From Candidatus Hermodarchaeota archaeon (GTDB taxonomy: Archaea; Asgardarchaeota; Lokiarchaeia; Sigyniarchaeales; SOKP01), in assembly GCA_048885525.1 (NCBI GenBank), contig JBHLLP010000014.1:17719-81718 (forward strand): DNA of 64,000 nt. Reading direction: 5' to 3'. The notes under the pieces are model-generated. The model was not told the DNA's origin, ran no database searches, and saw only the letters and a program-made list of their open reading frames with translations. The translations under genes and the position numbers were made by a program. This document shows positions 1 through 64,000 of this stretch, piece by piece. Each line of letters begins with the position of its first letter. Positions within the stretch are counted from its first letter, which is position 1.

Positions 1-556
1 TTGAAACTTGTGGTATAGAAACCAAAAAATTACCCTCAGGTTTATAATCAATTACTTTAACAACATCATTTTGAATTTCAATTAAATCAATATGACCTGT
101 AATTACTTTTTTTTTTTCTTCATTCCAAATTGGAACTTCTATAGCTATTGCATCCTTATCTTTTATTAAAATATTTTTTAATATGGGATCGTGTCCTGGT
201 ACACCTAAAAAATTATTTGTTCGATAAATTTCATAAACCTTTTGAGCATATTTAGGTAATTTTGAATTAGAATCATGATATTGAATTTTACCGGATCTAA
301 TAAGATTTTTACTAAAACTCCTAATAAAAGCTGGTTTAATACCTTTAATTTTAAATTTGGATACTCTTGGAAATTGTTTTGAATTAAATAAATCGTTAGG
401 GATTAATCCTTCATAAGTTTTTTTAAAATGTTCTTTTAGTTTATTTAATTCTTCTATATTAGCAGTTATTTGAGAGTATTTTTCTTTATGGTGTTTTTTA
501 TTCCAATTAAAGGAATAAGGAATATTTTGATGAATAAAAACTTTTCTTTTAAGCAA
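1..556 (-). CDS. PD-(D/E)xK nuclease superfamily protein (RecB/Cas4-like), 3' end runs off the window
   Basis: Not in the ORF track. Manual translation from TTG at 556 is open to position 1 and gives ...IAIEVPIW..ITGHIDLIEIQNDVVKVIDYKPEGNFLVSIPQV (E, GxID, DYK and PQ motifs). Confidence 0.7.
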   Translation of the reverse strand, partial: MLKRKVFIHQNIPYSFNWNKKHHKEKYSQITANIEELNKLKEHFKKTYEGLIPNDLFNSKQFPRVSKFKIKGIKPAFIRSFSKNLIRSGKIQYHDSNSKLPKYAQKVYEIYRTNNFLGVPGHDPILKNILIKDKDAIAIEVPIWNEEKKKVITGHIDLIEIQNDVVKVIDYKPEGNFLVSIPQVS

Positions 557-1025
557 GATTAATACTCTCTTAGAATTTACTAAATCTTGATAATATAATA
601 AATATAAGTCTTAAAGTAAATTAAAGAATTTGATTTATTAAAAGAGATATGTTAACAATTTATTAATTTATTAGGAAGAGTTATCTCAATTTATCTGATA
701 TATATTGATATCAAGCTAATATTAAAAGAATTTATACAAATTTAATTAATTAAATATTTTCTTATTTTGAAATGTTTTGCTAATAGCAAAATTTCTGATA
801 GATTCCTATTGATTGGGATTTAAATTTATAGAATTCTTTTAATTCCTTAAAAAATTTTGTGTAGAATTATTAAGATTAAACAGTATTAAAAATATGGTGT
901 TTAATAAAAAATTAGGGTTTTTATATCAAGATTCAATTTATCGTTAAAATCTATATATTTTAAGATTGAGGTTTGTATTAAAGTAAAAATATTTAAAGAA
1001 TTAAGTAAAAGGAGATATTTAATCA

Positions 1026-1511
1026 ATGGAAAAAGACATTAAAAACGATAATTCGAAAAAGAAAATCAAAGTTGAGGATAAAGAGGGCTTAACATTAACC
1101 TATTGTAAAGAAGATTTTCTTAAAAAATTCCCTCACTTAATAAGGGAAGTGGCCGAAAACATAAAATCAATAAAAATAAATTCAATTAATTCTCAAATTG
1201 AGTGTAATTTTGAAGAAGAACAACCAAAATCGAAAAATTTCTACCCAAATGAATTATATAATCCTGGAGCGATTGATTTTATTAGAAGATGTTCAAAAAT
1301 AGAGGAAGTAATTGAGATTTTAGACTATTTAATGAATAGAGATGAAATTACTGAAGAAGATTATAATAAGTATAAAGATATAATTTCACAAGAAGGAGGT
1401 TTGGACCGGCTTATTAACGAGAGTGGTGGTCCAAAACATCCGGGATATTATTTAAAAAAGTATTATAAAAAGGACATTAAAAATGAAAAAATAAATAGTA
1501 AAGAGGATTAA
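1026..1511 (+). CDS. DUF2095-like conserved archaeal protein
   Basis: F..KFPHL..E and YNPGAIDFIRRC..EE..EILDYL..R.EI...GYY motifs; GGAG SD upstream. Confidence 0.7.
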   Translation: MEKDIKNDNSKKKIKVEDKEGLTLTYCKEDFLKKFPHLIREVAENIKSIKINSINSQIECNFEEEQPKSKNFYPNELYNPGAIDFIRRCSKIEEVIEILDYLMNRDEITEEDYNKYKDIISQEGGLDRLINESGGPKHPGYYLKKYYKKDIKNEKINSKED

Positions 1512-1519
1512 TATCATAT

Positions 1520-1592
1520 GACAAATGATGAACTTATGACAAAGTTAGCTACTTGCTCGGTAGCAATGACGTTGTCGCCCCAAACTGATGTC
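1520..1592 (+). ncRNA. Box C/D guide sRNA, predicted to guide 2'-O-methylation of the 23S P-loop G (E. coli G2251 equivalent)
   Basis: Terminal stem GACA(1520-23)/TGTC(1589-92); box C ATGATGA 1525-31; internal stem GCTAC/GTAGC; C'-like ATGACG; box D CTGA 1585-88; D guide TGTCGCCCCA is complementary to the conserved UGGGGCGGCA. Confidence 0.75.
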
Positions 1593-1610
1593 TTAACTTA
1601 TTAATACCTA

Positions 1611-1856
1611 TTATTCTAATCTTTTTCGAAAAAAAACTCCTTTCTCTGTTAAAAAATATTCATTATCATTTTTTTTTATGAGACCTAAATCAATTAAAAC
1701 TGGAAGTCTCCCATTTATGCATGAAATTGGTAACCCAGAAAATAATTTAATCATCTCGTAATTTTTTGCCCCATTATAGATAGCAACAAGTATTTCAATT
1801 CCCATATAACCTATAACATTTTTTAGATCTTCAACGGTGTCTTCATCGTAAGGCAT
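1611..1856 (-). CDS. small winged-helix (ArsR/HxlR-like) DNA-binding protein
   Basis: Short HTH followed by the wing signature L...GLI....YFLTEKG. Confidence 0.6.
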   Translation of the reverse strand: MPYDEDTVEDLKNVIGYMGIEILVAIYNGAKNYEMIKLFSGLPISCINGRLPVLIDLGLIKKNDNEYFLTEKGVFFRKRLE

Positions 1857-1953
1857 TATAACTCATTTATTAAAATTTTATAAGATATAAGAAACTAATT
1901 TTCATTTCTATGTTTTATAAAATAAATATTAATTTCTTATTGATGTTTTTCTT

Positions 1954-3183
1954 TTAGAATTTTTTTTTATTGGTTTTTAATGTAGACTTACGTTCTTCTT
2001 TTGATACACTTATTTTTTCAGACTCAATTGGTTCACTCATTTTTACTTTAGTGGAGTATTTATTCGCTACTACAGGTTCAGATTCTTTTGGTAACAGCTT
2101 TCTCATCCATTCTGGAAAGGCGGTAGTAATCTGTAAATTAGTTTTCAACACAATATATGTTTCACCATTATAATTTAGTTCTTCTATAACATCGTATTTC
2201 TTTAAGAAATTAATATTTTCCATCAAGGAATCTAAAGATTTCTTTGATACTAATTTTGGTAATTTATCTTTTGAAATTAGACCATTTCTTAATTCTGAAA
2301 GAACATTGTATTTTTTAGAATCAGCCATTATTTGAAATAATGTAAAAGCATCTTCTTTTATTTCTTCCTTACTTTTCTTTTCATATTCACTATAATATTC
2401 TTGGACTTTAGGGAGGAGTAGCTCTATTAGTTCTGGTTTATCATCAATATATTCTATAACACTATCTGGAGGTATTCTTTCTGCATTTACTTCTTTTAAT
2501 AAAAGAACATATCTTTCTACTAATCCTATTTGATTTATGAAAATAAACTGTTTATCAACTAGGGTTTCGATAATTCCATTAAAATCTTTTTCAGGGAATT
2601 TTTCAATAAACCATTCTCTTAACCACTCTAATGGTATTGGACCTTTAGATAATTTTTCTAAAGTTTTAAAAATATGTCTATCATTTAATAGGATAGCAAT
2701 TTTCTCTTCTTCGGTTTTTTCCCTAGTATCTTCGATGATTGTCCAATATAAATTATTTACCCATGCTTTTATTAAAGATTCATTTTTAATTATATTCTCT
2801 TGATCATCTTCATCAAAATTACTAATGTCAGTTATATAAAAAGCAGTAAAAATTTCTTCATTTGATTGTAATCTTTCTGAAAATTCAGAGCATAATTTTG
2901 ATATTTTCTCTTCAATTTCAGGGGGAATCAGCTGATCAAGGATTATTGAAACCATTAACATTTCTTTGTTTCCTCTCGCCCAATCTGAATGAATTTCAAA
3001 ATAATAATTCATCGATTTTAGATTTTCAAAAGAATGTGTAAAAAAACCCTCACTAAATTGCTGGTCCATAATGTTAGCTACTTTACCCGCTAATTCCTTT
3101 TCTAATATATTCTTTGGATAAGAATAGAACACTAATGGACCAATTTTGCGATGAAAATACGATAATGTAACGATAGTTTTCAA
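1954..3183 (-). CDS. uDENN/longin-domain protein (NPRL2/FLCN/SMCR8-like) with C-terminal winged-helix-like repeats
   Basis: N-terminus LSYFHRKIGPLVFYSYP resembles NPRL2 FSEFHPTLGPKITYQVP; FEIHSDWARG resembles FLCN FFIKDSLARG; TTG start. Confidence 0.65.
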   Translation of the reverse strand: MKTIVTLSYFHRKIGPLVFYSYPKNILEKELAGKVANIMDQQFSEGFFTHSFENLKSMNYYFEIHSDWARGNKEMLMVSIILDQLIPPEIEEKISKLCSEFSERLQSNEEIFTAFYITDISNFDEDDQENIIKNESLIKAWVNNLYWTIIEDTREKTEEEKIAILLNDRHIFKTLEKLSKGPIPLEWLREWFIEKFPEKDFNGIIETLVDKQFIFINQIGLVERYVLLLKEVNAERIPPDSVIEYIDDKPELIELLLPKVQEYYSEYEKKSKEEIKEDAFTLFQIMADSKKYNVLSELRNGLISKDKLPKLVSKKSLDSLMENINFLKKYDVIEELNYNGETYIVLKTNLQITTAFPEWMRKLLPKESEPVVANKYSTKVKMSEPIESEKISVSKEERKSTLKTNKKKF

Positions 3184-3392
3184 TTAATGAATCTCCATTA
3201 AGATTTCTTTTATTGAATAACAAGAACAGCTCTTTTTTTCTGTTTAACCTAAATTAAATTAATATTGAAGATTATATATTATTAAAGATAAATAAATTTA
3301 TCTTAACTTACCCTCTAATATCTTAGAATAATTAATATAACAAATCAATGTAATTTATTTTAATGAATCAATAATAAAATCGGAATTTATTT

Positions 3393-4139
3393 ATGAGCCC
3401 TATAAAATTAATTGGATTTGATTTAGATGATTGTCTATTTGACTCCACGGGATTATCTGAAAGGGCCAGAATTAAAGGCCTTGATGCAATGATTAACTTA
3501 GGCTTAGAAATTGACAAAAACAAAGCGGTAAGGATATTGAATGAAATTGTAAGAGAATATGGTTCAAATTCATCAAAACATTATAATCATTTCGTAAGAA
3601 GATTGAATCAAATGGATGAAAAAATAGAATTCATGTCATATAATGATCGATATAAATATATCGCTGCTGCTGTTATGGCTTATCATGAGGAAAAAGTAAA
3701 TTCGATAAAATTATATGATGATGTTAGAAATAGTTTAAGCAGATTAAAAGAATTATCAATAAAAACAGCAATCATAACCGATGGAATTCCAATAAAACAA
3801 TATGAAAAGATATTAAGACTCAAAATTGATAAATTGCTCGATTTAGTAGTTATCTCTGATGAAATTGGAATTAAAAAACCTAATCCAGAGTTATTTACTT
3901 ACTGTTTAAAAAAATTTAAAGTAAAAGGTCAAGAAACAATATATGTTGGAGATCGGTTAGATAAGGATATAGTACCTGCTAATATAAACAATATTTACAG
4001 TGTATATCTTCACAGGGGCGGAAAGTATGACAGTTATAAAAAAGAGTTTAAAATTCAAGGCTATTCTAAGCCAGATTATGAGATCTCTAATTTGAACGAA
4101 TTATTTGATATAATTGATGAGATTAATGATAAAGAGTAA
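3393..4139 (+). CDS. HAD-superfamily hydrolase (archaeal TIGR02253-like)
   Basis: FDLDDCL motif I, ITDG motif II, KP motif III, YVGDRLDKDI motif IV. Confidence 0.9.
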   Translation: MSPIKLIGFDLDDCLFDSTGLSERARIKGLDAMINLGLEIDKNKAVRILNEIVREYGSNSSKHYNHFVRRLNQMDEKIEFMSYNDRYKYIAAAVMAYHEEKVNSIKLYDDVRNSLSRLKELSIKTAIITDGIPIKQYEKILRLKIDKLLDLVVISDEIGIKKPNPELFTYCLKKFKVKGQETIYVGDRLDKDIVPANINNIYSVYLHRGGKYDSYKKEFKIQGYSKPDYEISNLNELFDIIDEINDKE

Positions 4140-4155
4140 AAGGTTATTCTATAAA

Positions 4156-4974
4156 ATGAGAGTAGCATGTATCCAACCACAAATCTTTCAAGAAAGAAAT
4201 AAATGTTATAATGAAATTGAACGAATTTTGAGAGAGCTTTTAGAAGTACATAAAAATTGCGAAATTATATGTTTACCTGAAAGATGGGTTCCTTTATTTA
4301 AAAATTCCTCTCTTAATTTTCAAGAACAAAGGGGCAAAGATTATTCTTTTATTCAAAATTTAGCTAGAGAATACAATATTAAGATTTTATCAGGAGCAAT
4401 TTGGGAAAAAAGAAGAGGTTTTAAAAAACCTGCCATAACCTGTTACTATTTTAATGAGAATGGCGAAGAAATTGGCAGACAAGATAAAATTCACCTCTAT
4501 GCTTATGAACGCGAGTATTTTGAGTCAAGCAACGAATTAAACTTATTTAAATTGAGCAATTCCCATCTTTTTACGATTCTAATATGTTTTGATATGGCTT
4601 TTTTTGAGACTCCTCGATTGGCTGTTGAAAATGGAGCAGATATACTATTCTCACCTACACAAATAAGGCAAGATGGAATGAAAAATTGGCAAATTTATTT
4701 AAAAGCACGAGCTCTTGAAAATCGCGTACCTATAGTGGCATGTAACACTTATGGAAGATATTTGAAAAGAAATTTCATAGGGAAGAGCAAAATCATTTCT
4801 TTCCATGAAGGGAATATATCTCCATCTAAATTAAAAATCGTAGAAGGTCCAAAAGATTCAAGTGGATTTATTTTTGACAATATCGATTTAATTTTTCCAA
4901 GAAAATTAAGAAATATTCGTTTAAAAGAACAAATTGATAAAAACAAAATAAAAGTCAAAATAATTAATAACTAA
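4156..4974 (+). CDS. carbon-nitrogen hydrolase (nitrilase/amidase family)
   Basis: E-K-C triad: CLPE, DKIHL, LICFD; ARALENR. Start moved to ATG 4156 (MRVACIQ). Confidence 0.88.
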   Translation: MRVACIQPQIFQERNKCYNEIERILRELLEVHKNCEIICLPERWVPLFKNSSLNFQEQRGKDYSFIQNLAREYNIKILSGAIWEKRRGFKKPAITCYYFNENGEEIGRQDKIHLYAYEREYFESSNELNLFKLSNSHLFTILICFDMAFFETPRLAVENGADILFSPTQIRQDGMKNWQIYLKARALENRVPIVACNTYGRYLKRNFIGKSKIISFHEGNISPSKLKIVEGPKDSSGFIFDNIDLIFPRKLRNIRLKEQIDKNKIKVKIINN

Positions 4975-4995
4975 AGTATAATCTTGTAATTTGAT

Positions 4996-5952
4996 ATGAA
5001 TGGTTTAAAAGAACTAAAAAAAATCCTTTTTTGTGGTTTAGAAAGTGGTGGGAAAACATCAATATTATTACTATTAGATAAGAAATTTAGTTTATTGCCT
5101 ACAGTCAAACCAACTATAAAAGCAAAAAGAAGTTTTCATACAAACTCGTTATTGGGAACGTCAATTGTCCGTTGGGATTTAGGTGGACAAAAGAGTTATA
5201 GAAAAATATATTTAGGTCATAAGAGTAGATATTTTACCGATATGCAATCAATATTTTATGTGATTGATGTTCAAGCACCAAATAAATTTGAAAAATCATT
5301 AATATTTCTTAAAGATATTATAAATATTACTTCTGAGTCACATCCTGAAAATTTTCAGTTCTTAATATTACTTCATAAATATGATCCGGATATTAAAAAT
5401 AATAAAGAAATTCTAAATCATGTGAAGTATTTAGAAAACCAAATCTCATCTGCTATTAAAGATATTAAATATTCCATTTTTAAGACTTCAATATATGATG
5501 AACCAAGTTTATTGAAGGCTTTTTCTGATGGTGTTTTTTACGCAACCCATAAATCAAAAATGTTTGAAACTTTATTGAAAGAATATATGAGTAAAACTTA
5601 CAATAGTTCTATGCTTTTATTAGATCAAAATTGTTTTATAATTGCTAGTAGAACCACTAATGAAGATTATCAGAGAATATGTGAAGCCATCGCTCCAAGA
5701 TTAACTCAAGCATTAGAAAAGTTAGAAGAATGGGACATAAATACAATTGATATTGTGACAAATGTAGAATTTCCAGGAAAACAATCAGAATTTCAAAAAG
5801 AGGGAATAATTTTTCTTAGAAAATTAGATATAAATAACACGAGACTATATTTAGTCGCACTCTGCCTAAATAAAAAAGTGAAAATTAAATCATATGAGTA
5901 TTTACCACTATTAGCAGATAATTTAAAAAATTTAGTAGAAAGTTTTGAATAA
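4996..5952 (+). CDS. Rag/Gtr-like small GTPase with C-terminal roadblock domain
   Basis: GLESGGKTS, WDLGGQ, LLHKYD, FKTSIYDE..LKAFS (HKxD and TSI[WY]D are Rag hallmarks), followed by a roadblock-like alpha/beta tail. Confidence 0.8.
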   Translation: MNGLKELKKILFCGLESGGKTSILLLLDKKFSLLPTVKPTIKAKRSFHTNSLLGTSIVRWDLGGQKSYRKIYLGHKSRYFTDMQSIFYVIDVQAPNKFEKSLIFLKDIINITSESHPENFQFLILLHKYDPDIKNNKEILNHVKYLENQISSAIKDIKYSIFKTSIYDEPSLLKAFSDGVFYATHKSKMFETLLKEYMSKTYNSSMLLLDQNCFIIASRTTNEDYQRICEAIAPRLTQALEKLEEWDINTIDIVTNVEFPGKQSEFQKEGIIFLRKLDINNTRLYLVALCLNKKVKIKSYEYLPLLADNLKNLVESFE

Positions 5953-6143
5953 TCTTTAACTTTATTCTTATATTACAAAATACTTTTTCATCTATTCCTT
6001 ATTTTAATTCTAAACCTGTTTGGATTTTAAGTTATAATTTTTTTTTTAAAATTTGATATATATTTTAATTTTACTTTTAATGACCTCTCTGGGTGGGGTT
6101 TAAATAGTTATGATTAAAATCAATTTAAATAAAGGTATAAAAA

Positions 6144-7337
6144 ATGATTGCTAAATTCAATGTAAATAAATATTATGCAGGTCCAAAAGCCTTATTTGAT
6201 CCAAATTATATCCCACCGCATCTTTTATATAGAAAAAAAGAAGAAGATTCTCTCTATTCAATTTTAAATGATTCATTATTTGATGAATTTAATCTCAATA
6301 TACTTTATCAAGGAATTAATGGTATTGGAAAGAAAGTAATAGTTAATAAAGTATTAAATGATCTTTTTAAACAAAATAGAGAATTTATTAAAATTAATAA
6401 AATTTGTGTGGATTGCAAGGAAAAACATCCTGAAGAAATAATTTTTTCATTACTAAGTAAAATAATTAGGTTATCAAATCTCAATTTCGATTTTCAACCA
6501 CTATTAAATTCAGAGATATCCCACTTATGGAATACGTTTAAATTTATTTGTAATAGGGACAATTCACATTTATTTTTTATATTTAATAACATCGAGTATT
6601 TACCACCGTATATTTTCAATAAATTTATACAATTTAGCAGGGAATCAAAAATAACTTTAATATCTACAATAAATAAAATTATACAACCTGGAACAATGGA
6701 GTTATTTTCTGAGTTTGATTTAAAAAAGAAGCTGAATTTCTATACTTATAGAGAGCTTTATTTTATTTTAAAACAGAGAGTATTATTGAGTTTTTCCCGT
6801 GAAATAGATAAAAACCTCATTAGATACATTACAGATTTGATCTGTGAGCAATATGTCCCTGTTCCGGGAAAAGGAATTCAAATACTTCGAGATTTATATC
6901 CAATATTAAAAAATCAACATTCTTTAAAAGATTTTGAAGTTTTGGAAATTTTTCAAAATGAATTTGATACATTTCACATTTCTGATGAATTCAGTATGAT
7001 AAATTATCTTTCTGAAGAAGATATATTAACAATAATATTTTTAGATAATCTTTCGAATTATTTTACTTCTAAAAATAAGTTTTATATCTCTTTAAAAGAA
7101 TTAAACGAATTATATAACATTTCATGTGAAACTTTAGAGTTTCAAAAATCTCTTAATGAATTTCGCGAATTAACTGAAGAAATGTTGAACATTGGAGTTT
7201 TAAAACCCTCAAAAAGAACATTTCACAAGAAAAGTAATAATGAGATTTTCAGTGGAGTAAATAATGATTACTTCTTCATATTGATTAATCCTAAAAAAAT
7301 AAAGGTAATTATTGATGCAATTTTTAACCAGCGTTAA
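6144..7337 (+). CDS. Cdc6/Orc1-like AAA+ protein with degenerate ATPase motifs
   Basis: FDPNYIPPHLLYRKKE N-terminal Cdc6 motif, VDC, FYTYRELYFILKQR, C-terminal WH-like region; Walker A GINGIGKK, Walker B FIFNNIE. Confidence 0.75.
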   Translation: MIAKFNVNKYYAGPKALFDPNYIPPHLLYRKKEEDSLYSILNDSLFDEFNLNILYQGINGIGKKVIVNKVLNDLFKQNREFIKINKICVDCKEKHPEEIIFSLLSKIIRLSNLNFDFQPLLNSEISHLWNTFKFICNRDNSHLFFIFNNIEYLPPYIFNKFIQFSRESKITLISTINKIIQPGTMELFSEFDLKKKLNFYTYRELYFILKQRVLLSFSREIDKNLIRYITDLICEQYVPVPGKGIQILRDLYPILKNQHSLKDFEVLEIFQNEFDTFHISDEFSMINYLSEEDILTIIFLDNLSNYFTSKNKFYISLKELNELYNISCETLEFQKSLNEFRELTEEMLNIGVLKPSKRTFHKKSNNEIFSGVNNDYFFILINPKKIKVIIDAIFNQR

Positions 7338-7507
7338 ATAGTTCTAAAATTTAAATATTTTTTTTAAAAATTTTAAAAAAAAAACATTTAAAGGCGCTTT
7401 CAAAAATCCGAAAATGTAAAGCAGATTTTTTTAATAAGATATCTTATATATTTATAGGTATAATCACACTATTTTTTTATTAATAAATGTAGAAATGGAG
7501 AAAAATT

Positions 7508-10500
7508 TTGACTTATATTAAAAAAATTTCTATGAGTGGTTTCAAATCTTTTGGAGATCGAACTGTAACTATCAGACTTTCAAGTGGATTCACATGTATC
7601 GTGGGACCGAATGGGGCTGGTAAATCTAATATAATAGATGCTTTATGTTTCTCGCTTGGTAGGTTAAGCAAAAAAACTATGAGAGCAAAAAGTTTAGAGG
7701 ATCTTATCTTTGCTGGTTCACGAGGGAAAAATCCTTCTCAAAGAGCTTCAGTTACATTATTTTTTGATAATTCTGATAATGTTTTTCCTGGAGGAACAGA
7801 TGATTTTCAGATTACTCGTGTTATAAAAAGAGGCGGAGGAGGCGGATATAAAATGAATGGAAAGAAAGTCACCCGCCAGCAAATACTTAACGCTTTAGCA
7901 GCAGCAAATATTGATCCTGATGGTAGTAATCAATTTGTATTACAAGGAAAGATTGTTGAATTAACACATATGAATCCTGAAGATCGCAGGAGGTTCATTG
8001 AGGAGTTAATAGGACTTCAAAAATATGATGAAATGAAGGATGCTACTTTAAAGGAATTAGAAAAAGCAGAAAGAGATTTAGGACAGTTTGAAGCGATCTT
8101 TAAAGAAGTATCTGCTCAACTGAAAAAGGTTGAAAAAGAAAAAAATGACGCTTTAGCTTGGAAAGAATTAGATGATCAAATAAATTATCTAAACTCGCAG
8201 TTAATAGCTCTAAAGATTTCAAAATTACGAGAAGAAGAAGAAGAACTAGAAAAAAAAATCGAAATATCTTCAAAAATCGTTGAAGAATTGCAAGAAAAAA
8301 TAAATCGTCAAGAAGATGTCTTAAAACAAGAATCTCTCGTTATGGATAATATCCAAAAAACTATTACTGATAAAGAAAAAGAAAGAGAAGAAATAACTGA
8401 AAATATAACTCAAATTAAAACACAAATATCTTCAAGTCAAACCACATTAAATCTGGATAATAAATCAATCGATAAACTAACAAAAGAAATTGAATCTCTA
8501 GAAAGTCAACAAATGAAACTTGAAGATGAGCAAACTTTTGATTCATTAATAGAAAGTGTGTTAAATGTAATTTTAGAATATGAGAATTATATTGAAGAAG
8601 CTAAAAAGGAAATTGAAAAAAGACAACAAAACCAAGCTGAATTAGACCTTAAAATAAAAAATAATGAAGATGAAAAATCTATTTTTAAAGCAGAAATATC
8701 CAAGATACAACAAAATGTTTCTTCTAATAATGCTCAAATTAAGATGCTTAGAGGAACTATTAAAAAAAATGAAGAAAAAAAGGAAAAATTAGAAATTGAA
8801 TTACAGAGATTGAAAAAAGATGCTGAAAGCATCGATGAGGCCATTGAAGCGACTAAACAAGCAGAATCTGAAATAAGGAATAAAATTAACGATTTAAATA
8901 GTAAAATTTCTAAAGAAAATCAAAATCAAAAAGATCTAGAGAATAATATTAACACTCTCCAAATAGAGAAAAACCAACTAAATTCTAAATCAGCAAATTT
9001 TCAAGCTACTTTATCGTCTTTAAGTACAGAAATTAAAATGAATCAAGGAAACATACAAGAATTAGATGAAAAGAAAAATCTTATAAAGAAAAAGATTACT
9101 GAATTAAGTCAAGGTCAGGACTCTGAAAAAGCAGTGAAAGAATTATTGAGTCAAAATGAAACCATAAACAAAGAATTGAGTGAATTAAGAACAAAATTAA
9201 AGCAAGAAAATTCAGTATATAGAAAAAATGAACAAGATCTAGAACTAATTAAAATGAAAAAATATTCTTGCGAATCAGAAATCAATGATAATAATGCAAA
9301 GATTGATAATATTAATACAGAACTAAAAATTCTTACAAAAGAATTAACAAATTTGGATCGAGAGAAGAATAAATTAGAAATACTAGCAGATACATCAAAT
9401 AAAAGTCTTACAAATATTACTGAGTCAACTGAAAAATTATTAATTAAGAAGGAGAATGTACAAAGACGTTTAGAAGATCTTTCCCAACAAAAAGAAAATT
9501 TGACAAAAAAAATTGAATCTTCTGAGGAAGAATACGAGAAGGATACAAAAGATGTTACGGGAATTCTCCAAATTTTAAATATGCTTACCCAGAATATTAA
9601 TATCTCAGTTGAATCTATTAAAAGTAATATACAACAATCAAACGCAGAGGCAATTGAATCATCCGCAGAAGATTTTAAAAAATTCATTTTAGATATCATA
9701 GATATTATGAAAACAGTTGAGGATATTGGCGTTGATGAGGAAAAACATGCTGAAATGACAGAAATGATTAACTCTATAATGCAAACTTTAAAAATGTTTA
9801 CAGATAATGCTGATGAAACCATTAATCAATTAATCGATAGAGTAAAAGAATCAGCAGACATTGAAGTACAAAGTTCAACCGCTACATTTGATAGTTTTGT
9901 TCAAGACTTAATGGAAATTCTTGAAAATGTATATCTTTCGTTAAGAAAGCTAACTATGTCTAAAAGTCAGGAACTATACAAACAATTGGAAGAAATATCG
10001 GAGACTATCAAATCCCAAACAGACGATTTTAACCAAAATGAGAAACAATTAACTGAAAGTAATATCCAAGAAAAACACTTATCAGAAAACCTTTCAACTT
10101 ATGAAAAAAGACTTAATGAAATTAATAAAAGAAATACTGAGATAAATGAAAGAATTAAAAAAGGAGAACAAGAAATTAAGGAAAGGGAGAAAATAATTAA
10201 TACCAGACAATCAGAAACTAGTAACTTTGATATCGAAATTGAAAAACTAAAAAAACTTAAAGACACATATTGGGACAATCTCTCTACAATTCAAGAAGAT
10301 ATTGATAAAAAGCAAAACGAATTAGAAAATCTGAGAGAAAAATTACAGGAATTGCACGGAATTCAAAATTTATTTGAGAATATTGCTGAAATTGATGATA
10401 ATGTAGAAAAATTAAATAAAATTATTTTGGAAAAGAAAAATTTAATCGTAAATACAGAAGAAAATATTAAAAAAATTCAAGAAGAACAAAATTCATTACA

Positions 10501-11959
10501 AAAAAATATTGATGAACTTGTTCTAAAAAAAGAGAACTACTGGGAAATAACAGAGAATTTACGAAAACAGATAGATGATGAGAACAAAACCTTGGAAGAT
10601 ACTATGGATCGCTTAAGAGCGCTTGAAAACGTAATGAGGATAATTGATTCTATTGAAGATATTAAAAAAGAAAATAATGATGCTAAAAATAATGTTCAAA
10701 CTTGTTTAAATGAAATAGAAGGATTGAAAACCCAGATTGAAGAAATCCAAAAAAATGTGAATAAAAAACAAGAAGTAATAGATTCTTTAAGAATTCAGAA
10801 AACAGAAGAGTTAGAATCACAAAAGGTAGCCCAAAAGAATTTAAACAAATTGAATAAAGATTTGCAGAAATCTCAAGGGAAGTTGAATGAGTTAAATAAA
10901 AATAAAGAAAGAGAACAAAAAATTATTGGGCTGCATCAAGAGATAAAAGATATTGAAGAACAGATTGAATTAATAACAAAAGAATTAAGCAATTTTAAAG
11001 AAAAATTGGATAGTGAAAATGAAAAGAAGAATGAAAAACAAAAAGAGATTGATAAGTTTATACAAGAAAAAGATGAATCATGGAAAAAACAAAAACAATA
11101 TCAGAAAGTTATAACTGACTTAAAATCAGATTTATCTATGGAGAATTCTAAAATCAACAATTTTGAATCAAAAAAAATAATGTGTACTGATCAAATTGAA
11201 ACTTTGTTTGAGCGTTCTAAAGAATATGGGTCATTACCTCCTATAAATGAAGGGCTTTCAGAAGCAGAATTACAGGCAGATATAGTAGAAAAAACACAGA
11301 AGAAAAAAACCCTAGAACCTGTGAATTTAAAAGCAATTGAACAATATGATACTGTAAAAGAAAGATTTGATGAGATAGATATGAGACGGCAAACAATACA
11401 AAGAGAAAGAAAATCAATTTTAGATGCTATTGATAAGATTGAACTAGAAAAAACAAGAACATTCATGAAAGCATATCATGAGATTAATAGAGAGTTTAGT
11501 AGAATTTTTCAAAAACTTAGTCCTGGTGGTTCAGCGAAAATGATTTTAGATAGACCAGATAAGCCATTCGAAGGGGGTATTAGTATAGAAGCAAGACCAA
11601 GAGGTAAAAAAATTAGCTCATTAGAAATATTAAGTGGCGGTGAAAAAACATTAGTAGCATTATCTTTCATATTTGCTGTTCAAGAATTTTATCCTGCTCC
11701 ATTTTATGTAATGGACGAAATTGATGCTGCTTTAGATGGTCCAAATGTACATCGCGTTTCCATGGTTATAAAAGAATTTGCTTCACAAGCTCAATTTATG
11801 GTGATTAGCCACCGTGAGGAAAATATAGTAAATGCAGATAGAATTTATGGAGTATCAATGCAACAAAGTGGAATAACTGATATTTTTAGCGTTGATTTAG
11901 AAGAAGAGGCAAAAAGAATTCTTGAAATTGAAGATGTCGAACCTACAATAACAGAATAA
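7508..11959 (+). CDS. smc: SMC chromosome segregation ATPase, elongated, with atypical central apex
   Basis: GFKSF, Walker A GPNGAGKSN, Q-loop VLQG, signature LSGGEK, Walker B/D-loop VMDEIDAALD, H-loop ISH; long coiled coils; GGAG SD before TTG. Confidence 0.95.
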   Translation: MTYIKKISMSGFKSFGDRTVTIRLSSGFTCIVGPNGAGKSNIIDALCFSLGRLSKKTMRAKSLEDLIFAGSRGKNPSQRASVTLFFDNSDNVFPGGTDDFQITRVIKRGGGGGYKMNGKKVTRQQILNALAAANIDPDGSNQFVLQGKIVELTHMNPEDRRRFIEELIGLQKYDEMKDATLKELEKAERDLGQFEAIFKEVSAQLKKVEKEKNDALAWKELDDQINYLNSQLIALKISKLREEEEELEKKIEISSKIVEELQEKINRQEDVLKQESLVMDNIQKTITDKEKEREEITENITQIKTQISSSQTTLNLDNKSIDKLTKEIESLESQQMKLEDEQTFDSLIESVLNVILEYENYIEEAKKEIEKRQQNQAELDLKIKNNEDEKSIFKAEISKIQQNVSSNNAQIKMLRGTIKKNEEKKEKLEIELQRLKKDAESIDEAIEATKQAESEIRNKINDLNSKISKENQNQKDLENNINTLQIEKNQLNSKSANFQATLSSLSTEIKMNQGNIQELDEKKNLIKKKITELSQGQDSEKAVKELLSQNETINKELSELRTKLKQENSVYRKNEQDLELIKMKKYSCESEINDNNAKIDNINTELKILTKELTNLDREKNKLEILADTSNKSLTNITESTEKLLIKKENVQRRLEDLSQQKENLTKKIESSEEEYEKDTKDVTGILQILNMLTQNINISVESIKSNIQQSNAEAIESSAEDFKKFILDIIDIMKTVEDIGVDEEKHAEMTEMINSIMQTLKMFTDNADETINQLIDRVKESADIEVQSSTATFDSFVQDLMEILENVYLSLRKLTMSKSQELYKQLEEISETIKSQTDDFNQNEKQLTESNIQEKHLSENLSTYEKRLNEINKRNTEINERIKKGEQEIKEREKIINTRQSETSNFDIEIEKLKKLKDTYWDNLSTIQEDIDKKQNELENLREKLQELHGIQNLFENIAEIDDNVEKLNKIILEKKNLIVNTEENIKKIQEEQNSLQKNIDELVLKKENYWEITENLRKQIDDENKTLEDTMDRLRALENVMRIIDSIEDIKKENNDAKNNVQTCLNEIEGLKTQIEEIQKNVNKKQEVIDSLRIQKTEELESQKVAQKNLNKLNKDLQKSQGKLNELNKNKEREQKIIGLHQEIKDIEEQIELITKELSNFKEKLDSENEKKNEKQKEIDKFIQEKDESWKKQKQYQKVITDLKSDLSMENSKINNFESKKIMCTDQIETLFERSKEYGSLPPINEGLSEAELQADIVEKTQKKKTLEPVNLKAIEQYDTVKERFDEIDMRRQTIQRERKSILDAIDKIELEKTRTFMKAYHEINREFSRIFQKLSPGGSAKMILDRPDKPFEGGISIEARPRGKKISSLEILSGGEKTLVALSFIFAVQEFYPAPFYVMDEIDAALDGPNVHRVSMVIKEFASQAQFMVISHREENIVNADRIYGVSMQQSGITDIFSVDLEEEAKRILEIEDVEPTITE
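9551..9960 (+). repeat. tandem ~71-aa protein repeat at the SMC apex
   Basis: aa682 DVTGILQILNMLTQN..QSNAEAIESSAEDFKKFILDIIDIMKTV aligns without gaps to aa753 MINSIMQTLKMFTDN..ESADIEVQSSTATFDSFVQDLMEILENV. Confidence 0.75.
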
Positions 11960-11984
11960 TGATAATTTTTCCTTGAGGTGAGTA

Positions 11985-12998
11985 ATGATTTCAAAAAATG
12001 GAGAAGACACGGTAAAAAAATATAATTTTAATGAATGGACTGTAAAACTCTTAAAGGAATTTGCATCAAAAAATAATATTAAAATTCCAACTAAGGCAAA
12101 AAAAAGAGATATTGTTGAATTGCTTGAAAACGTTACATCTCATCCCGACTTTATCGATCGATCTCAAGAAGAACAAACAGAAGAACCTGAAATAGAATTA
12201 GTTGCTGAGTTTGATGAAGAAGATGAGGATCTTGCATTATTGCGAAAAGAAAAAACTGAATTGAAATTTTGGCAAAAACCACCATTTTCAAGTCTTTTAG
12301 ATACTGAATTAGCAAAAGAATCCGAAATTGCTTTTTACGATTTGTCAAAATTAGTAGATAGCTTTTTTGATAATATGCTTCATGAAGATTTAATTAACTA
12401 TAAAATTTCTGGAATAGCACTTAAAACATCTGCATCTCTACATCATTACAAAATCTCAAGTATAATTAAAGAAGAGGAACAAATTCAACGAAGAGAAGAA
12501 TTAGAAAAATTCAGACAAAGCCATTCTAGATCAATTCCAAAAGCTTTGCCTCAGCCAATTTCCCCTAAAATGCAAATTGCTACTAAGGATGAATTATTTG
12601 ATGCTATGAGATCAGCGATTATTGAAGTAATGCAAAATAAAGAAAAGTTAAAAAGAAGGAGAATGCGAAGAGAAGAACTTAAAGAACAAAGGATCCAAAT
12701 GAGATCCAAAGCGCAATTACCAAAAGAACTCTTAAAACATATTAGTGGTAAAGAACAGACTGTTGAAGAATTGCATGAATCATGGTATAATCGAATAAAA
12801 GCTACAATCAATTTAAACAATAAACAAACAAGTATTTTTGATTTAATGAATATTATTAAAAACGAAGAGGAAAGTGGTATAGGTCGTAAATTTTCGTTAG
12901 TACGTATGTTTTTAGCTTTACTATTCTTATCTACTGGAAATAAATTAAATTTATCTCAAGAGGAAGATTTTCAAGATATTTTAGTTGATACTAGTTAA
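11985..12998 (+). CDS. scpA: ScpA kleisin with an extra N-terminal HEH/SAP-like domain
   Basis: Follows smc; DLSKLVDSF..SGIALKTSA..YK N-domain; C-terminal VRMFLALLFL...LSQEEDFQDI winged helix. Confidence 0.85.
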   Translation: MISKNGEDTVKKYNFNEWTVKLLKEFASKNNIKIPTKAKKRDIVELLENVTSHPDFIDRSQEEQTEEPEIELVAEFDEEDEDLALLRKEKTELKFWQKPPFSSLLDTELAKESEIAFYDLSKLVDSFFDNMLHEDLINYKISGIALKTSASLHHYKISSIIKEEEQIQRREELEKFRQSHSRSIPKALPQPISPKMQIATKDELFDAMRSAIIEVMQNKEKLKRRRMRREELKEQRIQMRSKAQLPKELLKHISGKEQTVEELHESWYNRIKATINLNNKQTSIFDLMNIIKNEEESGIGRKFSLVRMFLALLFLSTGNKLNLSQEEDFQDILVDTS

Positions 12999-13038
12999 CG
13001 GTAATTTTTATAAAAATTATTATTAAAAGTGACCAGAA

Positions 13039-14031
13039 TTGGAAGAAAATCCAGATAAAGAAAATAATGAGGAAATAGAAGAAAATCCTGACAATATTTT
13101 TGATGAAGAAGAAAATGAACTTCTTGATGAAGAAATTAAAGATGTGGAAACATTAACTGAAATAGAATCTAAAGAAGTAGATTTAGATGATTCAATGAAA
13201 GAAATTGAAGGTGAATTCATTGAACAACTAGAAACAAAATCAGAAGATATTGAAAAACTTGAATTAGTTGAAGAATTCGATCAAGAATCAGAAGCAATCC
13301 TAATTGAAGAATCTATTGATGTGCAAAGGCTTGAAGATGCAAACAATATAATTAAAAATACGTCAGAAAGTACGATTATCCATGAAAAAGCTTTAGAACT
13401 TGATGAAAAAGCTCTTCATCGAAATTTTATTGAGGCAGCCCTCTATGCTGCTGGAGGACCTTTAACAATAGAAGAGTTATCCAATAAATTAGAATTTCCT
13501 AAAAAGGAAGTAGAAACTCTAGTAAATGAATTAGCTTTTGATTATTTAGAGCGTACTACATCACTAATTATTGCGCAAATTGGAGATAGATATCAAATGC
13601 AGATTAGACCTGAATACACTGAAAAAGTTTCAAAATTTGCGAAAGGAGGGGCAATAGCAGAGAGGCATTTAAGAACTTTGACTATTATCGCTTTAAAGCA
13701 ACCAATCTTAAAATCAATGGTTATAAAATTAAGAGGTACTGGAGCATATGAACATATAAAGTACCTTTTAGATAATGAATTTATAAACGCTGTAAAAAAA
13801 GGTAGATCTCACGAATTAACTACTTCAGATAAGTATGCAGAAATGTTTGGATTGCCAAAAGATATAAGATTGATGAAACAAGCTATGATCAATCAATTAG
13901 GAATTGGAGAAGGAGGAGAAATTAAGGTTTCAGGTGAAACCGAAGAAGTGGAAAAAGTCGAAGATTCAATTGAAATCGAAGAAGAAAATCAAGTTGAACC
14001 TATGAATGAAAATGATGAGGTAGAAGAATAA
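13039..14031 (+). CDS. scpB: ScpB (KITE) subunit with long acidic N-terminal extension
   Basis: IEAALYAAGGPL, LRTLTIIALKQPI..IKLRG..AYEHIKYL, TSDKYAEMFGL. Confidence 0.92.
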   Translation: MEENPDKENNEEIEENPDNIFDEEENELLDEEIKDVETLTEIESKEVDLDDSMKEIEGEFIEQLETKSEDIEKLELVEEFDQESEAILIEESIDVQRLEDANNIIKNTSESTIIHEKALELDEKALHRNFIEAALYAAGGPLTIEELSNKLEFPKKEVETLVNELAFDYLERTTSLIIAQIGDRYQMQIRPEYTEKVSKFAKGGAIAERHLRTLTIIALKQPILKSMVIKLRGTGAYEHIKYLLDNEFINAVKKGRSHELTTSDKYAEMFGLPKDIRLMKQAMINQLGIGEGGEIKVSGETEEVEKVEDSIEIEEENQVEPMNENDEVEE

Positions 14032-14049
14032 GTAACTCTTCAAAATTCT

Positions 14050-16653
14050 TTATTCTTTAAAAAAGTAAACACTAATATTTAGATCTTCAACATTTTCTTT
14101 TAAATCAGGCTTCTCTTTGATAGATTTTTCTAAAGATTTCTCTATTATTTCTAATTTATTTATTCTAATTGTATTCCTAATATCTTCTTTTAAGTTTTCT
14201 ATGTAATTAATATTATTCTTTGCTGTTAGAAGAACCACTTTTGAAATTTCTTGATTTAAAGGTATCTGAATTTTTGATTTACTCATTCTTAAATTCTTTA
14301 TTATTTCAATTCCTAATTTCCCTTTCTCAATTAATTCTTCAGATAAATTATCATAGGGTACTGGCCATTTTTCTAAATGTATTGAATTTAAATCTTTAAA
14401 TTGTTTGTAAAAAATTGAATATATTTCTTCAGAAATGAATGGCATTATGATTGCTAGTATTTTAAGTATTTTATAAAATAAATTTAAAGCATTTTTTAAA
14501 GAAGCTATTCTGATTCCTTGGTCTTCAATATAAAACTTATATTTTATTGCTTCAATGTAATTATCGCAGATATCATTCCAGAAGAATGATCTTAAGATCA
14601 TTGTAGCTTCATGCCAGTTATATTCATCAAAATACTTAGAAATTAGAGCTAGATTTTTATTGAATTCTGAAAAAAAGAAACTATCAGCTGCAGATAAAAC
14701 ACTAGAATTAATATTGAGATCATCAATTTCAATATTATTTAAATTTAAATATAAAAACCTATAAGCATTCCAGATTTTCGTAATAAACCTTGAAGCACCG
14801 ATTAATTGTTCATATCTTATTCCATACTTTTTATTGAATTTATCTTCTGGAAGCCTTTCTCTTTCCTTTTTGATATCTTCAAGAAGAACAGGTTGCTTAG
14901 ATTGGAGATTAATCCAAGAGAATTCAAATGGATAATCATCTCCTAAAGAACCCATAGCAGCCCAATATCTAATAGCATCAGCGCCATATTTTGGCATAAC
15001 TTCATCGGGTGAAACAGAATTTCCAAGACTCTTAGACATATGACGACCATCTGGACCAGCAACCATTCCGTTTATCATAGCTTCATAAAATGGGGTTTTT
15101 CCTGTTAATTTTTTACATCGAAATAATGTATAAAATAACCATGTTCTGATAATCTCATATCCTTGGGGGCGATGAACCTTAGCTTTAAGGTAGGTTCTTT
15201 CATAAAACTCTTTGTTTTCTTCCCATTTTGCAATTTCTAATGGACTTATGCTTGAATCAATCCAACAATCACATATATCTTTTTCTCCAACAATTTTTTT
15301 GCTCTTGCATTTTGAACATTCTTTAAGAGGTGGATTAATTTTTACTGGGTCAAGAGGTAAATCATCTCTCTTTGGGGGAATAATTTCGCCACAATCTTTA
15401 CAATACCAAAATGGAATTGGAGTTCCAAAGACTCGTTGACGTGAAATTACCCAATTCCAATCCAAGCCCCCTGCCCAATCTAGTAATCTTTGTTTTTGCT
15501 TTTCTGGATACCATTTCATCCCTTCTGCTGATTTAATTATTTCTTGAGTAAAATCTTTTACATTAATAAACCACTGATAAACAGGCAAATATTCAATAGG
15601 TTTTCTGCAAGAAGGTCGTTCAGAATGAACAATTATACTATGCTCATAATCTTCTACTTTTTCAATCAATCCCATATTTTCAAGGTCTTCGACAATTTGT
15701 TCTCGAGCTTCCATTATAGTTAAACCCTGATATTTAGAATTCTGATTCATATGCCCATCTTCTGTAAATATCTGTATCTCATCAAGATTATATTGCAATT
15801 TCCATTTTATGTCCATTTCATCTCCATAAGTACAAACATAAACAACACCAGTACCAAAATTCATATCAACTGTATTATCCATATAAACTCGAACAGCGCG
15901 CTTCGTAAAGGGAATTTGGATTTCAGCAGCAGATAGATCATGATAACGATCATCATTAGGATTGACCATTACAGCTACACATGCTTCCATGTATTCCGGA
16001 CGCGTTGTAGCAATAGTAACAAATTCATCATCTCTTCCAATAATAGGTAATTTCATATACCATAACTTCCCTTGTTCTTCCTGATATCCCACTTCTGCTT
16101 TTGCTACAGAAGTTTCGCAATTAACACAGAAATGGGTTGGAAATTTCTCTCGATACAACCAACCCTTCTCATAAAAATAAAGAAGTGATAATTGAACTTT
16201 AAATTTATAATCATCATCCATAGTTCGATATGTATATTCCCAGTCAGGAGAATATCCTAACTCATCATACTGTCTCATCATATTTTTGATATTATCATCA
16301 ACCCATTCAACACATTTTTGTAGGAATTCATCTCGTTGATGTTGAGAGATCCCATACTTCTTTTGAACAGCAAGTTCCACAGGAAGACCATGGCAATCAA
16401 ATCCTTGAGGGAAATACACATTTTCTCCCTTCATTTTATGATATCTTGCTACAAAATCTATCCATGAATGATTTAAAATATGTCCCATATGAAGATCTCC
16501 ACTTACAAAAGGAGGAGGAGTATCTATAGAAAATATTTCACCCTTTTGATTGAAATTGAATGCATAAATTCTTTCATCCTTCCAAAATTTGATCCATTTC
16601 TTTTGAACTTCGTTAAAATTAAACCGCTTTGGATATGATATTATTTTTGCCAT
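14050..16653 (-). CDS. valS: valyl-tRNA synthetase, archaeal type
   Basis: IDTPPPFVSGDLHMGH, IATTRPE editing domain, WVISRQRVFG, MSKSLGN. Confidence 0.95.
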   Translation of the reverse strand: MAKIISYPKRFNFNEVQKKWIKFWKDERIYAFNFNQKGEIFSIDTPPPFVSGDLHMGHILNHSWIDFVARYHKMKGENVYFPQGFDCHGLPVELAVQKKYGISQHQRDEFLQKCVEWVDDNIKNMMRQYDELGYSPDWEYTYRTMDDDYKFKVQLSLLYFYEKGWLYREKFPTHFCVNCETSVAKAEVGYQEEQGKLWYMKLPIIGRDDEFVTIATTRPEYMEACVAVMVNPNDDRYHDLSAAEIQIPFTKRAVRVYMDNTVDMNFGTGVVYVCTYGDEMDIKWKLQYNLDEIQIFTEDGHMNQNSKYQGLTIMEAREQIVEDLENMGLIEKVEDYEHSIIVHSERPSCRKPIEYLPVYQWFINVKDFTQEIIKSAEGMKWYPEKQKQRLLDWAGGLDWNWVISRQRVFGTPIPFWYCKDCGEIIPPKRDDLPLDPVKINPPLKECSKCKSKKIVGEKDICDCWIDSSISPLEIAKWEENKEFYERTYLKAKVHRPQGYEIIRTWLFYTLFRCKKLTGKTPFYEAMINGMVAGPDGRHMSKSLGNSVSPDEVMPKYGADAIRYWAAMGSLGDDYPFEFSWINLQSKQPVLLEDIKKERERLPEDKFNKKYGIRYEQLIGASRFITKIWNAYRFLYLNLNNIEIDDLNINSSVLSAADSFFFSEFNKNLALISKYFDEYNWHEATMILRSFFWNDICDNYIEAIKYKFYIEDQGIRIASLKNALNLFYKILKILAIIMPFISEEIYSIFYKQFKDLNSIHLEKWPVPYDNLSEELIEKGKLGIEIIKNLRMSKSKIQIPLNQEISKVVLLTAKNNINYIENLKEDIRNTIRINKLEIIEKSLEKSIKEKPDLKENVEDLNISVYFFKE

Positions 16654-16685
16654 TTAAAATCCTTTTCAGATGTATCATAATATAA

Positions 16686-16787
16686 TGGACCTGACGGGAA
16701 TTGAACCCGTGACCTCTTGAATGCGAATCTTGTTATTAAGCATTCAACTTAATAGTATCAAGCGATCTTCCACTGATCTACAGGCCC
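16686..16787 (-). tRNA. tRNA-Ala(CGC) with a 30-nt intron at position 32/33 (intron 16727-16756)
   Basis: Acceptor GGGCCTG/CAGGTCC with G3:U70 and discriminator A; D stem GATC/GATC; anticodon stem CTTGA/TCAAG; T arm ACGGG-TTCAATT-CCCGT; BHB geometry; CCA not encoded. Confidence 0.93.
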
Positions 16788-16873
16788 AACAGTAATTATG
16801 ATCTGTTTGTATTTTTAAAGTCAGAATAACTAAAATCTTTTATTGTTTTTCTTAGCTATTTTAAAAAAGGAGA

Positions 16874-19252
16874 TTAATATTGAGTTCTCTCGATTATATC
16901 ATTTTGTGCGGCTGTTGTGAGCTCTGTAAACAAAACAGAATATCCAGCAATTCTTACTACTAAACCACGATAATCTTCAGGATTTTCTTGCGCTTTACAT
17001 AAAGTATCTTTGCCAACAACATTAAATTGGATATGATATCCTCCATTAGGCTCAAAATACGATTTAATCAATGGAATAAAAATATCTTGTTTGAGATTAT
17101 TTGGATGAAAATCAAGGATTAATGAAGTTCCATTAGTAATAAGTTCAGTATTCAATTTTTTAACCGAATTAAGTATTGCAGTTGGACCATTTTTATCTCT
17201 TCCGTTAGTAGGTCCTACACCATTTGAAAGAGGATCCCTAGATTTTCGCCCATCTGCAGACGCTGCTGTAAAAGTTCCAAATGTTATATGAAAAGAAGTT
17301 GAATATACTCCTGGATTAAATTTACCGGCACGATAATTTTCATATTTGGATATCTCATTGCAATATTCTCTAACAATATCTACAGCAATCTGATCTACAT
17401 AATCATTATCATTCCCATATTTTGGAACTTTATTTATAAAAAGTTCTCTCCACTCAGATCCTTTTTTTCCTTGGTATGATCCACGATAATTTTTCATAAG
17501 TATTGTTCTCATATCCTCAAATGAGATAAGATTATCTTCAAAAACTAATTTTTTAATTACTGCTAAACTATCTGCAACCGTTGCTAAACCAATTAATTGG
17601 GGGCCTGTAAAATTGTAAATAGCACCGCCTTTAGTTACATCTAAGTCGCGTTCAATACAGTTATCGATCGTAGAAGATAAATAGGGTTTTGGATTAAATT
17701 CGGCAATAGTTTTATCAAGTGTATTCATCGTTAATACCATATTTTTTATAAGAAATTTCATCTGTATCAGAAATGAATTCCAAAGATCTTGATAAGATTT
17801 GATTTCTTTATCCATTTTTATCCCAATTTCTCTTCTGAAAAACATATCCCTTCCATTTGTTAAAGCTAATTCTAAACATTTAAGAATATTAAGTTGACAT
17901 GCATTTGTCGAGCCAAATGATTTACTTGGGTGTTGAGGTTCTACACATCCTATTGGTGCATACTCTCTAGCATCTTCGAGGGTAAGACCACGATTCACAA
18001 GACCCTGAATCATTACATCATCATTAAATAAAGCGATACTAGTGCCTATTTTAACTGATTTAGCAATTTTAATTAAAAAATCCGTTGGAGTGTTTTTATG
18101 AATTCTTATTGAAAATGTAGGTTGAACTGTTTGGAGATGGGAATATGCATCCAGTATGATATATGATAAATCGTTGGTAGCATCATTTCCTTCTCTGTCT
18201 AGACCCCCAATAGTGACATTTTCTGTGATTGGAGGTCCTTCTGCTGCGTTAATAGCAAAGTAAAAGACGTAATTCCATAATGTTGTTAATTTCAGAAAAA
18301 AACATTCGATTAAAAATTGAATTTCTTCATTAGTTATAATTCCGATATTTACGTCATTCACATAGAATGGATAGACTAACTGGTCAAGGCGCCCAATACT
18401 GATAGCCAATCCTCCATCTTCTAGTCCACATATTAGATGATTGAAATATACTAACTGAATGGCTTCTTTAAAGTTTTTTGGTGGATATTCAGAAATATTT
18501 GAGCAAATTTCGGATATTTCTATAAGTTCCTTATGTCTTTTAGGATTTATTTCTGTTTCTGCCATTTTTTCTGCTAAAGATGAAAATCTTTTTATAAATG
18601 ATTTAGCTGCAGTACATACAATAATAACGGACTGTAAAAAAGAGGTTTTAGGACTATCACCAGAAAATTCTTCCAACTTGTTCTTTGCCTTTTTAATCAA
18701 ATTTGTTAATCCAAATTTTAAAATATTTTCATGACCTGGGAAAAAATGACCAATACCGTTAGTTAATTCAGTTTCAACTAGAAATACGTTTGTCTCCATA
18801 ATATTTTTCACTTTTGGATCTAAATTTTCTAAGAAATGCTCTTTTAAAGTGGTTTCTTCGTTTTTCCAAAAAGGAACTATTTTTTCCATAAAATTTTGTT
18901 TTTCCTCGTCTGAAATGTACATTTTCTGAGCAGAACGGTTTTCAAAAGTATTCATATCTTGTTCTAGAAAATCCACTGCTACCTCGGGATATAGTGGAGT
19001 TCCAACATATTTACTACATTGATTTCCTACAATTAATTCATCTTCCCAGATTTTTATAGTCATATTTGTTAATATATGACTTATAGCTTTAGCAAAACGA
19101 ATAACTGGATGTTCTCCTTTTGTTTTTTTATATGAATCAGTAATTAAATTAGCTCTTTCAATACAAATTTCGTGTGGTTGCATAACCACTTTATTTTTCA
19201 TTTTTAAAATTCTATTCTCATAATAAGATGGTGGAAGTTGTTCTAACTGCAT
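16874..19252 (-). CDS. glycyl radical enzyme (PflD/eliminase-like, substrate unknown)
   Basis: Single-Cys loop PIGCVEP, C-terminal LVVRIAGYS glycyl motif, SIGRLDQ; 792 aa. Confidence 0.92.
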   Translation of the reverse strand: MQLEQLPPSYYENRILKMKNKVVMQPHEICIERANLITDSYKKTKGEHPVIRFAKAISHILTNMTIKIWEDELIVGNQCSKYVGTPLYPEVAVDFLEQDMNTFENRSAQKMYISDEEKQNFMEKIVPFWKNEETTLKEHFLENLDPKVKNIMETNVFLVETELTNGIGHFFPGHENILKFGLTNLIKKAKNKLEEFSGDSPKTSFLQSVIIVCTAAKSFIKRFSSLAEKMAETEINPKRHKELIEISEICSNISEYPPKNFKEAIQLVYFNHLICGLEDGGLAISIGRLDQLVYPFYVNDVNIGIITNEEIQFLIECFFLKLTTLWNYVFYFAINAAEGPPITENVTIGGLDREGNDATNDLSYIILDAYSHLQTVQPTFSIRIHKNTPTDFLIKIAKSVKIGTSIALFNDDVMIQGLVNRGLTLEDAREYAPIGCVEPQHPSKSFGSTNACQLNILKCLELALTNGRDMFFRREIGIKMDKEIKSYQDLWNSFLIQMKFLIKNMVLTMNTLDKTIAEFNPKPYLSSTIDNCIERDLDVTKGGAIYNFTGPQLIGLATVADSLAVIKKLVFEDNLISFEDMRTILMKNYRGSYQGKKGSEWRELFINKVPKYGNDNDYVDQIAVDIVREYCNEISKYENYRAGKFNPGVYSTSFHITFGTFTAASADGRKSRDPLSNGVGPTNGRDKNGPTAILNSVKKLNTELITNGTSLILDFHPNNLKQDIFIPLIKSYFEPNGGYHIQFNVVGKDTLCKAQENPEDYRGLVVRIAGYSVLFTELTTAAQNDIIERTQY

Positions 19253-19361
19253 TTAAATCCCTATATATTATCAATAATTCAGTATATTTAAGAATATAAT
19301 TGCTTATTCTAATAAACGTTTTTATAATATGATTTTAAAGAAATTCTAGTATTTCGAAGAT

Positions 19362-20198
19362 TTAGATAAATCTCATCAGATGTTTTTTAGTTTCAGGAGA
19401 AAACAATAGATTTTTTTTAGTTTTATCTTTAAATCTTTTAATTGCCAAATCCAAATATTCTTCATTTGAATCTATTCCTATAAATTTACGATTTAAAATA
19501 TTACAAACAATTCCAGTGGTACCAGAACCTACAAAAGGATCTAATATACTATCCCCTTCATTTGAAGAAGAAGATATTATTCTATTCAATAACTCTAATG
19601 GTTTTTGGGTGGGATGTTTGCCAAATTCTTTCTCATCTTTAAGCAATAAAGGAATTGACCAAACACTTCTCATTTGCTTATCTTTATTCTTCAATTTATC
19701 TTTAGGGTTATTCCAAGACTTCATTTTATCATAATTAAATGTATGGAGTGAGCTTTTAGATTTACGAGCCCATAATATAATTTCATGGCTATGAGTAAAA
19801 TATTTGCATGATAAATTAGGTGGAGCATTGGGCTTATACATTACGATATCATTAATTATATCATAACCATTTTTCTCTAATAGATACCCTATTTTGTAGA
19901 TGATATGCAAAGTCCCAGAAATCCAAATGCTACCATTTTTATTTAAAACTCTTCGACAGGCTTTTAACCATGAATCAGAAAAATTAATATCCTCTTCAAA
20001 ACCTTTTGATTTATCCCATTCACCTTTATTAACAGACACCATTTTGCCTGATTTGCAAGTTACGCCATCATTTGATAAGAAGTAGGGAGGATCAGCATAA
20101 ATTAAATCAAATTTATTACTATCAAATTGATTAAGTATATCTAAAGCATCTCCATGATACAAGACGAAATTTTTCTCTTTAAAATAAGGATTTGTCAT
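19362..20198 (-). CDS. beta-class N6-adenine DNA methyltransferase, DpnA/M2.MboI-like (probably GATC)
   Basis: ADPPYFLSNDG...VSVNKGEWDK, HPTQKP, LDPFVGSGTT. Confidence 0.85.
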   Translation of the reverse strand: MTNPYFKEKNFVLYHGDALDILNQFDSNKFDLIYADPPYFLSNDGVTCKSGKMVSVNKGEWDKSKGFEEDINFSDSWLKACRRVLNKNGSIWISGTLHIIYKIGYLLEKNGYDIINDIVMYKPNAPPNLSCKYFTHSHEIILWARKSKSSLHTFNYDKMKSWNNPKDKLKNKDKQMRSVWSIPLLLKDEKEFGKHPTQKPLELLNRIISSSSNEGDSILDPFVGSGTTGIVCNILNRKFIGIDSNEEYLDLAIKRFKDKTKKNLLFSPETKKHLMRFI

Positions 20199-20353
20199 AT
20201 TAAGATTTAATTATCTTAGAAATTATGTAAAATTCAATCAAGCTTGTTAAGAAAATATAATATCTTTTAATTATTAACTTTAAAGTTTAATATTAACAAA
20301 CACTTAATATTCATGTAAGAAAATCGTTAACTTATTCAAAATGTATTAGAGAT

Positions 20354-21301
20354 TTGGACATGATAAATAAACAAAGATTTGAAGAGTTATTTAGCCAACA
20401 TGTTATTAAAGACATTTCAGAAGAAGAAATTGATATTGTTCTTTCAGGTCAATATGGTAAAGCATTAGAATTATTAAGAGATGCAGAGTCAACTGGATTG
20501 TTTCCTGCTTTAGTTGGCCCCCCAGGAGTTGGTAAAACAATTTTATGTCGATATTTTGCAAGTTTAAGGGCTAAAGAGAAAAAAAACAAAAGTTTTCATT
20601 GGCTAACAATGGATGAGAGTATAAAGCCTTCGCATTTTGTTGGCTCTTTTGATCCCGCAATTACATTAAAGAAAGGTTTTGTACTGGAAGCTTTTAACCC
20701 CGGTCCATTATTAAATGCAATGCTAGAAGGAGGTACCTTCTTAGCTAATGAAATTAATAGGGCTACAGAATATTCTCAAAATACGTTATTAGAACCCCTA
20801 GAGGAAGCTTCAATTGGTATTCCCCATTTAGGACGGATAAAAGCAGATAACGATTTTTTCTTTATATGTGCAATGAATCCTGAAGAATTATCCGGAACAC
20901 ATCGCTTATCTGAAGCTTTGAAAGATAGAATAAAGGTTTGGATCAAACTAACTTATCCGGATAAGTCTACAGAATTAGATATTATAAGAATAAATCTACC
21001 TGAACATTTTATTATTGAAGAATCTGAATTAGAATTGATATATTCAATTATAAAAGAAACGAGACAAAACAAAATAGACATTGAAATTCCTGCCTCTATA
21101 AGAGCCGGAATTGCTATTGCTAAATTATTAGCTAGAAAAAGATTATTAGAGAAAGAAAATAATGTGAAAGAAAAAGAATCTGCATATGTTTATCTCTCAG
21201 AAATTGCCCGGCATGTTTTACTGGGGAGTTTAAAACCTAAACCTGGAGTAAAGGTCGAAAATGTTATAGAAAATATTATTCATAAGACTTTAGGAGGGTA
21301 A
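20354..21301 (+). CDS. MoxR-family AAA+ ATPase
   Basis: GPPGVGKT, FNPGPL, Walker B variant FLANEINRA, AMNP, LSEALKDR. Confidence 0.88.
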   Translation: MDMINKQRFEELFSQHVIKDISEEEIDIVLSGQYGKALELLRDAESTGLFPALVGPPGVGKTILCRYFASLRAKEKKNKSFHWLTMDESIKPSHFVGSFDPAITLKKGFVLEAFNPGPLLNAMLEGGTFLANEINRATEYSQNTLLEPLEEASIGIPHLGRIKADNDFFFICAMNPEELSGTHRLSEALKDRIKVWIKLTYPDKSTELDIIRINLPEHFIIEESELELIYSIIKETRQNKIDIEIPASIRAGIAIAKLLARKRLLEKENNVKEKESAYVYLSEIARHVLLGSLKPKPGVKVENVIENIIHKTLGG

Positions 21302-21306
21302 AATTA

Positions 21307-23796
21307 TTGGGAGTATTTCCTGAAAATCCTTGTGAGTTTGCTGTAGAGTTTATAAGAAGGATGAGAAATCATCCAGATATAATCCAAATGCCTTCTCCAC
21401 GACAAGTGTTATCAATTCCTAATTTAATCATATCAAGATATTATCGTAAAGGGACCATTACTCCAAATGATTTTATTGAAATTGGTACTGTTACTTCATT
21501 TCCCGATAATCAAAATTTAGCAAAAGATATTGCTTTTGAGATTCTCTTTCCAAATTACAAGAAAGACTTAATAAGTTCATTCTTTATTGATGGTGAGAAT
21601 GATAATTTTGAAGATGAATTGAAAAACTCCGGAATCAAATCGGAATTAGAACAATTACAGGATCTCATAGATGAGATTGAATTTTCAAAATCAATTGACA
21701 CAGATATGATTCAGCAATTAGAAAGTTTTATGGAACAATTAGATCAAAAAAGGCATGAAGAACCGTATAAATCAGCACTTAATTTCTTCAATGATGATTC
21801 TGAGTTATATAAAGAAGAAATAACTTCATTTGAGAAATTGCTTGAAGAAGCAAAGAACCGAATGCTTCAAAAAATAAATTCTTTAGATCCGAGGGATCTT
21901 AAAGCTGGTGCTAATTTAGGATTAAATGAATTAGTTCAACAACAATCCTTAAGAGAATGGGAAAAAATTACAAGTAAAGCTTTAAATAATCAAAATATTG
22001 AGAACGATTTAAAGGAATTATTAAAATCAGGAAGTTTAGAAGATTTACTCCAATCTATGAAATTTTTAAAAAATACTGATGCTATTTCTAAAGAACAATT
22101 CGAGAATCTAAAAAAGGAACTACAAAATAAAATTAGTAATTTAGATCAACTTTTTCAATCAGCGAAACACTTAGGAGAAACTCCTAATTTTGACCAAAAT
22201 AAAGTTTTAAGCTATAGTTTAAAACAATCTTCATTTGAACATAATTTCAATTTAGCAAATTCACTTGATCAATTTTTTGGTACCAATCTGAGAGCCCCCT
22301 TATTAGATACTTTTGATCAACAGAATAAAAATTCCCAAATGAATCTTTCACTTGAAACTTTAACAAAAACTGCATTTACAAACAAGTCTTGGAATTCACT
22401 ATTTAATCAAGCATTAAAAAATGCAATTAATGAAGCAAAGTCTCAAAATAAGAAGTATGAGGCTTTTAAATCACTTACTTATCAGTTGCAACAACTTATG
22501 AATAGTTGTCAAAATATGCACTGTAGTCAAAAAATGGCTCAAAACATTCCAAATCTCACGTCTTTAACATTTGAATCTTGTGACACTCCCTCCCAACTAA
22601 GAAATGTAACCGAATTTTTAAGAAAAATTGGTTTAAACCTAAATTCAGAAGTTATTGAGAGAATTGGAAAGAAGCTTCAAATGCCTGAGGATGAAATTTT
22701 TGAATTAATTGAGCCCAATTATCAATTATTAAAAAAATTGGTGGAAAATAAAAAAGCAGATTTTCAAAGATTAACTAATTTAATGAACCAAATTCAAGAT
22801 CAATTAAATTATGATAGAATAAAAGAATTAACTGCTAGCGCTTTAGCTTCTGATAATAGAGATGCACTAGGAGCACTTGGAAACTTTAATTTAAGTGATG
22901 CATTAAAAAGTGCTCAGCAAATTGGAGGTCAAGAAGGTGAAAATAAGATGATTTCTTGTCTATCTGCAGGTACTGGAGAAAATCTACTTAAACAATGGTT
23001 TATTCATCGTAAAGATCTGCCAGAAGGGACTAAACAGAAAGTTAAAGAATTAGCAAAAAAAATGTTAATTGAATTAGGCATATATTATTCAAGAGCACGT
23101 TTAGGCAGTTCTACAACGGGACCAATACCAATTAATATAGTAAGACCTTATTCAATAGGAGACGATTTTGAAAACATTGATCTTGAAGAAACGTTATATA
23201 ATATATTAGAAAAAGGTAAAAAATTAGATCATATTAAATATGATGATTTTTTTGTTTATGAAACTGCTAAAGGGCTTCGAACTGTCTGTTTTGAACTTGA
23301 TATTTCAGGTAGTATGTCGGGGAATAAACTTGCTTATATGAGCATCTGTGTTACGATGTTATGTTATGGGATGCGTAAAGATGAACTCGGAATTACTTTT
23401 TTTGAATCAGATACTCATGTTTTAAAAAGATTGGATGAAAAAGTGGATTTAGAAAAATTAGCTGATGAACTCCTTTCTGTTAAGGCTCGAGGAGGTACAA
23501 GAATACAAAGTGCTATCGAGTGGGCAAACAAGCAATTTAAAGAACATTCTGCCTCACGTGAAAAATTAAATGTATTATTTACTGATGCTGAAATTTTCGA
23601 TATTAAAGATGCTATGGTAGAATTTAAGAAAATGCGTTCATTAGGAGTTGATTTCATATTAGTGTGTCCTGAAGCTTCATATAACTTTAAAGAAGCGAAA
23701 AAAATGGTAAAAGTTGCAGGAGGACAATTGCTTACTATAAAAGACTGGAACGAATTTCCCAAATTAATTTCAGAAATAATTAAATCAAGATTTTAA
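21307..23796 (+). CDS. vWA (MIDAS) domain protein with N-terminal AAA-lid-like domain
   Basis: C-terminal DISGSM, GGT, FTDAE; IDLEETL pre-vWA motif; helical middle region. Confidence 0.85.
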   Translation: MGVFPENPCEFAVEFIRRMRNHPDIIQMPSPRQVLSIPNLIISRYYRKGTITPNDFIEIGTVTSFPDNQNLAKDIAFEILFPNYKKDLISSFFIDGENDNFEDELKNSGIKSELEQLQDLIDEIEFSKSIDTDMIQQLESFMEQLDQKRHEEPYKSALNFFNDDSELYKEEITSFEKLLEEAKNRMLQKINSLDPRDLKAGANLGLNELVQQQSLREWEKITSKALNNQNIENDLKELLKSGSLEDLLQSMKFLKNTDAISKEQFENLKKELQNKISNLDQLFQSAKHLGETPNFDQNKVLSYSLKQSSFEHNFNLANSLDQFFGTNLRAPLLDTFDQQNKNSQMNLSLETLTKTAFTNKSWNSLFNQALKNAINEAKSQNKKYEAFKSLTYQLQQLMNSCQNMHCSQKMAQNIPNLTSLTFESCDTPSQLRNVTEFLRKIGLNLNSEVIERIGKKLQMPEDEIFELIEPNYQLLKKLVENKKADFQRLTNLMNQIQDQLNYDRIKELTASALASDNRDALGALGNFNLSDALKSAQQIGGQEGENKMISCLSAGTGENLLKQWFIHRKDLPEGTKQKVKELAKKMLIELGIYYSRARLGSSTTGPIPINIVRPYSIGDDFENIDLEETLYNILEKGKKLDHIKYDDFFVYETAKGLRTVCFELDISGSMSGNKLAYMSICVTMLCYGMRKDELGITFFESDTHVLKRLDEKVDLEKLADELLSVKARGGTRIQSAIEWANKQFKEHSASREKLNVLFTDAEIFDIKDAMVEFKKMRSLGVDFILVCPEASYNFKEAKKMVKVAGGQLLTIKDWNEFPKLISEIIKSRF

Positions 23797-23801
23797 AAAA
23801 A

Positions 23802-26150
23802 ATGGTAAAAAAATCGATATCAAGTCTTATAATTGAGAAATTTGGTTTAAATTTATATCAAAAATCACTAAAATTTCTTACAAATAAAGTTAATATTATT
23901 GATTTTAAACAAGATCCAATAAAATTAAGAAGTATTATATTAGATGAGGAACGTGAATATCATCTAATAATTGATGAAAGAAATAACGAAATATTTCATG
24001 ATTGTCCCACCTTTCTTATTCATTCAGAAAGAGAAAAAAAAATTTGTATTCACCTAATAAAGTTATTATTAGTTATTAGAGATACTCTTGCTCAAAAGAT
24101 ACTAGAAGATTTTAACAGGTATACATTAACTTCGGAAGATTTAGGCTCGCGGAAAAAAAGTAAGAACTTTATGTTATTAGCGAATAGTTGTTTTGAAAAT
24201 AATAATTGCATTGAAGCATTAAGTTATTTGAATAAAGCAATTATAAACCAACTCGAAAGTGAGAAGATCATTGGAATTTTCTTAGATAAAGCAATTAATA
24301 ATAACTTATTTATAGAATTCTTTGAATTTTTAGAAAATTTGTATGAAAATGAATTAGAAAATTACATATTGAAATATAATATTCAAATTGAAAAAGGATT
24401 TAAAAGATTTTTAAATACCATACCCAATTATTCATTTTTCAACATTATTAAAATTATTGAATCTATTGATAAAATATCAGAATTTAAAGATATTTCATTT
24501 ATAGCTTCATATTTTAATAAATTCCAGGAAATGGTAAATAGTTCGGATTTTAACTCTAAATATTTTTCAATTTATATCATTAAAAAGAATTATGAAAAAT
24601 TGAATAAGATAAATCAAGCATTTAAGGATATTATTTCTGAAACTCAACTAAATGCAATCAAAGTCGAGCTATTGACTTATTTCTTTTCTGAAATTGATAA
24701 TTTTTGTATAATTGAGAAATTAAAGTTATTGAAAAAACAATTTAAAGTCATAAATATTCCTAAAGAGAAATTCTATAGTCAATATAAGAATTATAAAATG
24801 GAAATTCAAGAATTGGAAAGAAAAGTGTATCTCAAAAAATTCGCATTTTTAAAGGTTTTAAGTGAAAAATATAATATAAAAAGAACAAAAGGAGAATTTA
24901 GAAAAAAAAGAAATACATATATTGTCAAACACGATGAAATCAATTTAAAAAATCCTGTTTATAATTATATTATTTCTCGCATTGGTTTTTTTGGATTAAA
25001 CGTTCAGACGATAAAATCTTCTGAAATCGGGATCAATTATTTCATAATGAGAGAATTATTTCTAGATGATTTAAGTAGTTTTCAAGATGTTTTCTACTAT
25101 AAACAACAGTTCTGGGGTGAATTGGATAATTATGAAATAAACCCAATTGACGGTGTATCCTTATCAACTGATAGTACAGAATACAGTTATGACGATGATC
25201 ACAAATATTCTAATGACGTAATGATTATTGAGTGGAATTTGGCAAATAAGCCAATTCAAGGAAGCATAGTAAATGCATATGGTTCTCAAATTATAATTCC
25301 TGATTATAATAACCCCCTTTTTCATGATTTAAAACCATTTGATTTGTGTTATTGTAAAAAAGCTCCTGTAAAAATTGAGAGTAATATAATAAAAACTGTA
25401 AATGTAATTAAAAAATGTTCATTTAAAGATGCTATTAAAAGCATCTCTAAGGGAATGGAATTTATTGAAGGATATTATCCTTTATCATTAGTAAAAGCAG
25501 TGTTAAATAAAGAAATAGATCCATTTCATGCTAATGATTTAGTAGTTAATAACCAAAATAGAGTTTTTATACCAAAATATAATAATTTTATTAAAGCTTT
25601 TAATGAATTTTTATTGAATTTTATTTTTAAAGAAAAAGAATACATCTTTGAAGAACTAAAAACTAATATTGATGAAAATACCACTCAAATTTTATCCTTA
25701 TTAAATTTGAACAATGACTTAGCTGGGTTAGATCTACCCTACACTAAAATATTAAAGGATTCGATTTCACCAAATATTCAATTAAACGAGTTCAAATCAA
25801 GATTTTTAAATAATATTCATGAAATCATAAAAAATATATTAAAAAAAAAGGAACTTGGAAGTACTATTTTGTTTGACTTGAAAAAATTAAAGCATACTCC
25901 ATTCTTTAAATACTCCAATGAAATTCTTGAAATTAGAAAAAAAGAGTTTGAATCTTCGGAAATTCATAGATATCTCGATAAGGATGAGGTGTTGCATAAT
26001 GTATCTGGAATTTATAATACATACTATGGTAAAAAATTCTTGAATATTCTTCAAGTAAAGGATCCACTACTTTTAAAACCCGAAAAATTTAAAAAATTCC
26101 GTGATATTAGTTCAAAATTAAACCTAAAAGTAAAAATTGTAGATTTATAA
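23802..26150 (+). CDS. SWIM zinc-finger-containing protein
   Basis: HDCPTF-x10-CIH SWIM-like motif near the N-terminus, then helical repeats; 5 bp after the vWA gene. Confidence 0.6.
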   Translation: MVKKSISSLIIEKFGLNLYQKSLKFLTNKVNIIDFKQDPIKLRSIILDEEREYHLIIDERNNEIFHDCPTFLIHSEREKKICIHLIKLLLVIRDTLAQKILEDFNRYTLTSEDLGSRKKSKNFMLLANSCFENNNCIEALSYLNKAIINQLESEKIIGIFLDKAINNNLFIEFFEFLENLYENELENYILKYNIQIEKGFKRFLNTIPNYSFFNIIKIIESIDKISEFKDISFIASYFNKFQEMVNSSDFNSKYFSIYIIKKNYEKLNKINQAFKDIISETQLNAIKVELLTYFFSEIDNFCIIEKLKLLKKQFKVINIPKEKFYSQYKNYKMEIQELERKVYLKKFAFLKVLSEKYNIKRTKGEFRKKRNTYIVKHDEINLKNPVYNYIISRIGFFGLNVQTIKSSEIGINYFIMRELFLDDLSSFQDVFYYKQQFWGELDNYEINPIDGVSLSTDSTEYSYDDDHKYSNDVMIIEWNLANKPIQGSIVNAYGSQIIIPDYNNPLFHDLKPFDLCYCKKAPVKIESNIIKTVNVIKKCSFKDAIKSISKGMEFIEGYYPLSLVKAVLNKEIDPFHANDLVVNNQNRVFIPKYNNFIKAFNEFLLNFIFKEKEYIFEELKTNIDENTTQILSLLNLNNDLAGLDLPYTKILKDSISPNIQLNEFKSRFLNNIHEIIKNILKKKELGSTILFDLKKLKHTPFFKYSNEILEIRKKEFESSEIHRYLDKDEVLHNVSGIYNTYYGKKFLNILQVKDPLLLKPEKFKKFRDISSKLNLKVKIVDL

Positions 26151-26164
26151 AATAAATTGTTAAA

Positions 26165-27355
26165 TTAATTTTCAAATTGTAGTTTTCCATAGACAGCATC
26201 ATGTCCAGGTATAAACCAGAACTTTCCTTTCCTTATTTTATTTATAGCTTCGTATAAATCTTCAGGAATGCTATTGAAGTTACTTTTTCCTTCCCATATT
26301 GCATACTCGCTACTATTTTGGGCAATCAATTTTTCATATATTGATAAATTCTTTCTATCATATTCAGATCCTCCTAAAATAACAGAAATTAAGTGTAATA
26401 ATGGTACAATATACTGAAAATTCAATTTAAAAGGACTTTTTTGATCACTTAATTCTTGAGCTCGAGCTAATACACCTTTAGTAAGTTTTTTTCTGCAGTA
26501 AGGACATGAATCTATGTTGAGTTTAGGACTACAAAAATAATCTTGATTTCCAATATGTCTTTCAGGTCTATGCCCGTTATAATAATATTTGCCCTGTGAT
26601 GGTTTGAACTCATAAGTCTTAATAAATCTATTTCTTTTGATTGAATCGATTAAATTTTGGTAATTTAGTTTATTTAAATCAAATATCGTTGCCTCTCTTC
26701 CTATTCTATGAAAATTAATAGAATGGCTATCAGAATTAGATATTACAGAGACCTTATTTAAATCAGAAATTCTTCTGATCATTAAGGGATCAGCACTTAA
26801 TCCAGTTTCAACACAATTTATATAATACATTCCAGTTCCTAAAGCATCTTCCATCGAGTTAAACTGTGAGATATCTCCAAATAAACCAAAATATGGGGTA
26901 AATATATGAGCAGGTATTATTTCAATATCCATATCTATCGATTTTAAACTAAAAATGAGATTTTCTGGAGAATTATAAATTTTTGGTCTCCCTTCCTTAC
27001 TTAAATTACCGAATTTTGTTAATAATTCAACAGTTTCATCTACTTTTTCAAAGTTTGGAAAAAGAATGATAAAATGAATTCTTTTAAATTGTGAATTATT
27101 TTTCCAAATAGCCTCAATTTCTGTTTGTAATACAAAATAAACTTCTGGTACTTGGGGAATGTTGAAAATTCCATTAGAAGTTTCCAATAATTTACATTTT
27201 AATTCATTTAACCATATAGGGTGAAGACAATCACCTGTACCGACTAATTGAATCCCTTTAATATTACAATTATAGGCAATTTTAAAAAGGTCAATGTTTT
27301 TACTCGCACCGCCTGAGAATTTACTATGAATATGTAAATCGCAAATCTTATGCAT
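26165..27355 (-). CDS. endoQ: endonuclease Q (PHP family)
   Basis: DLHIHSKFS, GTGD, PAHIFTP, ETGLSAD, NSDSHS, GKYY..GH, CPYC, KGV..R, PGHDAVYG. Confidence 0.85.
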   Translation of the reverse strand: MHKICDLHIHSKFSGGASKNIDLFKIAYNCNIKGIQLVGTGDCLHPIWLNELKCKLLETSNGIFNIPQVPEVYFVLQTEIEAIWKNNSQFKRIHFIILFPNFEKVDETVELLTKFGNLSKEGRPKIYNSPENLIFSLKSIDMDIEIIPAHIFTPYFGLFGDISQFNSMEDALGTGMYYINCVETGLSADPLMIRRISDLNKVSVISNSDSHSINFHRIGREATIFDLNKLNYQNLIDSIKRNRFIKTYEFKPSQGKYYYNGHRPERHIGNQDYFCSPKLNIDSCPYCRKKLTKGVLARAQELSDQKSPFKLNFQYIVPLLHLISVILGGSEYDRKNLSIYEKLIAQNSSEYAIWEGKSNFNSIPEDLYEAINKIRKGKFWFIPGHDAVYGKLQFEN

Positions 27356-27586
27356 TTTTCTTAAATTGATTTTATTGAAACTTGTTATAAATTTTCAATC
27401 AATTTATTTAAAATCATAAATAAAAATAGAATTAAAATTAACCACAGGTTAAAGTCAGAACTAACGGCAATTCATAATTAATAAATAAAGTTAGATGTTA
27501 TTTTTTTAATAGTATTTTTATTATTATGCATAAATTTTATTTACATAGAATCTGAAACTTTAATTGATAACAATTAAACAATATAA

Positions 27587-28873
27587 GTGAGTATGAGTAA
27601 AAATAACTTGCAACACCCATCAAAGGATATTATTGAAAGTAAGGGTACTATTCTTAGAGGAAAAACAGTCTGTATGTGCTTAACGGGTTCGGTGGCTGTA
27701 ATATCTACTCCAATCGTAGCCCGAGAACTTATGAGAATGGGCGCTGAAGTAATATGCGTTATGTCCAAAGCTGCAACAGAATTAATAAATCCATCTTTAA
27801 TGGAATGGGCAACAGGAAATAAAGTTATCACTAAAGTAACTGGAGCTGTTGAACATATTTACCTCGCAGGAGATAGGCCTTCAAGCGTAGGGAAAGCTGA
27901 TTTAATATTAATATGTCCCGCAACCGCAAATACAATTTCAAAAATAGCAAATGGAATTGATGATACTCCAGTTACTACAGTAGCATCAACAGCATTTGGA
28001 TCATCAATACCAATCGTAATTGTACCTGCAATGCACGAAAGTATGTATAAACATCCCATCTTAGCAAAAAATGAGCAAAAATTACGCGATTGCGGAGTTG
28101 AAATTCTAGGTCCTAGAATTTCTGAAGGAAAAGCTAAAATAGCTAGAATTGACGATATAATTGATAGGGTAATAGATTTATTAGTTACAAAGAAAGATTT
28201 AGATGGAAAGAAAATTCTTATTACTGCTGGACCAACAAGAGAAGCAATAGATTCAGTAAGATTTGTTTCCAATAAGTCATCAGGAAGAATGGGGATTGAA
28301 TTAGCCAAAGAAGCCTCTGCTAGAGGTGCTGACGTAACTTTAGTTGCTGGTGAATGTATGGCAAAACTTCCTAATTATCTAAAAATAAGACATGTAGTCT
28401 CAACCGATGATTTTATAGATGCCGTTAAAGATGAAATCTCACTAAATAATTATGATTTTTTCATTTCAGCTGCGGCTGTAAGTGATTATAAACCAATTGA
28501 ATGCATTGAGGGAAAAATTTCATCTGATAATGTAGAAACATTACAGTTAAATATGAAATTAACTCCAAAAATAATAAATGTTGCTAGAAAGAAAGATTAC
28601 AATTTATTTATTGTAGCATTTAAAGCGGAAACCAACGTTTCTAAGAGTGAACTAATCGAACGTGCTTATAATAGACTCATTAAATCTGAAGTTGACCTAA
28701 TTGTTGCAAATGATATTGGTAGAAGAGATATAGGTTTCAGCAGTAAATATAACGAGGTATTTATTATAGATAAAAAAAAACATATTACTCATGTTGAGAG
28801 AAACACTAAACGATACATTGCTTCGAGAATAATTGATGTAGCTCTACAGACTTATCAAACAAGAAGTAAATAG
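27587..28873 (+). CDS. coaBC: bifunctional phosphopantothenoylcysteine decarboxylase/synthetase
   Basis: TGSVA, PATANTISK, PAMHESM, TAGPTRE.ID.VRFVSNKSSGRMG, AAVSDY, FKAET. Confidence 0.95.
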   Translation: MSMSKNNLQHPSKDIIESKGTILRGKTVCMCLTGSVAVISTPIVARELMRMGAEVICVMSKAATELINPSLMEWATGNKVITKVTGAVEHIYLAGDRPSSVGKADLILICPATANTISKIANGIDDTPVTTVASTAFGSSIPIVIVPAMHESMYKHPILAKNEQKLRDCGVEILGPRISEGKAKIARIDDIIDRVIDLLVTKKDLDGKKILITAGPTREAIDSVRFVSNKSSGRMGIELAKEASARGADVTLVAGECMAKLPNYLKIRHVVSTDDFIDAVKDEISLNNYDFFISAAAVSDYKPIECIEGKISSDNVETLQLNMKLTPKIINVARKKDYNLFIVAFKAETNVSKSELIERAYNRLIKSEVDLIVANDIGRRDIGFSSKYNEVFIIDKKKHITHVERNTKRYIASRIIDVALQTYQTRSK

Positions 28874-29128
28874 ATCTCTCGTATATAATCTATTTAAAAA
28901 CCTTTGTTTGAGAAATCGTTAATCTTTTTCATATTTATTTTTGAATGAAAATATTTAAATATCAAGTTGTTTACTGTAAAAAGTGAGGAAAAAGTTAAAG
29001 TTTGAGCAGATAAAGAATACCTAGAAATTAGGAATAATATCTAAAATCGTATTCTTTAATTAATTTAGTAATAAAAGGATATATATTAATAATATGTTTT
29101 AATTAAGATTGATTAAGAAATTACTTTT

Positions 29129-32100
29129 TTGAGTGCGTTTAAAATTACATCAAAAGAAGAAGGAAAAATTAAACAAGGAACCATCGCAGAATATATGCGT
29201 AAGAGGACTCAGTTAGTTGGTTTTGAGTTTGGTTATTGGAAACATGTCCAGTATTGTGCTGAATTTATTGATAATGCATTGGATGCCATTGAAAGTTTTC
29301 AATGGAAAGAATTACAAAAACCAGATTCTAAAATCAAATTTTCACTAGATCAAGAACTTTTTCTGGAGAAATTCTCTATTCTTGAGGCTGCCAAGGAAGA
29401 AAAAAGATCTCAGCACTTAGATAACGAAGCAAAACATACTTTAATGCAAGAATTAGGTATTGAATCTAATGAATCCCCCATTACTATTCCTGAAGAAACA
29501 GAAATTAGAGAAGAGGAATCTGGAGAAATAACTGATAAAGAAGAATTAGAAATTGAGGAGGAAGTTAAAAGAATAATTGATGATATGCAAGAGATCATTA
29601 AACCTGTTGAATTTATTATTGATGTAGAACCTATTGTAATTGTTCGTATTAGGGAATATGAAGCTCCTTCATTTTTAACATCTGAAATTAGCCAGAAAAA
29701 TATTATGAGCTATACTTTTGAAATTTTTGATAATGGTACAGGAATGTCAAAAATCGATTTAAAAAAATTTGGCCGATATCTTGCCTCCTCAAAATCTATG
29801 GAATTAAAACAAACTAGAGGAAGTCAAGGATTTGGTGCACCAAGTGCTTTCAGTGATGCTCAAAATACAACGGGTAAACCAGTTATTACAGTTTCAAAAT
29901 CCAGTGACCAAGTGTATGCAATTTGCTCAGAATTTTTCACTACTTCTAAAAATGAAAAAAAATATTTAATCCATCCAACTGAAATTGATAGTCCCTTCTT
30001 ACATGGTACTTACATCAAACTCAATTATTTAAATGTAAAGTATGTTAGAGGTTATGTTGAAAAATATATTGAAGAGACTGCATTTATGAATCCTCATGTT
30101 ACAATTATATATATTGATCCTGATGGAAAAGAAAAAATTTACCGAAGATTAGCTACTTCTTTCCCACCAGAACCTAAATATGCCAAACCTCATCCTTCAT
30201 CTGTTAATATAGGAGATCTACAAGATTTGATTACAAAATCAGAAAATAAATCCATTTCAGCATTTTTACAGGATAATTTTGTAAGAATGAGTTCAAAAAT
30301 AGCCAAAGAAATTGTTGACATAGCCGAAAGAGATTTGCAAGACAAATTAAATTTACTAATATTAACAGATGGTTTTGTAAATGTAGTTAAGAAAAAAACA
30401 GATCAAATTTTTTTTATGCGAGATGAAAAAAGGATATATGGACGTTCTACTAAACCACGAGACAAATTAATAATTTACCAAGTTGATTCAGAAGAACTTA
30501 AAGAGAAATATGGGGAGTATATTTCAAATTATAATAGATATATTAAAGATTATGAAAAATCTAATAAAGAGATAAAGAAATTAAATAGTAGAATTGAAAA
30601 AACTGCAACTAAAAAAGAGATCAATGCTATCGAAAAAGAAATTAAAAAATTTTTAAGAAACATTGAGGATATTAGAAAAAAAAAGGACAAAGTTAAGGAA
30701 AATCTAAATAATCTTTTTAAAGATGTTAAGGATGGATTAATTGAACTTAAAAAATTTAAAAACAGAACAGATTTTGAAGATTTAGTCAATGAAGTTCAAC
30801 TTTCTAAAATAAAACCAGCTGATTTAACCAAGGAGCAATTTAATTCTCTGTTCCTTTCTTTCAAATCAATTAAGTATATGGCTCCTCCAACAGACACAGC
30901 AATTCCAGTAGGTGAATCAATTTTAGAAAATACTTTAATTAAAGAAATTGGTTTAAGAATTTCAGATAATATTGATGACTTTGAAACGCCTGTAGATACA
31001 ATTAGTACTATGACTGAATCATTGTATAAGGAACAAAAGGGTTTACTATTAAAAGAAGAAAAAAAGAGTGATCGTAGTGAAATAAGTAAAATTGAGATAG
31101 ATTCAGAAGAACTTATTAATTTAAATTCTGAGATATTAGGAACGATCGATATTATTGACGAAACTATTGATAAACAACAAATCAAACAAACAATAGATGA
31201 TCTTCTTATTTTTTCAGATATTGAATCGATCGATAGTTATCGTGAAGTATTTGATTATTTCCTTGAAAGTTTTACAAAAGATGATGATTTCGTTGCAGCA
31301 GAAACAAGATCACCTACAAGTGGAAAAGGATTAGCATATGTGGTTGAAGCAGTAATGGCTTATTCTAGAAATATTGAAATTCCTAAACGATCTAGAGATG
31401 TATTATCAAGATTCGTGAATAGAACTCCGAAATTAAGAGATAGTGCAGATTGTGCAATAACAAAAGCAGTTCAATCAGTTAATTGGAAGAATTATAATCT
31501 TGAAACATATGATAATAACTTACCAAAAGGACCAATTAAACTATTAGTTAACGTTTCTGGACCATTTGTCCATTTAATGTTTAAGTCACAATCAAAAAAT
31601 GCCCTAGCTGATGATGAGGATTTAATTAAAGAAATAAAATATTGTCTTGAAGCAATAGGGAGAAGACTAAGGGTATACATCAATAGAAGAGCTAGTATAC
31701 GTAAAAGTGAAAAGCGAGCTAGCTTGATAGAAAAATATATTCCCCCATTCGTTAAAAGTGTATACAATATTGCTTCCAAAGGGGAGAGTAAATTTAAGGC
31801 AAGATTGGACATTAAAGAAATTGAGGATTTAATGAAGGGGGCAATCGGTAAGAAGTCAGTTCCAGTTACCCCACAAGATTTGAAATCCAAAAAGCCTGAA
31901 ATTAAAGAAGTAGAAATTGAAAAAGAAGAAATAAAGGAAGTTGAGGCCATTGAAAAAGAGGCTCCTATTGTAAAAAAAATTTCTATTGAAAAACCGAAAC
32001 CAGAGAAAGAATTAATTTCGAAAAAAACTTTACTTAATTGGACAGTAAAAGAACTTAAAGATTATTGTAAAAAACATGATATTACAGTACTCTCAAAAGA

Positions 32101-32497
32101 TAGGAAAAATGAAATCATTGAAAAGATTTTAGATTCATTTACCACTAAAAGAGTAATAAAGAAACCAGAAATAATTGAACCTATAGTTTCAGAAATCATT
32201 ACAGAAAAACCAAAACCTTTAATAACTTCTGCTCCGAAAAGACTTACACCAATTACAACTCAAAAAACACGTTCAAAACCAAAATCAACTCAAACGACTT
32301 TACCCATCATTACTACGGATAAAATAATTTCTGTATTATCAAATGAATGGCAAACTATAAAACATCTTATTTTTAAATTAAAAATTAAAGAAATGATGGA
32401 TGCTCGATACCTTCAGTTGAAATTGAAAGAACTGGAACGTAAAGGGCAAGTGTTAGTTGAACTTAAAATGGGTAGAAAACATTGGAAATTGAAATAA
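29129..32497 (+). CDS. top6B: DNA topoisomerase VI subunit B, enlarged by insertions and a C-terminal extension
   Basis: GHKL motifs EFIDNALDA, DNGTGM, RGSQGFG; KPHP; RFVNRTP; FKSQSK; adjacent to top6A. Confidence 0.92.
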   Translation: MSAFKITSKEEGKIKQGTIAEYMRKRTQLVGFEFGYWKHVQYCAEFIDNALDAIESFQWKELQKPDSKIKFSLDQELFLEKFSILEAAKEEKRSQHLDNEAKHTLMQELGIESNESPITIPEETEIREEESGEITDKEELEIEEEVKRIIDDMQEIIKPVEFIIDVEPIVIVRIREYEAPSFLTSEISQKNIMSYTFEIFDNGTGMSKIDLKKFGRYLASSKSMELKQTRGSQGFGAPSAFSDAQNTTGKPVITVSKSSDQVYAICSEFFTTSKNEKKYLIHPTEIDSPFLHGTYIKLNYLNVKYVRGYVEKYIEETAFMNPHVTIIYIDPDGKEKIYRRLATSFPPEPKYAKPHPSSVNIGDLQDLITKSENKSISAFLQDNFVRMSSKIAKEIVDIAERDLQDKLNLLILTDGFVNVVKKKTDQIFFMRDEKRIYGRSTKPRDKLIIYQVDSEELKEKYGEYISNYNRYIKDYEKSNKEIKKLNSRIEKTATKKEINAIEKEIKKFLRNIEDIRKKKDKVKENLNNLFKDVKDGLIELKKFKNRTDFEDLVNEVQLSKIKPADLTKEQFNSLFLSFKSIKYMAPPTDTAIPVGESILENTLIKEIGLRISDNIDDFETPVDTISTMTESLYKEQKGLLLKEEKKSDRSEISKIEIDSEELINLNSEILGTIDIIDETIDKQQIKQTIDDLLIFSDIESIDSYREVFDYFLESFTKDDDFVAAETRSPTSGKGLAYVVEAVMAYSRNIEIPKRSRDVLSRFVNRTPKLRDSADCAITKAVQSVNWKNYNLETYDNNLPKGPIKLLVNVSGPFVHLMFKSQSKNALADDEDLIKEIKYCLEAIGRRLRVYINRRASIRKSEKRASLIEKYIPPFVKSVYNIASKGESKFKARLDIKEIEDLMKGAIGKKSVPVTPQDLKSKKPEIKEVEIEKEEIKEVEAIEKEAPIVKKISIEKPKPEKELISKKTLLNWTVKELKDYCKKHDITVLSKDRKNEIIEKILDSFTTKRVIKKPEIIEPIVSEIITEKPKPLITSAPKRLTPITTQKTRSKPKSTQTTLPIITTDKIISVLSNEWQTIKHLIFKLKIKEMMDARYLQLKLKELERKGQVLVELKMGRKHWKLK

Positions 32498-32507
32498 GGA
32501 GAAAAAA

Positions 32508-33695
32508 ATGACGAGAAAGCAAAATACTGAAGTTTTTGATTTACGAGCGGCAAAGGATTTATATTTAGAATATTTGGAAAGAGGAAAAGAGAAAAAGGAA
32601 ATTGATTTTCCACCAGATACAGTGAAAATTGATGATCTTAGTAAAAGAGAAACATTAGATCGTTTATATAAATTAGTTGATAAAGTTCTTGAAAAAGTTT
32701 ATACCTCTGGAAGACCCTCTATAGAATTGCCTTCCAGATCAGGTACAAACATCATCTGGGACGAAGAAAATGATTTATTATTACTAGGTAAACAAATAAT
32801 GGAAAAACAATTTCACTCACTTACTAGTGTGGCAGATATTACACGACTAATGAGGGTTTTAGAGGTTGTTTATGAACTTCTTAATGAAGACATACACGCC
32901 ACAAAAAGGGAAGTATTTTATACTGATGTTAATTTGTTTCAAGAACAAAAAAATAGCGATAAAAGTATTGAAGATGTAGCGACAATGTTATATACAACCA
33001 GAAATTCAACTCACATTGTAGCAGCTCCAAAAGGTACTTGTGTAGGAAGATTAAGAATTCGTGATAGAAACGATATTATTGATTTAGAAGGATTAGGGAG
33101 CGGTGGATGGACAATCTCACCGATGCTTGATAATATCGAAATAATTGAGTCCGATGCTGAATTTATTCTCGTCATAGAGAAGGATGCTGCGATGATGCGT
33201 TTAGCAGAAGCTAGATTTTGGAGAAAGTATCCTTGCATCCTGTTAACGGCTCAAGGTGTTGGAAATGTTGCAGTAAGAATGTTTTTGAAGAGACTAAGTA
33301 AAGAATTAAATCTTCCGGTGTTTAGTCTAGTTGATAGTGATCCTTACGGTCACTATATTCACTCAGTATATTTAAGAGGCTCTAAAAGATTAAGTTATGA
33401 ATCACCTTTTCTTGCTACACCAAATATAAAACTTTTAGGAGTTTTAACTAGAGATTTAGATAAATATAAAATTCCTCAAGAAGTTAGGATAAAGATGAAT
33501 AAGCAAGACGAAAAACGCACAAAAGATTTATTAAATGAAGATTTCGTAAAAAAAAATAAAGCTTGGGAAACAGATCTCAAGTTAGCTCTTAAACAAAAAA
33601 TAAAAGCAGAAATACAAGCATTCGCCTCTCATGGTTTTAAATTTTTAACAGATAAATACTTACCTGAAAAATTAACTACAGGTGATTGGATATGA
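32508..33695 (+). CDS. top6A: DNA topoisomerase VI subunit A
   Basis: ATKREVFY (catalytic Tyr), IEKDA, DSDPYG TOPRIM, KAEIQA. Confidence 0.96.
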   Translation: MTRKQNTEVFDLRAAKDLYLEYLERGKEKKEIDFPPDTVKIDDLSKRETLDRLYKLVDKVLEKVYTSGRPSIELPSRSGTNIIWDEENDLLLLGKQIMEKQFHSLTSVADITRLMRVLEVVYELLNEDIHATKREVFYTDVNLFQEQKNSDKSIEDVATMLYTTRNSTHIVAAPKGTCVGRLRIRDRNDIIDLEGLGSGGWTISPMLDNIEIIESDAEFILVIEKDAAMMRLAEARFWRKYPCILLTAQGVGNVAVRMFLKRLSKELNLPVFSLVDSDPYGHYIHSVYLRGSKRLSYESPFLATPNIKLLGVLTRDLDKYKIPQEVRIKMNKQDEKRTKDLLNEDFVKKNKAWETDLKLALKQKIKAEIQAFASHGFKFLTDKYLPEKLTTGDWI

Positions 33696-34204
33696 GAATC
33701 TTTAAAAAGAAAGATGGGGGAGTCGTACAACTAATTGATAAAGAGGATATGAAAGAATGGCCAATTGAATTGCCTTTACTTTTCATTGAATATATAAGAA
33801 CTAAACAATTGGATAATTATGGGAGTGCTAAAAAGGAAGTTGAGACGTATCTCGATGAAATTATGACAGATGTAGCGATCCCTAGATTAGTGAGTGTTTT
33901 GGAAGGAGATGATGCTGAAAAAATAATACTAGCTCTAACTCGGATTGAAGAAATTTCGAAAAAAGATATTGAAATGGCAAAACCAATAAAGAAATATCTG
34001 AATTATCTTTTAGAGAAAAATGATAAGCAGATTGTGAAATTGGCCCAAGCTATTTCGAAAAATTTTGAAAATGCTAAAAGAAAGAAAGATTTAACGAAAA
34101 AAAGGAATAGCATGCGTGAAAAAGAAAAGTTATTCCTTGAAGGCAAAATTAGTGGAGAAGAATATGCTAAAGCGAGAAAAGAGTATTTAACATTAAAAGA
34201 GTAA
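33692..34204 (+). CDS. hypothetical helical protein (HEAT-like plus SHOCT-like C-terminus)
   Basis: ATGA overlap with the top6A stop, GGTGA SD; C-terminal LFLEGKISGEEY. Confidence 0.6.
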   Translation: MRIFKKKDGGVVQLIDKEDMKEWPIELPLLFIEYIRTKQLDNYGSAKKEVETYLDEIMTDVAIPRLVSVLEGDDAEKIILALTRIEEISKKDIEMAKPIKKYLNYLLEKNDKQIVKLAQAISKNFENAKRKKDLTKKRNSMREKEKLFLEGKISGEEYAKARKEYLTLKE

Positions 34205-34214
34205 TATTTATATT

Positions 34215-34889
34215 ATGAATTGGGAAAATGAAAAGGATCACTTTCATAATTTCATATTAAATAATAAAATTATTGGATTTTTTAGAGAACCTTTATTATT
34301 AAAGTCAGGTAGACTATCTTCTTGGTATATAAATTGGAGGAATATAGCTTCTGATGTTTACTTACTCGATCAATTAACAGATTATATAATATTATTTATT
34401 GATTATTTAGGTTTAAACCCAGTATGCTTTTATGGCGTTCCAGAAGGGGCTACAAAGTTAGGAATTATCACCCAATATAAATGGGCAAGAAGACAGAAGA
34501 ATTATAATTCTGGAAGTCACCCTTTAGCTATGGGTAGAGGTAAACAAAAAGAACATGGAGATCCGAAAGATAGATTTTTTGTTGGAATACCTAAAGGAGA
34601 AACTATTATTCTTGAAGATGTAACAACAACGGGAGAATCTTTAATTGCTACAATTAGGAAATTGAGGGAATTGAATGTAGCAATAATTGCTGCTATTGGA
34701 TTAACAAATAGAAACGAATTAAGAGATGATGGAAAGAGTGTTGAAGAGATAGTAAAAGAACAAAACATCCAGTATTATGCAATGAGCAATGCAGTTGATT
34801 TAATACCTAGAATCCATATGAATGAAGATATTAAAAAAAAAATTAAAGAATACTTCAAAAAATATGGGTCTAAACAATTAAATCTATAA
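34215..34889 (+). CDS. pyrE: orotate phosphoribosyltransferase
   Basis: LKSGRLSSWY, K.HG, PRPP loop ILEDVTTTGES. Confidence 0.88.
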   Translation: MNWENEKDHFHNFILNNKIIGFFREPLLLKSGRLSSWYINWRNIASDVYLLDQLTDYIILFIDYLGLNPVCFYGVPEGATKLGIITQYKWARRQKNYNSGSHPLAMGRGKQKEHGDPKDRFFVGIPKGETIILEDVTTTGESLIATIRKLRELNVAIIAAIGLTNRNELRDDGKSVEEIVKEQNIQYYAMSNAVDLIPRIHMNEDIKKKIKEYFKKYGSKQLNL

Positions 34890-34926
34890 TGTATCTTACC
34901 TAATGTAATTTTAAAAATTTTTTTGC

Positions 34927-35490
34927 TTAAAAAAAATCTCTCCATATTTTAATGAGATTGTATAAATAAGTGTAAAGTAATTTTTCAGAGTATGTTAATC
35001 TTCTCTCATCATCTAAAGATAATTCAGCCATAGATAATTTTAATAGTTTTAATAACCTACTATCAATAATATTGGAACTATATGAATTATATCTATCTAA
35101 ATCTATTTTAGGTTTATTATTTTTAATTACTTCCATTTCCATGATTTGTTTGAATACTTTTATCTTGTTTAGAAAATAATTATTAGTCCTTTTGATTAAT
35201 TTAAGGTCATCTCTCTCACCTATAGCATAACGCTGAACATCAATATTATCACATTTTTCAGCAGGGCTTACTTTTAAAATATCTCTTTCTATGAATGGAA
35301 TCGCAGAAAATAACTTTATTCTATATTTTTTACCTTTTTCAAAAGGTCCGAACCACTCTCCTAATAGAGAAAAAGCTTCAAAATCCTTAATACATTCGGT
35401 TACAACTATTTCATTTTTGAAGATAAAGTTTAACCTACTCAAAGAATTTAATAAGCGTTCGCCAATTACTTCCAATAATAAATTCACCAC
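34927..35490 (-). CDS. gins23: GINS complex subunit Gins23 (Psf2/Psf3-like)
   Basis: N-terminal B domain FGPFEKG...LFSA, then helical A domain R LLKLLK...LTYSEK.LY...W; near mcm. Confidence 0.7.
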   Translation of the reverse strand: MVNLLLEVIGERLLNSLSRLNFIFKNEIVVTECIKDFEAFSLLGEWFGPFEKGKKYRIKLFSAIPFIERDILKVSPAEKCDNIDVQRYAIGERDDLKLIKRTNNYFLNKIKVFKQIMEMEVIKNNKPKIDLDRYNSYSSNIIDSRLLKLLKLSMAELSLDDERRLTYSEKLLYTYLYNLIKIWRDFF

Positions 35491-35581
35491 ATTTAATAAA
35501 TTAAAAAGTCTTTATATACTATACAATAGTAATTCAAGAGAAATAAACATAATATTATTTATTTAATAAAATGCAAACCTC

Positions 35582-38500
35582 GTGAAAATTTTGGTAATAG
35601 AGATAATATTGCTTATAGTCTTTATCACTTTGTTTTTATTTGGATTTTATATAATATATAAACAAGTTGCATTAGTTAAAAAGGGAGAATTCAGCAATAA
35701 AGACCGATTTCAATGCTTATTTTATGGCCTTATCTTTAGTTTATCTATTATGGTAGTTTTTACTGTAGCTGTCATTTTTACTGTAAGAAGCCCTGATTTT
35801 TGGGACCCAGAAACAACGCCTCCTGATGTTCATCCTCTAGCATTATTAATACCGTTTATCTGTTGTTTAATTTATGTCACTTTTTATCCTATTATCGATT
35901 TCCTTTTCATTGCTTTAAGTAAAGAATCTGATGAAGGATTAACACCGTTTCACAAATTTATAAGAAACAAGATAATTAATACCTCAAGTAATAAATATAC
36001 AAACGTATTAATTGCTTTAGCTTTTTTCCTCTTAGTTTTTGTTCTCCCGCCTATTTTATTGTCAATAGTAGGTCTACCTTTTATTATGATTTGGATAACT
36101 TGGAGTCTTGTTTATCCAATAATGATATTAACTTTTTATGGATCCAAGGGATATATAGCGGGAATTTCAGATACTTATTATCATATTCCTGATGTAAGAA
36201 GATCAATTTTTCTTAATTTTGAGAATGCCAAGAGAGGATTAAACCAATTTAAATCTGAACCGGGATATTATATCATTTTAGGAATAATGATTTTTGTCTT
36301 TATATGGGCTTGGATTTCGTTATTCCAAACAATTGCTTTTTTCTTTATGTGTATCACACTTTCTATATGTTCATTGGCAATATCAACAATGTCTTCTGCT
36401 TTTGTCTTTGTTACTTTATTTTTTGGAATTATTGGATACTTTACTCGTTTTTGGAGTAGGAAAATAAAATATAGAGGGATTGATATATATTTTGCTGCTT
36501 ATTTAATGGCTTCTATAGGAATCAATGTTTTAGTTAATTTCTTAATAGTTAATCCCGATAAATTGCTATTTACTTTTAACTTATGGGTCTTCACCAATCA
36601 AATTGTTCCAAATTATGTTATGTTTGCTTGGGCTGCTGTTATTGAAGAAATTGTGTTAGTAGTTTTTACTTCTTACTTTTTTTTGGCAAGAAATAATGAA
36701 TTTATTACTAATATTAAATATTCTAAAATTACTAAATCAGGTCAAACTTTTGATCCAATTCCACTATTTAATTTAATTAACCATCCTAGTAACAAAATAA
36801 GAGAACATGCAGAACAAACATTGACACTAATGTTTGAAAGAATTCCTTTAAAAAGTGAAATTGACCTTAATAAATGGAAATTTAAAAATTCCTTGCTAGA
36901 TGGTATAAGTGGATATAATCCAAACTCAAGACATATTTGTAAAAAAATCTTAATTCAACTAGAAAAAGATATTCCAGAGAAAATATTACCTTGGATAATA
37001 GAAGCATTAGAATCTCCAAATTATGATAAATGCATTCCTATTACAAAAACGCTTTTAAATGCAAATATAGATTTTGTTGAAAAAGTACCTAAAGATTTAA
37101 TTATTAACTTAATTGAAGATTCAGAATGGAGATTAAAATTATTAGGAATTAAAATTTTTAAAAGACTACTAAAGAAAAATAGTGATTTGATTCTTAAATT
37201 AGATATTAATAAATTAATTAATGACCCAAATAGTAGGATACAAGTAGAAATTTTAAACCTTTTAGCAGAATCTTCTTACATAATTCCTATAGATACAATA
37301 ATTGAAAAAATTTTTCATATTAATAATGAAATTAGCGCAGCAGCAATTAAGAACCTAAAAAATCTTAATTTAAAAGAAATCGATAAAAAAATAATTTCTA
37401 AAATTATTCCTCTGATGAAAGATCCATCTAGTTCTGTTAGAGCATCAATTTTTGAGGTTTTGGTAAAAATAGGTAAATTTAAGAAAAACAATATTCCAAT
37501 ATTACCTTTTTTTGATGGATTAAGTGATTCAAATGAAGAAACTCGACAAGCAGCCATAAATGTACTGGAAAAGTATTTTGAAGAGGAACCCGGTTTGCTC
37601 GATATTGATTATATGATTAATAAAATCGATCCAAATAATTTTGAGGCATTAAATAGCTTAGTTTCACTTCTTGGAAGATTGTGGAAATATAATCCCAATA
37701 AAATATTAAATATTTTATTAATATTTATAAAATTTGAAAATAATCCTTTAAGAAAGACTATTTCAAATATTTTAATAGAAAATCATGCTGAAAATCCTGA
37801 ATTAATAGTTCAGAACTTAATTAAAATCCCAGATGTTACTAAATATATAACAAGAGGAATTATCTCACAAACCCTAATTAATATTGGTAAAAAAAATCCA
37901 AAGAATATAATCCTAAGCTTACTAAATTATCTTGATGATGAAAATGATGATATAAGATTAAATGCTCTTAATTCAATAGATGGCTTGATTGAACAATTTG
38001 TTGATTATAGTAATTTGAAACCAATCCTATTACAATTACGGAAAGATAAGAACAAACAAGAAAAGAAAATTGCCTCACGTATTATCTCAAAAATAGCTCA
38101 AAAAGATTCTTCTCTATTAAAACCTTATATTTCTGAATTCTTACAGATATTAGCTAAACAAGAGTTATCTGTGAGAATTTTTCTTATTAAATCTCTATTA
38201 GATATTGCTAAAGATTCTCCAGACCTTATTCCTATCAAAGAAATTTTAAATTTTCTTAACGATCAAGATTCATTTATCCGGGAAACTAGTGCGAAAATTC
38301 TAGGGTATATTGGATATAAACTTCCAATTTCAGTTATCGACGCTTTAATTAATAGAGCATCTAATGATGATGAATGGATCGTTAGAGAGGCTGCTGTAAC
38401 AAGTTTAGGTGAAATAATTAATCATGTTGATAATAAGGAAAAAATCATTGAAAAATTGGTATCTTTACTTAACGATGAGCAAAATTGGGTTCGAAGATCG

Positions 38501-38953
38501 GCTTTGAATATTTTATCAACTATTAAAGAGGTAAATAATTCTCATATTTCTCTTAATGATTTAATAAATAATCTTAGGAGTCCTGATCCAAAAGTTAGAG
38601 AAGCCTCAGCGGGATTGGTTCGAATATTTAGTAATCAAATAGATGAGATTTTTAATGATATAGTGATTTTATTGGAGGATGAATCAAAAGAAGTACGAGC
38701 TAGAGCTATTAATAGTTTTGTTGAAATAATACAAGATGTAGGACTTAAAAAGATCTTATCAAAATTATTACAAAATCTTAGTGATGAGGGTTCTATAGAA
38801 ACCCAGCGTTCAATTGCCCTAATTTTAGGACGAACAGCTAAATATGAAGATAAAGAACTTAAAAAACGAGTTATTTCTCTCTTAAAAATAAGATGTGAAA
38901 TGAGTCAAGATCCTATTATTTGTTCAACACTACAGCAACTAAAAGATGCTTAA
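35582..38953 (+). CDS. polytopic membrane protein fused to a long HEAT-repeat solenoid
   Basis: About 9-10 hydrophobic segments in aa 1-370, then repeated L.D....VR..A HEAT motifs (DPSSSVRAS, DDEWIVREAA, DEQNWVRRSA, SPDPKVREAS). Confidence 0.8.
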   Translation: MKILVIEIILLIVFITLFLFGFYIIYKQVALVKKGEFSNKDRFQCLFYGLIFSLSIMVVFTVAVIFTVRSPDFWDPETTPPDVHPLALLIPFICCLIYVTFYPIIDFLFIALSKESDEGLTPFHKFIRNKIINTSSNKYTNVLIALAFFLLVFVLPPILLSIVGLPFIMIWITWSLVYPIMILTFYGSKGYIAGISDTYYHIPDVRRSIFLNFENAKRGLNQFKSEPGYYIILGIMIFVFIWAWISLFQTIAFFFMCITLSICSLAISTMSSAFVFVTLFFGIIGYFTRFWSRKIKYRGIDIYFAAYLMASIGINVLVNFLIVNPDKLLFTFNLWVFTNQIVPNYVMFAWAAVIEEIVLVVFTSYFFLARNNEFITNIKYSKITKSGQTFDPIPLFNLINHPSNKIREHAEQTLTLMFERIPLKSEIDLNKWKFKNSLLDGISGYNPNSRHICKKILIQLEKDIPEKILPWIIEALESPNYDKCIPITKTLLNANIDFVEKVPKDLIINLIEDSEWRLKLLGIKIFKRLLKKNSDLILKLDINKLINDPNSRIQVEILNLLAESSYIIPIDTIIEKIFHINNEISAAAIKNLKNLNLKEIDKKIISKIIPLMKDPSSSVRASIFEVLVKIGKFKKNNIPILPFFDGLSDSNEETRQAAINVLEKYFEEEPGLLDIDYMINKIDPNNFEALNSLVSLLGRLWKYNPNKILNILLIFIKFENNPLRKTISNILIENHAENPELIVQNLIKIPDVTKYITRGIISQTLINIGKKNPKNIILSLLNYLDDENDDIRLNALNSIDGLIEQFVDYSNLKPILLQLRKDKNKQEKKIASRIISKIAQKDSSLLKPYISEFLQILAKQELSVRIFLIKSLLDIAKDSPDLIPIKEILNFLNDQDSFIRETSAKILGYIGYKLPISVIDALINRASNDDEWIVREAAVTSLGEIINHVDNKEKIIEKLVSLLNDEQNWVRRSALNILSTIKEVNNSHISLNDLINNLRSPDPKVREASAGLVRIFSNQIDEIFNDIVILLEDESKEVRARAINSFVEIIQDVGLKKILSKLLQNLSDEGSIETQRSIALILGRTAKYEDKELKKRVISLLKIRCEMSQDPIICSTLQQLKDA

Positions 38954-39113
38954 TTTTGTGATTTCCTTTTACAGAAATTTAAACAATAATTCAATAAATC
39001 TCACAACAGTCTCTTTTTTTAATTTCTCCATATTTTCTCTTTAATAAAATATGTCATTAATATTAAGAATTAAAAAATTACAAAAAATAATTTAGGCATA
39101 TCAGAAAAAATAA

Positions 39114-41252
39114 ATGAATTTTCTCATGACAACCCCTTTATCAAGCCCTACTCAACCAATTAATAAAGTTCAACGCTTTGAGGATTTTTATCGTTTATTT
39201 CAAGAGAAACCAGGTGTATATAAGTATCAAGATCAAATTAATGATATTTATGCCAAAGGAGGAAATACTCTAATTGTTTTTTATGAAGATTTATTGGCAA
39301 GTGAACCAGATATTGCTGAATTATTAAAACAAGATCCTGAAACACTACTTGAAGATGCTATAGAAGCATTTAAAAATTTATTAAAATTTCAAGGATCAAA
39401 ACTAACTCATCAAAATTATTTTGTCAGAATAACTACTAAAGATAAAATAAGTACTTTATTAATACCTCTAAGAGGATTAAGGGCAAAACATATTAGTACC
39501 CTAGTATGGTCTAAAGGTATCTTAGTTAGATGTTCTACCATAAGACCTAAGATAATAAATGCTTCTTTTGAATGTAATTTATGTGGAGCCCAATTTGATA
39601 TTATTCAGTTAACTTCTAGAATAAGATGGCCTAAATTTTGTGTAAATAAGAGATGTAAAGCAAAAGCACAAACAGACTTTAGACTTATATCAAAAAGTTC
39701 AGAATTTATCGATTGGCAAAGCGTCATGATTCAAGAGATACCAGAAGATTTGCCACCTGGAAGAATTCCTAGATCAGTTCAAGCAATTTTAACTCATGAT
39801 TTAGTTGATTCAGTAAAACCTGGAGATAGAGTTAAATTGATGGGAATTTTTAAATCGGTTTTAGCCCAATCAACTAAAAGTAATAATTCTACTTTATTCA
39901 AAACTTTTTTTGATATTAATTTTATAGATCCAGAAGATAAAGCAGAAGATATTATTGATCTCTCTAAGGAAGATAAGAAAAAAATTGAAGATCTCTCAAA
40001 AGAACCATTTATTCAAAAAAAAATAGCACGTTCAATTGCTCCCGATATATATGGGAGAGAAGATCTTAAAATAGCATCGGCTTTAAGTTTATTTGCAGGA
40101 ACAAGGAAAAAAAAACCAGGAGGAGGTTATAAAAGAGGTGATATACACGTATTATTTGTAGGAGATCCTGGAACAGGAAAATCAGAAATTTTAAAAAGTG
40201 CCATAGAAGTATCTCCCCGGGGATTGTATACTTCTGGAAAAGGTTCCACTGCTGTTGGTTTAACTGCGGCAGTAATAAAAGATACTGATACGGGTCAAAT
40301 GAACCTTGAAGCGGGTGTTGTTGTATTAGCAAATGGAGGTGTTGCGGCGATAGATGAATTTGATAAAATGGATACTGCAGATAGATCTGCTCTCCATGAA
40401 GCAATGGAACAACAAACTGTAAGTATTGCTAAAGCTGGAATTGTTGCAACATTAAAAGCTCAAACTGCTATTATAGCCGCTGCTAATCCATATTCTGGAA
40501 GATATGATAGATATAAAACACCTACTCAAAATATTAGATTACCTCCTTCTCTCTTATCTCGTTTTGATTTAATTTTTGTAGTTGTTGATAAGCCTAATCC
40601 AGCAGATGATGCTCAAATGGCCGAATTTATTTTAAAAAATTCTATGATAAGCTTAGAAGAGACATTTGAAGAAAATGATACTTCTGTAGCACCTATCTCG
40701 AGAGATCTTCTTAAAAAATATATTAAACATGCTAGGAGGACATGTAATCCAATCTTATCTGATGAGGCTAAAGATAGAATAAAAGAATTTTACCTTGAAT
40801 TAAGAGGTCAATATGATAGTGAAGATGCAATCATATCAATTTTAGCAAGAAATCTAGATGCTTTAGTTAGGCTTAGCGAGGCTTATGCTAAAATGGCGTT
40901 AAGAGATAAAGTAATTAAAGAAGATGTAGAAGAAATAATTAAATTATTTAAAAGATATCTTAAAGATACCGGTTATGACGAAACAACTGGTAAAATAGAT
41001 ATGGACCGAATTTTTGTTGGTCAATCTAGAACTAATCTAAACAAATTAGAAAAGATAATGAATAGATTGAAAGAAATCTTTGAAGAAAGTAATTGGAGAG
41101 CCCTTGAAAAATCTAATGTTATTCAAATTTTAGAGTTAGAAGAGAGTTTAGATAAAAAATTCATAGAAAACGCTTTGGATGAGTTAATAAAAGAGGGAAC
41201 TCTGTACGAGCCAAAAAGTAACCAAATTAAATTTACAAATAAATTAGATTAA
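39114..41252 (+). CDS. mcm: MCM replicative helicase
   Basis: Zn finger CNLC..C..C, GDPGTGKS, IDEFDKM, SRFD arginine finger, C-terminal WH; no intein. Confidence 0.97.
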   Translation: MNFLMTTPLSSPTQPINKVQRFEDFYRLFQEKPGVYKYQDQINDIYAKGGNTLIVFYEDLLASEPDIAELLKQDPETLLEDAIEAFKNLLKFQGSKLTHQNYFVRITTKDKISTLLIPLRGLRAKHISTLVWSKGILVRCSTIRPKIINASFECNLCGAQFDIIQLTSRIRWPKFCVNKRCKAKAQTDFRLISKSSEFIDWQSVMIQEIPEDLPPGRIPRSVQAILTHDLVDSVKPGDRVKLMGIFKSVLAQSTKSNNSTLFKTFFDINFIDPEDKAEDIIDLSKEDKKKIEDLSKEPFIQKKIARSIAPDIYGREDLKIASALSLFAGTRKKKPGGGYKRGDIHVLFVGDPGTGKSEILKSAIEVSPRGLYTSGKGSTAVGLTAAVIKDTDTGQMNLEAGVVVLANGGVAAIDEFDKMDTADRSALHEAMEQQTVSIAKAGIVATLKAQTAIIAAANPYSGRYDRYKTPTQNIRLPPSLLSRFDLIFVVVDKPNPADDAQMAEFILKNSMISLEETFEENDTSVAPISRDLLKKYIKHARRTCNPILSDEAKDRIKEFYLELRGQYDSEDAIISILARNLDALVRLSEAYAKMALRDKVIKEDVEEIIKLFKRYLKDTGYDETTGKIDMDRIFVGQSRTNLNKLEKIMNRLKEIFEESNWRALEKSNVIQILELEESLDKKFIENALDELIKEGTLYEPKSNQIKFTNKLD

Positions 41253-41290
41253 TCTCTAATTTACAACTTTTATTAAAATTAGTTCAATTT

Positions 41291-41815
41291 TTAAAAGAAA
41301 AATTTAACAGCTGCTTCCGAGATAATTTTAAATGCGAGTTCAACATTTTCTCCCGTTTTTGCAGATGTCTGAATAACTGATATAAAATTAATTTCCTTTT
41401 TTATAGAATTAATTTCTAATTCACTTAATTCCGTTCCTAAATCACTTTTATTTGCGAGTAGAATAATTGGGGCCTGGGCACAATATTGTTTTACGTCCGG
41501 AATCCAGAATTTTTCAATTTGATCGAATGTGTTTCTGCGTGTTAAATCCCCTACTATAATAATTCCTTTAGCTCCAGCATAATAAGATGGTCTCATACTT
41601 ATCCAACGCTCTTGTCCAGCGATATCCCAAAGCTGAAGTTTTGTATCATTATCCTTTTCTAATTTTATATTTTTAGTAAAAATGTTTGTACCTATACTTG
41701 ACCGATAATCTTTAGTAAATTGCCCAGTTATAAATTTTTTAACTAAACTTGTTTTGCCAACAGCAGGTTCTCCAATAATAATTATTTTCAGTGTGTATTT
41801 CTTAATCTTGTTCAT
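41291..41815 (-). CDS. Rab/Ras-like small GTPase
   Basis: GEPAVGKT, WDIAGQE, YYAGA, NKSD, TSAK; no C-terminal Cys prenylation motif. Confidence 0.92.
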   Translation of the reverse strand: MNKIKKYTLKIIIIGEPAVGKTSLVKKFITGQFTKDYRSSIGTNIFTKNIKLEKDNDTKLQLWDIAGQERWISMRPSYYAGAKGIIIVGDLTRRNTFDQIEKFWIPDVKQYCAQAPIILLANKSDLGTELSELEINSIKKEINFISVIQTSAKTGENVELAFKIISEAAVKFFF

Positions 41816-41916
41816 ATATGATTAATTCTATGAAGAAACTTTTTTAAGTATATATATAAATATTAAAATAATTAAGTTCTGAAATACTATATATAGAAAA
41901 ATAGAGAGATAATATT

Positions 41917-43017
41917 ATGACTACAGGTATAATTTATGATGACATTTATTTAGAACATGATATTGGAACTCAACTACAACATGTAGAAAGCCATGAAAGA
42001 TTAATTGCTATAATGAATTTTTTAGAAAAACAACAATTACTTGAAGATCCGAACTTTAGAATAATCAAACCAAGAAAAGCGAATTTAGACCAAATTAAGT
42101 ATGTCCATGAAGAAAGATTAATTAAAGAAATTCAAGAAATATGTGACTTAAGTGCTAAAACGCACCGTCTTCAGGCTATTGATATGGATACTGTAGCATC
42201 CCCCAAAACCTATGAAGCATCGTTATTCTCAGTCGGTGGAAATCTACAAGCTATAGATGAGATATTAAATAATAATATAAAGAATGCTTTTGCATTAGTA
42301 AGACCTCCTGGACACCATTCTAATTCACATCGATTTGCTGGATTTTGTATATTCAATAATATAGCTGTCGCAGCTGAATATCTTTTTAGAGAAAAAGGAG
42401 TAAAAAAAATAATTATTGTTGATTGGGATTGCCATCATGGTAATGGGACTCAAGATATATTTTATCAAGGTTCTAAATCAGATTCTGGTGAATTAGTAAT
42501 GTTTAATTCACATCAATATGGTTACTTTTATCCAGGTACGGGAAATTACAATGAAATTGGCACAGGTAAAGGAGCAGGAAACATTATTAATTATCCAATG
42601 CCTGCTGGTTCAGCTGATGATGTTATACCTCTTTTTTTCGATGAAATAATCGCTCCTGTATGTGAAGAGTTTAAGCCAGAATTTATTTTAATTTCTGCAG
42701 GTTTTGATACCCATTGGACAGATCAATTAACAAATATGAATTGGACATACCAAGCACCTGCAAACTATCTTAAAAAAATTAAAACAATCGCAAAAAAATA
42801 TGCTAATGAGAGGATTCTTATAACTTTAGAGGGAGGTTACGAACTAGATAAACAAGCTCGCGCTGTTTATAATTGTTTGAAAGTACTTAATGATGAAGAT
42901 GATAATCTTATATTAGAAGAAGCAAGATCTTCTAGGGTAGAATTGATAGATTACTTCAATAACAAATTAATTCCCGCATTGAAGGATAAATTAAAACCAT
43001 ATTGGGAGTGCTTTTAA
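41917..43017 (+). CDS. zinc-dependent deacetylase (HDAC/AcuC family)
   Basis: RPPGHH, GFCIFNN, DWDCHHGNGTQ, SAGFD, LEGGY. Confidence 0.93.
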   Translation: MTTGIIYDDIYLEHDIGTQLQHVESHERLIAIMNFLEKQQLLEDPNFRIIKPRKANLDQIKYVHEERLIKEIQEICDLSAKTHRLQAIDMDTVASPKTYEASLFSVGGNLQAIDEILNNNIKNAFALVRPPGHHSNSHRFAGFCIFNNIAVAAEYLFREKGVKKIIIVDWDCHHGNGTQDIFYQGSKSDSGELVMFNSHQYGYFYPGTGNYNEIGTGKGAGNIINYPMPAGSADDVIPLFFDEIIAPVCEEFKPEFILISAGFDTHWTDQLTNMNWTYQAPANYLKKIKTIAKKYANERILITLEGGYELDKQARAVYNCLKVLNDEDDNLILEEARSSRVELIDYFNNKLIPALKDKLKPYWECF

Positions 43018-43123
43018 GAAGTTAATTACAAAACACTTTTATATTTACATTTACGCTATTATTATAATTGCAGAAATATTATATAATAAAATTTTAGTTT
43101 ATAAAAATTATATCTAGATTATT

Positions 43124-44017
43124 ATGTCAGATGAATATAAGAGAAATAATAATGATAAAGAAAAGGAAAAAAAACCTTTTTCAGCACCATCGATGCCTCC
43201 ACCAACAATAACACCCCTTACACCCCCTCCTTCAATGCCAGCTCCAACAGCTACGCCCCCTGCGGCCCCTTCCCCTCTTACAACTCCTCCAATCCCCCCA
43301 CCTATAAGTAAACCTATTCCTTCTCCTATAACTGATTCCACACCTTCAATTTCAATAACCCCTTTACAAGAGGAATATGATTCAGTTAGAATACAACTCC
43401 AAGAAAAGGATTCTATAATAAATCAATTACAATCTCAAATTAATGATTTCAATACTCAAAATTCACAATTAAATGCGGTAATTCGAGAAAAAGAAAGCCA
43501 AATGAATCGAATAACAAATCAATTACAATCACTTCAGAGTTCAACCGAAGCTTATCAACAACAGGTTAAACAATTAACAGATGAAAATTCTCAACTAAAA
43601 GCTCATATTCCTGGATTACAACAACAAGTTCAAGAACTTCAACAACATAATTCTATGTTACAACAACAAATTGGACCATTACAGGCACAGATTACTAAAT
43701 TGCAGGAAGAAGTTATATATAAAGAAAAACGAATTGAAGAATTAAAAGAACCTAAAGCTGTAATGCCTTCAAGTTTAGCACAAGGTATAACAGATCAAAC
43801 AACAAGCTATATTACTAGCTCAACTTTAACCCCTACAACAACATCTACACCAAGCCCATCTGTTGGAACAGGATCTGGAAGAAGAATTTGCCCCAATTGT
43901 GGTGCAAGTGGGTTTGCTGTAAAAGAAGTTGAAGATAAAACACGAATAATCAGCTACATTCCAAAACCTATTTATGCAAAAAAGCTGGTATGTACTAAAT
44001 GCGGCTTTGAATTCTAA
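43124..44017 (+). CDS. proline-rich / coiled-coil / C-terminal zinc-ribbon protein
   Basis: Poly-Pro aa ~18-75, Q-rich heptads aa ~80-210, CPNCG...CTKCG. Confidence 0.75.
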   Translation: MSDEYKRNNNDKEKEKKPFSAPSMPPPTITPLTPPPSMPAPTATPPAAPSPLTTPPIPPPISKPIPSPITDSTPSISITPLQEEYDSVRIQLQEKDSIINQLQSQINDFNTQNSQLNAVIREKESQMNRITNQLQSLQSSTEAYQQQVKQLTDENSQLKAHIPGLQQQVQELQQHNSMLQQQIGPLQAQITKLQEEVIYKEKRIEELKEPKAVMPSSLAQGITDQTTSYITSSTLTPTTTSTPSPSVGTGSGRRICPNCGASGFAVKEVEDKTRIISYIPKPIYAKKLVCTKCGFEF

Positions 44018-44267
44018 TGTATTCATTTTTGCTTTTAAACCATTAGGGTATTCTTTAATTCTTTTTTGAGATAGTTTATTTTATAGCTACTTCAATTGAG
44101 CTATTTTTTAAAAGTTACTAACAACAATCTACAATAAAATTCTTTACAATATCTTTTTTAAAGAAACTAACAACTTAAAATAGTATGTGGAAAATTATAA
44201 ATATAATAATTTCAATTAATATTCTAAACTCTTTTTTGAAAAAAAAAACGGTTTATTTTGATATCCT

Positions 44268-47200
44268 ATGTCTGAATTAAGAGAGGAATTATTAGGCGGC
44301 GGTATTAATAAAAAAAGAGTAATTGGAACAGTTTTAGTAGCAGTAATTTTAATCAGTATTTTTGCGTTCTCAACAGTTTTTTTTAATTTGCTTTTTGGTT
44401 CTCAAAGACCGTTCCCTAGCAAGGAGAAAGCAAAAGCTGAAGAAGAAGATCCAGAATTAATTAAACCCCCTTTTCCTTTTGATGAAGATTTTTTTCAAGA
44501 TTTATTTGATGATTTGACTCCAGAACAATTGCAGGAACTAATGGATATGCTACCAGACATGTTAGATGGTAATATTGATGATCTTGATCTAAATGATTTT
44601 TCAGAAGCTCTCTTGGCACTATTAGGATCTCTAGCTGCTGAGAAAGAGATTTTTAGGGTTTATGATTATCAACTATTCATAGATATGGCAACTAAATTAT
44701 GGAGATATGAATGTTTTGATGAATATACTGGGGAAAGTTGGCACTCAACAGCAGCTAGTAGTGTATTTGATTTCATCAGTTATGGTGAGTATTTATCACA
44801 GTATTCCTCTTGTGATATAATAACCATTAAAATGCCACTTACTCCTAATTTGGGTGCGAATTCCATGGTGATCCCTTCATTTTTTCCAACTCCTTTTATT
44901 ATGGATGGAAGTGTTTATGCAGAAAATTTAGATCTAGGATCTGTTAATCTAGAGAAGACTGATTTTAACTGCACCACAATAGATCTTCAATTTTTTCAAG
45001 AAGATCCTGTTAATCTGACATATGAGTTATTTGGATTAGATTTACCAAGTAATAATGAGATTAATAATAGTGCTGTTCAGGCACAATACACTCCGGTTTT
45101 CATAAAAAATAAATATTTAAAATTACCATTCGGGATACAAAATTATATCAATAATTACCCAAATATCAAAACTCACTATGATGCTTTAGATTTGATTATT
45201 GGAGATACAGATAATACTTTTGAGGTTGCTAATAAAATAAGAGGTTATCTTCAATATAATTTCCTATCACCTTTAACAGGAATGGATATTTTCAGCTACA
45301 ATGCGGCTCCAGAAGGAAGAGATATTGTGGATTATTTCTGCGAGCAAGGAGAAGGTCTTTGGTCAGATTTTGCTACTGCATTTTGTGTATTTGCTAGAGC
45401 TTTTAATGTTTCAAGTCGTTTTGTGGATGGTTTCAATAGTTTCGGTATTGAAGAAGGTTTTGATACACAAGAGGGTAAGGACTATTTTGCAATTAAGTAT
45501 TTAAATTTATACAGTTGGGCTGAAATTTATGTTCCAACCGATGTTTCTGGAAATGGTAATTGGGTTCAAATTGATGTTTTTGAAGCGATCCCTTATACCC
45601 CTTTTACATCTGAATTTAATATTAGTGTTTCAGCTGATCAACTATCTTATTCTCGACCAGATGTGGCAAATATTACTGCTATATTAACTTCAACTAACAG
45701 CTCCGTAAACGGTAGAACAATAACTTTCAATGATTATACTACCGGGCAACTAATCGGCCAATCCATTACAGATTCAAATGGTGAAGCGTCGATTCTTGTA
45801 AATATTAATAATTCTCAAGTTGTAGGACCACATATTATTGAGGCAGCATATGGTTTATCTGCAGTTAATTACACATTATTTACTGTCTTAGGTCCTATTG
45901 AAGTCAATCTTAATAGTGTTAATCCCACCGAGGTTAACATATCTGACGCTATTCTTCCAGATAGTACCGATATTCAAGGTTATGTATATGATCCAATCAG
46001 CGGATTAAGAGTTGAGAGTGCAGAGGTTAATTTCATTTTATTTCAGAAAGGTACAAACATTGAAGTACCAACCGCATTTAATCCTGCAGCTAGAAATACA
46101 GATGTTAACGGGGATTTTGATGGAATATTGAATTTAGAACCTTCGGTCTCATCAGGATTATACGAAATAAGAGTAGATTTTAACGGAACTTGGTGGATTG
46201 ATACGCCTTATTTTAATTTTCCATTTACACCTATCCCACTTATTACTGATTCGAGCAATAGATTAGAGTTTAATGTGACTGAAGCATTACCCTTGTTATT
46301 TGATTTCTTTATAAATGGAACAACTCCTACTGACTATGAAAATCCAAAAATAAATCGCAATGATTTTTTAAACTTAACAGCATATCTTCAAATAGGTCCC
46401 GATCCAATATCAGATGGAGCTTTGATTGATTTTTATGATGTAACACAAGGCAATCCTATTGGTTCTGCTTTAACGAGCTCTGGATATGCTCAATATGTAT
46501 ATCAAACTGATGCAAGTACTACTGCTGGACCACATTTAATATATGCAAAATATGGTGCAAATTATGTTTATTCATATTTCATCTTAGATGAACCAATAAG
46601 TGTTAATCTTGATATATGCCCGTTCCCTCTACAGGTGAACCGAAGCACTTCAATTGGTAGAAATTTTTTAATTCATGGATATTTGAATGATATAAGCAAT
46701 GGAAATCCTATAAAGTATGGTTTAATTTCTGTATTTTTACTTGATTCTGGTATTCCCGTTAGTAAATTAATTTTAGAGTCAGGATCCTACCAACTTGATG
46801 AAACGGGAGAAATTAATTTAACTTTTTCAGTAATGGAGGATACAGATCCACAAAATTATACCTTACGAGTCGACTTTAATGGTCAATTTGGCTATCCATA
46901 CTTCTTTAATTTAGGTTTTATGCCTAATTTTGTTGATTCTGCCAATGGTTTTTATGATTTAACTGTAATTGATCCATATGATATTAATATAGATTTCTAT
47001 ATTGATGGAAATCCAACTTTACCTGTGTATGATGATATAAATCTCCCCGAGAGATATAATCGGGGAGCATTAATTAATTTTACAGTTAATATAACACAAA
47101 CTGGTAACCCAGTATCCACAGGCATAGTGACCCTCACTGATGTTTTTACCGATTCTTTATTAGGTTCACACACATTTAATCTAACAGATCCTGGATATTA

Positions 47201-48026
47201 TGAATTTTATCCTATTGATACGACTTTATGGCATGCTGGATTACATCAAATAAGGGTTGATTATGTATCTGGTCCAATTACAGTTATAGAAACAACATAT
47301 GTGATTATAAATGAGACTATGAACATTTTTACAAGTTTAAATAAAAACTCCGTTTTAAGGGGTAGTGTTGATAGTTTTACTGTCTCAGGTACAGTTCAAG
47401 AAAGTGGAGAACTTTTAAGAGGATTATTAGTTAATATAATATTGCTAAACAGCACTCTTAGTGATTTTTCTGCATATCTAATTGGTCCATCAACTTGGAT
47501 AACAAATGACGTAGGTTATTATCAGTTTGTTAATTCAATTGATATAAACTGTCCTCAAGGAGAGTATTATATAAGAATAGATTTTAACGGAACTATAAGT
47601 TATACTGATATATTTTTAAATGATTTTTTGATTCATAATAGTAGTTTACTCATACCATTGAATATAACAGCTGGGACAAAAATAACATCCCTTTCATATT
47701 ATCTTGAATATGACCCATTCCCTGATAGTTGGGCTGACGGAGATACACTATATGTATTAGGAAATTTAACATGGGACAACAATAATCCTATAACTGGAGT
47801 AATTATAAATGTCACAATTATTGATGAAACTTATGACACGATTGTCATATATAACGACGTTGTTTTAACAGATCCTTATGGAGGATTTAATGTTTCAATA
47901 TTTATCGATGAAAACGATTCCTGGCCCACTTTAAAAAGTAATACTGAAATTAGAGTTTCTTTTGATCCAATAATTAATGGCATATATTATGCAGAATCTG
48001 ATGAGGAATCTATTTTTCCTTCATAG
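44268..48026 (+). CDS. membrane-anchored surface protein with transglutaminase-like (catalytically altered) domain and Ig-like repeats
   Basis: N-terminal TM; GEGLWSDFATAF..ARAF..SSRFVDGF..YSWAEIY..W..ID; beta-rich repeats with many NxS/T sequons. Confidence 0.78.
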   Translation: MSELREELLGGGINKKRVIGTVLVAVILISIFAFSTVFFNLLFGSQRPFPSKEKAKAEEEDPELIKPPFPFDEDFFQDLFDDLTPEQLQELMDMLPDMLDGNIDDLDLNDFSEALLALLGSLAAEKEIFRVYDYQLFIDMATKLWRYECFDEYTGESWHSTAASSVFDFISYGEYLSQYSSCDIITIKMPLTPNLGANSMVIPSFFPTPFIMDGSVYAENLDLGSVNLEKTDFNCTTIDLQFFQEDPVNLTYELFGLDLPSNNEINNSAVQAQYTPVFIKNKYLKLPFGIQNYINNYPNIKTHYDALDLIIGDTDNTFEVANKIRGYLQYNFLSPLTGMDIFSYNAAPEGRDIVDYFCEQGEGLWSDFATAFCVFARAFNVSSRFVDGFNSFGIEEGFDTQEGKDYFAIKYLNLYSWAEIYVPTDVSGNGNWVQIDVFEAIPYTPFTSEFNISVSADQLSYSRPDVANITAILTSTNSSVNGRTITFNDYTTGQLIGQSITDSNGEASILVNINNSQVVGPHIIEAAYGLSAVNYTLFTVLGPIEVNLNSVNPTEVNISDAILPDSTDIQGYVYDPISGLRVESAEVNFILFQKGTNIEVPTAFNPAARNTDVNGDFDGILNLEPSVSSGLYEIRVDFNGTWWIDTPYFNFPFTPIPLITDSSNRLEFNVTEALPLLFDFFINGTTPTDYENPKINRNDFLNLTAYLQIGPDPISDGALIDFYDVTQGNPIGSALTSSGYAQYVYQTDASTTAGPHLIYAKYGANYVYSYFILDEPISVNLDICPFPLQVNRSTSIGRNFLIHGYLNDISNGNPIKYGLISVFLLDSGIPVSKLILESGSYQLDETGEINLTFSVMEDTDPQNYTLRVDFNGQFGYPYFFNLGFMPNFVDSANGFYDLTVIDPYDINIDFYIDGNPTLPVYDDINLPERYNRGALINFTVNITQTGNPVSTGIVTLTDVFTDSLLGSHTFNLTDPGYYEFYPIDTTLWHAGLHQIRVDYVSGPITVIETTYVIINETMNIFTSLNKNSVLRGSVDSFTVSGTVQESGELLRGLLVNIILLNSTLSDFSAYLIGPSTWITNDVGYYQFVNSIDINCPQGEYYIRIDFNGTISYTDIFLNDFLIHNSSLLIPLNITAGTKITSLSYYLEYDPFPDSWADGDTLYVLGNLTWDNNNPITGVIINVTIIDETYDTIVIYNDVVLTDPYGGFNVSIFIDENDSWPTLKSNTEIRVSFDPIINGIYYAESDEESIFPS

Positions 48027-48059
48027 TTATAATTTTAAAAGAAAATTGATAAAAAATTT

Positions 48060-49679
48060 ATGGTAATTATTTTGAATGAAAGGAACAAAATGAAAAGCAT
48101 TTCATTCGGAATCTTTATTGTATTGATTTTCTTCACATCCTCATTGTTTTTTTATAAGAATTCTGATATTTTAAATCAGAATACTTGTGATAGTAAACAA
48201 AATAATGATATTGGGAAAAATCTCAAAGTATCATCAATAATAGGAGTCATTAATTTAACAAACTACTGGATTGATGGAACGCGTCATTATCATAATTCAA
48301 CTATTACAATTGAAGGGAAAATATACAAGCCAATTCCTCCACCTCCTCCTTATATAAATCTCTCAGGTTATAATGTGGCAATCGTTGTAAATGATATTTT
48401 GGATACAAGATACAATGCTACTTCCGATGGATTTGGTGGATTCCAAATTAATTATAGAATCCCCTTCACACTTGATGTTTATTCAAGTCATAAAATTGAA
48501 GTTGAATGTATTGATAATCTAGGGATTGATGAGATTAAGAAAAACAATTATTTTAATATTTATGTAAATGCAACTTCTGTTTTCGATATTACTGGAAAAG
48601 ATATCTCTCCTAAAATTCCAGGAGAGGATTTTAGAATTGAAGGATTTCTAAAGTATGACCATCTGAATGGTGCAGGTATACCAAACGTCCAAATAAATTA
48701 CAATTGGTTTAATAGTTCATATAATTGGCCAAGTAATAACTTTTTTACAAATCCCTCTGATGGCTCATTTTCACAAGATATCCCAATCCCTACTAATATA
48801 TTAGATCAAAATATTAGTTTAAATTTAAGTTATTCAGGAGATTTCCCAAATATTGGAAATTCAGAAATTATTACGCATATATCAAATCTATTTTCGAATA
48901 TAACTTGTTACTGGAATACTATTGATAAAGCAGCTGAAAGAGAATCAATTACAATAGCGGGGCAAATAGTATCATTTAGCAATAATTCTCTTGAAATAAG
49001 TAATAGAACATTATTTATCAGTTTCCAAGGAACTCAAATTGGTGTTGATATCACCGATTCAAATGGATTTTTTTCCTATACTTACACCGTCCCGCCAGGA
49101 ATAGGTATTAAATTAATTGAAATTGATGTATCAAATAATGCAGGGATTTTGCTTTCTTCTAGTAAACCTATAAATATTACTGGAGTCTCTTACACTCCTA
49201 CCACCCCTCCTGAATTACCACCTTTCTTAATATTTTCATTAATATTTTTTCCAATATTAACAGCAGTTGTAGCAGTTTTGGGAGTTTTTGGATATCGTTA
49301 TTATAAGAAACAAGAAAAAGAATCGCGGGTAGTTACTCTACCACTCGAATCAAAAATTATAAATCTTAAAATTCTTAAAGATACAGGAAGATTAGAAGAA
49401 TCAATATCATACTTATTTAATGCAATTTATATGGATTTAATAAATGCTAAGTATAACCGAACAAGAAAAATAAACGAAACTATTAGAGACTTTGCAATAA
49501 TTTCTGTTAAAGAATTGAAACTAACTCCAGCAGCAATTTACCCTTTCATTCAAAAAGTAGAGGAGATAATCTATGCAAAACCATTTTATATAACTGAAAA
49601 AGATTTCTACATTACATGTGAATTATTTTCCCCAATATATTTTCAATTAACAGGATTTAATTTTATTTTAAATTTTTAA
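48060..49679 (+). CDS. single-pass Ig-like surface protein with cytoplasmic DUF4129-like domain
   Basis: N-terminal hydrophobic segment, T..G.F beta repeats, TM at aa ~390-412, C-terminal ETIRDF..EEIIYA. Confidence 0.7.
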   Translation: MVIILNERNKMKSISFGIFIVLIFFTSSLFFYKNSDILNQNTCDSKQNNDIGKNLKVSSIIGVINLTNYWIDGTRHYHNSTITIEGKIYKPIPPPPPYINLSGYNVAIVVNDILDTRYNATSDGFGGFQINYRIPFTLDVYSSHKIEVECIDNLGIDEIKKNNYFNIYVNATSVFDITGKDISPKIPGEDFRIEGFLKYDHLNGAGIPNVQINYNWFNSSYNWPSNNFFTNPSDGSFSQDIPIPTNILDQNISLNLSYSGDFPNIGNSEIITHISNLFSNITCYWNTIDKAAERESITIAGQIVSFSNNSLEISNRTLFISFQGTQIGVDITDSNGFFSYTYTVPPGIGIKLIEIDVSNNAGILLSSSKPINITGVSYTPTTPPELPPFLIFSLIFFPILTAVVAVLGVFGYRYYKKQEKESRVVTLPLESKIINLKILKDTGRLEESISYLFNAIYMDLINAKYNRTRKINETIRDFAIISVKELKLTPAAIYPFIQKVEEIIYAKPFYITEKDFYITCELFSPIYFQLTGFNFILNF

Positions 49680-49797
49680 GCACACCATAATTTAAAATTC
49701 AACAGTAAAAATGCAAAAAATGTAAAAAAAATTATAAATTTAAAAAAAATTATTATATAGATTATTTTAAAAAATAATAGAAAATGGTAAAAAAATA

Positions 49798-50175
49798 ATG
49801 GCAAAAAAGAAAAAGAAACGACCAGAACCAGAGATTAATATAAAACAAAAATTTGATAATGTCAAAATACTCGTTGAAACAAATCGACCCAAGGAGGCAA
49901 TAGCCTATATTTATCTTGTTTACGATGATATTCTAAATGTTAAGTTTAAAAAACCAAGATTAGCACATCAGACGATTCGTGAATATGCAATAAAATGCGT
50001 TAATGAATTAGAAAAAAGTCTAAAACCAGAATCTGTTTATCCTTTTATTAAAAAAATCGAAGATATAATCTACGGTGGAGTAGAACCAACAAACAAAGAA
50101 TTGAATTATACAATAGATTTATTCACAAATTTATACAATGAAATTACTGGAAAGTCATTTGTGTTTAAACTCTAG
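49798..50175 (+). CDS. stand-alone DUF4129-like protein
   Basis: QTIREY..EDIIYG; visibly paralogous to the C-terminus of the upstream gene. Confidence 0.7.
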   Translation: MAKKKKKRPEPEINIKQKFDNVKILVETNRPKEAIAYIYLVYDDILNVKFKKPRLAHQTIREYAIKCVNELEKSLKPESVYPFIKKIEDIIYGGVEPTNKELNYTIDLFTNLYNEITGKSFVFKL

Positions 50176-50232
50176 GTTCAAGTAGGTATTATATTTTTTA
50201 TTAATTTAAAAATAATTAAGAAGTAAACCACA

Positions 50233-52005
50233 ATGGTGAAACCGGCAAAAGCGACACAAAAGAGTCTTAATATTTCAAAAGGGATAATTTTTACATTCCT
50301 TACTATATACCTAATAGTATTTGGATTTTTAATTACCAATTTTATTGTTATTTATCAACAACAAAATCCAGAGGTTTTACCTATTTTTGTGACTTATATT
50401 CCTATGTTATGTTATTTGGGCGCTATTTTTAGTGGTATTACCTTTTTTGTATTTTTAAGAAATGCTACCACACAAAAAATGCGAGAAACTCAATCACGAA
50501 AAAAAATAAAATCTGGTTCAATATACAAGCAAGCGCTTTTTATTATTATATTTGTTTTTGTTTTCATTCCTTTATTTTCACCAATGATTGATCAAGGTAA
50601 AAATAATCAAAACCACTCAATATACAATACTGAATATTGGAATGGGGCTTCAGATTTTAAACGAGCGATTGAGGATGATGGTTATGATGTAATGGCAGTA
50701 CAATCTAGTTTAAGTGCAACTGATAGGCTTATAAATACCACAATTAATAATAAAGAAAAAAAATCTATATTACTAATTCTATTAGGCCCAAATCAATTTT
50801 ATGATCCTATATTCGAAGTCCCCTATTTTATAGAATTTTTTAAAGGGGACAATTCCCTTTTAATATGTCACGATCATGGCTCAACAAGTACTTTATTATG
50901 GGAGATTCTTATTGCGAGTGTTTTTGAACCAACAATAACAATCCCTTTAACAATTTTTCCCGATGGGATATTGCGAGATAACTCTTCTTTTGATACGAAT
51001 CCAGAATTTCCTGTAATTAAAAGTTTCACATCTCATCCAACTACAGCTGGTGTAAATAATGTTATTCTTTCAGTAGCTTCTTGTGCGGTAGGAGGACCCT
51101 TTATTGAAGCTTTTGGATGGACTTCAATAGGGTCTACGACTGAATACGGATTTATTGATAAAAAACCATATAATGGATATTATGATTCTCCCAATGATGA
51201 TCTTAGTTTAGGTTTTATGAGTATTTTGGCAGGAGCTCTGCCTATTCCGTTTCCTTCAAGTTTACCCCTCGGGGGTTATTCTCAAAGTGTTTTTTTGGCT
51301 AGAGATCTAGGAACACAACGAATTTTTGTATCAGCAGATGCAAGTTTGTTTAATAATGAATTAATAGATGAATATGACAATATGCAATTTGGTTTAAATA
51401 TCATTGAGTGGTTAACATATGCCAATGAGGGAGGAAATAAAGATGAATGGGTTGTTGTGTTTGATGAAGCACACATAAGACCAGAATATTCAAGAGATCT
51501 TACCTCTGCTGGAATATTTGGATATATTATGCAATATATAGTACATTTGTCGACAAACCCTATCACTGCATGGATTTATCCGCTCTTAGCGTTTTATTCA
51601 TTAAGGAAATATCTTCCTAAAAAGGATAAAAAGAAGGAAGAAGAAAAATTAGCAGAAGAAGAAGAGAAGAAAGAAGAAATGGCACGATTTCGAACTTCTT
51701 CATTTTTTGCTCAAAAGATTGAGGAATATAGAGATAAGATGAAATATGCAGAGGCATTAAAATTACTTTATAGACGACTAGAACGAAAATTGCGTAGTCA
51801 ATTAGGAGGAATTAAAATTACATCTAAAAATGTAATAGATTTGGTTTTAGCAAAAAATCCATCCACCACAAAATTAAAAACAAGAAGATTAAGTAAATTT
51901 ATGGATAGAATATTGTTAATTAAAGAAGGAAAATCTAAAGTGAAAACTGAACAGGATTTCGAAGAATTATTTTTCGAAATGAGTTGGGCGGTTAATAATA
52001 TTTAA
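50233..52005 (+). CDS. membrane protein with DUF4350/GATase-like extracellular domain
   Basis: Three N-terminal TMs; SIYN..WNGASDF, ADASLFNN, VVFDEAH; TM plus cytoplasmic helical tail. Confidence 0.7.
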   Translation: MVKPAKATQKSLNISKGIIFTFLTIYLIVFGFLITNFIVIYQQQNPEVLPIFVTYIPMLCYLGAIFSGITFFVFLRNATTQKMRETQSRKKIKSGSIYKQALFIIIFVFVFIPLFSPMIDQGKNNQNHSIYNTEYWNGASDFKRAIEDDGYDVMAVQSSLSATDRLINTTINNKEKKSILLILLGPNQFYDPIFEVPYFIEFFKGDNSLLICHDHGSTSTLLWEILIASVFEPTITIPLTIFPDGILRDNSSFDTNPEFPVIKSFTSHPTTAGVNNVILSVASCAVGGPFIEAFGWTSIGSTTEYGFIDKKPYNGYYDSPNDDLSLGFMSILAGALPIPFPSSLPLGGYSQSVFLARDLGTQRIFVSADASLFNNELIDEYDNMQFGLNIIEWLTYANEGGNKDEWVVVFDEAHIRPEYSRDLTSAGIFGYIMQYIVHLSTNPITAWIYPLLAFYSLRKYLPKKDKKKEEEKLAEEEEKKEEMARFRTSSFFAQKIEEYRDKMKYAEALKLLYRRLERKLRSQLGGIKITSKNVIDLVLAKNPSTTKLKTRRLSKFMDRILLIKEGKSKVKTEQDFEELFFEMSWAVNNI

Positions 52006-52078
52006 TAATATTTAAAATACAAAAAATTTAATGAATAATTTAAAAAATAAATAAAAAAAACAAAGAGGTATTAAATAA

Positions 52079-53059
52079 ATGGAAGCTCCAGATAAAGCAA
52101 AATATTATGACCATGAAGAAATAGATGTAACACCTATTAGGGAAATAGCTCAAGAAGTTTTAAGTGAAGTAAGCCGCGTTATTGTCGGTTATGGAGAAAT
52201 TCTCCAACAACTCTTCATAGCTCTCCTTGTAAATGGACATGTCCTCCTAGAAGGAGTGCCTGGACTTGGTAAGACGGTAATGGCAAAAACCTTCGCAAAA
52301 ACTCTTGGAATATCGTTTCGTAGAGTTCAATTCACACCAGATCTTCTTCCTGCTGATATAACTGGTACTAAAATTTTCGATCAGAATGAAGGGGCATTTG
52401 TGCTTCAAAGAGGACCATTGTTTGCGAATATGGTTCTTGCCGATGAAATTAATAGAAGTGCTCCTAAAACTCAAGCAGCATTATTAGAAGCAATGGCAGA
52501 ACGACAAATAACCATTGAAGGTCAAACATTGGCATTAGATAAGCCATTCATTGTTGTTGCAACAGAGAATCCTGTTGAAATGGAAGGGACATATCCCCTA
52601 CCAGAAGCACAAGTTGACAGATTTTTATTCAAACTTTGGTTAGATTATCCTGAACAAGATGAAGAAGTGGAAATTATGCGACGACAAATCTCAGGAGAAT
52701 CTCCTTCAGTTGAAGCTATAACTGCTGGAGAAGAAATTCTTGCTGCTCAGAAAATTATGAATCTGGTCTATATTGATGATAGGATTTTAAAATATATTCG
52801 TGATATTATACTAAAAACACGAAATCATCCGCAAATTGCTCTTGGTTGTGGTCCTCGGGCTTCATTAACTTTAATGAAATGTGCTAAAGCTCGTGCTGCA
52901 ATATTAGGTAGATCTTATGTAACTCCTGACGATGTAAGAGCATTGATTGTTCCGGCATTAAATCACAGAATTCTTTTAAAACCAGAAGCTGAATTAGAAG
53001 GTCTTGATACGCAAAGTATCTTAAAATCAATCGTAGAAGATATTCCCATCCCCATTTAA
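52079..53059 (+). CDS. moxR: MoxR AAA+ ATPase (MRP subfamily)
   Basis: GHVLLEGVPGLGKT, RVQFTPDLLPADITG, LADEINR, EGTYPLPEAQVDRF. Confidence 0.95.
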   Translation: MEAPDKAKYYDHEEIDVTPIREIAQEVLSEVSRVIVGYGEILQQLFIALLVNGHVLLEGVPGLGKTVMAKTFAKTLGISFRRVQFTPDLLPADITGTKIFDQNEGAFVLQRGPLFANMVLADEINRSAPKTQAALLEAMAERQITIEGQTLALDKPFIVVATENPVEMEGTYPLPEAQVDRFLFKLWLDYPEQDEEVEIMRRQISGESPSVEAITAGEEILAAQKIMNLVYIDDRILKYIRDIILKTRNHPQIALGCGPRASLTLMKCAKARAAILGRSYVTPDDVRALIVPALNHRILLKPEAELEGLDTQSILKSIVEDIPIPI

Positions 53060-53130
53060 ATCAAAAATTTTTCTTTTTTATGGGTGTAATATTTATATTG
53101 AATTAATAGAAAAAAAAGTGGTGGAGTTAT

Positions 53131-54459
53131 ATTTTAGGAGGAAAAGGTAGAAGTTTAATTTTATTTGCTGTATTTTTCCTTACAGCGGGATTTGCATTTG
53201 TAAATTATTTCTTAATTTATTTTGCTATATTACTATTATTTAGTACGATCATTAGTCTACCAATTTTCCACTATAAAATGAATGTGGAAGAGTTAAGAGT
53301 ACATAGAGAACTTGAGAAAGAAAAAGTATTTAAGGATGATTTTGTTCATGTGAAAGTAGTAATTGAAAATATCGGTCGCAGTAGTTTTGATTTTATTGAA
53401 ATTAGAGACACTTATAACCCACAGCTATTTAGATTAATTTTAGGCGAAAATTTTATCTCTACTAGAATTGGACCCAAAGCTGTAATTAAATTTTCTTATG
53501 TCCTTGAACCAAGAGTCAGAGGTGAATATGCTCTCGGTCCTTTATCAGTAACAGTTAAAGACAGATTAGGTTTTAATTCACTTGAGAGAATTGTACCAAA
53601 TAGTGTTACGGACATTCTTATCTATCCACCCTATGAAGATATTAAAAGAATTGAAATTTTAGGTTCAAAAAGATCTTTGCAACTTAATTATGGTGTACAA
53701 AGATCGAAACAAAAGGGACTTGGTTCAGAGTTTTATGGCATGAGAAAATATGTATTTGGAGATCAGTTTAGACTTATTGATTGGAAAGCAAGTGCTCGAT
53801 CCCAGACTTTAATTGTCAAAGAATTTGAGAGTGAAAGAGATGTGACTGTAATGATATTAGTAGATTCTTCAGATACAATGGCGGGGGGAGCAATTGAAAA
53901 TACTAAATTTGAATATGCTATAAGAGCTTGCATGTTGTTAACTAAAGTAGCATTAACAAGAAGGGATAATGTAGGTGTGTTTACATTTTCAGATAAAAAG
54001 AATTTAAACTTCTTAAAGCCAAACCGTGGAGAGGAACATTTCTACCAAGTTCTAGATTTTGTAGCCAGAATTAAGCCACAAGGAAAGTGTAAATTCGTTG
54101 AAGCAATGGATAATTTTACAAAACGTTTTCAAAAACGAAGTTTAATTTTTGTAATTTCCGATTTAGAAGCAAATCCAAAAGATATATCCCAAGCTATTAA
54201 AAAGTTAGTTCCTTTCAATCATAGTATTATAATTATTAACCCATTTAGTCCTTGGTTTGAGATTCATGAAATTGATTTATCCTCAACAGATAAAGCTTTA
54301 GCAGAAGCGATAAGCGAAGAAATGATGGAACATGTCCTTATTATTAGGCAAGAACTGCGAAATTTGGGAATAAATATAATAACGTGCGGACCTGATGATA
54401 TGATGAATCAGGTTTTAAGTAATTATATGGAAGCGAAGAAAAAAGGGAGGGCGTATTAA
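53131..54459 (+). CDS. DUF58 (vWA-like) MoxR partner with N-terminal TM hairpin
   Basis: G.EFYGMRKY..GD..R.IDWKASAR, VKEFE, ISD. Frame is open upstream of ATG 53278 and encodes two TMs; probable ATT start at 53131. Confidence 0.85.
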   Translation: MLGGKGRSLILFAVFFLTAGFAFVNYFLIYFAILLLFSTIISLPIFHYKMNVEELRVHRELEKEKVFKDDFVHVKVVIENIGRSSFDFIEIRDTYNPQLFRLILGENFISTRIGPKAVIKFSYVLEPRVRGEYALGPLSVTVKDRLGFNSLERIVPNSVTDILIYPPYEDIKRIEILGSKRSLQLNYGVQRSKQKGLGSEFYGMRKYVFGDQFRLIDWKASARSQTLIVKEFESERDVTVMILVDSSDTMAGGAIENTKFEYAIRACMLLTKVALTRRDNVGVFTFSDKKNLNFLKPNRGEEHFYQVLDFVARIKPQGKCKFVEAMDNFTKRFQKRSLIFVISDLEANPKDISQAIKKLVPFNHSIIIINPFSPWFEIHEIDLSSTDKALAEAISEEMMEHVLIIRQELRNLGINIITCGPDDMMNQVLSNYMEAKKKGRAY

Positions 54460-54461
54460 AA

Positions 54462-55940
54462 ATGGTTCGTGTATATTTATTAATATTAAAAATTATCAAT
54501 TTAGCAATATTTTCTTGGTTATTCATTATTTTTCTAACTTCCATTTTTGATTTCAACGAAGTAATTACAACAGCCGATGATGAATTTGTTATATTGGCTT
54601 TTTTTGGTGCAATACGCAACATATTTTCCTATATTATTTTCGGTGGTGGGTATGTAATAACTTTTGTCTGTATGTTTCTTATGGGTTTTTATCATCCTAC
54701 TATTCGTTATGTTATTGAAGCTTTCTTTAAGAAATATTTACTTTCATGGTTTTCGTTTGATTTAGAACATATTCGGGAGCTTTTAGGTGATAATAACTTC
54801 CAATTGCAAGATCTAGCCTTACCAGATATTCCTAAATTAATAATGGGTGAAGCAGGAGTATTATTTAGTGATTTCTATTTATTTATTTTCCAAATACTCT
54901 TTTTAATATCAATTATTTATGCAATTAGAGCTTTTTTCAGTAGTGATCCAAAACGTTCGTTTGTAGCAATTGGATCAGTAATCCTTATGATTATTATTCC
55001 TTTAATGGTAGAAGGTTTACGAAATATGTTGGACTTGTTCAATTTTCAAATTGCCTACTTAGAAGAAATGGTTAACCCACTTGATCCCATTCTAGACGAT
55101 ATACCACTCGATGATTTTTATGCATTTATGACAAGTCCAGTTATCTTATTTGGTATAATATCTTATATTTATCTAGAAATTTCATTTCAAATTAATTATG
55201 CTGATATAGTAACAAAACCCTCTTTAGAAAGAAGTGATAGACTAGAAGCTCAATTGAATATACTCGCAAGAGAATCATACTTTATTACTGCTAATATTGA
55301 TAAAATTAAACAAGAAGCCAAAGAAAGGATCAAAGAAATTGAATCAGAACAGAAAGAAGGATTAGTGGTTGGAAAATTTTTTGCAAAAACAGGCAAACGA
55401 TTCTCATACGTAAAAGAAATGATTGAAAGGAAAAAGTTAGAGGAAGAGGAAAAAAAGTTAGTTACTGCAGCATCAAAAACGAGAAGACTTGGGAGATATA
55501 TAAATCGCCTTTTCCGAGAAGATCCAGAAGCCAAGGATACATTAACTGCAAGTTCATCAGCTCCAAGAGCTCGAAATTTAGCAACATCGACCATAATCAA
55601 TTTTATCTATCGTGTAGGCCTATTATTGATTATAAGCTTTATTATAATACACCCACATTGGTTTTTAGATAGTATTTTACAATTACCCCCAGCTATTACT
55701 GAAAGTGTTGCAATATATAATCCAGAAGTTATAATAATTATACTAGGACCAATCATGTTGATATTTCCAGTAATATCTAAATTAATATCGTTTATTAAAC
55801 ATAGAAATTTAATAATTCGATTACAACAAGAAGGGCGTATAAAGGAGCTTTTAACATCAGTTGGCGACTACGTTAAAAAAGAACAAGTTGAAATGTCACT
55901 AGAGGAAGAAACCGAAGAGGTAGCAACAGAATCTACTTAA
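54462..55940 (+). CDS. polytopic membrane protein, last gene of the MoxR operon
   Basis: Multiple hydrophobic segments with a cytoplasmic coiled coil; 2 bp after the DUF58 gene. Confidence 0.7.
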   Translation: MVRVYLLILKIINLAIFSWLFIIFLTSIFDFNEVITTADDEFVILAFFGAIRNIFSYIIFGGGYVITFVCMFLMGFYHPTIRYVIEAFFKKYLLSWFSFDLEHIRELLGDNNFQLQDLALPDIPKLIMGEAGVLFSDFYLFIFQILFLISIIYAIRAFFSSDPKRSFVAIGSVILMIIIPLMVEGLRNMLDLFNFQIAYLEEMVNPLDPILDDIPLDDFYAFMTSPVILFGIISYIYLEISFQINYADIVTKPSLERSDRLEAQLNILARESYFITANIDKIKQEAKERIKEIESEQKEGLVVGKFFAKTGKRFSYVKEMIERKKLEEEEKKLVTAASKTRRLGRYINRLFREDPEAKDTLTASSSAPRARNLATSTIINFIYRVGLLLIISFIIIHPHWFLDSILQLPPAITESVAIYNPEVIIIILGPIMLIFPVISKLISFIKHRNLIIRLQQEGRIKELLTSVGDYVKKEQVEMSLEEETEEVATEST

Positions 55941-55953
55941 TTACTTTTTAATT

Positions 55954-56916
55954 TTAAATTTTTAAATTCAATACAAATTGAGCTAATTCAATTTTTTTCC
56001 TTAAATTAGTCATTATTGTATCAAATGAATAAGTTTTAATTCCTAATGCTTCAATTTTAGGTTTTAAACTAATATCTCTATTGTCTATGATATAATGTCC
56101 TAAAATATCTTTATAAAATCTCGCAACACCAACACATGAAACTTCTAAACCAAAACATTTCATTAATTTATCTGCTGGACCTTTAATTGGTGCTCCTTCT
56201 ATGATTGGGCTTATTGCAAGCACTTTATCCTTAACTTGGGAAAGAGCTTTTTGAATTCTTTTTACTTGTAGGATGGTGCCTATCGACACAATTGGATTTG
56301 ATGGACAAATGATAATTCTTTTTGCTTTTTGTATGTATCCTAATGTCCCCTCGACAGGTAAAGCATCTTCAATTCCTTTAAATTCTACTCTTAAAATTTC
56401 TGGTTTACATTGATATTTAATAAAGAATTCCTCGAAATGCATTGTTCCTAAGGGAGTTGTTATACATGTTTCAACAGATTCATTACACATGGGTAAAAGA
56501 TGAGTAATTACTCCTAAATGTTTACATATCAAATTAGTTATCTCTGCTTTATTAAAACCTTCTTTAAATAGTTCTGTACGATAAATATGGGTAGCTAAAT
56601 CTTTATCACCTATGTTAAACCATCCTGTCTCATAATATTTTTTCAAAATATTCAGACAATTGAAAGTTTCGTTCGCAAATCCCCAACCTTTTTCTTTATC
56701 TACTAAGTTTGCTAATGTGTAAGTTATAATATCTAAATCAGGACAAATTTTGAGACCAAATAATTCAATATCATCACCAGTATTTATAATAATTTTAAGT
56801 AATTCAGGTTTCACCACTTCTGCTAATCCTTTAATTAATTTTGCAGCTCCAACGCCTCCTGCTAATACCACATAATAATTTTCATCCATATTTTTAACCT
56901 TAAATACTTGGTTCAA
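55954..56916 (-). CDS. cofD: 2-phospho-L-lactate/phosphoenolpyruvate transferase (F420 biosynthesis)
   Basis: LAGGVGAAK, NTGDD, CPDLD, IGDKD.ATH, PSNP.VSI, GPA; true start may be MDENYY at ~56889. Confidence 0.93.
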   Translation of the reverse strand: MNQVFKVKNMDENYYVVLAGGVGAAKLIKGLAEVVKPELLKIIINTGDDIELFGLKICPDLDIITYTLANLVDKEKGWGFANETFNCLNILKKYYETGWFNIGDKDLATHIYRTELFKEGFNKAEITNLICKHLGVITHLLPMCNESVETCITTPLGTMHFEEFFIKYQCKPEILRVEFKGIEDALPVEGTLGYIQKAKRIIICPSNPIVSIGTILQVKRIQKALSQVKDKVLAISPIIEGAPIKGPADKLMKCFGLEVSCVGVARFYKDILGHYIIDNRDISLKPKIEALGIKTYSFDTIMTNLRKKIELAQFVLNLKI

Positions 56917-58312
56917 ATATTATCTCTTTGAATTTTTTACGATTTGGAGCTTTTACCGCTTTAATAGGATACCCTACTGTAAAAAAAGCCATTGGAATAT
57001 AAGATTTAGGAAGTTTCAAAGCTTCCTTTATGATCTTTTTTGCAAAAAGTGGAGCACAATACCAACAAGCTGCCAATTTTTTTATTTCAAAAGCAAGGAG
57101 CAGATATGTTGCTGAACTGCTAATACTCTGTATACCTAAAAAGAATTCATTTTGCATTCTTTCAATATCTTGATACTTTTCTAGATCCTGTTCATCCAAA
57201 CATAATAAAATTAAAAAAGGTGCTTTTAAAAATTTGCTTCTTGTTTTTTCTACTTTCTTCTTAATCTCTGCTTCACTTAATCTATCTTTATGTAAATCTT
57301 TTCTAAATTTTTCATTCATTTTATCTATTAAACTTTCACGTTGCTTACCTCTCTCAAGAATAATATATCTCCAAAATTGCCCATTATGAGCACTTGGAGC
57401 CCAACAGGCTAGTTCAATGCATTCTTCTATAATTTTTTTGTCAACATCTTTAAAAGCAAAATCCATTTTGTAGCTTCTTCGATTTTTAAGTATTTCTAGA
57501 AAGCTTTCATGTTTAGGCTCTCTAAATAGATCAAGTTCCTTTTCTCGTAGAATAGTTTTTATTGAAGCTTTTTCACTAAATTTAAAATTATAACCTTTAA
57601 TTAATACAACTGGAATCCCTTCATCTGATTCTCCCATGATCAACTGCGCTGCCGCTGCCAAACTATCAACTTGACCAATAATTGTTGTTTGAAGTTGATG
57701 TCCAAATAAATCTTTTTTACCTCTCATATCTAAAATTGGTTCTATCCCTGATACTCCAATAGCAGTTCCTATAGCTCCTACTCTAAAAGCTCTTCCGAAT
57801 GAATCAGAAATAATTACACCAATATCCTTATTCGTTTTACTTTTTAATGCGATTCTAATTTTCTCAGCATCATGATCTGGATTTTTTGGTAATAAGGTTA
57901 TAAATCCTTCTTCCTCTACGTTAGATTTATCTATTCCAGCATCTGCGCAGATAAACCCTTGTCTAGTTTCCGATATTAATACATGCTCACTTCTTATAAG
58001 TTTCTTTGATTCATCTAAAATTGCTTGAATTAGTTCAGGACTCTTTTCAGGTAAATCTAGAATCCTAATTTTTGGAGCAATAGAATTATATAATTCTATA
58101 GCTTTCTTACTTGGACTGATCTCATTTAAATTCCTAATCCGACCACTACTTTTAGATATTATTGATTGAGCTATTACAATTATATCTCTGTCTTCTAGAG
58201 AAATTTCATTTTTATTTAAAGCATTTATTATAATTTCAGAGAGTTGGTCTCCCTTCTTAATTAAAGGAATTCCTTTTAGTCCAATAATTTTAATTTCTTT
58301 TTTTAAATTCAT
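56900..58312 (-). CDS. cofE: F420:gamma-glutamyl ligase fused to nitroreductase domain (FbiB-like)
   Basis: ADAGIDKSN, ISDSFGRAFR.G, GESDEGIP; C-terminal RRS..F, WAPSAHNGQFWR, GYP. Confidence 0.9.
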   Translation of the reverse strand: MNLKKEIKIIGLKGIPLIKKGDQLSEIIINALNKNEISLEDRDIIVIAQSIISKSSGRIRNLNEISPSKKAIELYNSIAPKIRILDLPEKSPELIQAILDESKKLIRSEHVLISETRQGFICADAGIDKSNVEEEGFITLLPKNPDHDAEKIRIALKSKTNKDIGVIISDSFGRAFRVGAIGTAIGVSGIEPILDMRGKKDLFGHQLQTTIIGQVDSLAAAAQLIMGESDEGIPVVLIKGYNFKFSEKASIKTILREKELDLFREPKHESFLEILKNRRSYKMDFAFKDVDKKIIEECIELACWAPSAHNGQFWRYIILERGKQRESLIDKMNEKFRKDLHKDRLSEAEIKKKVEKTRSKFLKAPFLILLCLDEQDLEKYQDIERMQNEFFLGIQSISSSATYLLLAFEIKKLAACWYCAPLFAKKIIKEALKLPKSYIPMAFFTVGYPIKAVKAPNRKKFKEIIFEPSI

Positions 58313-58324
58313 AATAATTTGACT

Positions 58325-59380
58325 TTAGATTTTTATATATCTTTTAATATCGGATATTTTACTTTCAGCTAATATTTCATATTTTTCAGGAATTGCACAA
58401 CAAGCAGAAAAAAACTTAAATTGGATTTTAGAATTATGATTTTTTAACCATTGTAAAGTATGTTTAGATGGGATTTCGATTCTGGTTATACCTGCTTTAA
58501 TTGCGCATTTTTCAACCTCAATTTTTATCTTCCCTCGGGGTCTCATACATCCTAAGGAAATCTCTGTTTTGGGAAAAGCAAATCTTAAAATAGTTATAAT
58601 TTTTGCTATATCTTCTGGTTTAGGCGTGTTAAACTTAATCATAGAATTTTTCGGAGGAATTAACACAATGATGACTATCAAAGATGGATTTATTTCAGTT
58701 TCTTTAATAAATTTGATAGCATCCAATTCCTTGTTTAGTTTTCCATAAAGTAAACCAACACAAATATGAGGAACGATATTTAATTCATACTTTTTCAATA
58801 AGTCTATTGCTTTTTTATATTCATTTAATTCAATATCCAAATGATAAATATTCCTTATAACTTCTTCATCCAAATTTATATCAAATGAAACAATATCAAC
58901 CCCGACATCAGCAAGTTTCTCTGCTGTTTCTTCATCCAACAAACCTGTATGAGTATTAATAATTAAATTTGTTTCTCTTTTCACTTTTTTGATCGTATCT
59001 AAGAAACCTAATAAAGGAACTGAGCCATCTTTCCTACTTCCGCCTGAAATTAATGCCCCAATCCCATTATTTTTAGAAAGACGCATTAAAAATTGCTCCA
59101 AAGTTTCATTATCTAATACTTGTTTCATCCCTTTCAAATATTTCTTATTACAATGTTCACATTCTAAAGCACATTCACTCCCTGTTATACTAACTGCAGG
59201 AAATCTTTTAGTTGGATTATAGATTTTTAAAATATTTCCAAAATTCTCTTTGGTAATACTTTGAGCTAAATTGAAAAATGCTTCTAATTGATTAAATTCC
59301 ATTTTTATAAAATCTGAATAATCAGACCATGCAGCATTTCCAGATTTTATTCTTTTTAATAAATCATTAACTTTATTCAT
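58325..59380 (-). CDS. lipS1: radical SAM lipoyl synthase component LipS1
   Basis: CALECEHC; GCMRP and CC motifs characteristic of archaeal LipS1. Confidence 0.8.
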   Translation of the reverse strand: MNKVNDLLKRIKSGNAAWSDYSDFIKMEFNQLEAFFNLAQSITKENFGNILKIYNPTKRFPAVSITGSECALECEHCNKKYLKGMKQVLDNETLEQFLMRLSKNNGIGALISGGSRKDGSVPLLGFLDTIKKVKRETNLIINTHTGLLDEETAEKLADVGVDIVSFDINLDEEVIRNIYHLDIELNEYKKAIDLLKKYELNIVPHICVGLLYGKLNKELDAIKFIKETEINPSLIVIIVLIPPKNSMIKFNTPKPEDIAKIITILRFAFPKTEISLGCMRPRGKIKIEVEKCAIKAGITRIEIPSKHTLQWLKNHNSKIQFKFFSACCAIPEKYEILAESKISDIKRYIKI

Positions 59381-60152
59381 ATTTTTTTAGCCATATTGCT
59401 TTTAAATACTTATCTTGTGCCAGTTTTTTTGCTAAACTTTTCTCCTCATCAGAAAAGCTCCCCTCTTCTAATTCTATTCCTAAAGACTTTTGAAAACCAC
59501 GTTTTAGTGAACGTATCAACTCATCTTCCTTATAATCTACTATTTGATTTTTAATTCCAATGCATTTAGCTCTTACAGATTTTACCATCCTAGATTTACC
59601 TATATTTTCTGGTGGTTTTAAAATAGAATACATCAAATCTGGATCAATATCTAATAAAATTGTACCATGTTGAAGAACAAAACCTTTCTTTCTCACTTGT
59701 GCATTCCCAGAAAATTTTTTTCCATCCAATAAAATAGCGGGACAATGAATAATATCTTTTTCTGTTTTAAGTCCATAAAACTTAAGTCCTATAATAATTC
59801 CTCGAGTAATTATCTCAAACTGTTCTATTATTTTTTTAGCACCTAATTCTTCAAGAAATTTTATTGGACAAACTATTGAATATGTGATCTCTCTATTTTC
59901 ATCATGGAAAACAGCGCCTCCTCCAGTTATTCTTCTAACGATATTATATCCTTTTTTATATGCTAAATCTATATTAATTTCGTTCTTCAAACTTTGATTT
60001 CTTCCTATACTAGCTGTTGATGGTTTCCATTTATAAAACCTTAGAGTGTTTAATGATTTCTTCTCAATTGTCATCCTTAATATCGCTTCATCTAAAGCCA
60101 TATTGCAAAATCCATTTCTAACTTCTAGTGGTAAATATCGCCATTTATTCAT
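59373..60152 (-). CDS. lipoate/octanoate-protein ligase catalytic domain (LplA/LipM family)
   Basis: NMALDEA, RRITGGGAVFHD, KFSGNAQ, LQHGTIL. Confidence 0.9.
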   Translation of the reverse strand: MNKWRYLPLEVRNGFCNMALDEAILRMTIEKKSLNTLRFYKWKPSTASIGRNQSLKNEINIDLAYKKGYNIVRRITGGGAVFHDENREITYSIVCPIKFLEELGAKKIIEQFEIITRGIIIGLKFYGLKTEKDIIHCPAILLDGKKFSGNAQVRKKGFVLQHGTILLDIDPDLMYSILKPPENIGKSRMVKSVRAKCIGIKNQIVDYKEDELIRSLKRGFQKSLGIELEEGSFSDEEKSLAKKLAQDKYLKAIWLKKYE

Positions 60153-60169
60153 ATCTAATCAGTTGATTT

Positions 60170-61171
60170 TTATTTCACTACTTTAAGCAATAAATTATAT
60201 ATTTCTTGTTTTTCAAATTCATTTATTATTCTTGGATAATTGTAAATAGGACCTGAAGGTTTAGAAGTATAATAAGGGCGATTACATCCGGGACAACCCG
60301 AAGTTAAGAAAGCGTCAGTATCATAGACAATATTTTTTAATTCTATTTTATTTATATTAAAACTTATTATATTTCCTTTTATATTAAAGGTAAAATCTTT
60401 TAATGTTTTATTTTTGTTTACAATCAGATATCTTCCCAATTGTATTTTCCTAAAGCTTAAAAGAGATGGTCGATTTTTATTTTCTAATCTAGTCCCTTTT
60501 ATTGGAGTAAATGCAAAAAGGGATATAAGAATTTTTAGACCGTGTAATTCTTCAATTCGTTCTATTACATCTCTTTCGGTTTCTCCTAATCCAATTATTA
60601 TATGAGTACTTACAAATCCTTCTGAGAATATTTCCAAAGCCTCCTTTAACTTTTTAAGATGCTGATCCCAACTATATGGTCCATTTACTGCACTCCCTTT
60701 AACCATGTTAAAGATTTCGGGAGTAGCTGCATCTAAAGCTATCCCTACTCTTTGGACTCCAATGAGTTTTAATCTTTTTAAGCTTTCTTTCGGCATGGGA
60801 GGAATAGCAACAGATATAGGAATATTTGTATTATTTCTAATTTGAATGATAATTTCTACGAGATCATTAAAATTTTCGTGGTAATTGAGAGTCTGAATAC
60901 ATATTCTTTTAAACTTTTTTGATGATTGTAAATATTTCAATTTTGACAAAAAATTCTTAAATGGATAAACAGGCCAGTTAACTCGTGAGAGCATTTCTTC
61001 TGAACTCTGTGATAAGCGTGCTTGTGGGCAAAAACTACAATTCGCTATACAATGCCCCTCCTTATAAGTCATAATATAACATGTTGTAGGAGGATCTTTA
61101 AACTGAGTAATCCTTCCTAATCCTAAAACAGATGCACTCCCTACAGAAACTCTTACTTTTTCAATATTCAC
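60170..61171 (-). CDS. lipS2: radical SAM lipoyl synthase component LipS2
   Basis: CIANCSFC; LSRVNWP; TSGCPGCNRP motif characteristic of LipS2. Confidence 0.82.
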   Translation of the reverse strand: MNIEKVRVSVGSASVLGLGRITQFKDPPTTCYIMTYKEGHCIANCSFCPQARLSQSSEEMLSRVNWPVYPFKNFLSKLKYLQSSKKFKRICIQTLNYHENFNDLVEIIIQIRNNTNIPISVAIPPMPKESLKRLKLIGVQRVGIALDAATPEIFNMVKGSAVNGPYSWDQHLKKLKEALEIFSEGFVSTHIIIGLGETERDVIERIEELHGLKILISLFAFTPIKGTRLENKNRPSLLSFRKIQLGRYLIVNKNKTLKDFTFNIKGNIISFNINKIELKNIVYDTDAFLTSGCPGCNRPYYTSKPSGPIYNYPRIINEFEKQEIYNLLLKVVK

Positions 61172-61361
61172 AACTTCAATAGTAAAGGCGTAAAATTAAG
61201 TTTTATTCCTTCGATTTATTAATTTTTTTTGTCACTATAATTATTGCTCTTTTAAGAAATATCAGAATGTATTTACCTACATAAAAAATTTATTGAATCA
61301 ATTATTACAATATTAATTATTAAGAGTACCCCCTAATTTTTACAAAAAGTGTTAAAATTTT

Positions 61362-64000
61362 ATGTTTGAATATGATGCAAAAAAAATAGAAAAGAAATGG
61401 CAACATAAATGGGAAAAGGACAAAATTTTTGAAGTTAAAGTGGATCCAAAAAGGAAAAAATATTATGTTTTAGAGATGTATCCATATCCCTCTGGAAAGC
61501 TTCATATGGGACACCTTAGAAATTATACCATAGGTGATTGCTACGCCAGATTTAAAAGAATGAATGGTTTCAATGTTCTTTACCCTATGGGTTATGATTC
61601 ATTCGGAATGCCAGCAGAAAATGCAGCAATTGACCATGGTGTTAATCCAGAAGAATGGACTAATAAAAACATTGAAACTATGAAAAACCAACAAAAAAGG
61701 ATTGGATTATCATATGATTGGACAAGAGAAGTATATAGTCATAATCCAAACTATTATAAATGGGATCAGTGGTTTTTCTTGCAGATGTTAGAAAAGAATT
61801 TGGCATATAGACAGGAAAGTTATGTTAATTGGTGTCCAAAATGTAGTACAGTTTTAGCTAATGAGCAATCTCAAGGAGGAAGATGCTGGAGATGCAATTC
61901 TATCGTTGATCAAAAGTTTTTAACACAATGGTTCCTTAAGATAAGAGATTATGCAGAAGAGTTACTAGATGGATTAAATATCGTTGATTGGCCAGAAAAA
62001 GTAAAAATCATGCAACGAAACTGGATTGGAAAATCTAAAGGCACAATAATTAAATTCCCAATTATTGGAGAAAGTAAAACTATAGATATATTTACAACAA
62101 GACCTGATACACTTTTTGGAGTTACATTTATGGTTTTTGCTCCAGAGCATCCTTGGGTTAGTGAATGGATCAAAGGCACCGAATATGAGGAAGAATACCA
62201 AAAGTTATCTCAAGAAGTAATGCATCAAAATAAGTTTGAAAGAACCGATATAGAAATTGAAAAAAAAGGTCTTTTCATTGGAAAATATGCCAAAAATCCA
62301 ATTAACAATGAAGATGTACCCATATATATCGGTAATTTTGTTATTTATGAATATGGAGCCGGGGCTGTTATGGCAGTACCCGCACACGATCAAAGAGATT
62401 TTGAGTTTGCTAAGAAATATGATATTCCAATAAAGATTGTAATTCAACCATACAGTTACGAATTAAACGATGCTAAAATGAAAAGGGCATATGAAAGCGA
62501 TGGAATTCTTGTAAACTCTGAAGAATTCAATGGTATGGAAAATCGATCAGCAATCAATGCGATAACTGAAAAATTATTTGAAATCAATATGGGATATGCA
62601 ACTACAAATTATAAATTGAGAGATTGGGGAATTTCACGTCAGCGTTATTGGGGATGCCCAATTCCTATTATATATTGTGAGGAATGTGGAATGGTTCCAG
62701 TTCCATATAAAGACTTGCCTGTTTATTTACCAAAAGATGTTTCTTTTACTGGAACTGGCAATCCATTAAAAACAAGTAAGAATTTTATTAATACCAAGTG
62801 TCCTAAATGTTGTAAGAAAGCAAAACGCGAAACTGACACTATGGATACTTTTCTTGATAGTTCTTGGTATTTCTTCGCTTTTTGTGATCCTCCTTCTCTT
62901 GAGGCAAATATTCCCTACGATTATAATATAGTAAATTATTGGGGCAATATAGATCAATATATAGGAGGTATAGAGCATGCTGTTATGCACTTAATATATG
63001 CAAGATTTTTTACAAAAGTTGCTAGAGATCTAGGCCTTCATAAATTTGATGAGCCTTTTCAATCGTTACTTACACAAGGAATGATTAATAAGGCTCATCC
63101 ATACTGTCCTATCTGTAATATATTTCTTATGAAGGCAGATCTTAAATATATGAAATGTAAAAAGTGCGGAAACACAAAACTTATTCAAAAATCTGTTAAG
63201 ATGAGTAAGAGTTATGGAAATACAGTAGATCCGGGGGAAATTATTGAGAAATTTGGAGCAGATGCAGCAAGATTCTTTATATTATTTGGCGCTAGTCCAT
63301 CATCAGGTTTAGAATGGTCTGAAGCAGGTGTTGATTATGCCTCTAGGTTTATAAAAAATACATTTCATGTGTTAACTGAATCATATAAAAATATGCATAA
63401 AACTACTACAATTAGAGATACATTGATTAAATATTATTTAAATAAAACAATCAAAGAATATACTGAAAATATGGAAATATTAGAAATAAGAAATGCAGTT
63501 AATAATATTATCCAATTTACATCCGAACTAATTAAGTATAAACTGGAAGGTATTAACATTAAAGTTTTCGAAGAGTGTAAGGAAAAATTAATCTTATTAT
63601 TTCATCCTATAGCACCTCACTTGACAGAGGAAATTTGGGAAATTAGTGGCAGAAAAGAATATGTGAGTTTAGCACCTTGGCCTTCATACGATGAAGAACT
63701 CATTACGCAAGAATCTGATCATAAATGGAAATTAATGAAAAATATCTTAATTGACATTAATAATATAAAAATAGCGATGAAAAAAGATTCATTAGAAAAA
63801 ATCTTAATAATAATTGCCGACCAGTGGAAACTAAAGTTTTACAATAAACTAATGTTGCTAATAGAACATAACAAGAACCAAGGAGAAATTATGAAAATAT
63901 TAATGCAAGATAATAAATTAAAAACACATGGAAAATTTATTAGTCAAACAGTTGGTAGAATATTAAAAAACGTAGGAAAATATCCAAAATTTACAATCAC
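61362..64000 (+). CDS. leuS: leucyl-tRNA synthetase, bacterial-type core with archaeal-type C-terminal domain; runs off the window
   Basis: Not in the ORF track. ATG 61362: MFEYDAKKIEKKWQ..MYPYPSGKLHMGHLRNYTIGD..FTTRPDT..MAVPAHDQRD..ISRQRYWG..GGIEHAVMHL..KMSKS (~63198). Confidence 0.95.
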   Translation, partial: MFEYDAKKIEKKWQHKWEKDKIFEVKVDPKRKKYYVLEMYPYPSGKLHMGHLRNYTIGDCYARFKRMNGFNVLYPMGYDSFGMPAENAAIDHGVNPEEWTNKNIETMKNQQKRIGLSYDWTREVYSHNPNYYKWDQWFFLQMLEKNLAYRQESYVNWCPKCSTVLANEQSQGGRCWRCNSIVDQKFLTQWFLKIRDYAEELLDGLNIVDWPEKVKIMQRNWIGKSKGTIIKFPIIGESKTIDIFTTRPDTLFGVTFMVFAPEHPWVSEWIKGTEYEEEYQKLSQEVMHQNKFERTDIEIEKKGLFIGKYAKNPINNEDVPIYIGNFVIYEYGAGAVMAVPAHDQRDFEFAKKYDIPIKIVIQPYSYELNDAKMKRAYESDGILVNSEEFNGMENRSAINAITEKLFEINMGYATTNYKLRDWGISRQRYWGCPIPIIYCEECGMVPVPYKDLPVYLPKDVSFTGTGNPLKTSKNFINTKCPKCCKKAKRETDTMDTFLDSSWYFFAFCDPPSLEANIPYDYNIVNYWGNIDQYIGGIEHAVMHLIYARFFTKVARDLGLHKFDEPFQSLLTQGMINKAHPYCPICNIFLMKADLKYMKCKKCGNTKLIQKSVKMSKSYGNTVDPGEIIEKFGADAARFFILFGASPSSGLEWSEAGVDYASRFIKNTFHVLTESYKNMHKTTTIRDTLIKYYLNKTIKEYTENMEILEIRNAVNNIIQFTSELIKYKLEGINIKVFEECKEKLILLFHPIAPHLTEEIWEISGRKEYVSLAPWPSYDEELITQESDHKWKLMKNILIDINNIKIAMKKDSLEKILIIIADQWKLKFYNKLMLLIEHNKNQGEIMKILMQDNKLKTHGKFISQTVGRILKNVGKYPKFTI

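Follow-up and report, generated by a model that had tools for sequence, protein, structure and literature searches.

NPRL2 (Npr2 in yeast) is the catalytic subunit of GATOR1, in which it forms a heterodimer with an arginine-less paralogue alongside a DEPDC5-type third subunit, and it serves as the GTPase-activating protein (GAP) for RagA/Gtr1. FLCN and SMCR8 are GAPs for RagC/D and Arf. The corresponding arginines of these GAP-type longins are R78 in NPRL2, R164 in FLCN and R147 in SMCR8. Asgard archaea have dozens of genes for Rab-, Arf- and Rag-like GTPases and, likewise, dozens for longin and roadblock proteins, but to our knowledge it has not been worked out which regulator acts on which GTPase.

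NPRL2 and NPRL3 share an N-terminal longin domain followed by winged helix-turn-helix (wHTH) repeats (PMC3747258). A GP motif is reported to be specific to GAP-type longins, and its combination with an arginine on an analogous loop has been reported for GAP subunits only, being missing from the longins of FNIP2, NPRL3, DENND, TRAPP and adaptins (PMC12290439). NPRL2-like longins and Arg/GP longins of the FLCN/SMCR8 type have already been published from Asgard archaea, with no cognate GTPase given and their partners stated to be unknown (bioRxiv 10.1101/2020.10.19.343400, Liu et al. 2020; PMC12290439), and a longin-GAP survey of 2025 raises the question of whether Rag or Arf-like GTPases are those partners (PMC12290439). 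According to a structural study, Asgard GTPase and regulator genes generally lie outside shared operons, and genome layout is of little help (PMC10933270). In published surveys, Asgard archaea have yielded no TOR kinase (bioRxiv 10.1101/2020.10.19.343400).

Here we analyze a locus within a 64,000-nucleotide stretch of DNA (the window) from Candidatus Hermodarchaeota archaeon. It encodes a longin protein of the same kind as those published (P0001) and, nearby, a Rag-like GTPase (P0002). What is new is the specific, conserved pairing of this longin gene with one Rag orthogroup, linked order-wide. A candidate GAP-Rag pair, as a proto-GATOR1/FLCN nutrient-signalling module, had been proposed for this locus in a sequence-only reading; our results partly support the predicted pair, and its role in nutrient signalling is hypothetical.

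Results

Gene content of the locus

The longin and Rag genes are separated by 1.8 kb, and the Rag gene closes a run of HAD-type hydrolase, carbon-nitrogen hydrolase and Rag genes that is transcribed divergently from the longin gene (Table 1). The HAD protein scores above the family cut-off of NCBIfam TIGR02253 (193.9 bits). The open reading frame of the carbon-nitrogen hydrolase opens with a TTG at 4114, and the ATG at 4156 is its likely start, giving a spacing of 16 nt from the HAD gene and 21 nt from the Rag gene. At the locus we saw no second longin gene, including any Arg-less partner of the NPRL3/FNIP type, no DEPDC5-like partner and no second Rag gene. A downstream 397-aa gene was ruled out as an NPRL3-like partner; its product is a divergent Orc1/Cdc6 paralogue.

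Table 1. Positions in the window of the genes, domains and motifs discussed in the text
Feature	Position	Strand	Basis
P0001, 409-aa longin and 2x winged-helix protein	1954..3183	-	ORF and translation; TTG start
Longin domain, residues 1-153, b-b-a-b-b-b-a-a	2725..3183	-	AF2 secondary structure
GP motif, G15-P16, start of strand b2 (residues 15-22)	3136..3141	-	Alignments and AF2 secondary structure
R70, candidate arginine finger, b4-b5 loop	2974..2976	-	Loop position from AF2 model
Winged-helix domain 1, residues 158-237	2473..2712	-	AF2 models
Winged-helix domain 2, residues 250-355	2119..2436	-	AF2 models
Disordered lysine-rich tail, residues 376-409	1957..2058	-	pLDDT <50
Conserved 56-nt block in divergent spacer	3251..3306	.	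At least 90% conserved over 77 loci
HAD-type hydrolase, TIGR02253 family, heading the divergent run	3393..4139	+	Pfam HAD_2 4e-21
Carbon-nitrogen hydrolase	4156..4974	+	Pfam CN_hydrolase 4e-28
P0002, Rag-like GTPase with putative C-terminal roadblock-type region	4996..5952	+	Pfam Gtr1_RagA 3.9e-25
P-loop of P0002	5035-5058	+	
HKYD of P0002	5374-5385	+	
TSIYD of P0002	5485-5499	+	

The longin protein has a predicted NPRL2-type architecture

An AF2 model of P0001 (pLDDT 82, pTM 0.70) contains a longin domain and then two winged-helix domains. Foldseek searches of the PDB placed NPRL2, FLCN and NPRL3 on top, with E values of 6e-6 to 1e-4 for FLCN and NPRL2. In VIA structure comparisons the longin domain matched FLCN best (8dhb_J; Z 13.8, 137 aa, 2.7 A), followed by NPRL2 (9o5a_H; Z 13.7, 134 aa, 2.7 A), the matches to these two proteins spanning 134-137 residues at 2.5-2.7 A overall. 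NPRL3 reached Z 13.0; generic longins from SNARE, AP and TRAPP proteins reached only 8-10, and DENND1 reached 9.4-9.6 in a match confined to its longin part. Fold matches in the ESM Atlas included eukaryotic NPR2 (PF06218) clusters, aligned over residues 1-373 and 1-409.

These comparisons refine the earlier description of P0001 as an FLCN/NPRL2-like uDENN protein. The expected longin (uDENN-like) fold is present by AF2, Foldseek and VIA alike, and FLCN and NPRL2 are indeed its nearest structures, but neither the AF2 model nor the structure matches revealed a central DENN or dDENN module after the longin domain. The C-terminal half is instead modeled as two winged-helix domains, for which wHTH proteins are the best matches. 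We conclude from the model that the architecture is of the NPRL2/NPRL3 type (an N-terminal longin with at least two wHTH domains) and not of the DENN/FLCN type.

The winged-helix domains are less distinctive. The first matches MecI, cullin WHB and MarR-type domains (VIA Z 8-9.3); Foldseek matches of the second are wHTH domains of the ArsR/HlyU type, to which its sequence match is weak (E about 0.1). The C-terminal half, folded separately, returned generic winged-helix matches only, and we therefore make no claim of specific homology to the C-terminal domain of NPRL2. The lysine-rich tail varies in length and sequence between orthologues.

At the sequence level, P0001 had no matches in Pfam or NCBIfam, and the Pfam models Folliculin (PF11704) and NPR2 (PF06218) detected nothing at E<=1 in P0001 or in 44 family members. 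Searched genome-wide, PF06218 gave no matches and PF11704 a single one, under the cut-off, to a longin-Rag fusion paralogue (C57). Neither phmmer nor family-profile searches of PDB sequences yielded a significant route to NPRL2 or FLCN. A weak Pfam match to Afi1 recurs among family members.

R70 and the GP motif are strongly conserved

Translation bears out the arginine proposed as a catalytic finger by the sequence-only reading: codon 2974-2976 of the reverse-strand gene encodes R70, within the context HSDWARGNKEMLM, YFEIHSDWARGNKEMLMVSII of the 409-aa product. R70 proved invariant, together with A69, S66 and Y61-F62-E63, among 23 orthologues with identities down to 29%, and so the motif cannot be put down to chance. 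Every one of the 82 Loki orthologues scored carries R70, as do order-level and class-level orthologues, and its conservation across 44 paralogous domains is 90% or higher. The GP motif is likewise conserved at 90% or more both in the orthologue alignment and in that of the 44 paralogous domains. A family profile placed residues 3-36 of P0001 on residues 8-41 of human NPRL2, pairing G15-P16 with G20-P21, in a sub-threshold match (E 0.22). Judged by its position on the modeled loop and its invariance, R70 is a candidate counterpart of NPRL2 R78, FLCN R164 and SMCR8 R147.

Linkage between the longin gene and one Rag orthogroup

The predicted GTPase with HKxD and TSIYD motifs was recovered as described, in the divergent run. 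P0002 (318 aa) carries the P-loop GLESGGKT, DLGGQ65, H127-KYD and T164-SIYD, and scores 89 bits against Pfam PF04670 (Gtr1_RagA; cut-off 22). Its matches among PDB sequences are a Loki GTP-binding protein (8yl2, 7e-31), Gtr1 (8e-15) and RagA (2e-12), and all three alignments reach residues 220-247 of the C-terminal region, the putative site of a roadblock domain of the kind through which Rag/Gtr GTPases dimerize with a second Rag. HKYD aligns with HKMD, and TSIYDE with TSIWDE, of Gtr1 and RagA. By its G domain, the HKxD in G4 and TSI[WY]DE, we assign P0002 to the Rag/Gtr-type GTPases.

Of the 65 Loki loci that were informative, 38 have a Rag gene adjoining the longin gene, and the syntenic site lacks it in the other 27. 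The longin protein, with GP and R70, is retained where the Rag is missing; the pair is therefore not obligatory, and the arginine is not maintained by a P0002-type Rag alone. The best Rag matches in five Rag-less genomes share 31-39% identity and fall in other paralogue clades. The divergent HAD gene, present in 76 of 78 loci, is a more constant neighbor of the longin gene than the Rag gene.

The linkage extends across four families of the order in three arrangements: the longin gene diverges from HAD, carbon-nitrogen hydrolase and Rag genes in family f2, from HAD and Rag genes in f3 and at locus L083, and directly from Rag in f4 (4/4 genomes). In the f4 stretch fetched, Rag is kept in 4/4 genomes and HAD in 2/4, and the other eight neighbors seen in the window are gone. 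All 20 longin-adjacent Rags from the four families form one clade (SH-aLRT 98), to which P0002 belongs, with every non-adjacent paralogue outside it. The Rag homologues collected were close orthologues only (at least 72% identity), and reverse synteny was tested instead by order-level genome searches, which never found a member of the longin-adjacent orthogroup away from the longin gene. The linkage between the longin gene and this Rag orthogroup is real, if not obligatory: the synteny that the sequence-only reading set as a check holds over the order, with the Rag absent from 27 of the 65 informative relatives. We propose that this Rag orthogroup and the longin gene have been passed down side by side from the order's ancestor.

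Discussion

We tentatively read P0001 as an archaeal GAP-type longin of the NPRL2/FLCN/SMCR8 class, a predicted GAP with the neighboring Rag-like GTPase as its preferred client, and give this reading slightly less than even confidence. A dimer of longins, formed by P0001 with itself or with a paralogous longin, would act as a docking platform for the Rag-like GTPase that ends the divergent HAD, carbon-nitrogen hydrolase and Rag unit; R70 would enter the nucleotide pocket and stimulate GTP hydrolysis. P0001 probably also serves other Rag- or Arf-like paralogues, because many relatives have lost the Rag and kept the longin protein. Besides fold, motifs and linkage, natural fusions of GP/Arg longins to GTPases in the same genome speak for this reading: a 487-aa protein combines an FLCN-like longin, which has GP and ARG and matches Pfam Folliculin at E 0.0056, with a Rag-like GTPase and a roadblock domain, and a 345-aa protein combines a P0001-type longin (GP, ARG) with an Arf-family GTPase. 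Several findings count against it: the Pfam NPR2 and Folliculin models miss P0001, the Rag is absent from 27 of 65 loci although R70 is kept, the longin and Rag genes are divergent and not co-transcribed, HAD is the steadier neighbor, the locus shows no Arg-less longin partner, and winged helices beside a divergent operon would also suit a DNA-binding regulator. More doubtful is the stronger form, in which the longin-winged-helix protein and the adjacent Rag are a true cognate GAP-substrate pair inherited from the order's ancestor, perhaps along with the HAD phosphatase, and an archaeal counterpart of NPRL2-RagA (GATOR1) that predates TOR.

The best-surviving alternative keeps the GAP-type longin but assigns it other Arf-like or Rag-like GTPases as clients, the neighboring Rag being linked through inherited gene order or shared regulation. 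In its favor, the longin protein and R70 persist in the 27 relatives without the P0002-type orthogroup, the genome has genes for roughly seven further Rag-like GTPases and several Arf/Rab-like ones, and the closest paralogous longins are fused to Arf-family GTPases. The longin paralogues found in this genome either keep the arginine or are GTPase-fused, and the wider P0001 family includes fusions to PAS/histidine-kinase modules, as published. The genome also encodes a 164-aa paralogous longin. We consider this alternative rather unlikely, however, given a Rag orthogroup found solely beside the longin gene, an adjacency that survives three gene orders in four families, and its direct form in all four f4 genomes despite dispersal of the remaining neighborhood.

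P0001 might instead be a non-catalytic longin platform (a GEF, scaffold or GTPase effector) in which the arginine and GP serve structure or binding rather than catalysis. Longin and roadblock dimers are mostly GEFs or platforms (PMC3747258, PMC10933270), and NPRL3 lacks the GAP arginine yet matches P0001 nearly as well as NPRL2 does. This we judge improbable: GP and R70 are very strongly constrained in the P0001 family, and the pairing of GP with an arginine on the analogous loop is reported for GAP subunits only (PMC12290439).

A third alternative would make P0001 a winged-helix DNA-binding regulator of the HAD, carbon-nitrogen hydrolase and Rag unit, with the longin as sensor or dimerization module. 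Its two winged helices are akin to ArsR/MarR/HlyU-type regulators, it has a basic tail, the HAD arrangement is divergent in nearly every locus, and the conserved 56-nt spacer block contains a near-palindrome (3285-3304). The block is AT-rich and single-copy in the genome; a genome-wide search found no second copy of the palindrome that would mark a regulon, and Rfam had no matches in the spacer. It could be a pair of putative core promoters or a putative operator. DNA binding as the main role is quite improbable, since the winged helices gave only generic matches (Z 8-9), the corresponding repeats of NPRL2/3 serve protein contacts (PMC3747258), the block may be just two core promoters and its palindrome arms show no compensatory changes preserving pairing in distant loci, and the GP/Arg invariance would be left unexplained.

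With the GAP-type reading preferred, NPRL2 is a close counterpart. It is similar in size (380 versus 409 aa), shares the layout of N-terminal longin and winged-helix repeats, is a top structural match, aligns at the GP motif and has a conserved arginine in a longin-domain loop; moreover, among eukaryotic proteins the Rag linked to the P0001 gene matches Gtr1 and RagA best. It differs in that sequence similarity is not significant (no Pfam NPR2 match; profile E 0.22), the C-terminal winged helices of P0001 match generic folds only, and the TOR pathway context is absent. FLCN gives the highest longin Z, and both FLCN and SMCR8 share the GP and Arg signature with P0001 (PMC12290439), but they continue into a C-terminal DENN module rather than winged helices, and Pfam Folliculin misses P0001 while weakly detecting the longin-Rag fusion paralogue of the same genome. 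MglB-MglA offers a prokaryotic precedent for a longin/roadblock-fold regulator gene adjoining its small-GTPase gene; MglB, however, is a homodimer of roadblock domains only and lacks an arginine finger, unlike the GP/Arg longin of P0001.

The locus offers a concrete candidate enzyme-substrate pair, consisting of one NPRL2-like Arg/GP longin and one Rag orthogroup, two protein types that also occur as natural fusions in this genome. If the pair is true, P0002 would become the first small GTPase of Asgard archaea to which genome organization assigns a regulator, and confirmation of GAP activity would place the origin of the GATOR1 and FLCN arginine-finger mechanism before both eukaryotes and TOR.

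A longin protein is encoded divergently from a Rag-family GTPase

At a GC content of about 0.28 the window is rich in AT, and its closest relatives are Promethearchaeota/Lokiarchaeia MAGs. The gene for P0001, a longin protein, is separated by a 209-nt spacer from a divergent run of three closely spaced genes (gaps of 16 and 21 nt) encoding a HAD hydrolase, a carbon-nitrogen (CN) hydrolase, and a GTPase, with an oligo-T run 3′ of the last. The two hydrolase genes offer only a hint of metabolic context. Sequence places the GTPase in the Rag family: Pfam assigns it to Gtr1_RagA (3.9e-25), two Lokiarchaeal GTP-binding proteins head its PDB sequence matches, with Gtr1 and RagA next, and alignment reveals the family motifs HKxD (HKYD) and TSI[WY]DE (TSIYDE). 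A sequence-only reading had placed a protein bearing Arg70 near a Rag-like GTPase and proposed a candidate GAP-Rag pair; its observation was accurate, because translation and the Pfam and PDB alignments recovered the R70 codon, the divergent run, and the Rag family match and motifs.

Coordinates of the longin locus and of related longin genes in the source genome (G000)
Feature	Position	Strand	Remarks
snoTBR7 model match	1515-1591	+	Rfam
Longin protein P0001, 409 aa	1954-3183	-	TTG start; contains HSDWARGNKEMLM
R70 codon of P0001	2974-2976	-	from translation
Conserved spacer block, 56 nt	3251-3306		longin-HAD spacer
Near-palindrome	3285-3304		AAGATAAAT-AA-ATTTATCTT
HAD hydrolase	3393-4139	+	TIGR02253 family; first gene of divergent run
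CN hydrolase	4156 (likely start)-4974	+
Rag-like GTPase, 318 aa	4996-5952	+	third gene of run
Orc1/Cdc6-like protein	6144-7337	+	divergent paralogue
Stand-alone longin, 164 aa	G000:C7:29222-29716	-	GP and ARG
Longin-Arf fusion, 345 aa	G000:C5:49984-51021	+	same as L118:2984-4021
Longin-Rag-roadblock fusion, 487 aa	G000:C57:2675-4138	+	same as L117:2675-4138
Longin-GTPase protein, 1130 aa	G000:C11:83107-86499	-	GP and Arg both lost

P0001 combines a longin domain with winged-helix modules

P0001 went unrecognized in Pfam, NCBIfam, and PDB-sequence searches. With 23 orthologues as input, AF2 (pLDDT 82, pTM 0.70) predicts a longin domain of b-b-a-b-b-b-a-a topology at residues 1-153, a pair of winged-helix modules at 158-237 and 250-355 (each helix-helix-helix-strand-strand-strand), and a disordered, basic C-terminal tail. 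Searched against the PDB with Foldseek, the model ranked NPRL2, FLCN, NPRL3, and yeast Npr2/3 first (E 6e-6 to 7e-4). VIA-align gave Z scores of 13.8 for FLCN (137 residues, 2.7 Å), 13.7 for NPRL2 (134 residues, 2.7 Å), 13.2 for a Lokiarchaeal roadblock-longin protein, and 13.0 for NPRL3, with SNARE, adaptor, TRAPP, and DENND1 longins at 8-10. In an ESM Atlas shape search, eukaryotic NPR2 (PF06218) clusters aligned over nearly all of P0001, and Folliculin and SMCR8 clusters were also among the matches. Modeled alone (pLDDT 88), the C-terminal half matched generic winged-helix proteins only, which establishes its fold without establishing homology specific to the C-terminal domain of NPRL2. P0001 shares the overall architecture of NPRL2 and NPRL3, a longin domain followed by winged-HTH repeats (PMC3747258), whereas FLCN is a longin-DENN protein. 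The earlier label "uDENN protein" agrees with the longin fold but is imprecise, since the architecture is not longin-DENN.

R70 and a GP motif are conserved across the family

The loop joining strand b4 (55-65) to b5 (73-82) holds R70, and G15-P16 lies at the start of b2. Among the 23 orthologues (identity as low as 29%), R70, A69, S66, and Y61-F62-E63 are invariant, and the motif is kept in all 82 Lokiarchaeal orthologues scored as well as in order- and class-level orthologues, bearing out the conservation of R70. Across a wider set of 44 longin domains of several architectures (25-71% identity), G15, P16, S66, R70, and E74 are each at least 90% kept. A family profile aligned residues 3-36 to human NPRL2 8-41, placing G15-P16 on G20-P21, at an E value (0.22) not significant alone. 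The GP motif has been described as confined to GAP-type longins, and GP with Arg is reported from some Asgard longins (PMC12290439); the FLCN R164 loop is analogous to that of NPRL2 R78 (PMC7464330), and SMCR8 R147 has been visualized directed at the nucleotide (PMC8213707). The case for R70 as a candidate equivalent of these three arginines rests on its loop position and motif context.

Related longins occur fused to GTPases in the same genome. In a 345-aa protein, an Arf-family GTPase is linked to a P0001-type longin with GP and ARG. A 487-aa natural fusion consists of a Rag-like GTPase (Gtr1_RagA 1.2e-25), a roadblock domain, and an FLCN-like longin that carries ENGPTP and DAQARGK and matches Pfam Folliculin at E 0.0056; this fusion is conserved in other Loki genomes, with ARG kept in four of five orthologues. 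In other family members the longin is joined to Arf-PAS-histidine-kinase modules, an arrangement that Liu et al. have described. These fusions tie longins of the P0001 type to Rag/Arf-like GTPases without relying on gene order. The 164-aa stand-alone longin could act as a dimer partner.

The longin-Rag linkage outlasts rearrangement of the locus

The 80 related loci compared, all from different species, share the gene order DUF2095 - wHTH - longin <> HAD - CN-hydrolase - [Rag] - Orc1-like - SMC - ScpA - ScpB, with HAD the divergent neighbor of the longin gene in 76 of 78. The HAD gene is a steadier neighbor than Rag and is still nearby in sister families. The Orc1/Cdc6-like protein (GKK Walker A; NCBIfam TIGR02928 at 1e-9, far under cut-off) is encoded immediately upstream of smc-scpA-scpB, a synteny held in the family and not at order level. 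Between the DUF2095 and small wHTH genes lies a weak Rfam match to the C/D-box snoRNA model snoTBR7 (20 bits, E 0.89). Among these loci (L001-L080), the Loki-type locus, at 70-85% protein identity, also appears in several MAG records labeled Thorarchaeota, Odinarchaeota, Hodarchaeota, and even Nanopelagicaceae; these labels are unreliable.

Every sampled genome of the same order, and part of the class, has a full-length P0001 orthologue; the remaining Asgard classes gave weaker matches only (E 1e-16 to 1e-30), which we read as the longin domain alone. In sister families the order becomes longin <> HAD - (rotamase) - CN-hydrolase - Rag (f2 and metagenomic locus L082), longin <> HAD - Rag (two of five f3 genomes and locus L083), or longin <> Rag directly (all four f4 genomes, with HAD beyond Rag in two); in f4 the remaining eight genes of the neighborhood are no longer near the longin locus. 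All 20 longin-adjacent Rags fall in one clade (SH-aLRT 98) whose branching tracks the families, with every non-adjacent paralogue outside. Linkage is thus conserved, one Rag clade being kept beside the longin gene despite altered gene orders, and such survival argues for functional coupling more strongly than unchanged synteny would.

The coupling is not exclusive, since Rag has been lost repeatedly while the longin protein was retained. Of 65 informative loci, 38 carry Rag between the CN-hydrolase and Orc1-like genes and 27 do not, a distribution requiring at least five changes on the longin tree. In five genomes without it, which retain a longin protein with GP and R70, the best Rag matches (31-39% identical) belong to other paralogue clades; the orthogroup therefore appears lost there, not moved. 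As the most likely reading, we tentatively propose that P0001 is a candidate NPRL2-like arginine-finger GAP for which the adjacent Rag would be a preferred but dispensable client. That the same candidate GAP acts on other GTPases, its linkage to this Rag being incidental, is less probable; that P0001, with its conserved R70 and GP motif, is a non-catalytic platform or GEF seems improbable.

Within the spacer, the 56-nt block is at least 90% conserved across 77 loci, above the surrounding spacer, occurs once in the genome, and includes TATA-like runs and the near-palindrome; it could represent two divergent core promoters or an operator. This block and the winged-helix domains suggest that P0001 may instead regulate the divergent operon, the reading to which we give the least credence.

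NPRL2-like longins (Liu et al.), GP/Arg "FLCN/SMCR8-type" longins (PMC12290439), and Rag-like GTPases (PMC10933270) have been published for Asgard archaea, and these studies name no partner for the NPRL2-like or GP/Arg longins. To them our analysis of the candidate GAP adds a specific, order-wide pairing of one GP/Arg longin with one Rag orthogroup, so that longin partnership becomes a question open to direct experiment.

What the first reader, a model, noticed from the sequence alone, without database searches (positions are those of the whole stretch)
9480..10020. SMC without a canonical hinge: apex replaced by a pseudo-symmetric all-helical duplication
Seen: canonical Smc heads in an smc-scpA-scpB operon. 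The midpoint (aa ~680-820) has none of the alpha/beta hinge motifs (GV.G.v, ALG, GR.TFLPL, GxxxGG) and no Rad50 CxxC zinc hook. Instead there are two ~71-aa amphipathic helical repeats (aa 682 and 753) whose junction sits at the centre of the antiparallel coil. Known: Smc-ScpAB normally dimerises through the globular hinge. Inference: a condensin-like complex using a different dimerisation module, possibly a helical bundle or domain swap, which would be an unusual SMC class in an Asgard lineage.
Basis: partly seen in the sequence, partly recalled or inferred. Interest (0 to 1): 0.85.

Follow-up and report, generated by a model that had tools for sequence, protein, structure and literature searches.

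The report
Hinge-less, long-armed Asgard SMC paralogue
This Loki-type Asgard archaeon's only condensin-type SMC motor has normal ATPase heads and partner genes, but the globular hinge is replaced by an acidic, duplicated all-helical tip on arms about 1.7 times the usual length, which gives a natural test of what the hinge is for.

Summary
The gene at 7508-11959 encodes a 1483-aa Smc with intact heads, followed by a kleisin-like gene and scpB. No SMC_hinge match was found even at E<=10, and there is no CxxC. AlphaFold2 models the midpoint as one continuous helical hairpin with its turn at aa 742-747, the exact middle of the protein. The two 71-aa-offset repeats are real (profile-profile E 1e-11; arm controls E>=0.003).

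It is not an artefact. The same architecture occurs in over 100 assemblies, including closed genomes. A profile of the tip matched 130 of 153 sampled genomes of the window's order, and outside it only two probably mis-binned genomes.

New here:
- It is a paralogue. Several genera, including closed Ca. Harpocratesius repetitus, also keep a canonical 1200-aa hinge-bearing Smc with its own ScpB. The window's genus has lost that copy.
- The tip is acidic (net -19) where canonical hinges are basic (+8 to +11), and it is hydrophobic-rich.
- The tip recurs at the N-terminus of headless proteins.

How two copies join at the tip remains inferred; the one complex prediction gave no verdict. This scan had already noted the same protein in other genomes of the order. 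I found no paper reporting the missing hinge.

The parts
7508..11959 (+). hinge-less SMC gene, 1483 aa (TTG start as listed)
   Evidence: ORF list and translation; SMC_N, TIGR02168 and TIGR02169 matches
7508..8020 (+). N-terminal half of the ATPase head (about aa 1-170; Walker A, Q-loop)
   Evidence: SMC_N covers aa 3-138; last Pro before the arm is at aa 157; closest solved relative is Pyrococcus Smc head 5xei, 205 bits
8021..9490 (+). N-terminal strand of the coiled-coil arm (about aa 172-661)
   Evidence: No Pro, 26% large hydrophobics and 38% charged residues; aa 601-661 modelled as helix at pLDDT 91-92
9491..10021 (+). apex module (aa 662-838): acidic all-helical hairpin standing where the hinge would be
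   Evidence: AlphaFold2 models; no PF06470 match; net charge -19; profile A3 matches genomes of one order
9530..9718 (+). repeat 1 (aa 675-737)
   Evidence: BLASTP E 6e-7; hhalign E 1.1e-11
9731..9748 (+). tip loop (aa 742-747), the only helix break; length varies among homologues
   Evidence: DSSP of models; indels in the alignment
9743..9931 (+). repeat 2 (aa 746-808)
10022..11302 (+). C-terminal strand of the coiled-coil arm (about aa 839-1265)
   Evidence: Composition; aa 839-899 modelled as helix at pLDDT about 90
11303..11959 (+). C-terminal half of the ATPase head (signature motif, Walker B, H-loop)
   Evidence: Translation; TIGR02169 best stretch aa 990-1464; SMC_N second half found at this place in the genome
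11985..12998 (+). kleisin-like gene (ScpA-like, 337 aa) with an N-terminal HeH/SAP-like motif
   Evidence: Weak Pfam SMC_ScpA and Rad21_Rec8 C-terminal hits; the profile's top six PDB hits are all kleisins; same position in the operon in other genomes
13039..14031 (+). scpB (kite, 330 aa) with a 130-aa very acidic N-terminal extension
   Evidence: PF04079 2e-32; TIGR00281 above cut-off; the only ScpB found in this genome; extension net charge -38

Best explanation
Shown: the gene encodes an Smc-type ABC ATPase of archaeal type with all ATPase motifs present. It lies in an operon with its own kleisin-like protein and ScpB kite. The globular alpha/beta hinge is absent. Two very long arm strands (about 490 and 430 residues, plus the tip) run into a roughly 175-residue acidic helical hairpin built from a tandem duplication of a ~71-residue unit. 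This design is shared across the window's order of Asgard archaea (probably GTDB o__CR-4, Lokiarchaeia). It is a paralogue of the canonical hinge-bearing Smc. In the window's genus it is the only condensin-type Smc found, beside a divergent hinge-bearing SMC that is probably SMC5/6-related.

Inferred: the complex works like Smc-ScpAB, with ATP-driven head engagement and the kleisin bridging the neck of one Smc and the cap of the other. Closure at the far end is provided by tip-to-tip association of two hairpins. The hydrophobic-rich tips most likely pack into a four-helix bundle. Because the two repeats pack antiparallel in the model, the hairpin has a pseudo-dyad near aa 709/780. Because the tip is strongly acidic where canonical hinges are basic, DNA binding by the apex has probably been given up or moved elsewhere. 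My odds: about 0.9 that this is a real hinge-less Smc class, and about 0.5 that the tip homodimerises.
For: Heads and partners. No hinge: no PF06470 match at E<=10, whereas the same model finds the genome's other SMC (27.7 bits) and scores about 111 bits on the canonical Smc of a related genome. Two AlphaFold2 models are all-helical (mean pLDDT 84.4 and 78.6). There is no Pro for about 1080 residues and no CxxC. Duplication. Real and lineage-wide: more than 120 protein clusters of 1473-1487 aa; profile A3 matches f1 113/134, f2 14/14, f32 1/1 and f33 2/4 genomes, all of one order. Paralogy: Ca. Harpocratesius repetitus (closed genome) and genomes G040 and G144 each carry both the hinge-less SMC with a kleisin-like gene and scpB, and a 1195-1206-aa hinge-bearing Smc followed by a short ScpB. 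The window genome has one ScpB and no trace of a canonical hinge. Tip as a discrete interaction module: 38-40% large hydrophobics against 26-27% in the arms, and about half the charged residues; within family f1 its conservation is comparable to that of the heads; the same two-repeat module sits at the N-terminus of headless ~1040-aa proteins (hhalign E 7e-15). Acidic tip: net -19 here and mean -18.4 over 114 rows, against +8 to +11 for canonical Loki hinges. Precedent that a hinge can be replaced: B. subtilis Smc with the Pyrococcus Rad50 zinc hook in place of the hinge is described as a functional chimera (PMC5344682).
Against: No direct evidence for tip-tip binding. The monomer models show only a two-helix hairpin, with lower confidence at the tip (pLDDT 76-82) than in the arms (91-92). 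In a balanced set of nine divergent members, the tip is only slightly better conserved than the arms (identity 0.44-0.54 against 0.39-0.50), and the conserved positions follow an ordinary a/d-like spacing. The kleisin assignment rests on weak matches. No expression or protein data were obtained. The geometry of any dimer (side-by-side rod or antiparallel overlap) is unknown.
Confidence: 0.7

Rival explanations
1. The tip is not a homodimerisation device. The two SMC chains are held together only by head engagement and the kleisin. The acidic tip is free, or it docks on another partner: a basic chromatin protein, or (in the family of Ca. Harpocratesius) the headless proteins that carry the same module and a Lys-rich tail.
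For: Monomer models show a self-sufficient hairpin. The tip has net charge -19. The module occurs in headless ~1040-aa proteins with Lys-rich C-termini in family f2.
Against: From general knowledge of the superfamily, the characterised SMC-like proteins with long arms (Smc, MukB, Rad50/SbcC, RecN) join at the apex. The headless module proteins were not found in the window's own family with these queries, so they cannot be a general partner. The hydrophobic enrichment at the tip is more than a two-helix coil needs.
Confidence: 0.22
2. It is not a condensin-type Smc but an SMC-like repair or defence ATPase (Rad50/SbcC, RecN or Wadjet/MukB-like) that lacks a hinge by nature.
For: Hinge-less helical apices are the rule in Rad50, SbcC and RecN. 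Weak NCBIfam matches to Rad50 models (about 100 bits) exist.
Against: TIGR02168/02169 score 609 bits, against at most 108 bits for Rad50 models (cut-offs 700-1087) and 33 bits for RecN. The nearest solved heads are Pyrococcus Smc (205 bits), then eukaryotic Smc2. There is no CxxC. The operon partners are a kleisin-like protein and ScpB. None of the three neighbouring genes scanned matched a nuclease family.
Confidence: 0.04
3. A canonical hinge is present but too divergent to detect, or the gene is a misassembled or decaying copy.
For: The genome's other SMC has a hinge that scores only 27.7 bits, so weak hinges do exist in this lineage.
Against: Models are all-helical with no strand. There is no Pro, and Gly occurs only at aa 685 and 741 in the apex module. 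Length (1473-1497 aa) and synteny are the same in more than 100 assemblies, including closed genomes. The frame is open, the head motifs are intact, and within family f1 sequence conservation is high.
Confidence: 0.02

Closest known systems
Prokaryotic condensin Smc-ScpAB (Pyrococcus and B. subtilis; TIGR02169/TIGR02168; PDB 5xei, 4i99, 3zgx)
   Same: ATPase head sequence and motifs, a long antiparallel coiled coil, and kleisin-like plus ScpB kite genes in one operon.
   Different: No PF06470 hinge; instead an acidic duplicated helical hairpin. The protein is 1483 aa against about 1200 aa. The kleisin and the kite both carry N-terminal extensions. It coexists as a paralogue with a canonical Smc in some genera.
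Rad50/SbcC with zinc hook
   Same: SMC-like heads on an antiparallel coiled coil whose apex is helical rather than a globular hinge.
   Different: No CxxC and no zinc site. The heads are Smc-type, not Rad50-type. The partners are a kleisin-like protein and a kite; none of the three neighbouring genes scanned matched a nuclease family.
Engineered B. subtilis Smc(Zh) chimera, with the hinge replaced by the Pyrococcus Rad50 zinc hook (PMC5344682)
   Same: An Smc-ScpAB-type protein whose hinge is replaced by a small helical closure and which is described as functional.
   Different: That one is man-made and uses zinc. This one is natural, metal-free by sequence, and combined with longer arms.
'Hinge-less' SMC cluster of marine Actinobacteria (PMC12153180)
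   Same: SMC heads and coiled coil without a hinge or CxxC, recognised from predicted structures.
   Different: Bacterial, known only from ocean gene catalogues, and reported without genomic partners. No sequence relationship to the tip described here was tested.
RecN (coiled-coil tip dimerisation; from my own knowledge, not tested here)
   Same: An SMC-like ATPase thought to dimerise through a purely helical coiled-coil tip.
   Different: Short arms, no kleisin or kite, a repair function. The RecN model scores only 33 bits here.

Membership tests
Prokaryotic Smc (Smc-ScpAB type) | ABC-type SMC head with Walker A, Q-loop, signature motif, Walker B and H-loop | tested here: met
   Motifs read in the translation; SMC_N 117 bits; Pyrococcus Smc head 205 bits
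Prokaryotic Smc (Smc-ScpAB type) | Score above the curated cut-off of the NCBIfam equivalog models | tested here: inconclusive
   TIGR02168 609.4 bits against cut-off 567.35 (passes); TIGR02169 (archaeal type) 609.7 bits against cut-off 729.4 (fails); the hinge columns are unmatched
Prokaryotic Smc (Smc-ScpAB type) | Globular alpha/beta hinge dimerisation domain (PF06470) | tested here: not met
   No match at E<=10; all-helical models; the same model detects the genome's other SMC and canonical Smc of relatives
Prokaryotic Smc (Smc-ScpAB type) | Long intramolecular antiparallel coiled coil between head and apex | tested here: met
   Modelled for aa 600-900 only. No Pro over aa 158-1243. Matched 97-aa and 90-aa indels on the two strands in the Sigynarchaeota member.
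Prokaryotic Smc (Smc-ScpAB type) | Kleisin (ScpA) and kite (ScpB) partners | tested here: met
   ScpB is above both curated cut-offs. The kleisin is supported only by weak but consistent matches. Physical binding was not tested.
Rad50/SbcC | CxxC zinc hook at the coiled-coil apex | tested here: not met
   Cys only at aa 30, 47, 588, 1066 and 1226; no Rad50_zn_hook match at E<=10
Rad50/SbcC | Rad50-type head above the model cut-off | tested here: not met
   Best Rad50 model 107.7 bits against cut-off 1087
RecN | RecN equivalog score | tested here: not met
   TIGR00634 33 bits against cut-off 407.85
Archaeal SMC5/6-related SMC | Groups with the SMC5/6-related paralogue rather than with Smc | tested here: not met
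   The genome's other SMC (C1, 1156 aa) sits on a very long separate branch. The hinge-less clade groups with the canonical archaeal Smc set. BLASTP between the two gives only 26-32% identity over short stretches.

The most novel reading that the evidence does not exclude
The duplicated acidic helical tip is a new autonomous protein-protein module. It closes the SMC dimer as a pseudo-222-symmetric four-helix bundle. In the family of Ca. Harpocratesius, the same bundle code also lets headless, Lys-rich-tailed proteins carrying the module dock on the SMC apex. That would make it a hinge substitute that doubles as an adaptor socket.
Probability: 0.25. Interest if true: 0.8.

Novelty: new variant of a known kind. 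Interest (0 to 1): 0.66.

Why it matters
The hinge is treated as a defining part of SMC proteins. It joins the two chains, binds DNA, and has been proposed as a DNA entry gate. Here a whole order of Asgard archaea, the closest prokaryotic relatives of eukaryotes, runs a condensin-type Smc-kleisin-kite complex without a hinge. In many genomes, including this one, it is the only such complex found.

Some genera keep both versions, so the two designs can be compared in one cell background. According to other notes of this scan (not checked here), cultured relatives also carry the protein. This makes several questions directly testable:
- Is a globular, DNA-binding hinge needed for loading and loop extrusion?
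- What sets arm length?
- How are new apex closures invented?

It also affects evolutionary studies that use this protein as the Asgard 'condensin/cohesin-related' SMC without noting that its architecture is derived.

Tried and rejected
- **Homodimer prediction** of aa 640-860, two copies: no verdict (score 0.03). It counts neither for nor against binding.
- **Structure searches.** Foldseek against PDB with the 301-aa model and VIA-align wide with the apex-only model returned only generic long helical hairpins (chemoreceptor, YscO, Smc or dynein coiled coils). The best VIA-align Z was about 11, within the noise range for helical models.
- **Sequence and profile searches of the apex against PDB** returned only apolipoproteins and designed helical bundles (E >= 0.0025), that is, composition rather than homology.
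- **ESM Atlas feature search** of aa 665-835: unnamed clusters under 0.9, no lead.
- **Sequencing runs**: no RNA holder listed. Logan contigs of four sediment runs are short pieces. Pieces with no differences cover 9193-9631 and 9741-10887 in two samples, but none of the listed pieces bridges 9632-9740. The case against misassembly therefore rests on the many independent assemblies.
- **AU test on the 102-row tree** did not finish in three runs. A 40-row version was used instead.
- **Bacterial origin of the operon** was considered because its ScpB scores higher on Pfam than the canonical partner's ScpB. It was rejected because the heads are far closer to Pyrococcus Smc (205 bits) than to B. 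subtilis Smc (113 bits).
- **Deep, pre-Asgard origin of the paralogue**, as the rooted quick tree suggests, was considered. It is not upheld, because the root lies on a very long outgroup branch and the AU test does not reject a clade of hinge-less plus Loki canonical Smc (p 0.455).
- **Literature searches** found no report of the missing hinge in these archaea. The library is not complete.

Full report
**What is at the locus.** The window is AT-rich (GC 0.21-0.35). It carries a 4452-nt ORF at 7508-11959 on the plus strand (1483 aa), followed by ORFs at 11985-12998 and 13039-14031. The large protein has every SMC ATPase motif. It matches Pfam SMC_N and scores 609 bits on both NCBIfam Smc equivalogs, against at most 108 bits for Rad50 models and 33 bits for RecN. 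Its N-terminal head is closest to Pyrococcus Smc heads (205 and 172 bits), then eukaryotic Smc2 (about 117-120 bits), then B. subtilis Smc (113 bits). It is therefore an archaeal-type Smc.

The third gene is ScpB, above the curated cut-offs of both Pfam and NCBIfam. The middle gene gives only weak kleisin matches. However, a profile of four orthologues ranks six kleisin chains (ScpA N- and C-terminal domains, and Scc1) at the top of 177,635 PDB sequences. It also occupies the kleisin position in every related operon examined.

**The observation.** The finding's coordinates correspond to aa 658-838.
- Pfam finds neither SMC_hinge nor a zinc hook at E<=10, in the whole protein or in aa 600-900.
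- The five cysteines are scattered, so there is no CxxC. There is not a single proline between aa 157 and 1244.
- The two repeats are real. BLASTP aligns aa 674-737 with 745-808 at an offset of 71 aa (25% identity, E 6e-7).
- Profile-profile comparison of the two halves of a 113-sequence alignment gives 97.4% probability and E 1.1e-11. Five controls with flanking arm segments give E 0.003-0.39.
- AlphaFold2 with that alignment models aa 600-900 as a single helical hairpin whose only break is aa 742-747 (mean pLDDT 84; arms 91-92, tip 76-82).
- A second model of aa 662-838 alone, with more divergent rows added, gives the same hairpin (pLDDT 78.6).
- The break coincides with the midpoint of the protein (aa 741.5).

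**Not an artefact.** A search with the apex found more than 120 protein clusters, nearly all 1473-1487 aa, none with a precomputed hinge domain. They include one from the original Lokiarchaeum marine sediment metagenome. Named contigs include closed chromosomes. A profile of the tip matches 113/134, 14/14, 1/1 and 2/4 sampled genomes of four families of the window's order. Elsewhere in the phylum it matches only two genomes, which look mis-binned: one hit has 84% identity in a 72%-complete bin, and the other is an 8.6-kb contig nearly identical to a genus of the order. A taxonomy table in a preprint supplement suggests the order is GTDB o__CR-4 of Lokiarchaeia; that assignment is an inference.

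A member labelled Sigynarchaeota (MDO8116617.1, 1296 aa) has the same head (63% identity) and the same tip (27% identity, E 5e-26), and no hinge. It lacks aa 492-588 on one arm strand and aa 879-968 on the other. That is one roughly 90-97-aa block on each strand, at roughly opposite positions. This fits an antiparallel arm that changes length in matched modules.

**It is a paralogue.** The hinge model finds one weak match in the window's genome. It lies in a 1156-aa SMC on another contig with divergent heads, probably the SMC5/6-related paralogue described for Asgard archaea.

Across 189 well-completed genomes of the phylum, the window's genus (36 of 38) and the largest sister genus have only that weak match. 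Other genera of the same family, and the neighbouring family, have in addition a strong hinge (110-120 bits) in a 1195-1206-aa Smc.

In Ca. Harpocratesius repetitus (closed, 4.36 Mb) and in two further genomes, both genes were inspected. The hinge-less SMC keeps its own kleisin-like gene and long ScpB. The canonical Smc is followed by a short 196-aa ScpB.

The window's genome, 99.3% complete, has one ScpB. A tblastn search with a canonical Loki Smc matches only the heads of the two SMCs already named. In this organism the hinge-less complex is therefore the only condensin-type machine found.

In a head-domain tree the hinge-less proteins form one group (SH-aLRT 97-100), with short branches, outside the canonical archaeal Smc set. 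The root of that tree is unreliable. An AU test does not reject a tree uniting them with the canonical Smc of their own order (p 0.455). Given the order-restricted distribution, a duplication near the base of the order is the simplest reading, but the date remains open.

**What the tip is like.**
- Within the window's family it is about as conserved as the heads (0.92 and 0.85, against 0.57-0.60 for the flanking arms). In a balanced set of nine divergent members the excess over the arms is small.
- It is enriched in large hydrophobic residues (38-40% against 26-27%) and has about half the charged residues of the arms.
- It is strongly acidic: net -19 over 177 aa here, mean -18.4 over 114 homologues. 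The hinge regions of canonical Smc in the same order are +8 to +11.
- The same two-repeat module stands at the very N-terminus of headless proteins of roughly 930-1290 aa in the Harpocratesius family (hhalign E 7e-15). In the Harpocratesius member it is followed by an unassigned middle part and a Lys-rich tail, with no Pfam match.

The tip is thus a discrete, transferable helical module and not merely the end of a coil. It has no detectable relative among solved structures.

**Mechanism.** What is shown: an ATPase-competent Smc with kite and probable kleisin partners, very long arms, and a helical tip instead of a hinge.

What is inferred: the complex works like Smc-ScpAB, and two hairpin tips associate to close the far end, most simply as a four-helix bundle. 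Because the two repeats are direct in sequence but antiparallel in the hairpin, the tip has a pseudo-dyad near aa 709/780. An antiparallel dimer about the same axis would give four equivalent helices. Alternatively a side-by-side arrangement, like a chemoreceptor or the Rad50 rod, would keep both heads at one end, which suits bridging by a single kleisin better. I cannot choose between these geometries.

The one complex prediction allowed gave no verdict. The engineered B. subtilis Smc with a Rad50 zinc hook in place of the hinge is reported as functional (PMC5344682), so a minimal helical closure is a plausible substitute. The acidic charge argues that hinge-type DNA binding has been lost at the apex.

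The main rival reading is that the tip does not self-associate but is free or docks on a partner. I give it about 0.2.

**Comparison with what is known.** The protein is annotated in databases as SMC or AAA ATPase. A preprint on SMC evolution cites an SMC-kleisin-kite cluster of Prometheoarchaeum as the 'condensin/cohesin-related' complex without remarking on the hinge. I could not verify that this is the same gene. Hinge-less SMCs have been described from marine Actinobacteria (PMC12153180). I found no paper describing the missing hinge, the duplicated tip or the paralogy in Asgard archaea.

Other agents of this scan have noted the same protein on other genomes of the order, and hinge-less SMCs in several bacterial groups. 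Those notes agree with mine but are not independent evidence.

**Verdict.** This is a new variant of a known kind: real, conserved, and of clear interest to SMC biology, with the mode of apex closure still to be shown.

Noticed in passing
L010:7537-11007 (-), = G000 contig C1:71536-75006: Second SMC of the genome: 1156 aa, weak hinge (PF06470 27.7 bits) and divergent heads (TIGR02168 210 bits). It is flanked by 411-aa, 223-aa and 171-aa ORFs; Pfam matched none of them except one sub-threshold hit (ThiI_fer) on the 171-aa ORF. Probably the SMC5/6-related complex described for Asgard archaea.
   Followed up: partly
L025:6997-10122 (-) (Ca. Harpocratesius repetitus, MCF2141576.1); also L036, L037, L038: Headless proteins of roughly 930-1290 aa in family f2 carry the SMC tip module at their N-terminus, sometimes with a weaker second copy. 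In the Harpocratesius member this is followed by an unassigned, probably globular middle and a Lys/Thr-rich tail. Not found in the window's family with these queries.
   Followed up: partly
L139:3225-3644 (-) and L140:3239-3694 (-) (genomes G309 and G308, genus g72): Stand-alone ~240-aa ORFs consist of an SMC hinge domain only (44-49% identical to the canonical Loki Smc hinge), with no head or arm within 3 kb on either side. These genomes also carry the hinge-less SMC. They may be relics of a lost canonical Smc, or free hinge proteins.
   Followed up: partly
window 11985-12270 (ScpA-like aa 1-95); alignment A2: The kleisin N-terminus carries a HeH/SAP-like motif here (Pfam Ish1 E 0.002, HeH E 0.007). 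Orthologues have a Lys-rich tail (Harpocratesius) or a CxxC...HxC zinc-finger-like motif (G040, G144) at the same place: variable, probably nucleic-acid-binding appendages.
   Followed up: partly
window 13039-13428 (ScpB aa 1-130): The ScpB of the hinge-less operon has a 130-aa N-terminal extension of extreme acidity (net -38). It is absent from the 196-aa ScpB that accompanies canonical Smc in related genomes.
   Followed up: partly
window 8981-9271 and 10142-10411 (aa 492-588 and 879-968): These two blocks (97 and 90 aa) are missing from the 1296-aa Sigynarchaeota-labelled member.
   Followed up: partly
window 9151-9822 (-): A 223-aa antisense ORF lies inside the smc gene across the apex. 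It is most likely a by-product of the Lys/Glu/Asn-rich, AT-rich coding strand and not a gene.
   Followed up: no
window 6144-7337 (+): The upstream 397-aa ORF gives only faint AAA-type matches (Sigma54_activat, DUF815; E about 0.05-0.2). Another note of this scan reads it as a degenerate Cdc6/Orc1.
   Followed up: no
genomes of families f7, f16, f22, f24 of the phylum: Several other Asgard families show no hinge match, or only a very weak one, in genomes at least 90% complete. One such family, f24, has a 1203-aa Smc with a 45%-identical head. Hinge divergence or loss may be more widespread in the phylum.
   Followed up: partly

Follow-up and report, generated by a model that had tools for sequence, protein, structure and literature searches.

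The smc-scpA-scpB locus

The window, that is, the whole stretch of 64,000 nucleotides analysed here, carries at positions 7508 to 11959 of the forward strand an open reading frame with a TTG start; all features given below lie on the same strand. Its translation of 1483 aa has canonical SMC heads and long, helical arms, and lacks a hinge. The N-terminal head segment was matched by PF02463 (aa 3-138, E 8e-34) and contains the Walker A motif GPNGAGKS, and the ABC signature LSGGEK and the Walker B motif DEIDAALD were both found in the C-terminal head. The score of TIGR02168 (609.4) was above its cut-off of 567.35, and that of the archaeal-type model TIGR02169 (609.7) was below its cut-off of 729.4; the alignments of both models cover aa 969-1464, on the side of the C-terminal head. 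The lengths of 119 orthologs ranged from 1469 to 1487 aa. An identity as Rad50/SbcC was rejected, with Rad50 models reaching 100-108 bits, far under their cut-offs of 700-1087. A CxxC zinc hook was not found at the apex, where the translation has no Cys within aa 684-816.

A scpA-like kleisin gene (11985 to 12998, 337 aa) sits between smc and the gene for the kite subunit ScpB (13039 to 14031, 330 aa), which was matched by PF04079 with 112 bits over aa 130-274. The support for the kleisin was weaker: PF02616 matched only its C-terminus (E 0.0012), under the Pfam cut-off, and the N-terminus gave weak HeH/Ish1-like matches. Judged from the sequence, the product of 7508 to 11959 is the Smc of an smc-scpA-scpB operon.

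A conserved helical tip in the place of the hinge

The position of the hinge is occupied by a conserved helical tip (9557 to 9955, aa 684-816). In the AlphaFold2 model the protein is almost wholly helical, with one fold-back loop at aa 740-748 (9725 to 9751). Two stretches, aa 691-720 and aa 781-840, have a column conservation of 0.88-0.95, and indels cluster at aa 742. The hinge model PF06470 gave no match to the whole protein or to aa 640-930 at E values up to 10, and it was also absent from L019, a long-form relative with 42% identity, whereas the Smc proteins of canonical Asgard neighbours showed a hinge with 107-112 bits. The complex prediction with two copies of the tip (aa 645-860) scored 0.00, and, having been run without controls, it is no evidence either way.

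The initial annotation had put the arms at about 500 aa, against roughly 330 aa in typical Smc. The unusual length held, and the figures shifted: up to the conserved tip region the N arm measures approximately 515 aa and the C arm approximately 475 aa, compared with a canonical length of approximately 340 aa.

A period of 90 aa in the C-terminal arm

To judge self-similarity, 300 randomisations preserving heptad class and composition were used. In the C-terminal arm, lag 90 ranked first and lag 180 second. Lag 90 reached a z of 5.0, equalled in 1 of the 300 shuffles, and its best 80-aa window reached a z of 5.9, which none of them equalled. Four modules of exactly 90 aa, U1 to U4, were thereby delimited at 10100 to 11179 (aa 865-954, 955-1044, 1045-1134, and 1135-1224). 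Pairs of units were 17-24% identical on this lattice, against 6-19% when lattices of 83 or 97 aa, equivalent in heptad phase, were laid over the arm. In the ungapped unit-by-unit test, the neighbours U1 and U2 gave a z of 3.9, and the distant pair U1-U4 was not significantly alike (z 0.1). Lags 83, 97, 76, and 104, which keep the heptad phase, were raised too. Since the excess at lag 90 was largest in the two heptad classes of the core and in one beside them, a periodic structural constraint could contribute to it.

A motif marks the lattice. The expression I[DE].[LF]...K...[WL] was matched exactly four times in the whole protein, at aa 911, 1001, 1091, and 1181. Copy 1, IEKLKKLKDTYW, lies at 10238 to 10273 (aa 911-922), and copies 2 to 4 lie at 10508-10543, 10778-10813, and 11048-11083. 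The expectation in shuffled arms was 0.04, with the caveat that the motif was set post hoc. In the form proposed initially, I[DE].[LF]..K....W, the recurrence stood and the placement of the Lys did not: the seventh position fits only one copy, and the eighth fits all four. The codons at 10271, 10541, 10811, and 11081, reported as Trp or Leu at 270-nt steps, are all in frame and exactly spaced; three encode Trp (W922, W1012, and W1192), and 10811 encodes Leu1102. The three Trp residues are invariant in the 119 orthologs, as is the only other Trp of the protein, and position 1102 is L, V, or I. By arithmetic the four lattice positions share one heptad class, which adjoins a core position as judged by hydrophobicity.

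A period of 97-98 aa in the N-terminal arm

The N-terminal arm holds four modules at 8243 to 9415, A (aa 246-343), B (344-441), C (442-538), and D (539-636), with periods of 98, 98, and 97 aa. The top lag was 195, corresponding to one pair of modules, with 97 and 98 alternating locally. Lag 195 gave a z of 4.3 and the lag-98 window a z of 4.8, and neither was equalled in 300 heptad-preserving shuffles. Unit by unit, the z values were 5.0 for B-C, 3.8 for C-D, 3.6 for A-C, and 2.3 for A-B, and the distant pairs A-D and B-D were not significantly alike (z 1.3-1.4). Aligned without gaps over 97 residues, modules B and C have 28% identity, which extends to surface positions. The motif [SD][SN]...[QET][IL][KN][MIL] recurs at aa 308, 405, 503, and 600; the four sites first noted for it, 8429, 8720, 9014, and 9305, are all in frame, with spacings of 97, 98, and 97 aa.

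Repetition beyond the heptad background, which the initial annotation had asked of a self-comparison, was thus confirmed in both arms (z 4.3-5.9). N modules and C modules showed no detectable kinship with each other (z 1.6, equalled in 14 of 200 shuffles). At the DNA level no tandem repeats were found beyond short low-complexity runs, so the duplication is old.

Other comparisons set the scope of these tests. BLAST of the whole Smc against itself returned the identity match only. BLAST of fragments without composition correction matched any arm segment to any other at E values of 1e-7 to 1e-12, and since it matches everything it is unusable for significance. Gapped unit alignments slide onto the true repeat on control lattices and are therefore a poor control, for which reason the ungapped heptad-preserving shuffles were used. 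The arms of 16 canonical Asgard Smc proteins showed no special lag. The C-arm lags of L019 were 90, 270, and 180 and its N-arm lag was 195, and the Trp lattice is partly retained in the distant relative (W923 and W1193). In the comparison of the modules with canonical arms, specific similarity was confined to the N segment near the heads; all else lay at heptad background, so that the route which a global hhalign alignment takes through the arms is arbitrary. From which canonical arm segment the modules came, if from any, is not shown by these comparisons.

Helix breaks and register shifts in the predicted arm

The AlphaFold2 model, analysed with DSSP, breaks the N helix at three knuckles. Knuckle 1 (8510 to 8536, aa 335-343) coincides with a heptad register shift of -1 at approximately aa 338, and its motif, L..[GD]..[ST] followed by [FIV][DE], also occurs in the 42%-identical relative. 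Knuckle 2, KKDAES (8813 to 8830, aa 436-441), has a pLDDT below 50, and the register is unchanged across it, as a 7-residue insert would predict. Knuckle 3, QGQD (9110 to 9121, aa 535-538), is accompanied by a register shift of -1 at approximately aa 533. The short breaks LKKDAES and LSQGQDS that had been pointed out in the N arm are therefore helix breaks in the model as well, and aa 335-343 adds a third.

The C helix is unbroken in the model, with register shifts of -1 at approximately aa 951, 1041, and 1136 and a kink at aa 951. From knuckle 3 to the tip loop the N helix runs for 201 aa (539-739), and from the loop to the kink the C helix runs for 202 aa (749-950). The two N helices that follow, 93 and 92 aa long, extend to the C-strand register shifts at approximately 1041 and 1136. 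Counted from the apex loop, these spacings place the N-strand breaks opposite the C-strand register shifts, a facing that is deduced from predicted helix lengths only, no contacts having been inspected. With the same reservation on contacts, the heptad signal throughout, the predicted fold-back, and the matched helix lengths describe a long antiparallel coiled-coil arm. The pTM was low for both AlphaFold2 models, this one and that of the short class described below (0.32 and 0.29).

Two length classes that differ by one unit per strand

The hinge-less relatives fall into two length classes, whose medians differ by 187.0 aa: 9 cluster representatives have 1290-1302 aa, and 139 have 1470-1500 aa. 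None of the 149 full-length relatives lies between them (1303 to 1469 aa). It had been proposed beforehand that Lokiarchaeial Smc lengths should cluster in steps of about 187 aa, and that a continuous variation would speak against the modules; the former was met and the latter did not occur. Since there are just two classes, the data represent one step and not a series.

When the sister clade (1290-1304 aa) was aligned with the 1483-aa class, each arm showed a single large gap, of 97 aa on the N strand and of 90 aa on the C strand, with none elsewhere, and the offset between short and long class ran along the protein through -2, +94, +99, and +189. The natural classes therefore differ as a periodic length rule would have it, although the function of both is untested. 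The placement of gaps inside repeats is ambiguous by approximately half a module, and, taken at face value, the two gaps do not quite face each other. Where the long class has three knuckles on the N strand and three register shifts on the C strand, the short class has two of each, and its tip hairpin of 204 aa is near the long-class size; its AlphaFold2 model was built on nine sequences. In the short class, the third N unit appears as a hybrid with parts of both C and D of the long class, the offset changing from -3 to +94.

In the tree the two classes are reciprocally monophyletic, which allows gain or loss of a module equally; in a first tree, for which the outgroup was a divergent paralog, the deep branching was not resolved. 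An smc-scpB-type operon was found in both classes. The short-class smc is adjoined by a 404-aa ORF without a Pfam match; the ScpA (kleisin) match, a weak one, came from the operon of the window alone.

Discussion

We consider it likely that the locus encodes a hinge-less Smc whose arms consist of old, paired tandem modules and change in length by whole modules. The protein would be the Smc of a Smc-ScpAB-type complex in a hinge-less Lokiarchaeial clade, folded into a single antiparallel hairpin with the fold-back at aa 740-748. Four paired modules, presumed to be old tandem repeats, would separate a stretch near the heads from a hairpin of approximately 200 aa near the tip. In each pair, the C strand may contribute approximately 90 helical residues (13 heptads minus one residue) against 97-98 residues of the N strand, the latter made up of approximately 92 helical residues and a looped-out knuckle of 4-9 residues. 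The arm length would then shift by a whole paired module, 97 + 90 = 187 aa or approximately 13 nm of arm, a step that would preserve strand pairing and heptad register. It would also preserve the rotational phase between head and tip, as inferred, because one module is approximately one super-helical turn, itself an inference. The initial annotation had read the arms as a natural, phase-preserving lengthening through duplication of a 90-aa segment with a ~7-aa knuckle, giving a much larger ring. The module reading is supported, and the unit picture agrees with the AlphaFold2 model; the direction of lengthening and the larger ring are not shown. That the dimer encloses a larger ring is an inference that would need dimerisation at the hinge-less tip.

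The origin of the repeats can be explained otherwise. The Lys/Glu/Asn-rich composition of a coiled coil from an AT-rich genome could produce such similarity by chance or through the heptad itself, and both the uncorrected fragment BLAST and the raised lags in heptad phase point this way. Nevertheless, heptad-class shuffles reached the observed values in only 0-1 of 300 cases, canonical arms of similar composition lack the signal, the 42%-identical protein reproduces it, and the Trp lattice is invariant; a background origin was rejected on these grounds and we regard it as scarcely tenable. It is less easy to dismiss convergence, in which selection would bring back a Trp, a helix break, and similar core residues in every super-helical turn without any shared duplication. 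The concentration of the lag-90 excess at core classes, the lack of significant similarity between distant units, and the lack of a repeat at the DNA level are all in keeping with it. However, the clean blocks of 97 and 90 aa between the sister clades indicate an indel of repeat units rather than gradual convergence, the identity of modules B and C extends to the surface, and canonical arms of the same coiled-coil geometry show no such lag. Convergence is thus judged unlikely.

The direction of the step between the 1483-aa and the 1296-aa classes is unresolved. A four-module ancestor may have existed, from which the 1296-aa lineage lost one N and one C unit, without any lengthening between the classes; we take this for a serious possibility, if one falling a little short of an even chance. 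Reciprocal monophyly permits it, the long class is far commoner, and the hybrid third N unit is what unequal crossing-over would leave. The same hybrid pattern, however, would be given by a tandem duplication with mid-unit end points, and the arms keep internal repeats whichever the direction, so that earlier duplications are still needed.

It is inferred that the two lattices, of invariant Trp residues on the C strand and of SS..[IL]K[MI] on the N strand, mark contacts made once per turn on one face of the rod. Such contacts, for instance arm-to-arm, could help to hold a hinge-less dimer, again by inference. A further extension, which we put forward tentatively and with more doubt than belief, is that every module forms a complete super-helical turn with a contact patch on the N strand, a Trp patch on the C strand, and a knuckle, and that the patches zip the arms of the hinge-less dimer together, so that whole turns can be freely added or dropped. 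If so, dimerisation would be spread along the arm instead of being concentrated at a hinge, and nature would have provided, in the clades with three and four modules, a test both of the 91-aa rule and of the dispensability of the hinge in loop extrusion.

SMC complexes fold chromosomes in all cells, and the reason for their arm lengths is an open mechanical question. To our knowledge, direct evidence for a periodic arm-length rule comes solely from engineered B. subtilis Smc. The present family offers a natural counterpart, with arms visibly made of one-period units. Sister clades that are one unit apart on each strand, without intermediates, support selection on head-to-tip phase and not on length alone, and the length change of an antiparallel coiled coil appears as two matched block events. 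Two natural proteins with predicted arms of approximately 67 and 80 nm are available for biophysical comparison, and the absent hinge makes dimerisation and DNA holding directly testable questions. Neither this family nor SMC arms with tandem modules were found described in the literature, the coverage of which was incomplete.

Comparison with known systems

This Smc shares its heads and the ScpAB partners with B. subtilis Smc, whose arms function with a period of 91 aa as measured, the computed super-helical period being approximately 99 aa (Burmann et al. 2017, Mol Cell; PMC5344682); the spacing of about 91 residues given in the initial annotation agrees with this source. The steps of the present family, 90 aa on the C strand and 97 aa on the N strand in arms of approximately 475-515 aa, stand beside that 91-aa rule. 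The B. subtilis arms were resized by grafting, and internal sequence repeats were not reported (PMC5344682), whereas here the step is borne by tandem modules with a knuckle and the hinge is absent. Natural arm lengths of prokaryotic Smc have modes at 238, 341, and 515 aa (PMC5344682); since that sequence set was seeded with hinge alignments, hinge-less forms would be left out. Arm-to-arm contact regions that switch between the N and C helices have been described (PMC5526789).

Canonical archaeal and Asgard Smc proteins (TIGR02169/TIGR02168; approximately 1187-1234 aa in those other Asgard families that the search covered) have in common with this Smc the heads, the head-proximal coiled coil, W218, and an adjoining scpB gene. 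Only the canonical proteins have a strong hinge, arms of approximately 340 aa, and a different pattern of heptad discontinuities, without a repeat at lag 90 or 97. Some sister genera carry both Smc forms, each with its own scpB.

Tropomyosin and myosin II are likewise long coiled coils with regular heptad discontinuities, in which the removal of whole but not of fractional repeats is tolerated. The myosin II rod has repeats of 28 and 196 residues with regularly spaced skip residues. In the quasi-repeats of tropomyosin, a sequence period above the heptad is tied to the super-helix (PMC5344682). Both, however, are parallel homodimers on filaments, whereas this Smc is predicted to form an intramolecular antiparallel hairpin, in which a change of length needs two matched events far apart in the gene.

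Heads, partners and missing hinge of the window Smc

The smc gene is a single open reading frame with a TTG start (window 7508-11959, + strand; 1483 aa), and it contains the whole repeat finding described below. As judged from domain searches, the N-terminal Walker A head was matched by PF02463 (E 8e-34), and both LSGGEK and DEIDAALD were present in the C-terminal head. The protein scored 609 bits on each of the prokaryotic SMC equivalog models TIGR02168 and TIGR02169, which is above the cut-off of the former and below that of the latter. The hinge PF06470 was found neither in the whole protein nor, with the E-value limit relaxed to 10, in aa 640-930. In the hinge's place lies a highly conserved tip (window 9557-9955, aa 684-816), helical throughout, with a fold-back loop at aa 740-748. 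The tip has no PF06470 match and no Cys, and therefore no zinc hook.

The smc gene is followed on its 3' side by a weakly matching scpA-like gene (11985-12998) and then by a clearly matching scpB (13039-14031, 112 bits). The N-terminus of the ScpA-like protein gave weak HeH/Ish1-like matches. The window ScpB, at 330 aa, carries approximately 130 extra N-terminal residues compared to the ~190-209-aa ScpB found beside canonical Smc and beside the short hinge-less Smc. An antisense frame of 223 aa (9151-9822, - strand) lies within smc; it is most likely no gene but a consequence of the purine-rich, AT-rich coding strand.

Tandem modules in both arms

The initial annotation had proposed recurring motifs in both arms, and its eight coordinates were all in frame in the smc frame. 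The codons at 10271, 10541 and 11081 encode Trp922, Trp1012 and Trp1192, and that at 10811 encodes Leu1102. Window Smc has four Trp residues, all of them invariant across 119 orthologs (down to 67% identity), in which position 1102 is always L, V, I or F. The C-arm motif does recur, but its Lys had been placed one position too early; the corrected form, I[DE].[LF]...K...[WL], has exactly four matches in window Smc, at aa 911, 1001, 1091 and 1181. The N-arm motif was recovered at aa 308, 405, 503 and 600. With heptad classes computed and positions obtained by arithmetic, the invariant Trp residues all fall at the heptad position adjoining the core, and along the rod they alternate with the N-strand motifs.

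The arms were compared with themselves without gaps, using BLOSUM62 on the sequence and a profile of the 119 orthologs. In the C arm, lag 90 ranked first and lag 180 second with both sequence and profile. In the N arm, lag 195 ranked first, and lags 97 and 98 alternated along the sequence; the proposed periods of 90 and 97-98 aa are thus both borne out. When the 3.5-residue hydrophobic phase was tracked, one residue of register was lost in the C strand at approximately aa 951, 1041 and 1136, and in the N strand at approximately aa 338 and 533. Therefore, one C-arm unit equals 13 heptads minus one residue (90 aa) and two N-arm units equal 28 heptads minus one (195 aa), and the 97/98 alternation results from these register shifts.

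Profile columns were shuffled 300 times solely within their own heptad class. The C-arm lag-90 mean (z 5.0) was reached by 1 of 300 shuffles, and the best 80-aa window at that lag (z 5.9) by none; the N-arm lag 195 (z 4.3) and lag-98 window (z 4.8) were likewise each reached by 0 of 300. The repeats hence exceed the heptad background. Neighbouring and near units, among N-arm modules A (aa 246-343), B (344-441), C (442-538) and D (539-636) and C-arm modules U1 (865-954), U2 (955-1044), U3 (1045-1134) and U4 (1135-1224), were clearly alike (B-C z 5.0, U1-U2 3.9, C-D 3.8, A-C 3.6, U3-U4 2.7); distant pairs were not (U1-U4 z 0.1). Identity on the 90-aa lattice was 17-24% for all six C-unit pairs, compared to 6-19% on the heptad-equivalent 83- or 97-aa lattices. 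In a control profile of 16 canonical Asgard Smc, the heptad families were flat and no lag stood out. Furthermore, in L019, a long-form relative 42% identical to window Smc, the three best C-arm lags were 90, 270 and 180, and the N-arm lag was 195. A repeat at the DNA level was looked for and was absent, which argues that the duplications are old.

Predicted arm anatomy

An AlphaFold2 model of aa 165-1300 (119 sequences, mean pLDDT 77) was almost wholly helical. It broke the N helix at aa 335-343, 436-441 (KKDAES) and 535-538 (QGQD), the latter two in accordance with the short breaks noted in the initial annotation, and it placed a single-residue kink at aa 951. The loop at aa 740-748 in the model is the sole indel hot spot of the family. 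The stretch between the third break, or knuckle, and this loop is 201 aa long (539-739), and that between the loop and the kink 202 aa (749-950). The N helices that come next, of 93 and 92 aa, extend to the level of the register shifts in the C strand at approximately aa 1041 and 1136. Because the helix lengths match on both sides of the loop, window Smc is predicted to form a single long hairpin, with every knuckle of the N strand opposite a discontinuity of the C strand, a model that was derived from helix lengths and not from coordinates. With the looped-out residues added, the C period of 90 aa becomes the N period of 97-98 aa. The knuckles, too, repeat a motif (L..[GD]..[ST], then [FIV][DE]), and L019 retains it.

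Counted as far as the loop, the N strand of the arm is approximately 570 aa and the C strand approximately 540 aa; counted only as far as the conserved tip region, they are approximately 515 and 475 aa, respectively, compared to approximately 340 aa in canonical arms and in line with the ~500 aa noted in the initial annotation. Natural arm lengths include a 515-aa mode (Burmann et al., PMC5344682).

A short class one module pair shorter

The long form, as open frames of 1482-1497 aa, was confined to two of the families represented in 151 genomes of the phylum, the window's own and its sister; the remaining families all had canonical Smc of 1187-1234 aa. A tip-region profile search of 1.84 billion representatives found a full-length SMC of 1296 aa, the relatives of which were 1290-1304 aa. 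When nine short and 12 long proteins were aligned, every short sequence exhibited exactly two large gaps: an N-arm gap of 97 aa, opposite aa 491-587, and a C-arm gap of 90 aa, opposite aa 871-960; an additional gap of 5 aa lay at the tip loop. The position of each large gap is known only to within approximately half a module. A window-by-window scan of short against long gave offsets of -2, then +94, +99 and +189, with repeat-shifted offsets as runners-up.

The initial annotation had asked whether Smc lengths cluster in ~187-aa steps. Once the starts of 149 full-length relatives had been brought to a common position, nine were 1290-1302 aa and 139 were 1470-1500 aa, with medians 187.0 aa apart and no full-length relative between the two classes; the step was indeed observed. 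Lags 90 and 180 were also top in the C arm of the short class, which has two N knuckles and, in the C strand, two register shifts with approximately 90 aa between them. Its AlphaFold2 model (nine sequences, pLDDT 75.5) has a tip hairpin of 204 aa, close to the long-class length, and its smc lies in an operon of the same kind. These data demonstrate that the modules are tandem and paired, that the discontinuities of the two strands match, and that the natural length step is one pair.

Gain or loss of the module pair

The proposed natural lengthening by module duplication is supported as to the repeats and the one-module step; its direction is not settled. A tree built from the heads and the head-proximal arm grouped the hinge-less forms, short and long, together (SH-aLRT support 100), and the two classes were reciprocally monophyletic (support 99 and 98), so gain in the long class and loss in the short one are equally possible. 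In the short class, the third N unit looks like unit C over its first half and like unit D over the remainder. Such a hybrid would be expected from unequal crossing-over, and equally from a mid-unit tandem duplication. No relationship was detectable between N and C modules, and no module could be mapped onto a canonical arm.

A stretch of 90 residues has 26 core-facing turns and, at 3.6 residues per turn, 25 alpha-helical turns; the difference of one depends on the helix parameter chosen. We infer that one module may correspond to about one super-helical turn; adding or removing one module pair would therefore keep the heads and tip in the same rotational phase. The ~91-residue arm-length rule invoked in the initial annotation agrees with the measured functional period of 91 aa, the super-helical period being computed as ~99 aa (Burmann et al., PMC5344682). 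In addition, arm-to-arm contact regions alternate between N and C helices and help hinge-less Smc to dimerise (Diebold-Durand et al., PMC5526789). Because the alternation of the Trp residues and N-strand motifs parallels that of these regions, we hypothesize by analogy that these lattice residues may be rod-forming contacts.

Other SMC genes and related proteins

The window's genome encodes a second, far more divergent SMC of 1156 aa on a different contig (C1, L002:3537-7007, - strand). It has a hinge, with a weak match (27.7 bits), and scored only 210 bits on TIGR02168; its neighbours had no family match. Some genera have both the long form and a canonical Smc with a strong hinge, each with its own scpB. 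At loci L003-L006 of four genomes from sister genera (G083, G141, G135 and G144), the long hinge-less Smc adjoins a long ScpB, ~280-340 aa by open-frame length; a canonical Smc with a hinge (~1195-1203 aa) has its own short ScpB of ~190 aa. These genera have two complete condensin-like systems, unlike the window's genome, which has the long system only. In one genus, the canonical Smc was flagged with one TAA inside the C-terminal match in three of three genomes (G040:C25, G125:C267, G144:C10); our own ORF call gave an uninterrupted 1195-aa frame in G144, and the flag is probably due to a match extending beyond the gene end.

Database proteins P0141-P0157, of ~920-1180 aa, exhibited N-terminal tip-profile matches (E 1e-17 to 1e-6) and long Lys-rich tails at the end. 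Their starts had no SMC N-terminal head motif, and the three scanned against Pfam had no match. The matches may mean that a helical domain like the tip has been reused in proteins other than SMC, or may be an artefact of coiled coils. Another database ORF, P0123 (1094 aa), begins inside the tip and extends ~300 aa beyond the normal Smc C-terminus into a Trp-rich region that has a period of 29/87 residues; the gene call is probably fused or chimeric.

Comparison with known systems

Tandem sequence modules carrying the length step, and a natural pair of three- and four-module clades, were not found in the literature searched. The periodic arm-length rule is known from engineering (Burmann et al., PMC5344682), and multimodal natural arm lengths, including the 515-aa mode, were already known (PMC5344682). 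Heads, arm and partners identify the window protein as an SMC, although it lacks the hinge that the class requires; it most likely functions in the manner of Smc-ScpAB, but its tip differs and its arm is modular.
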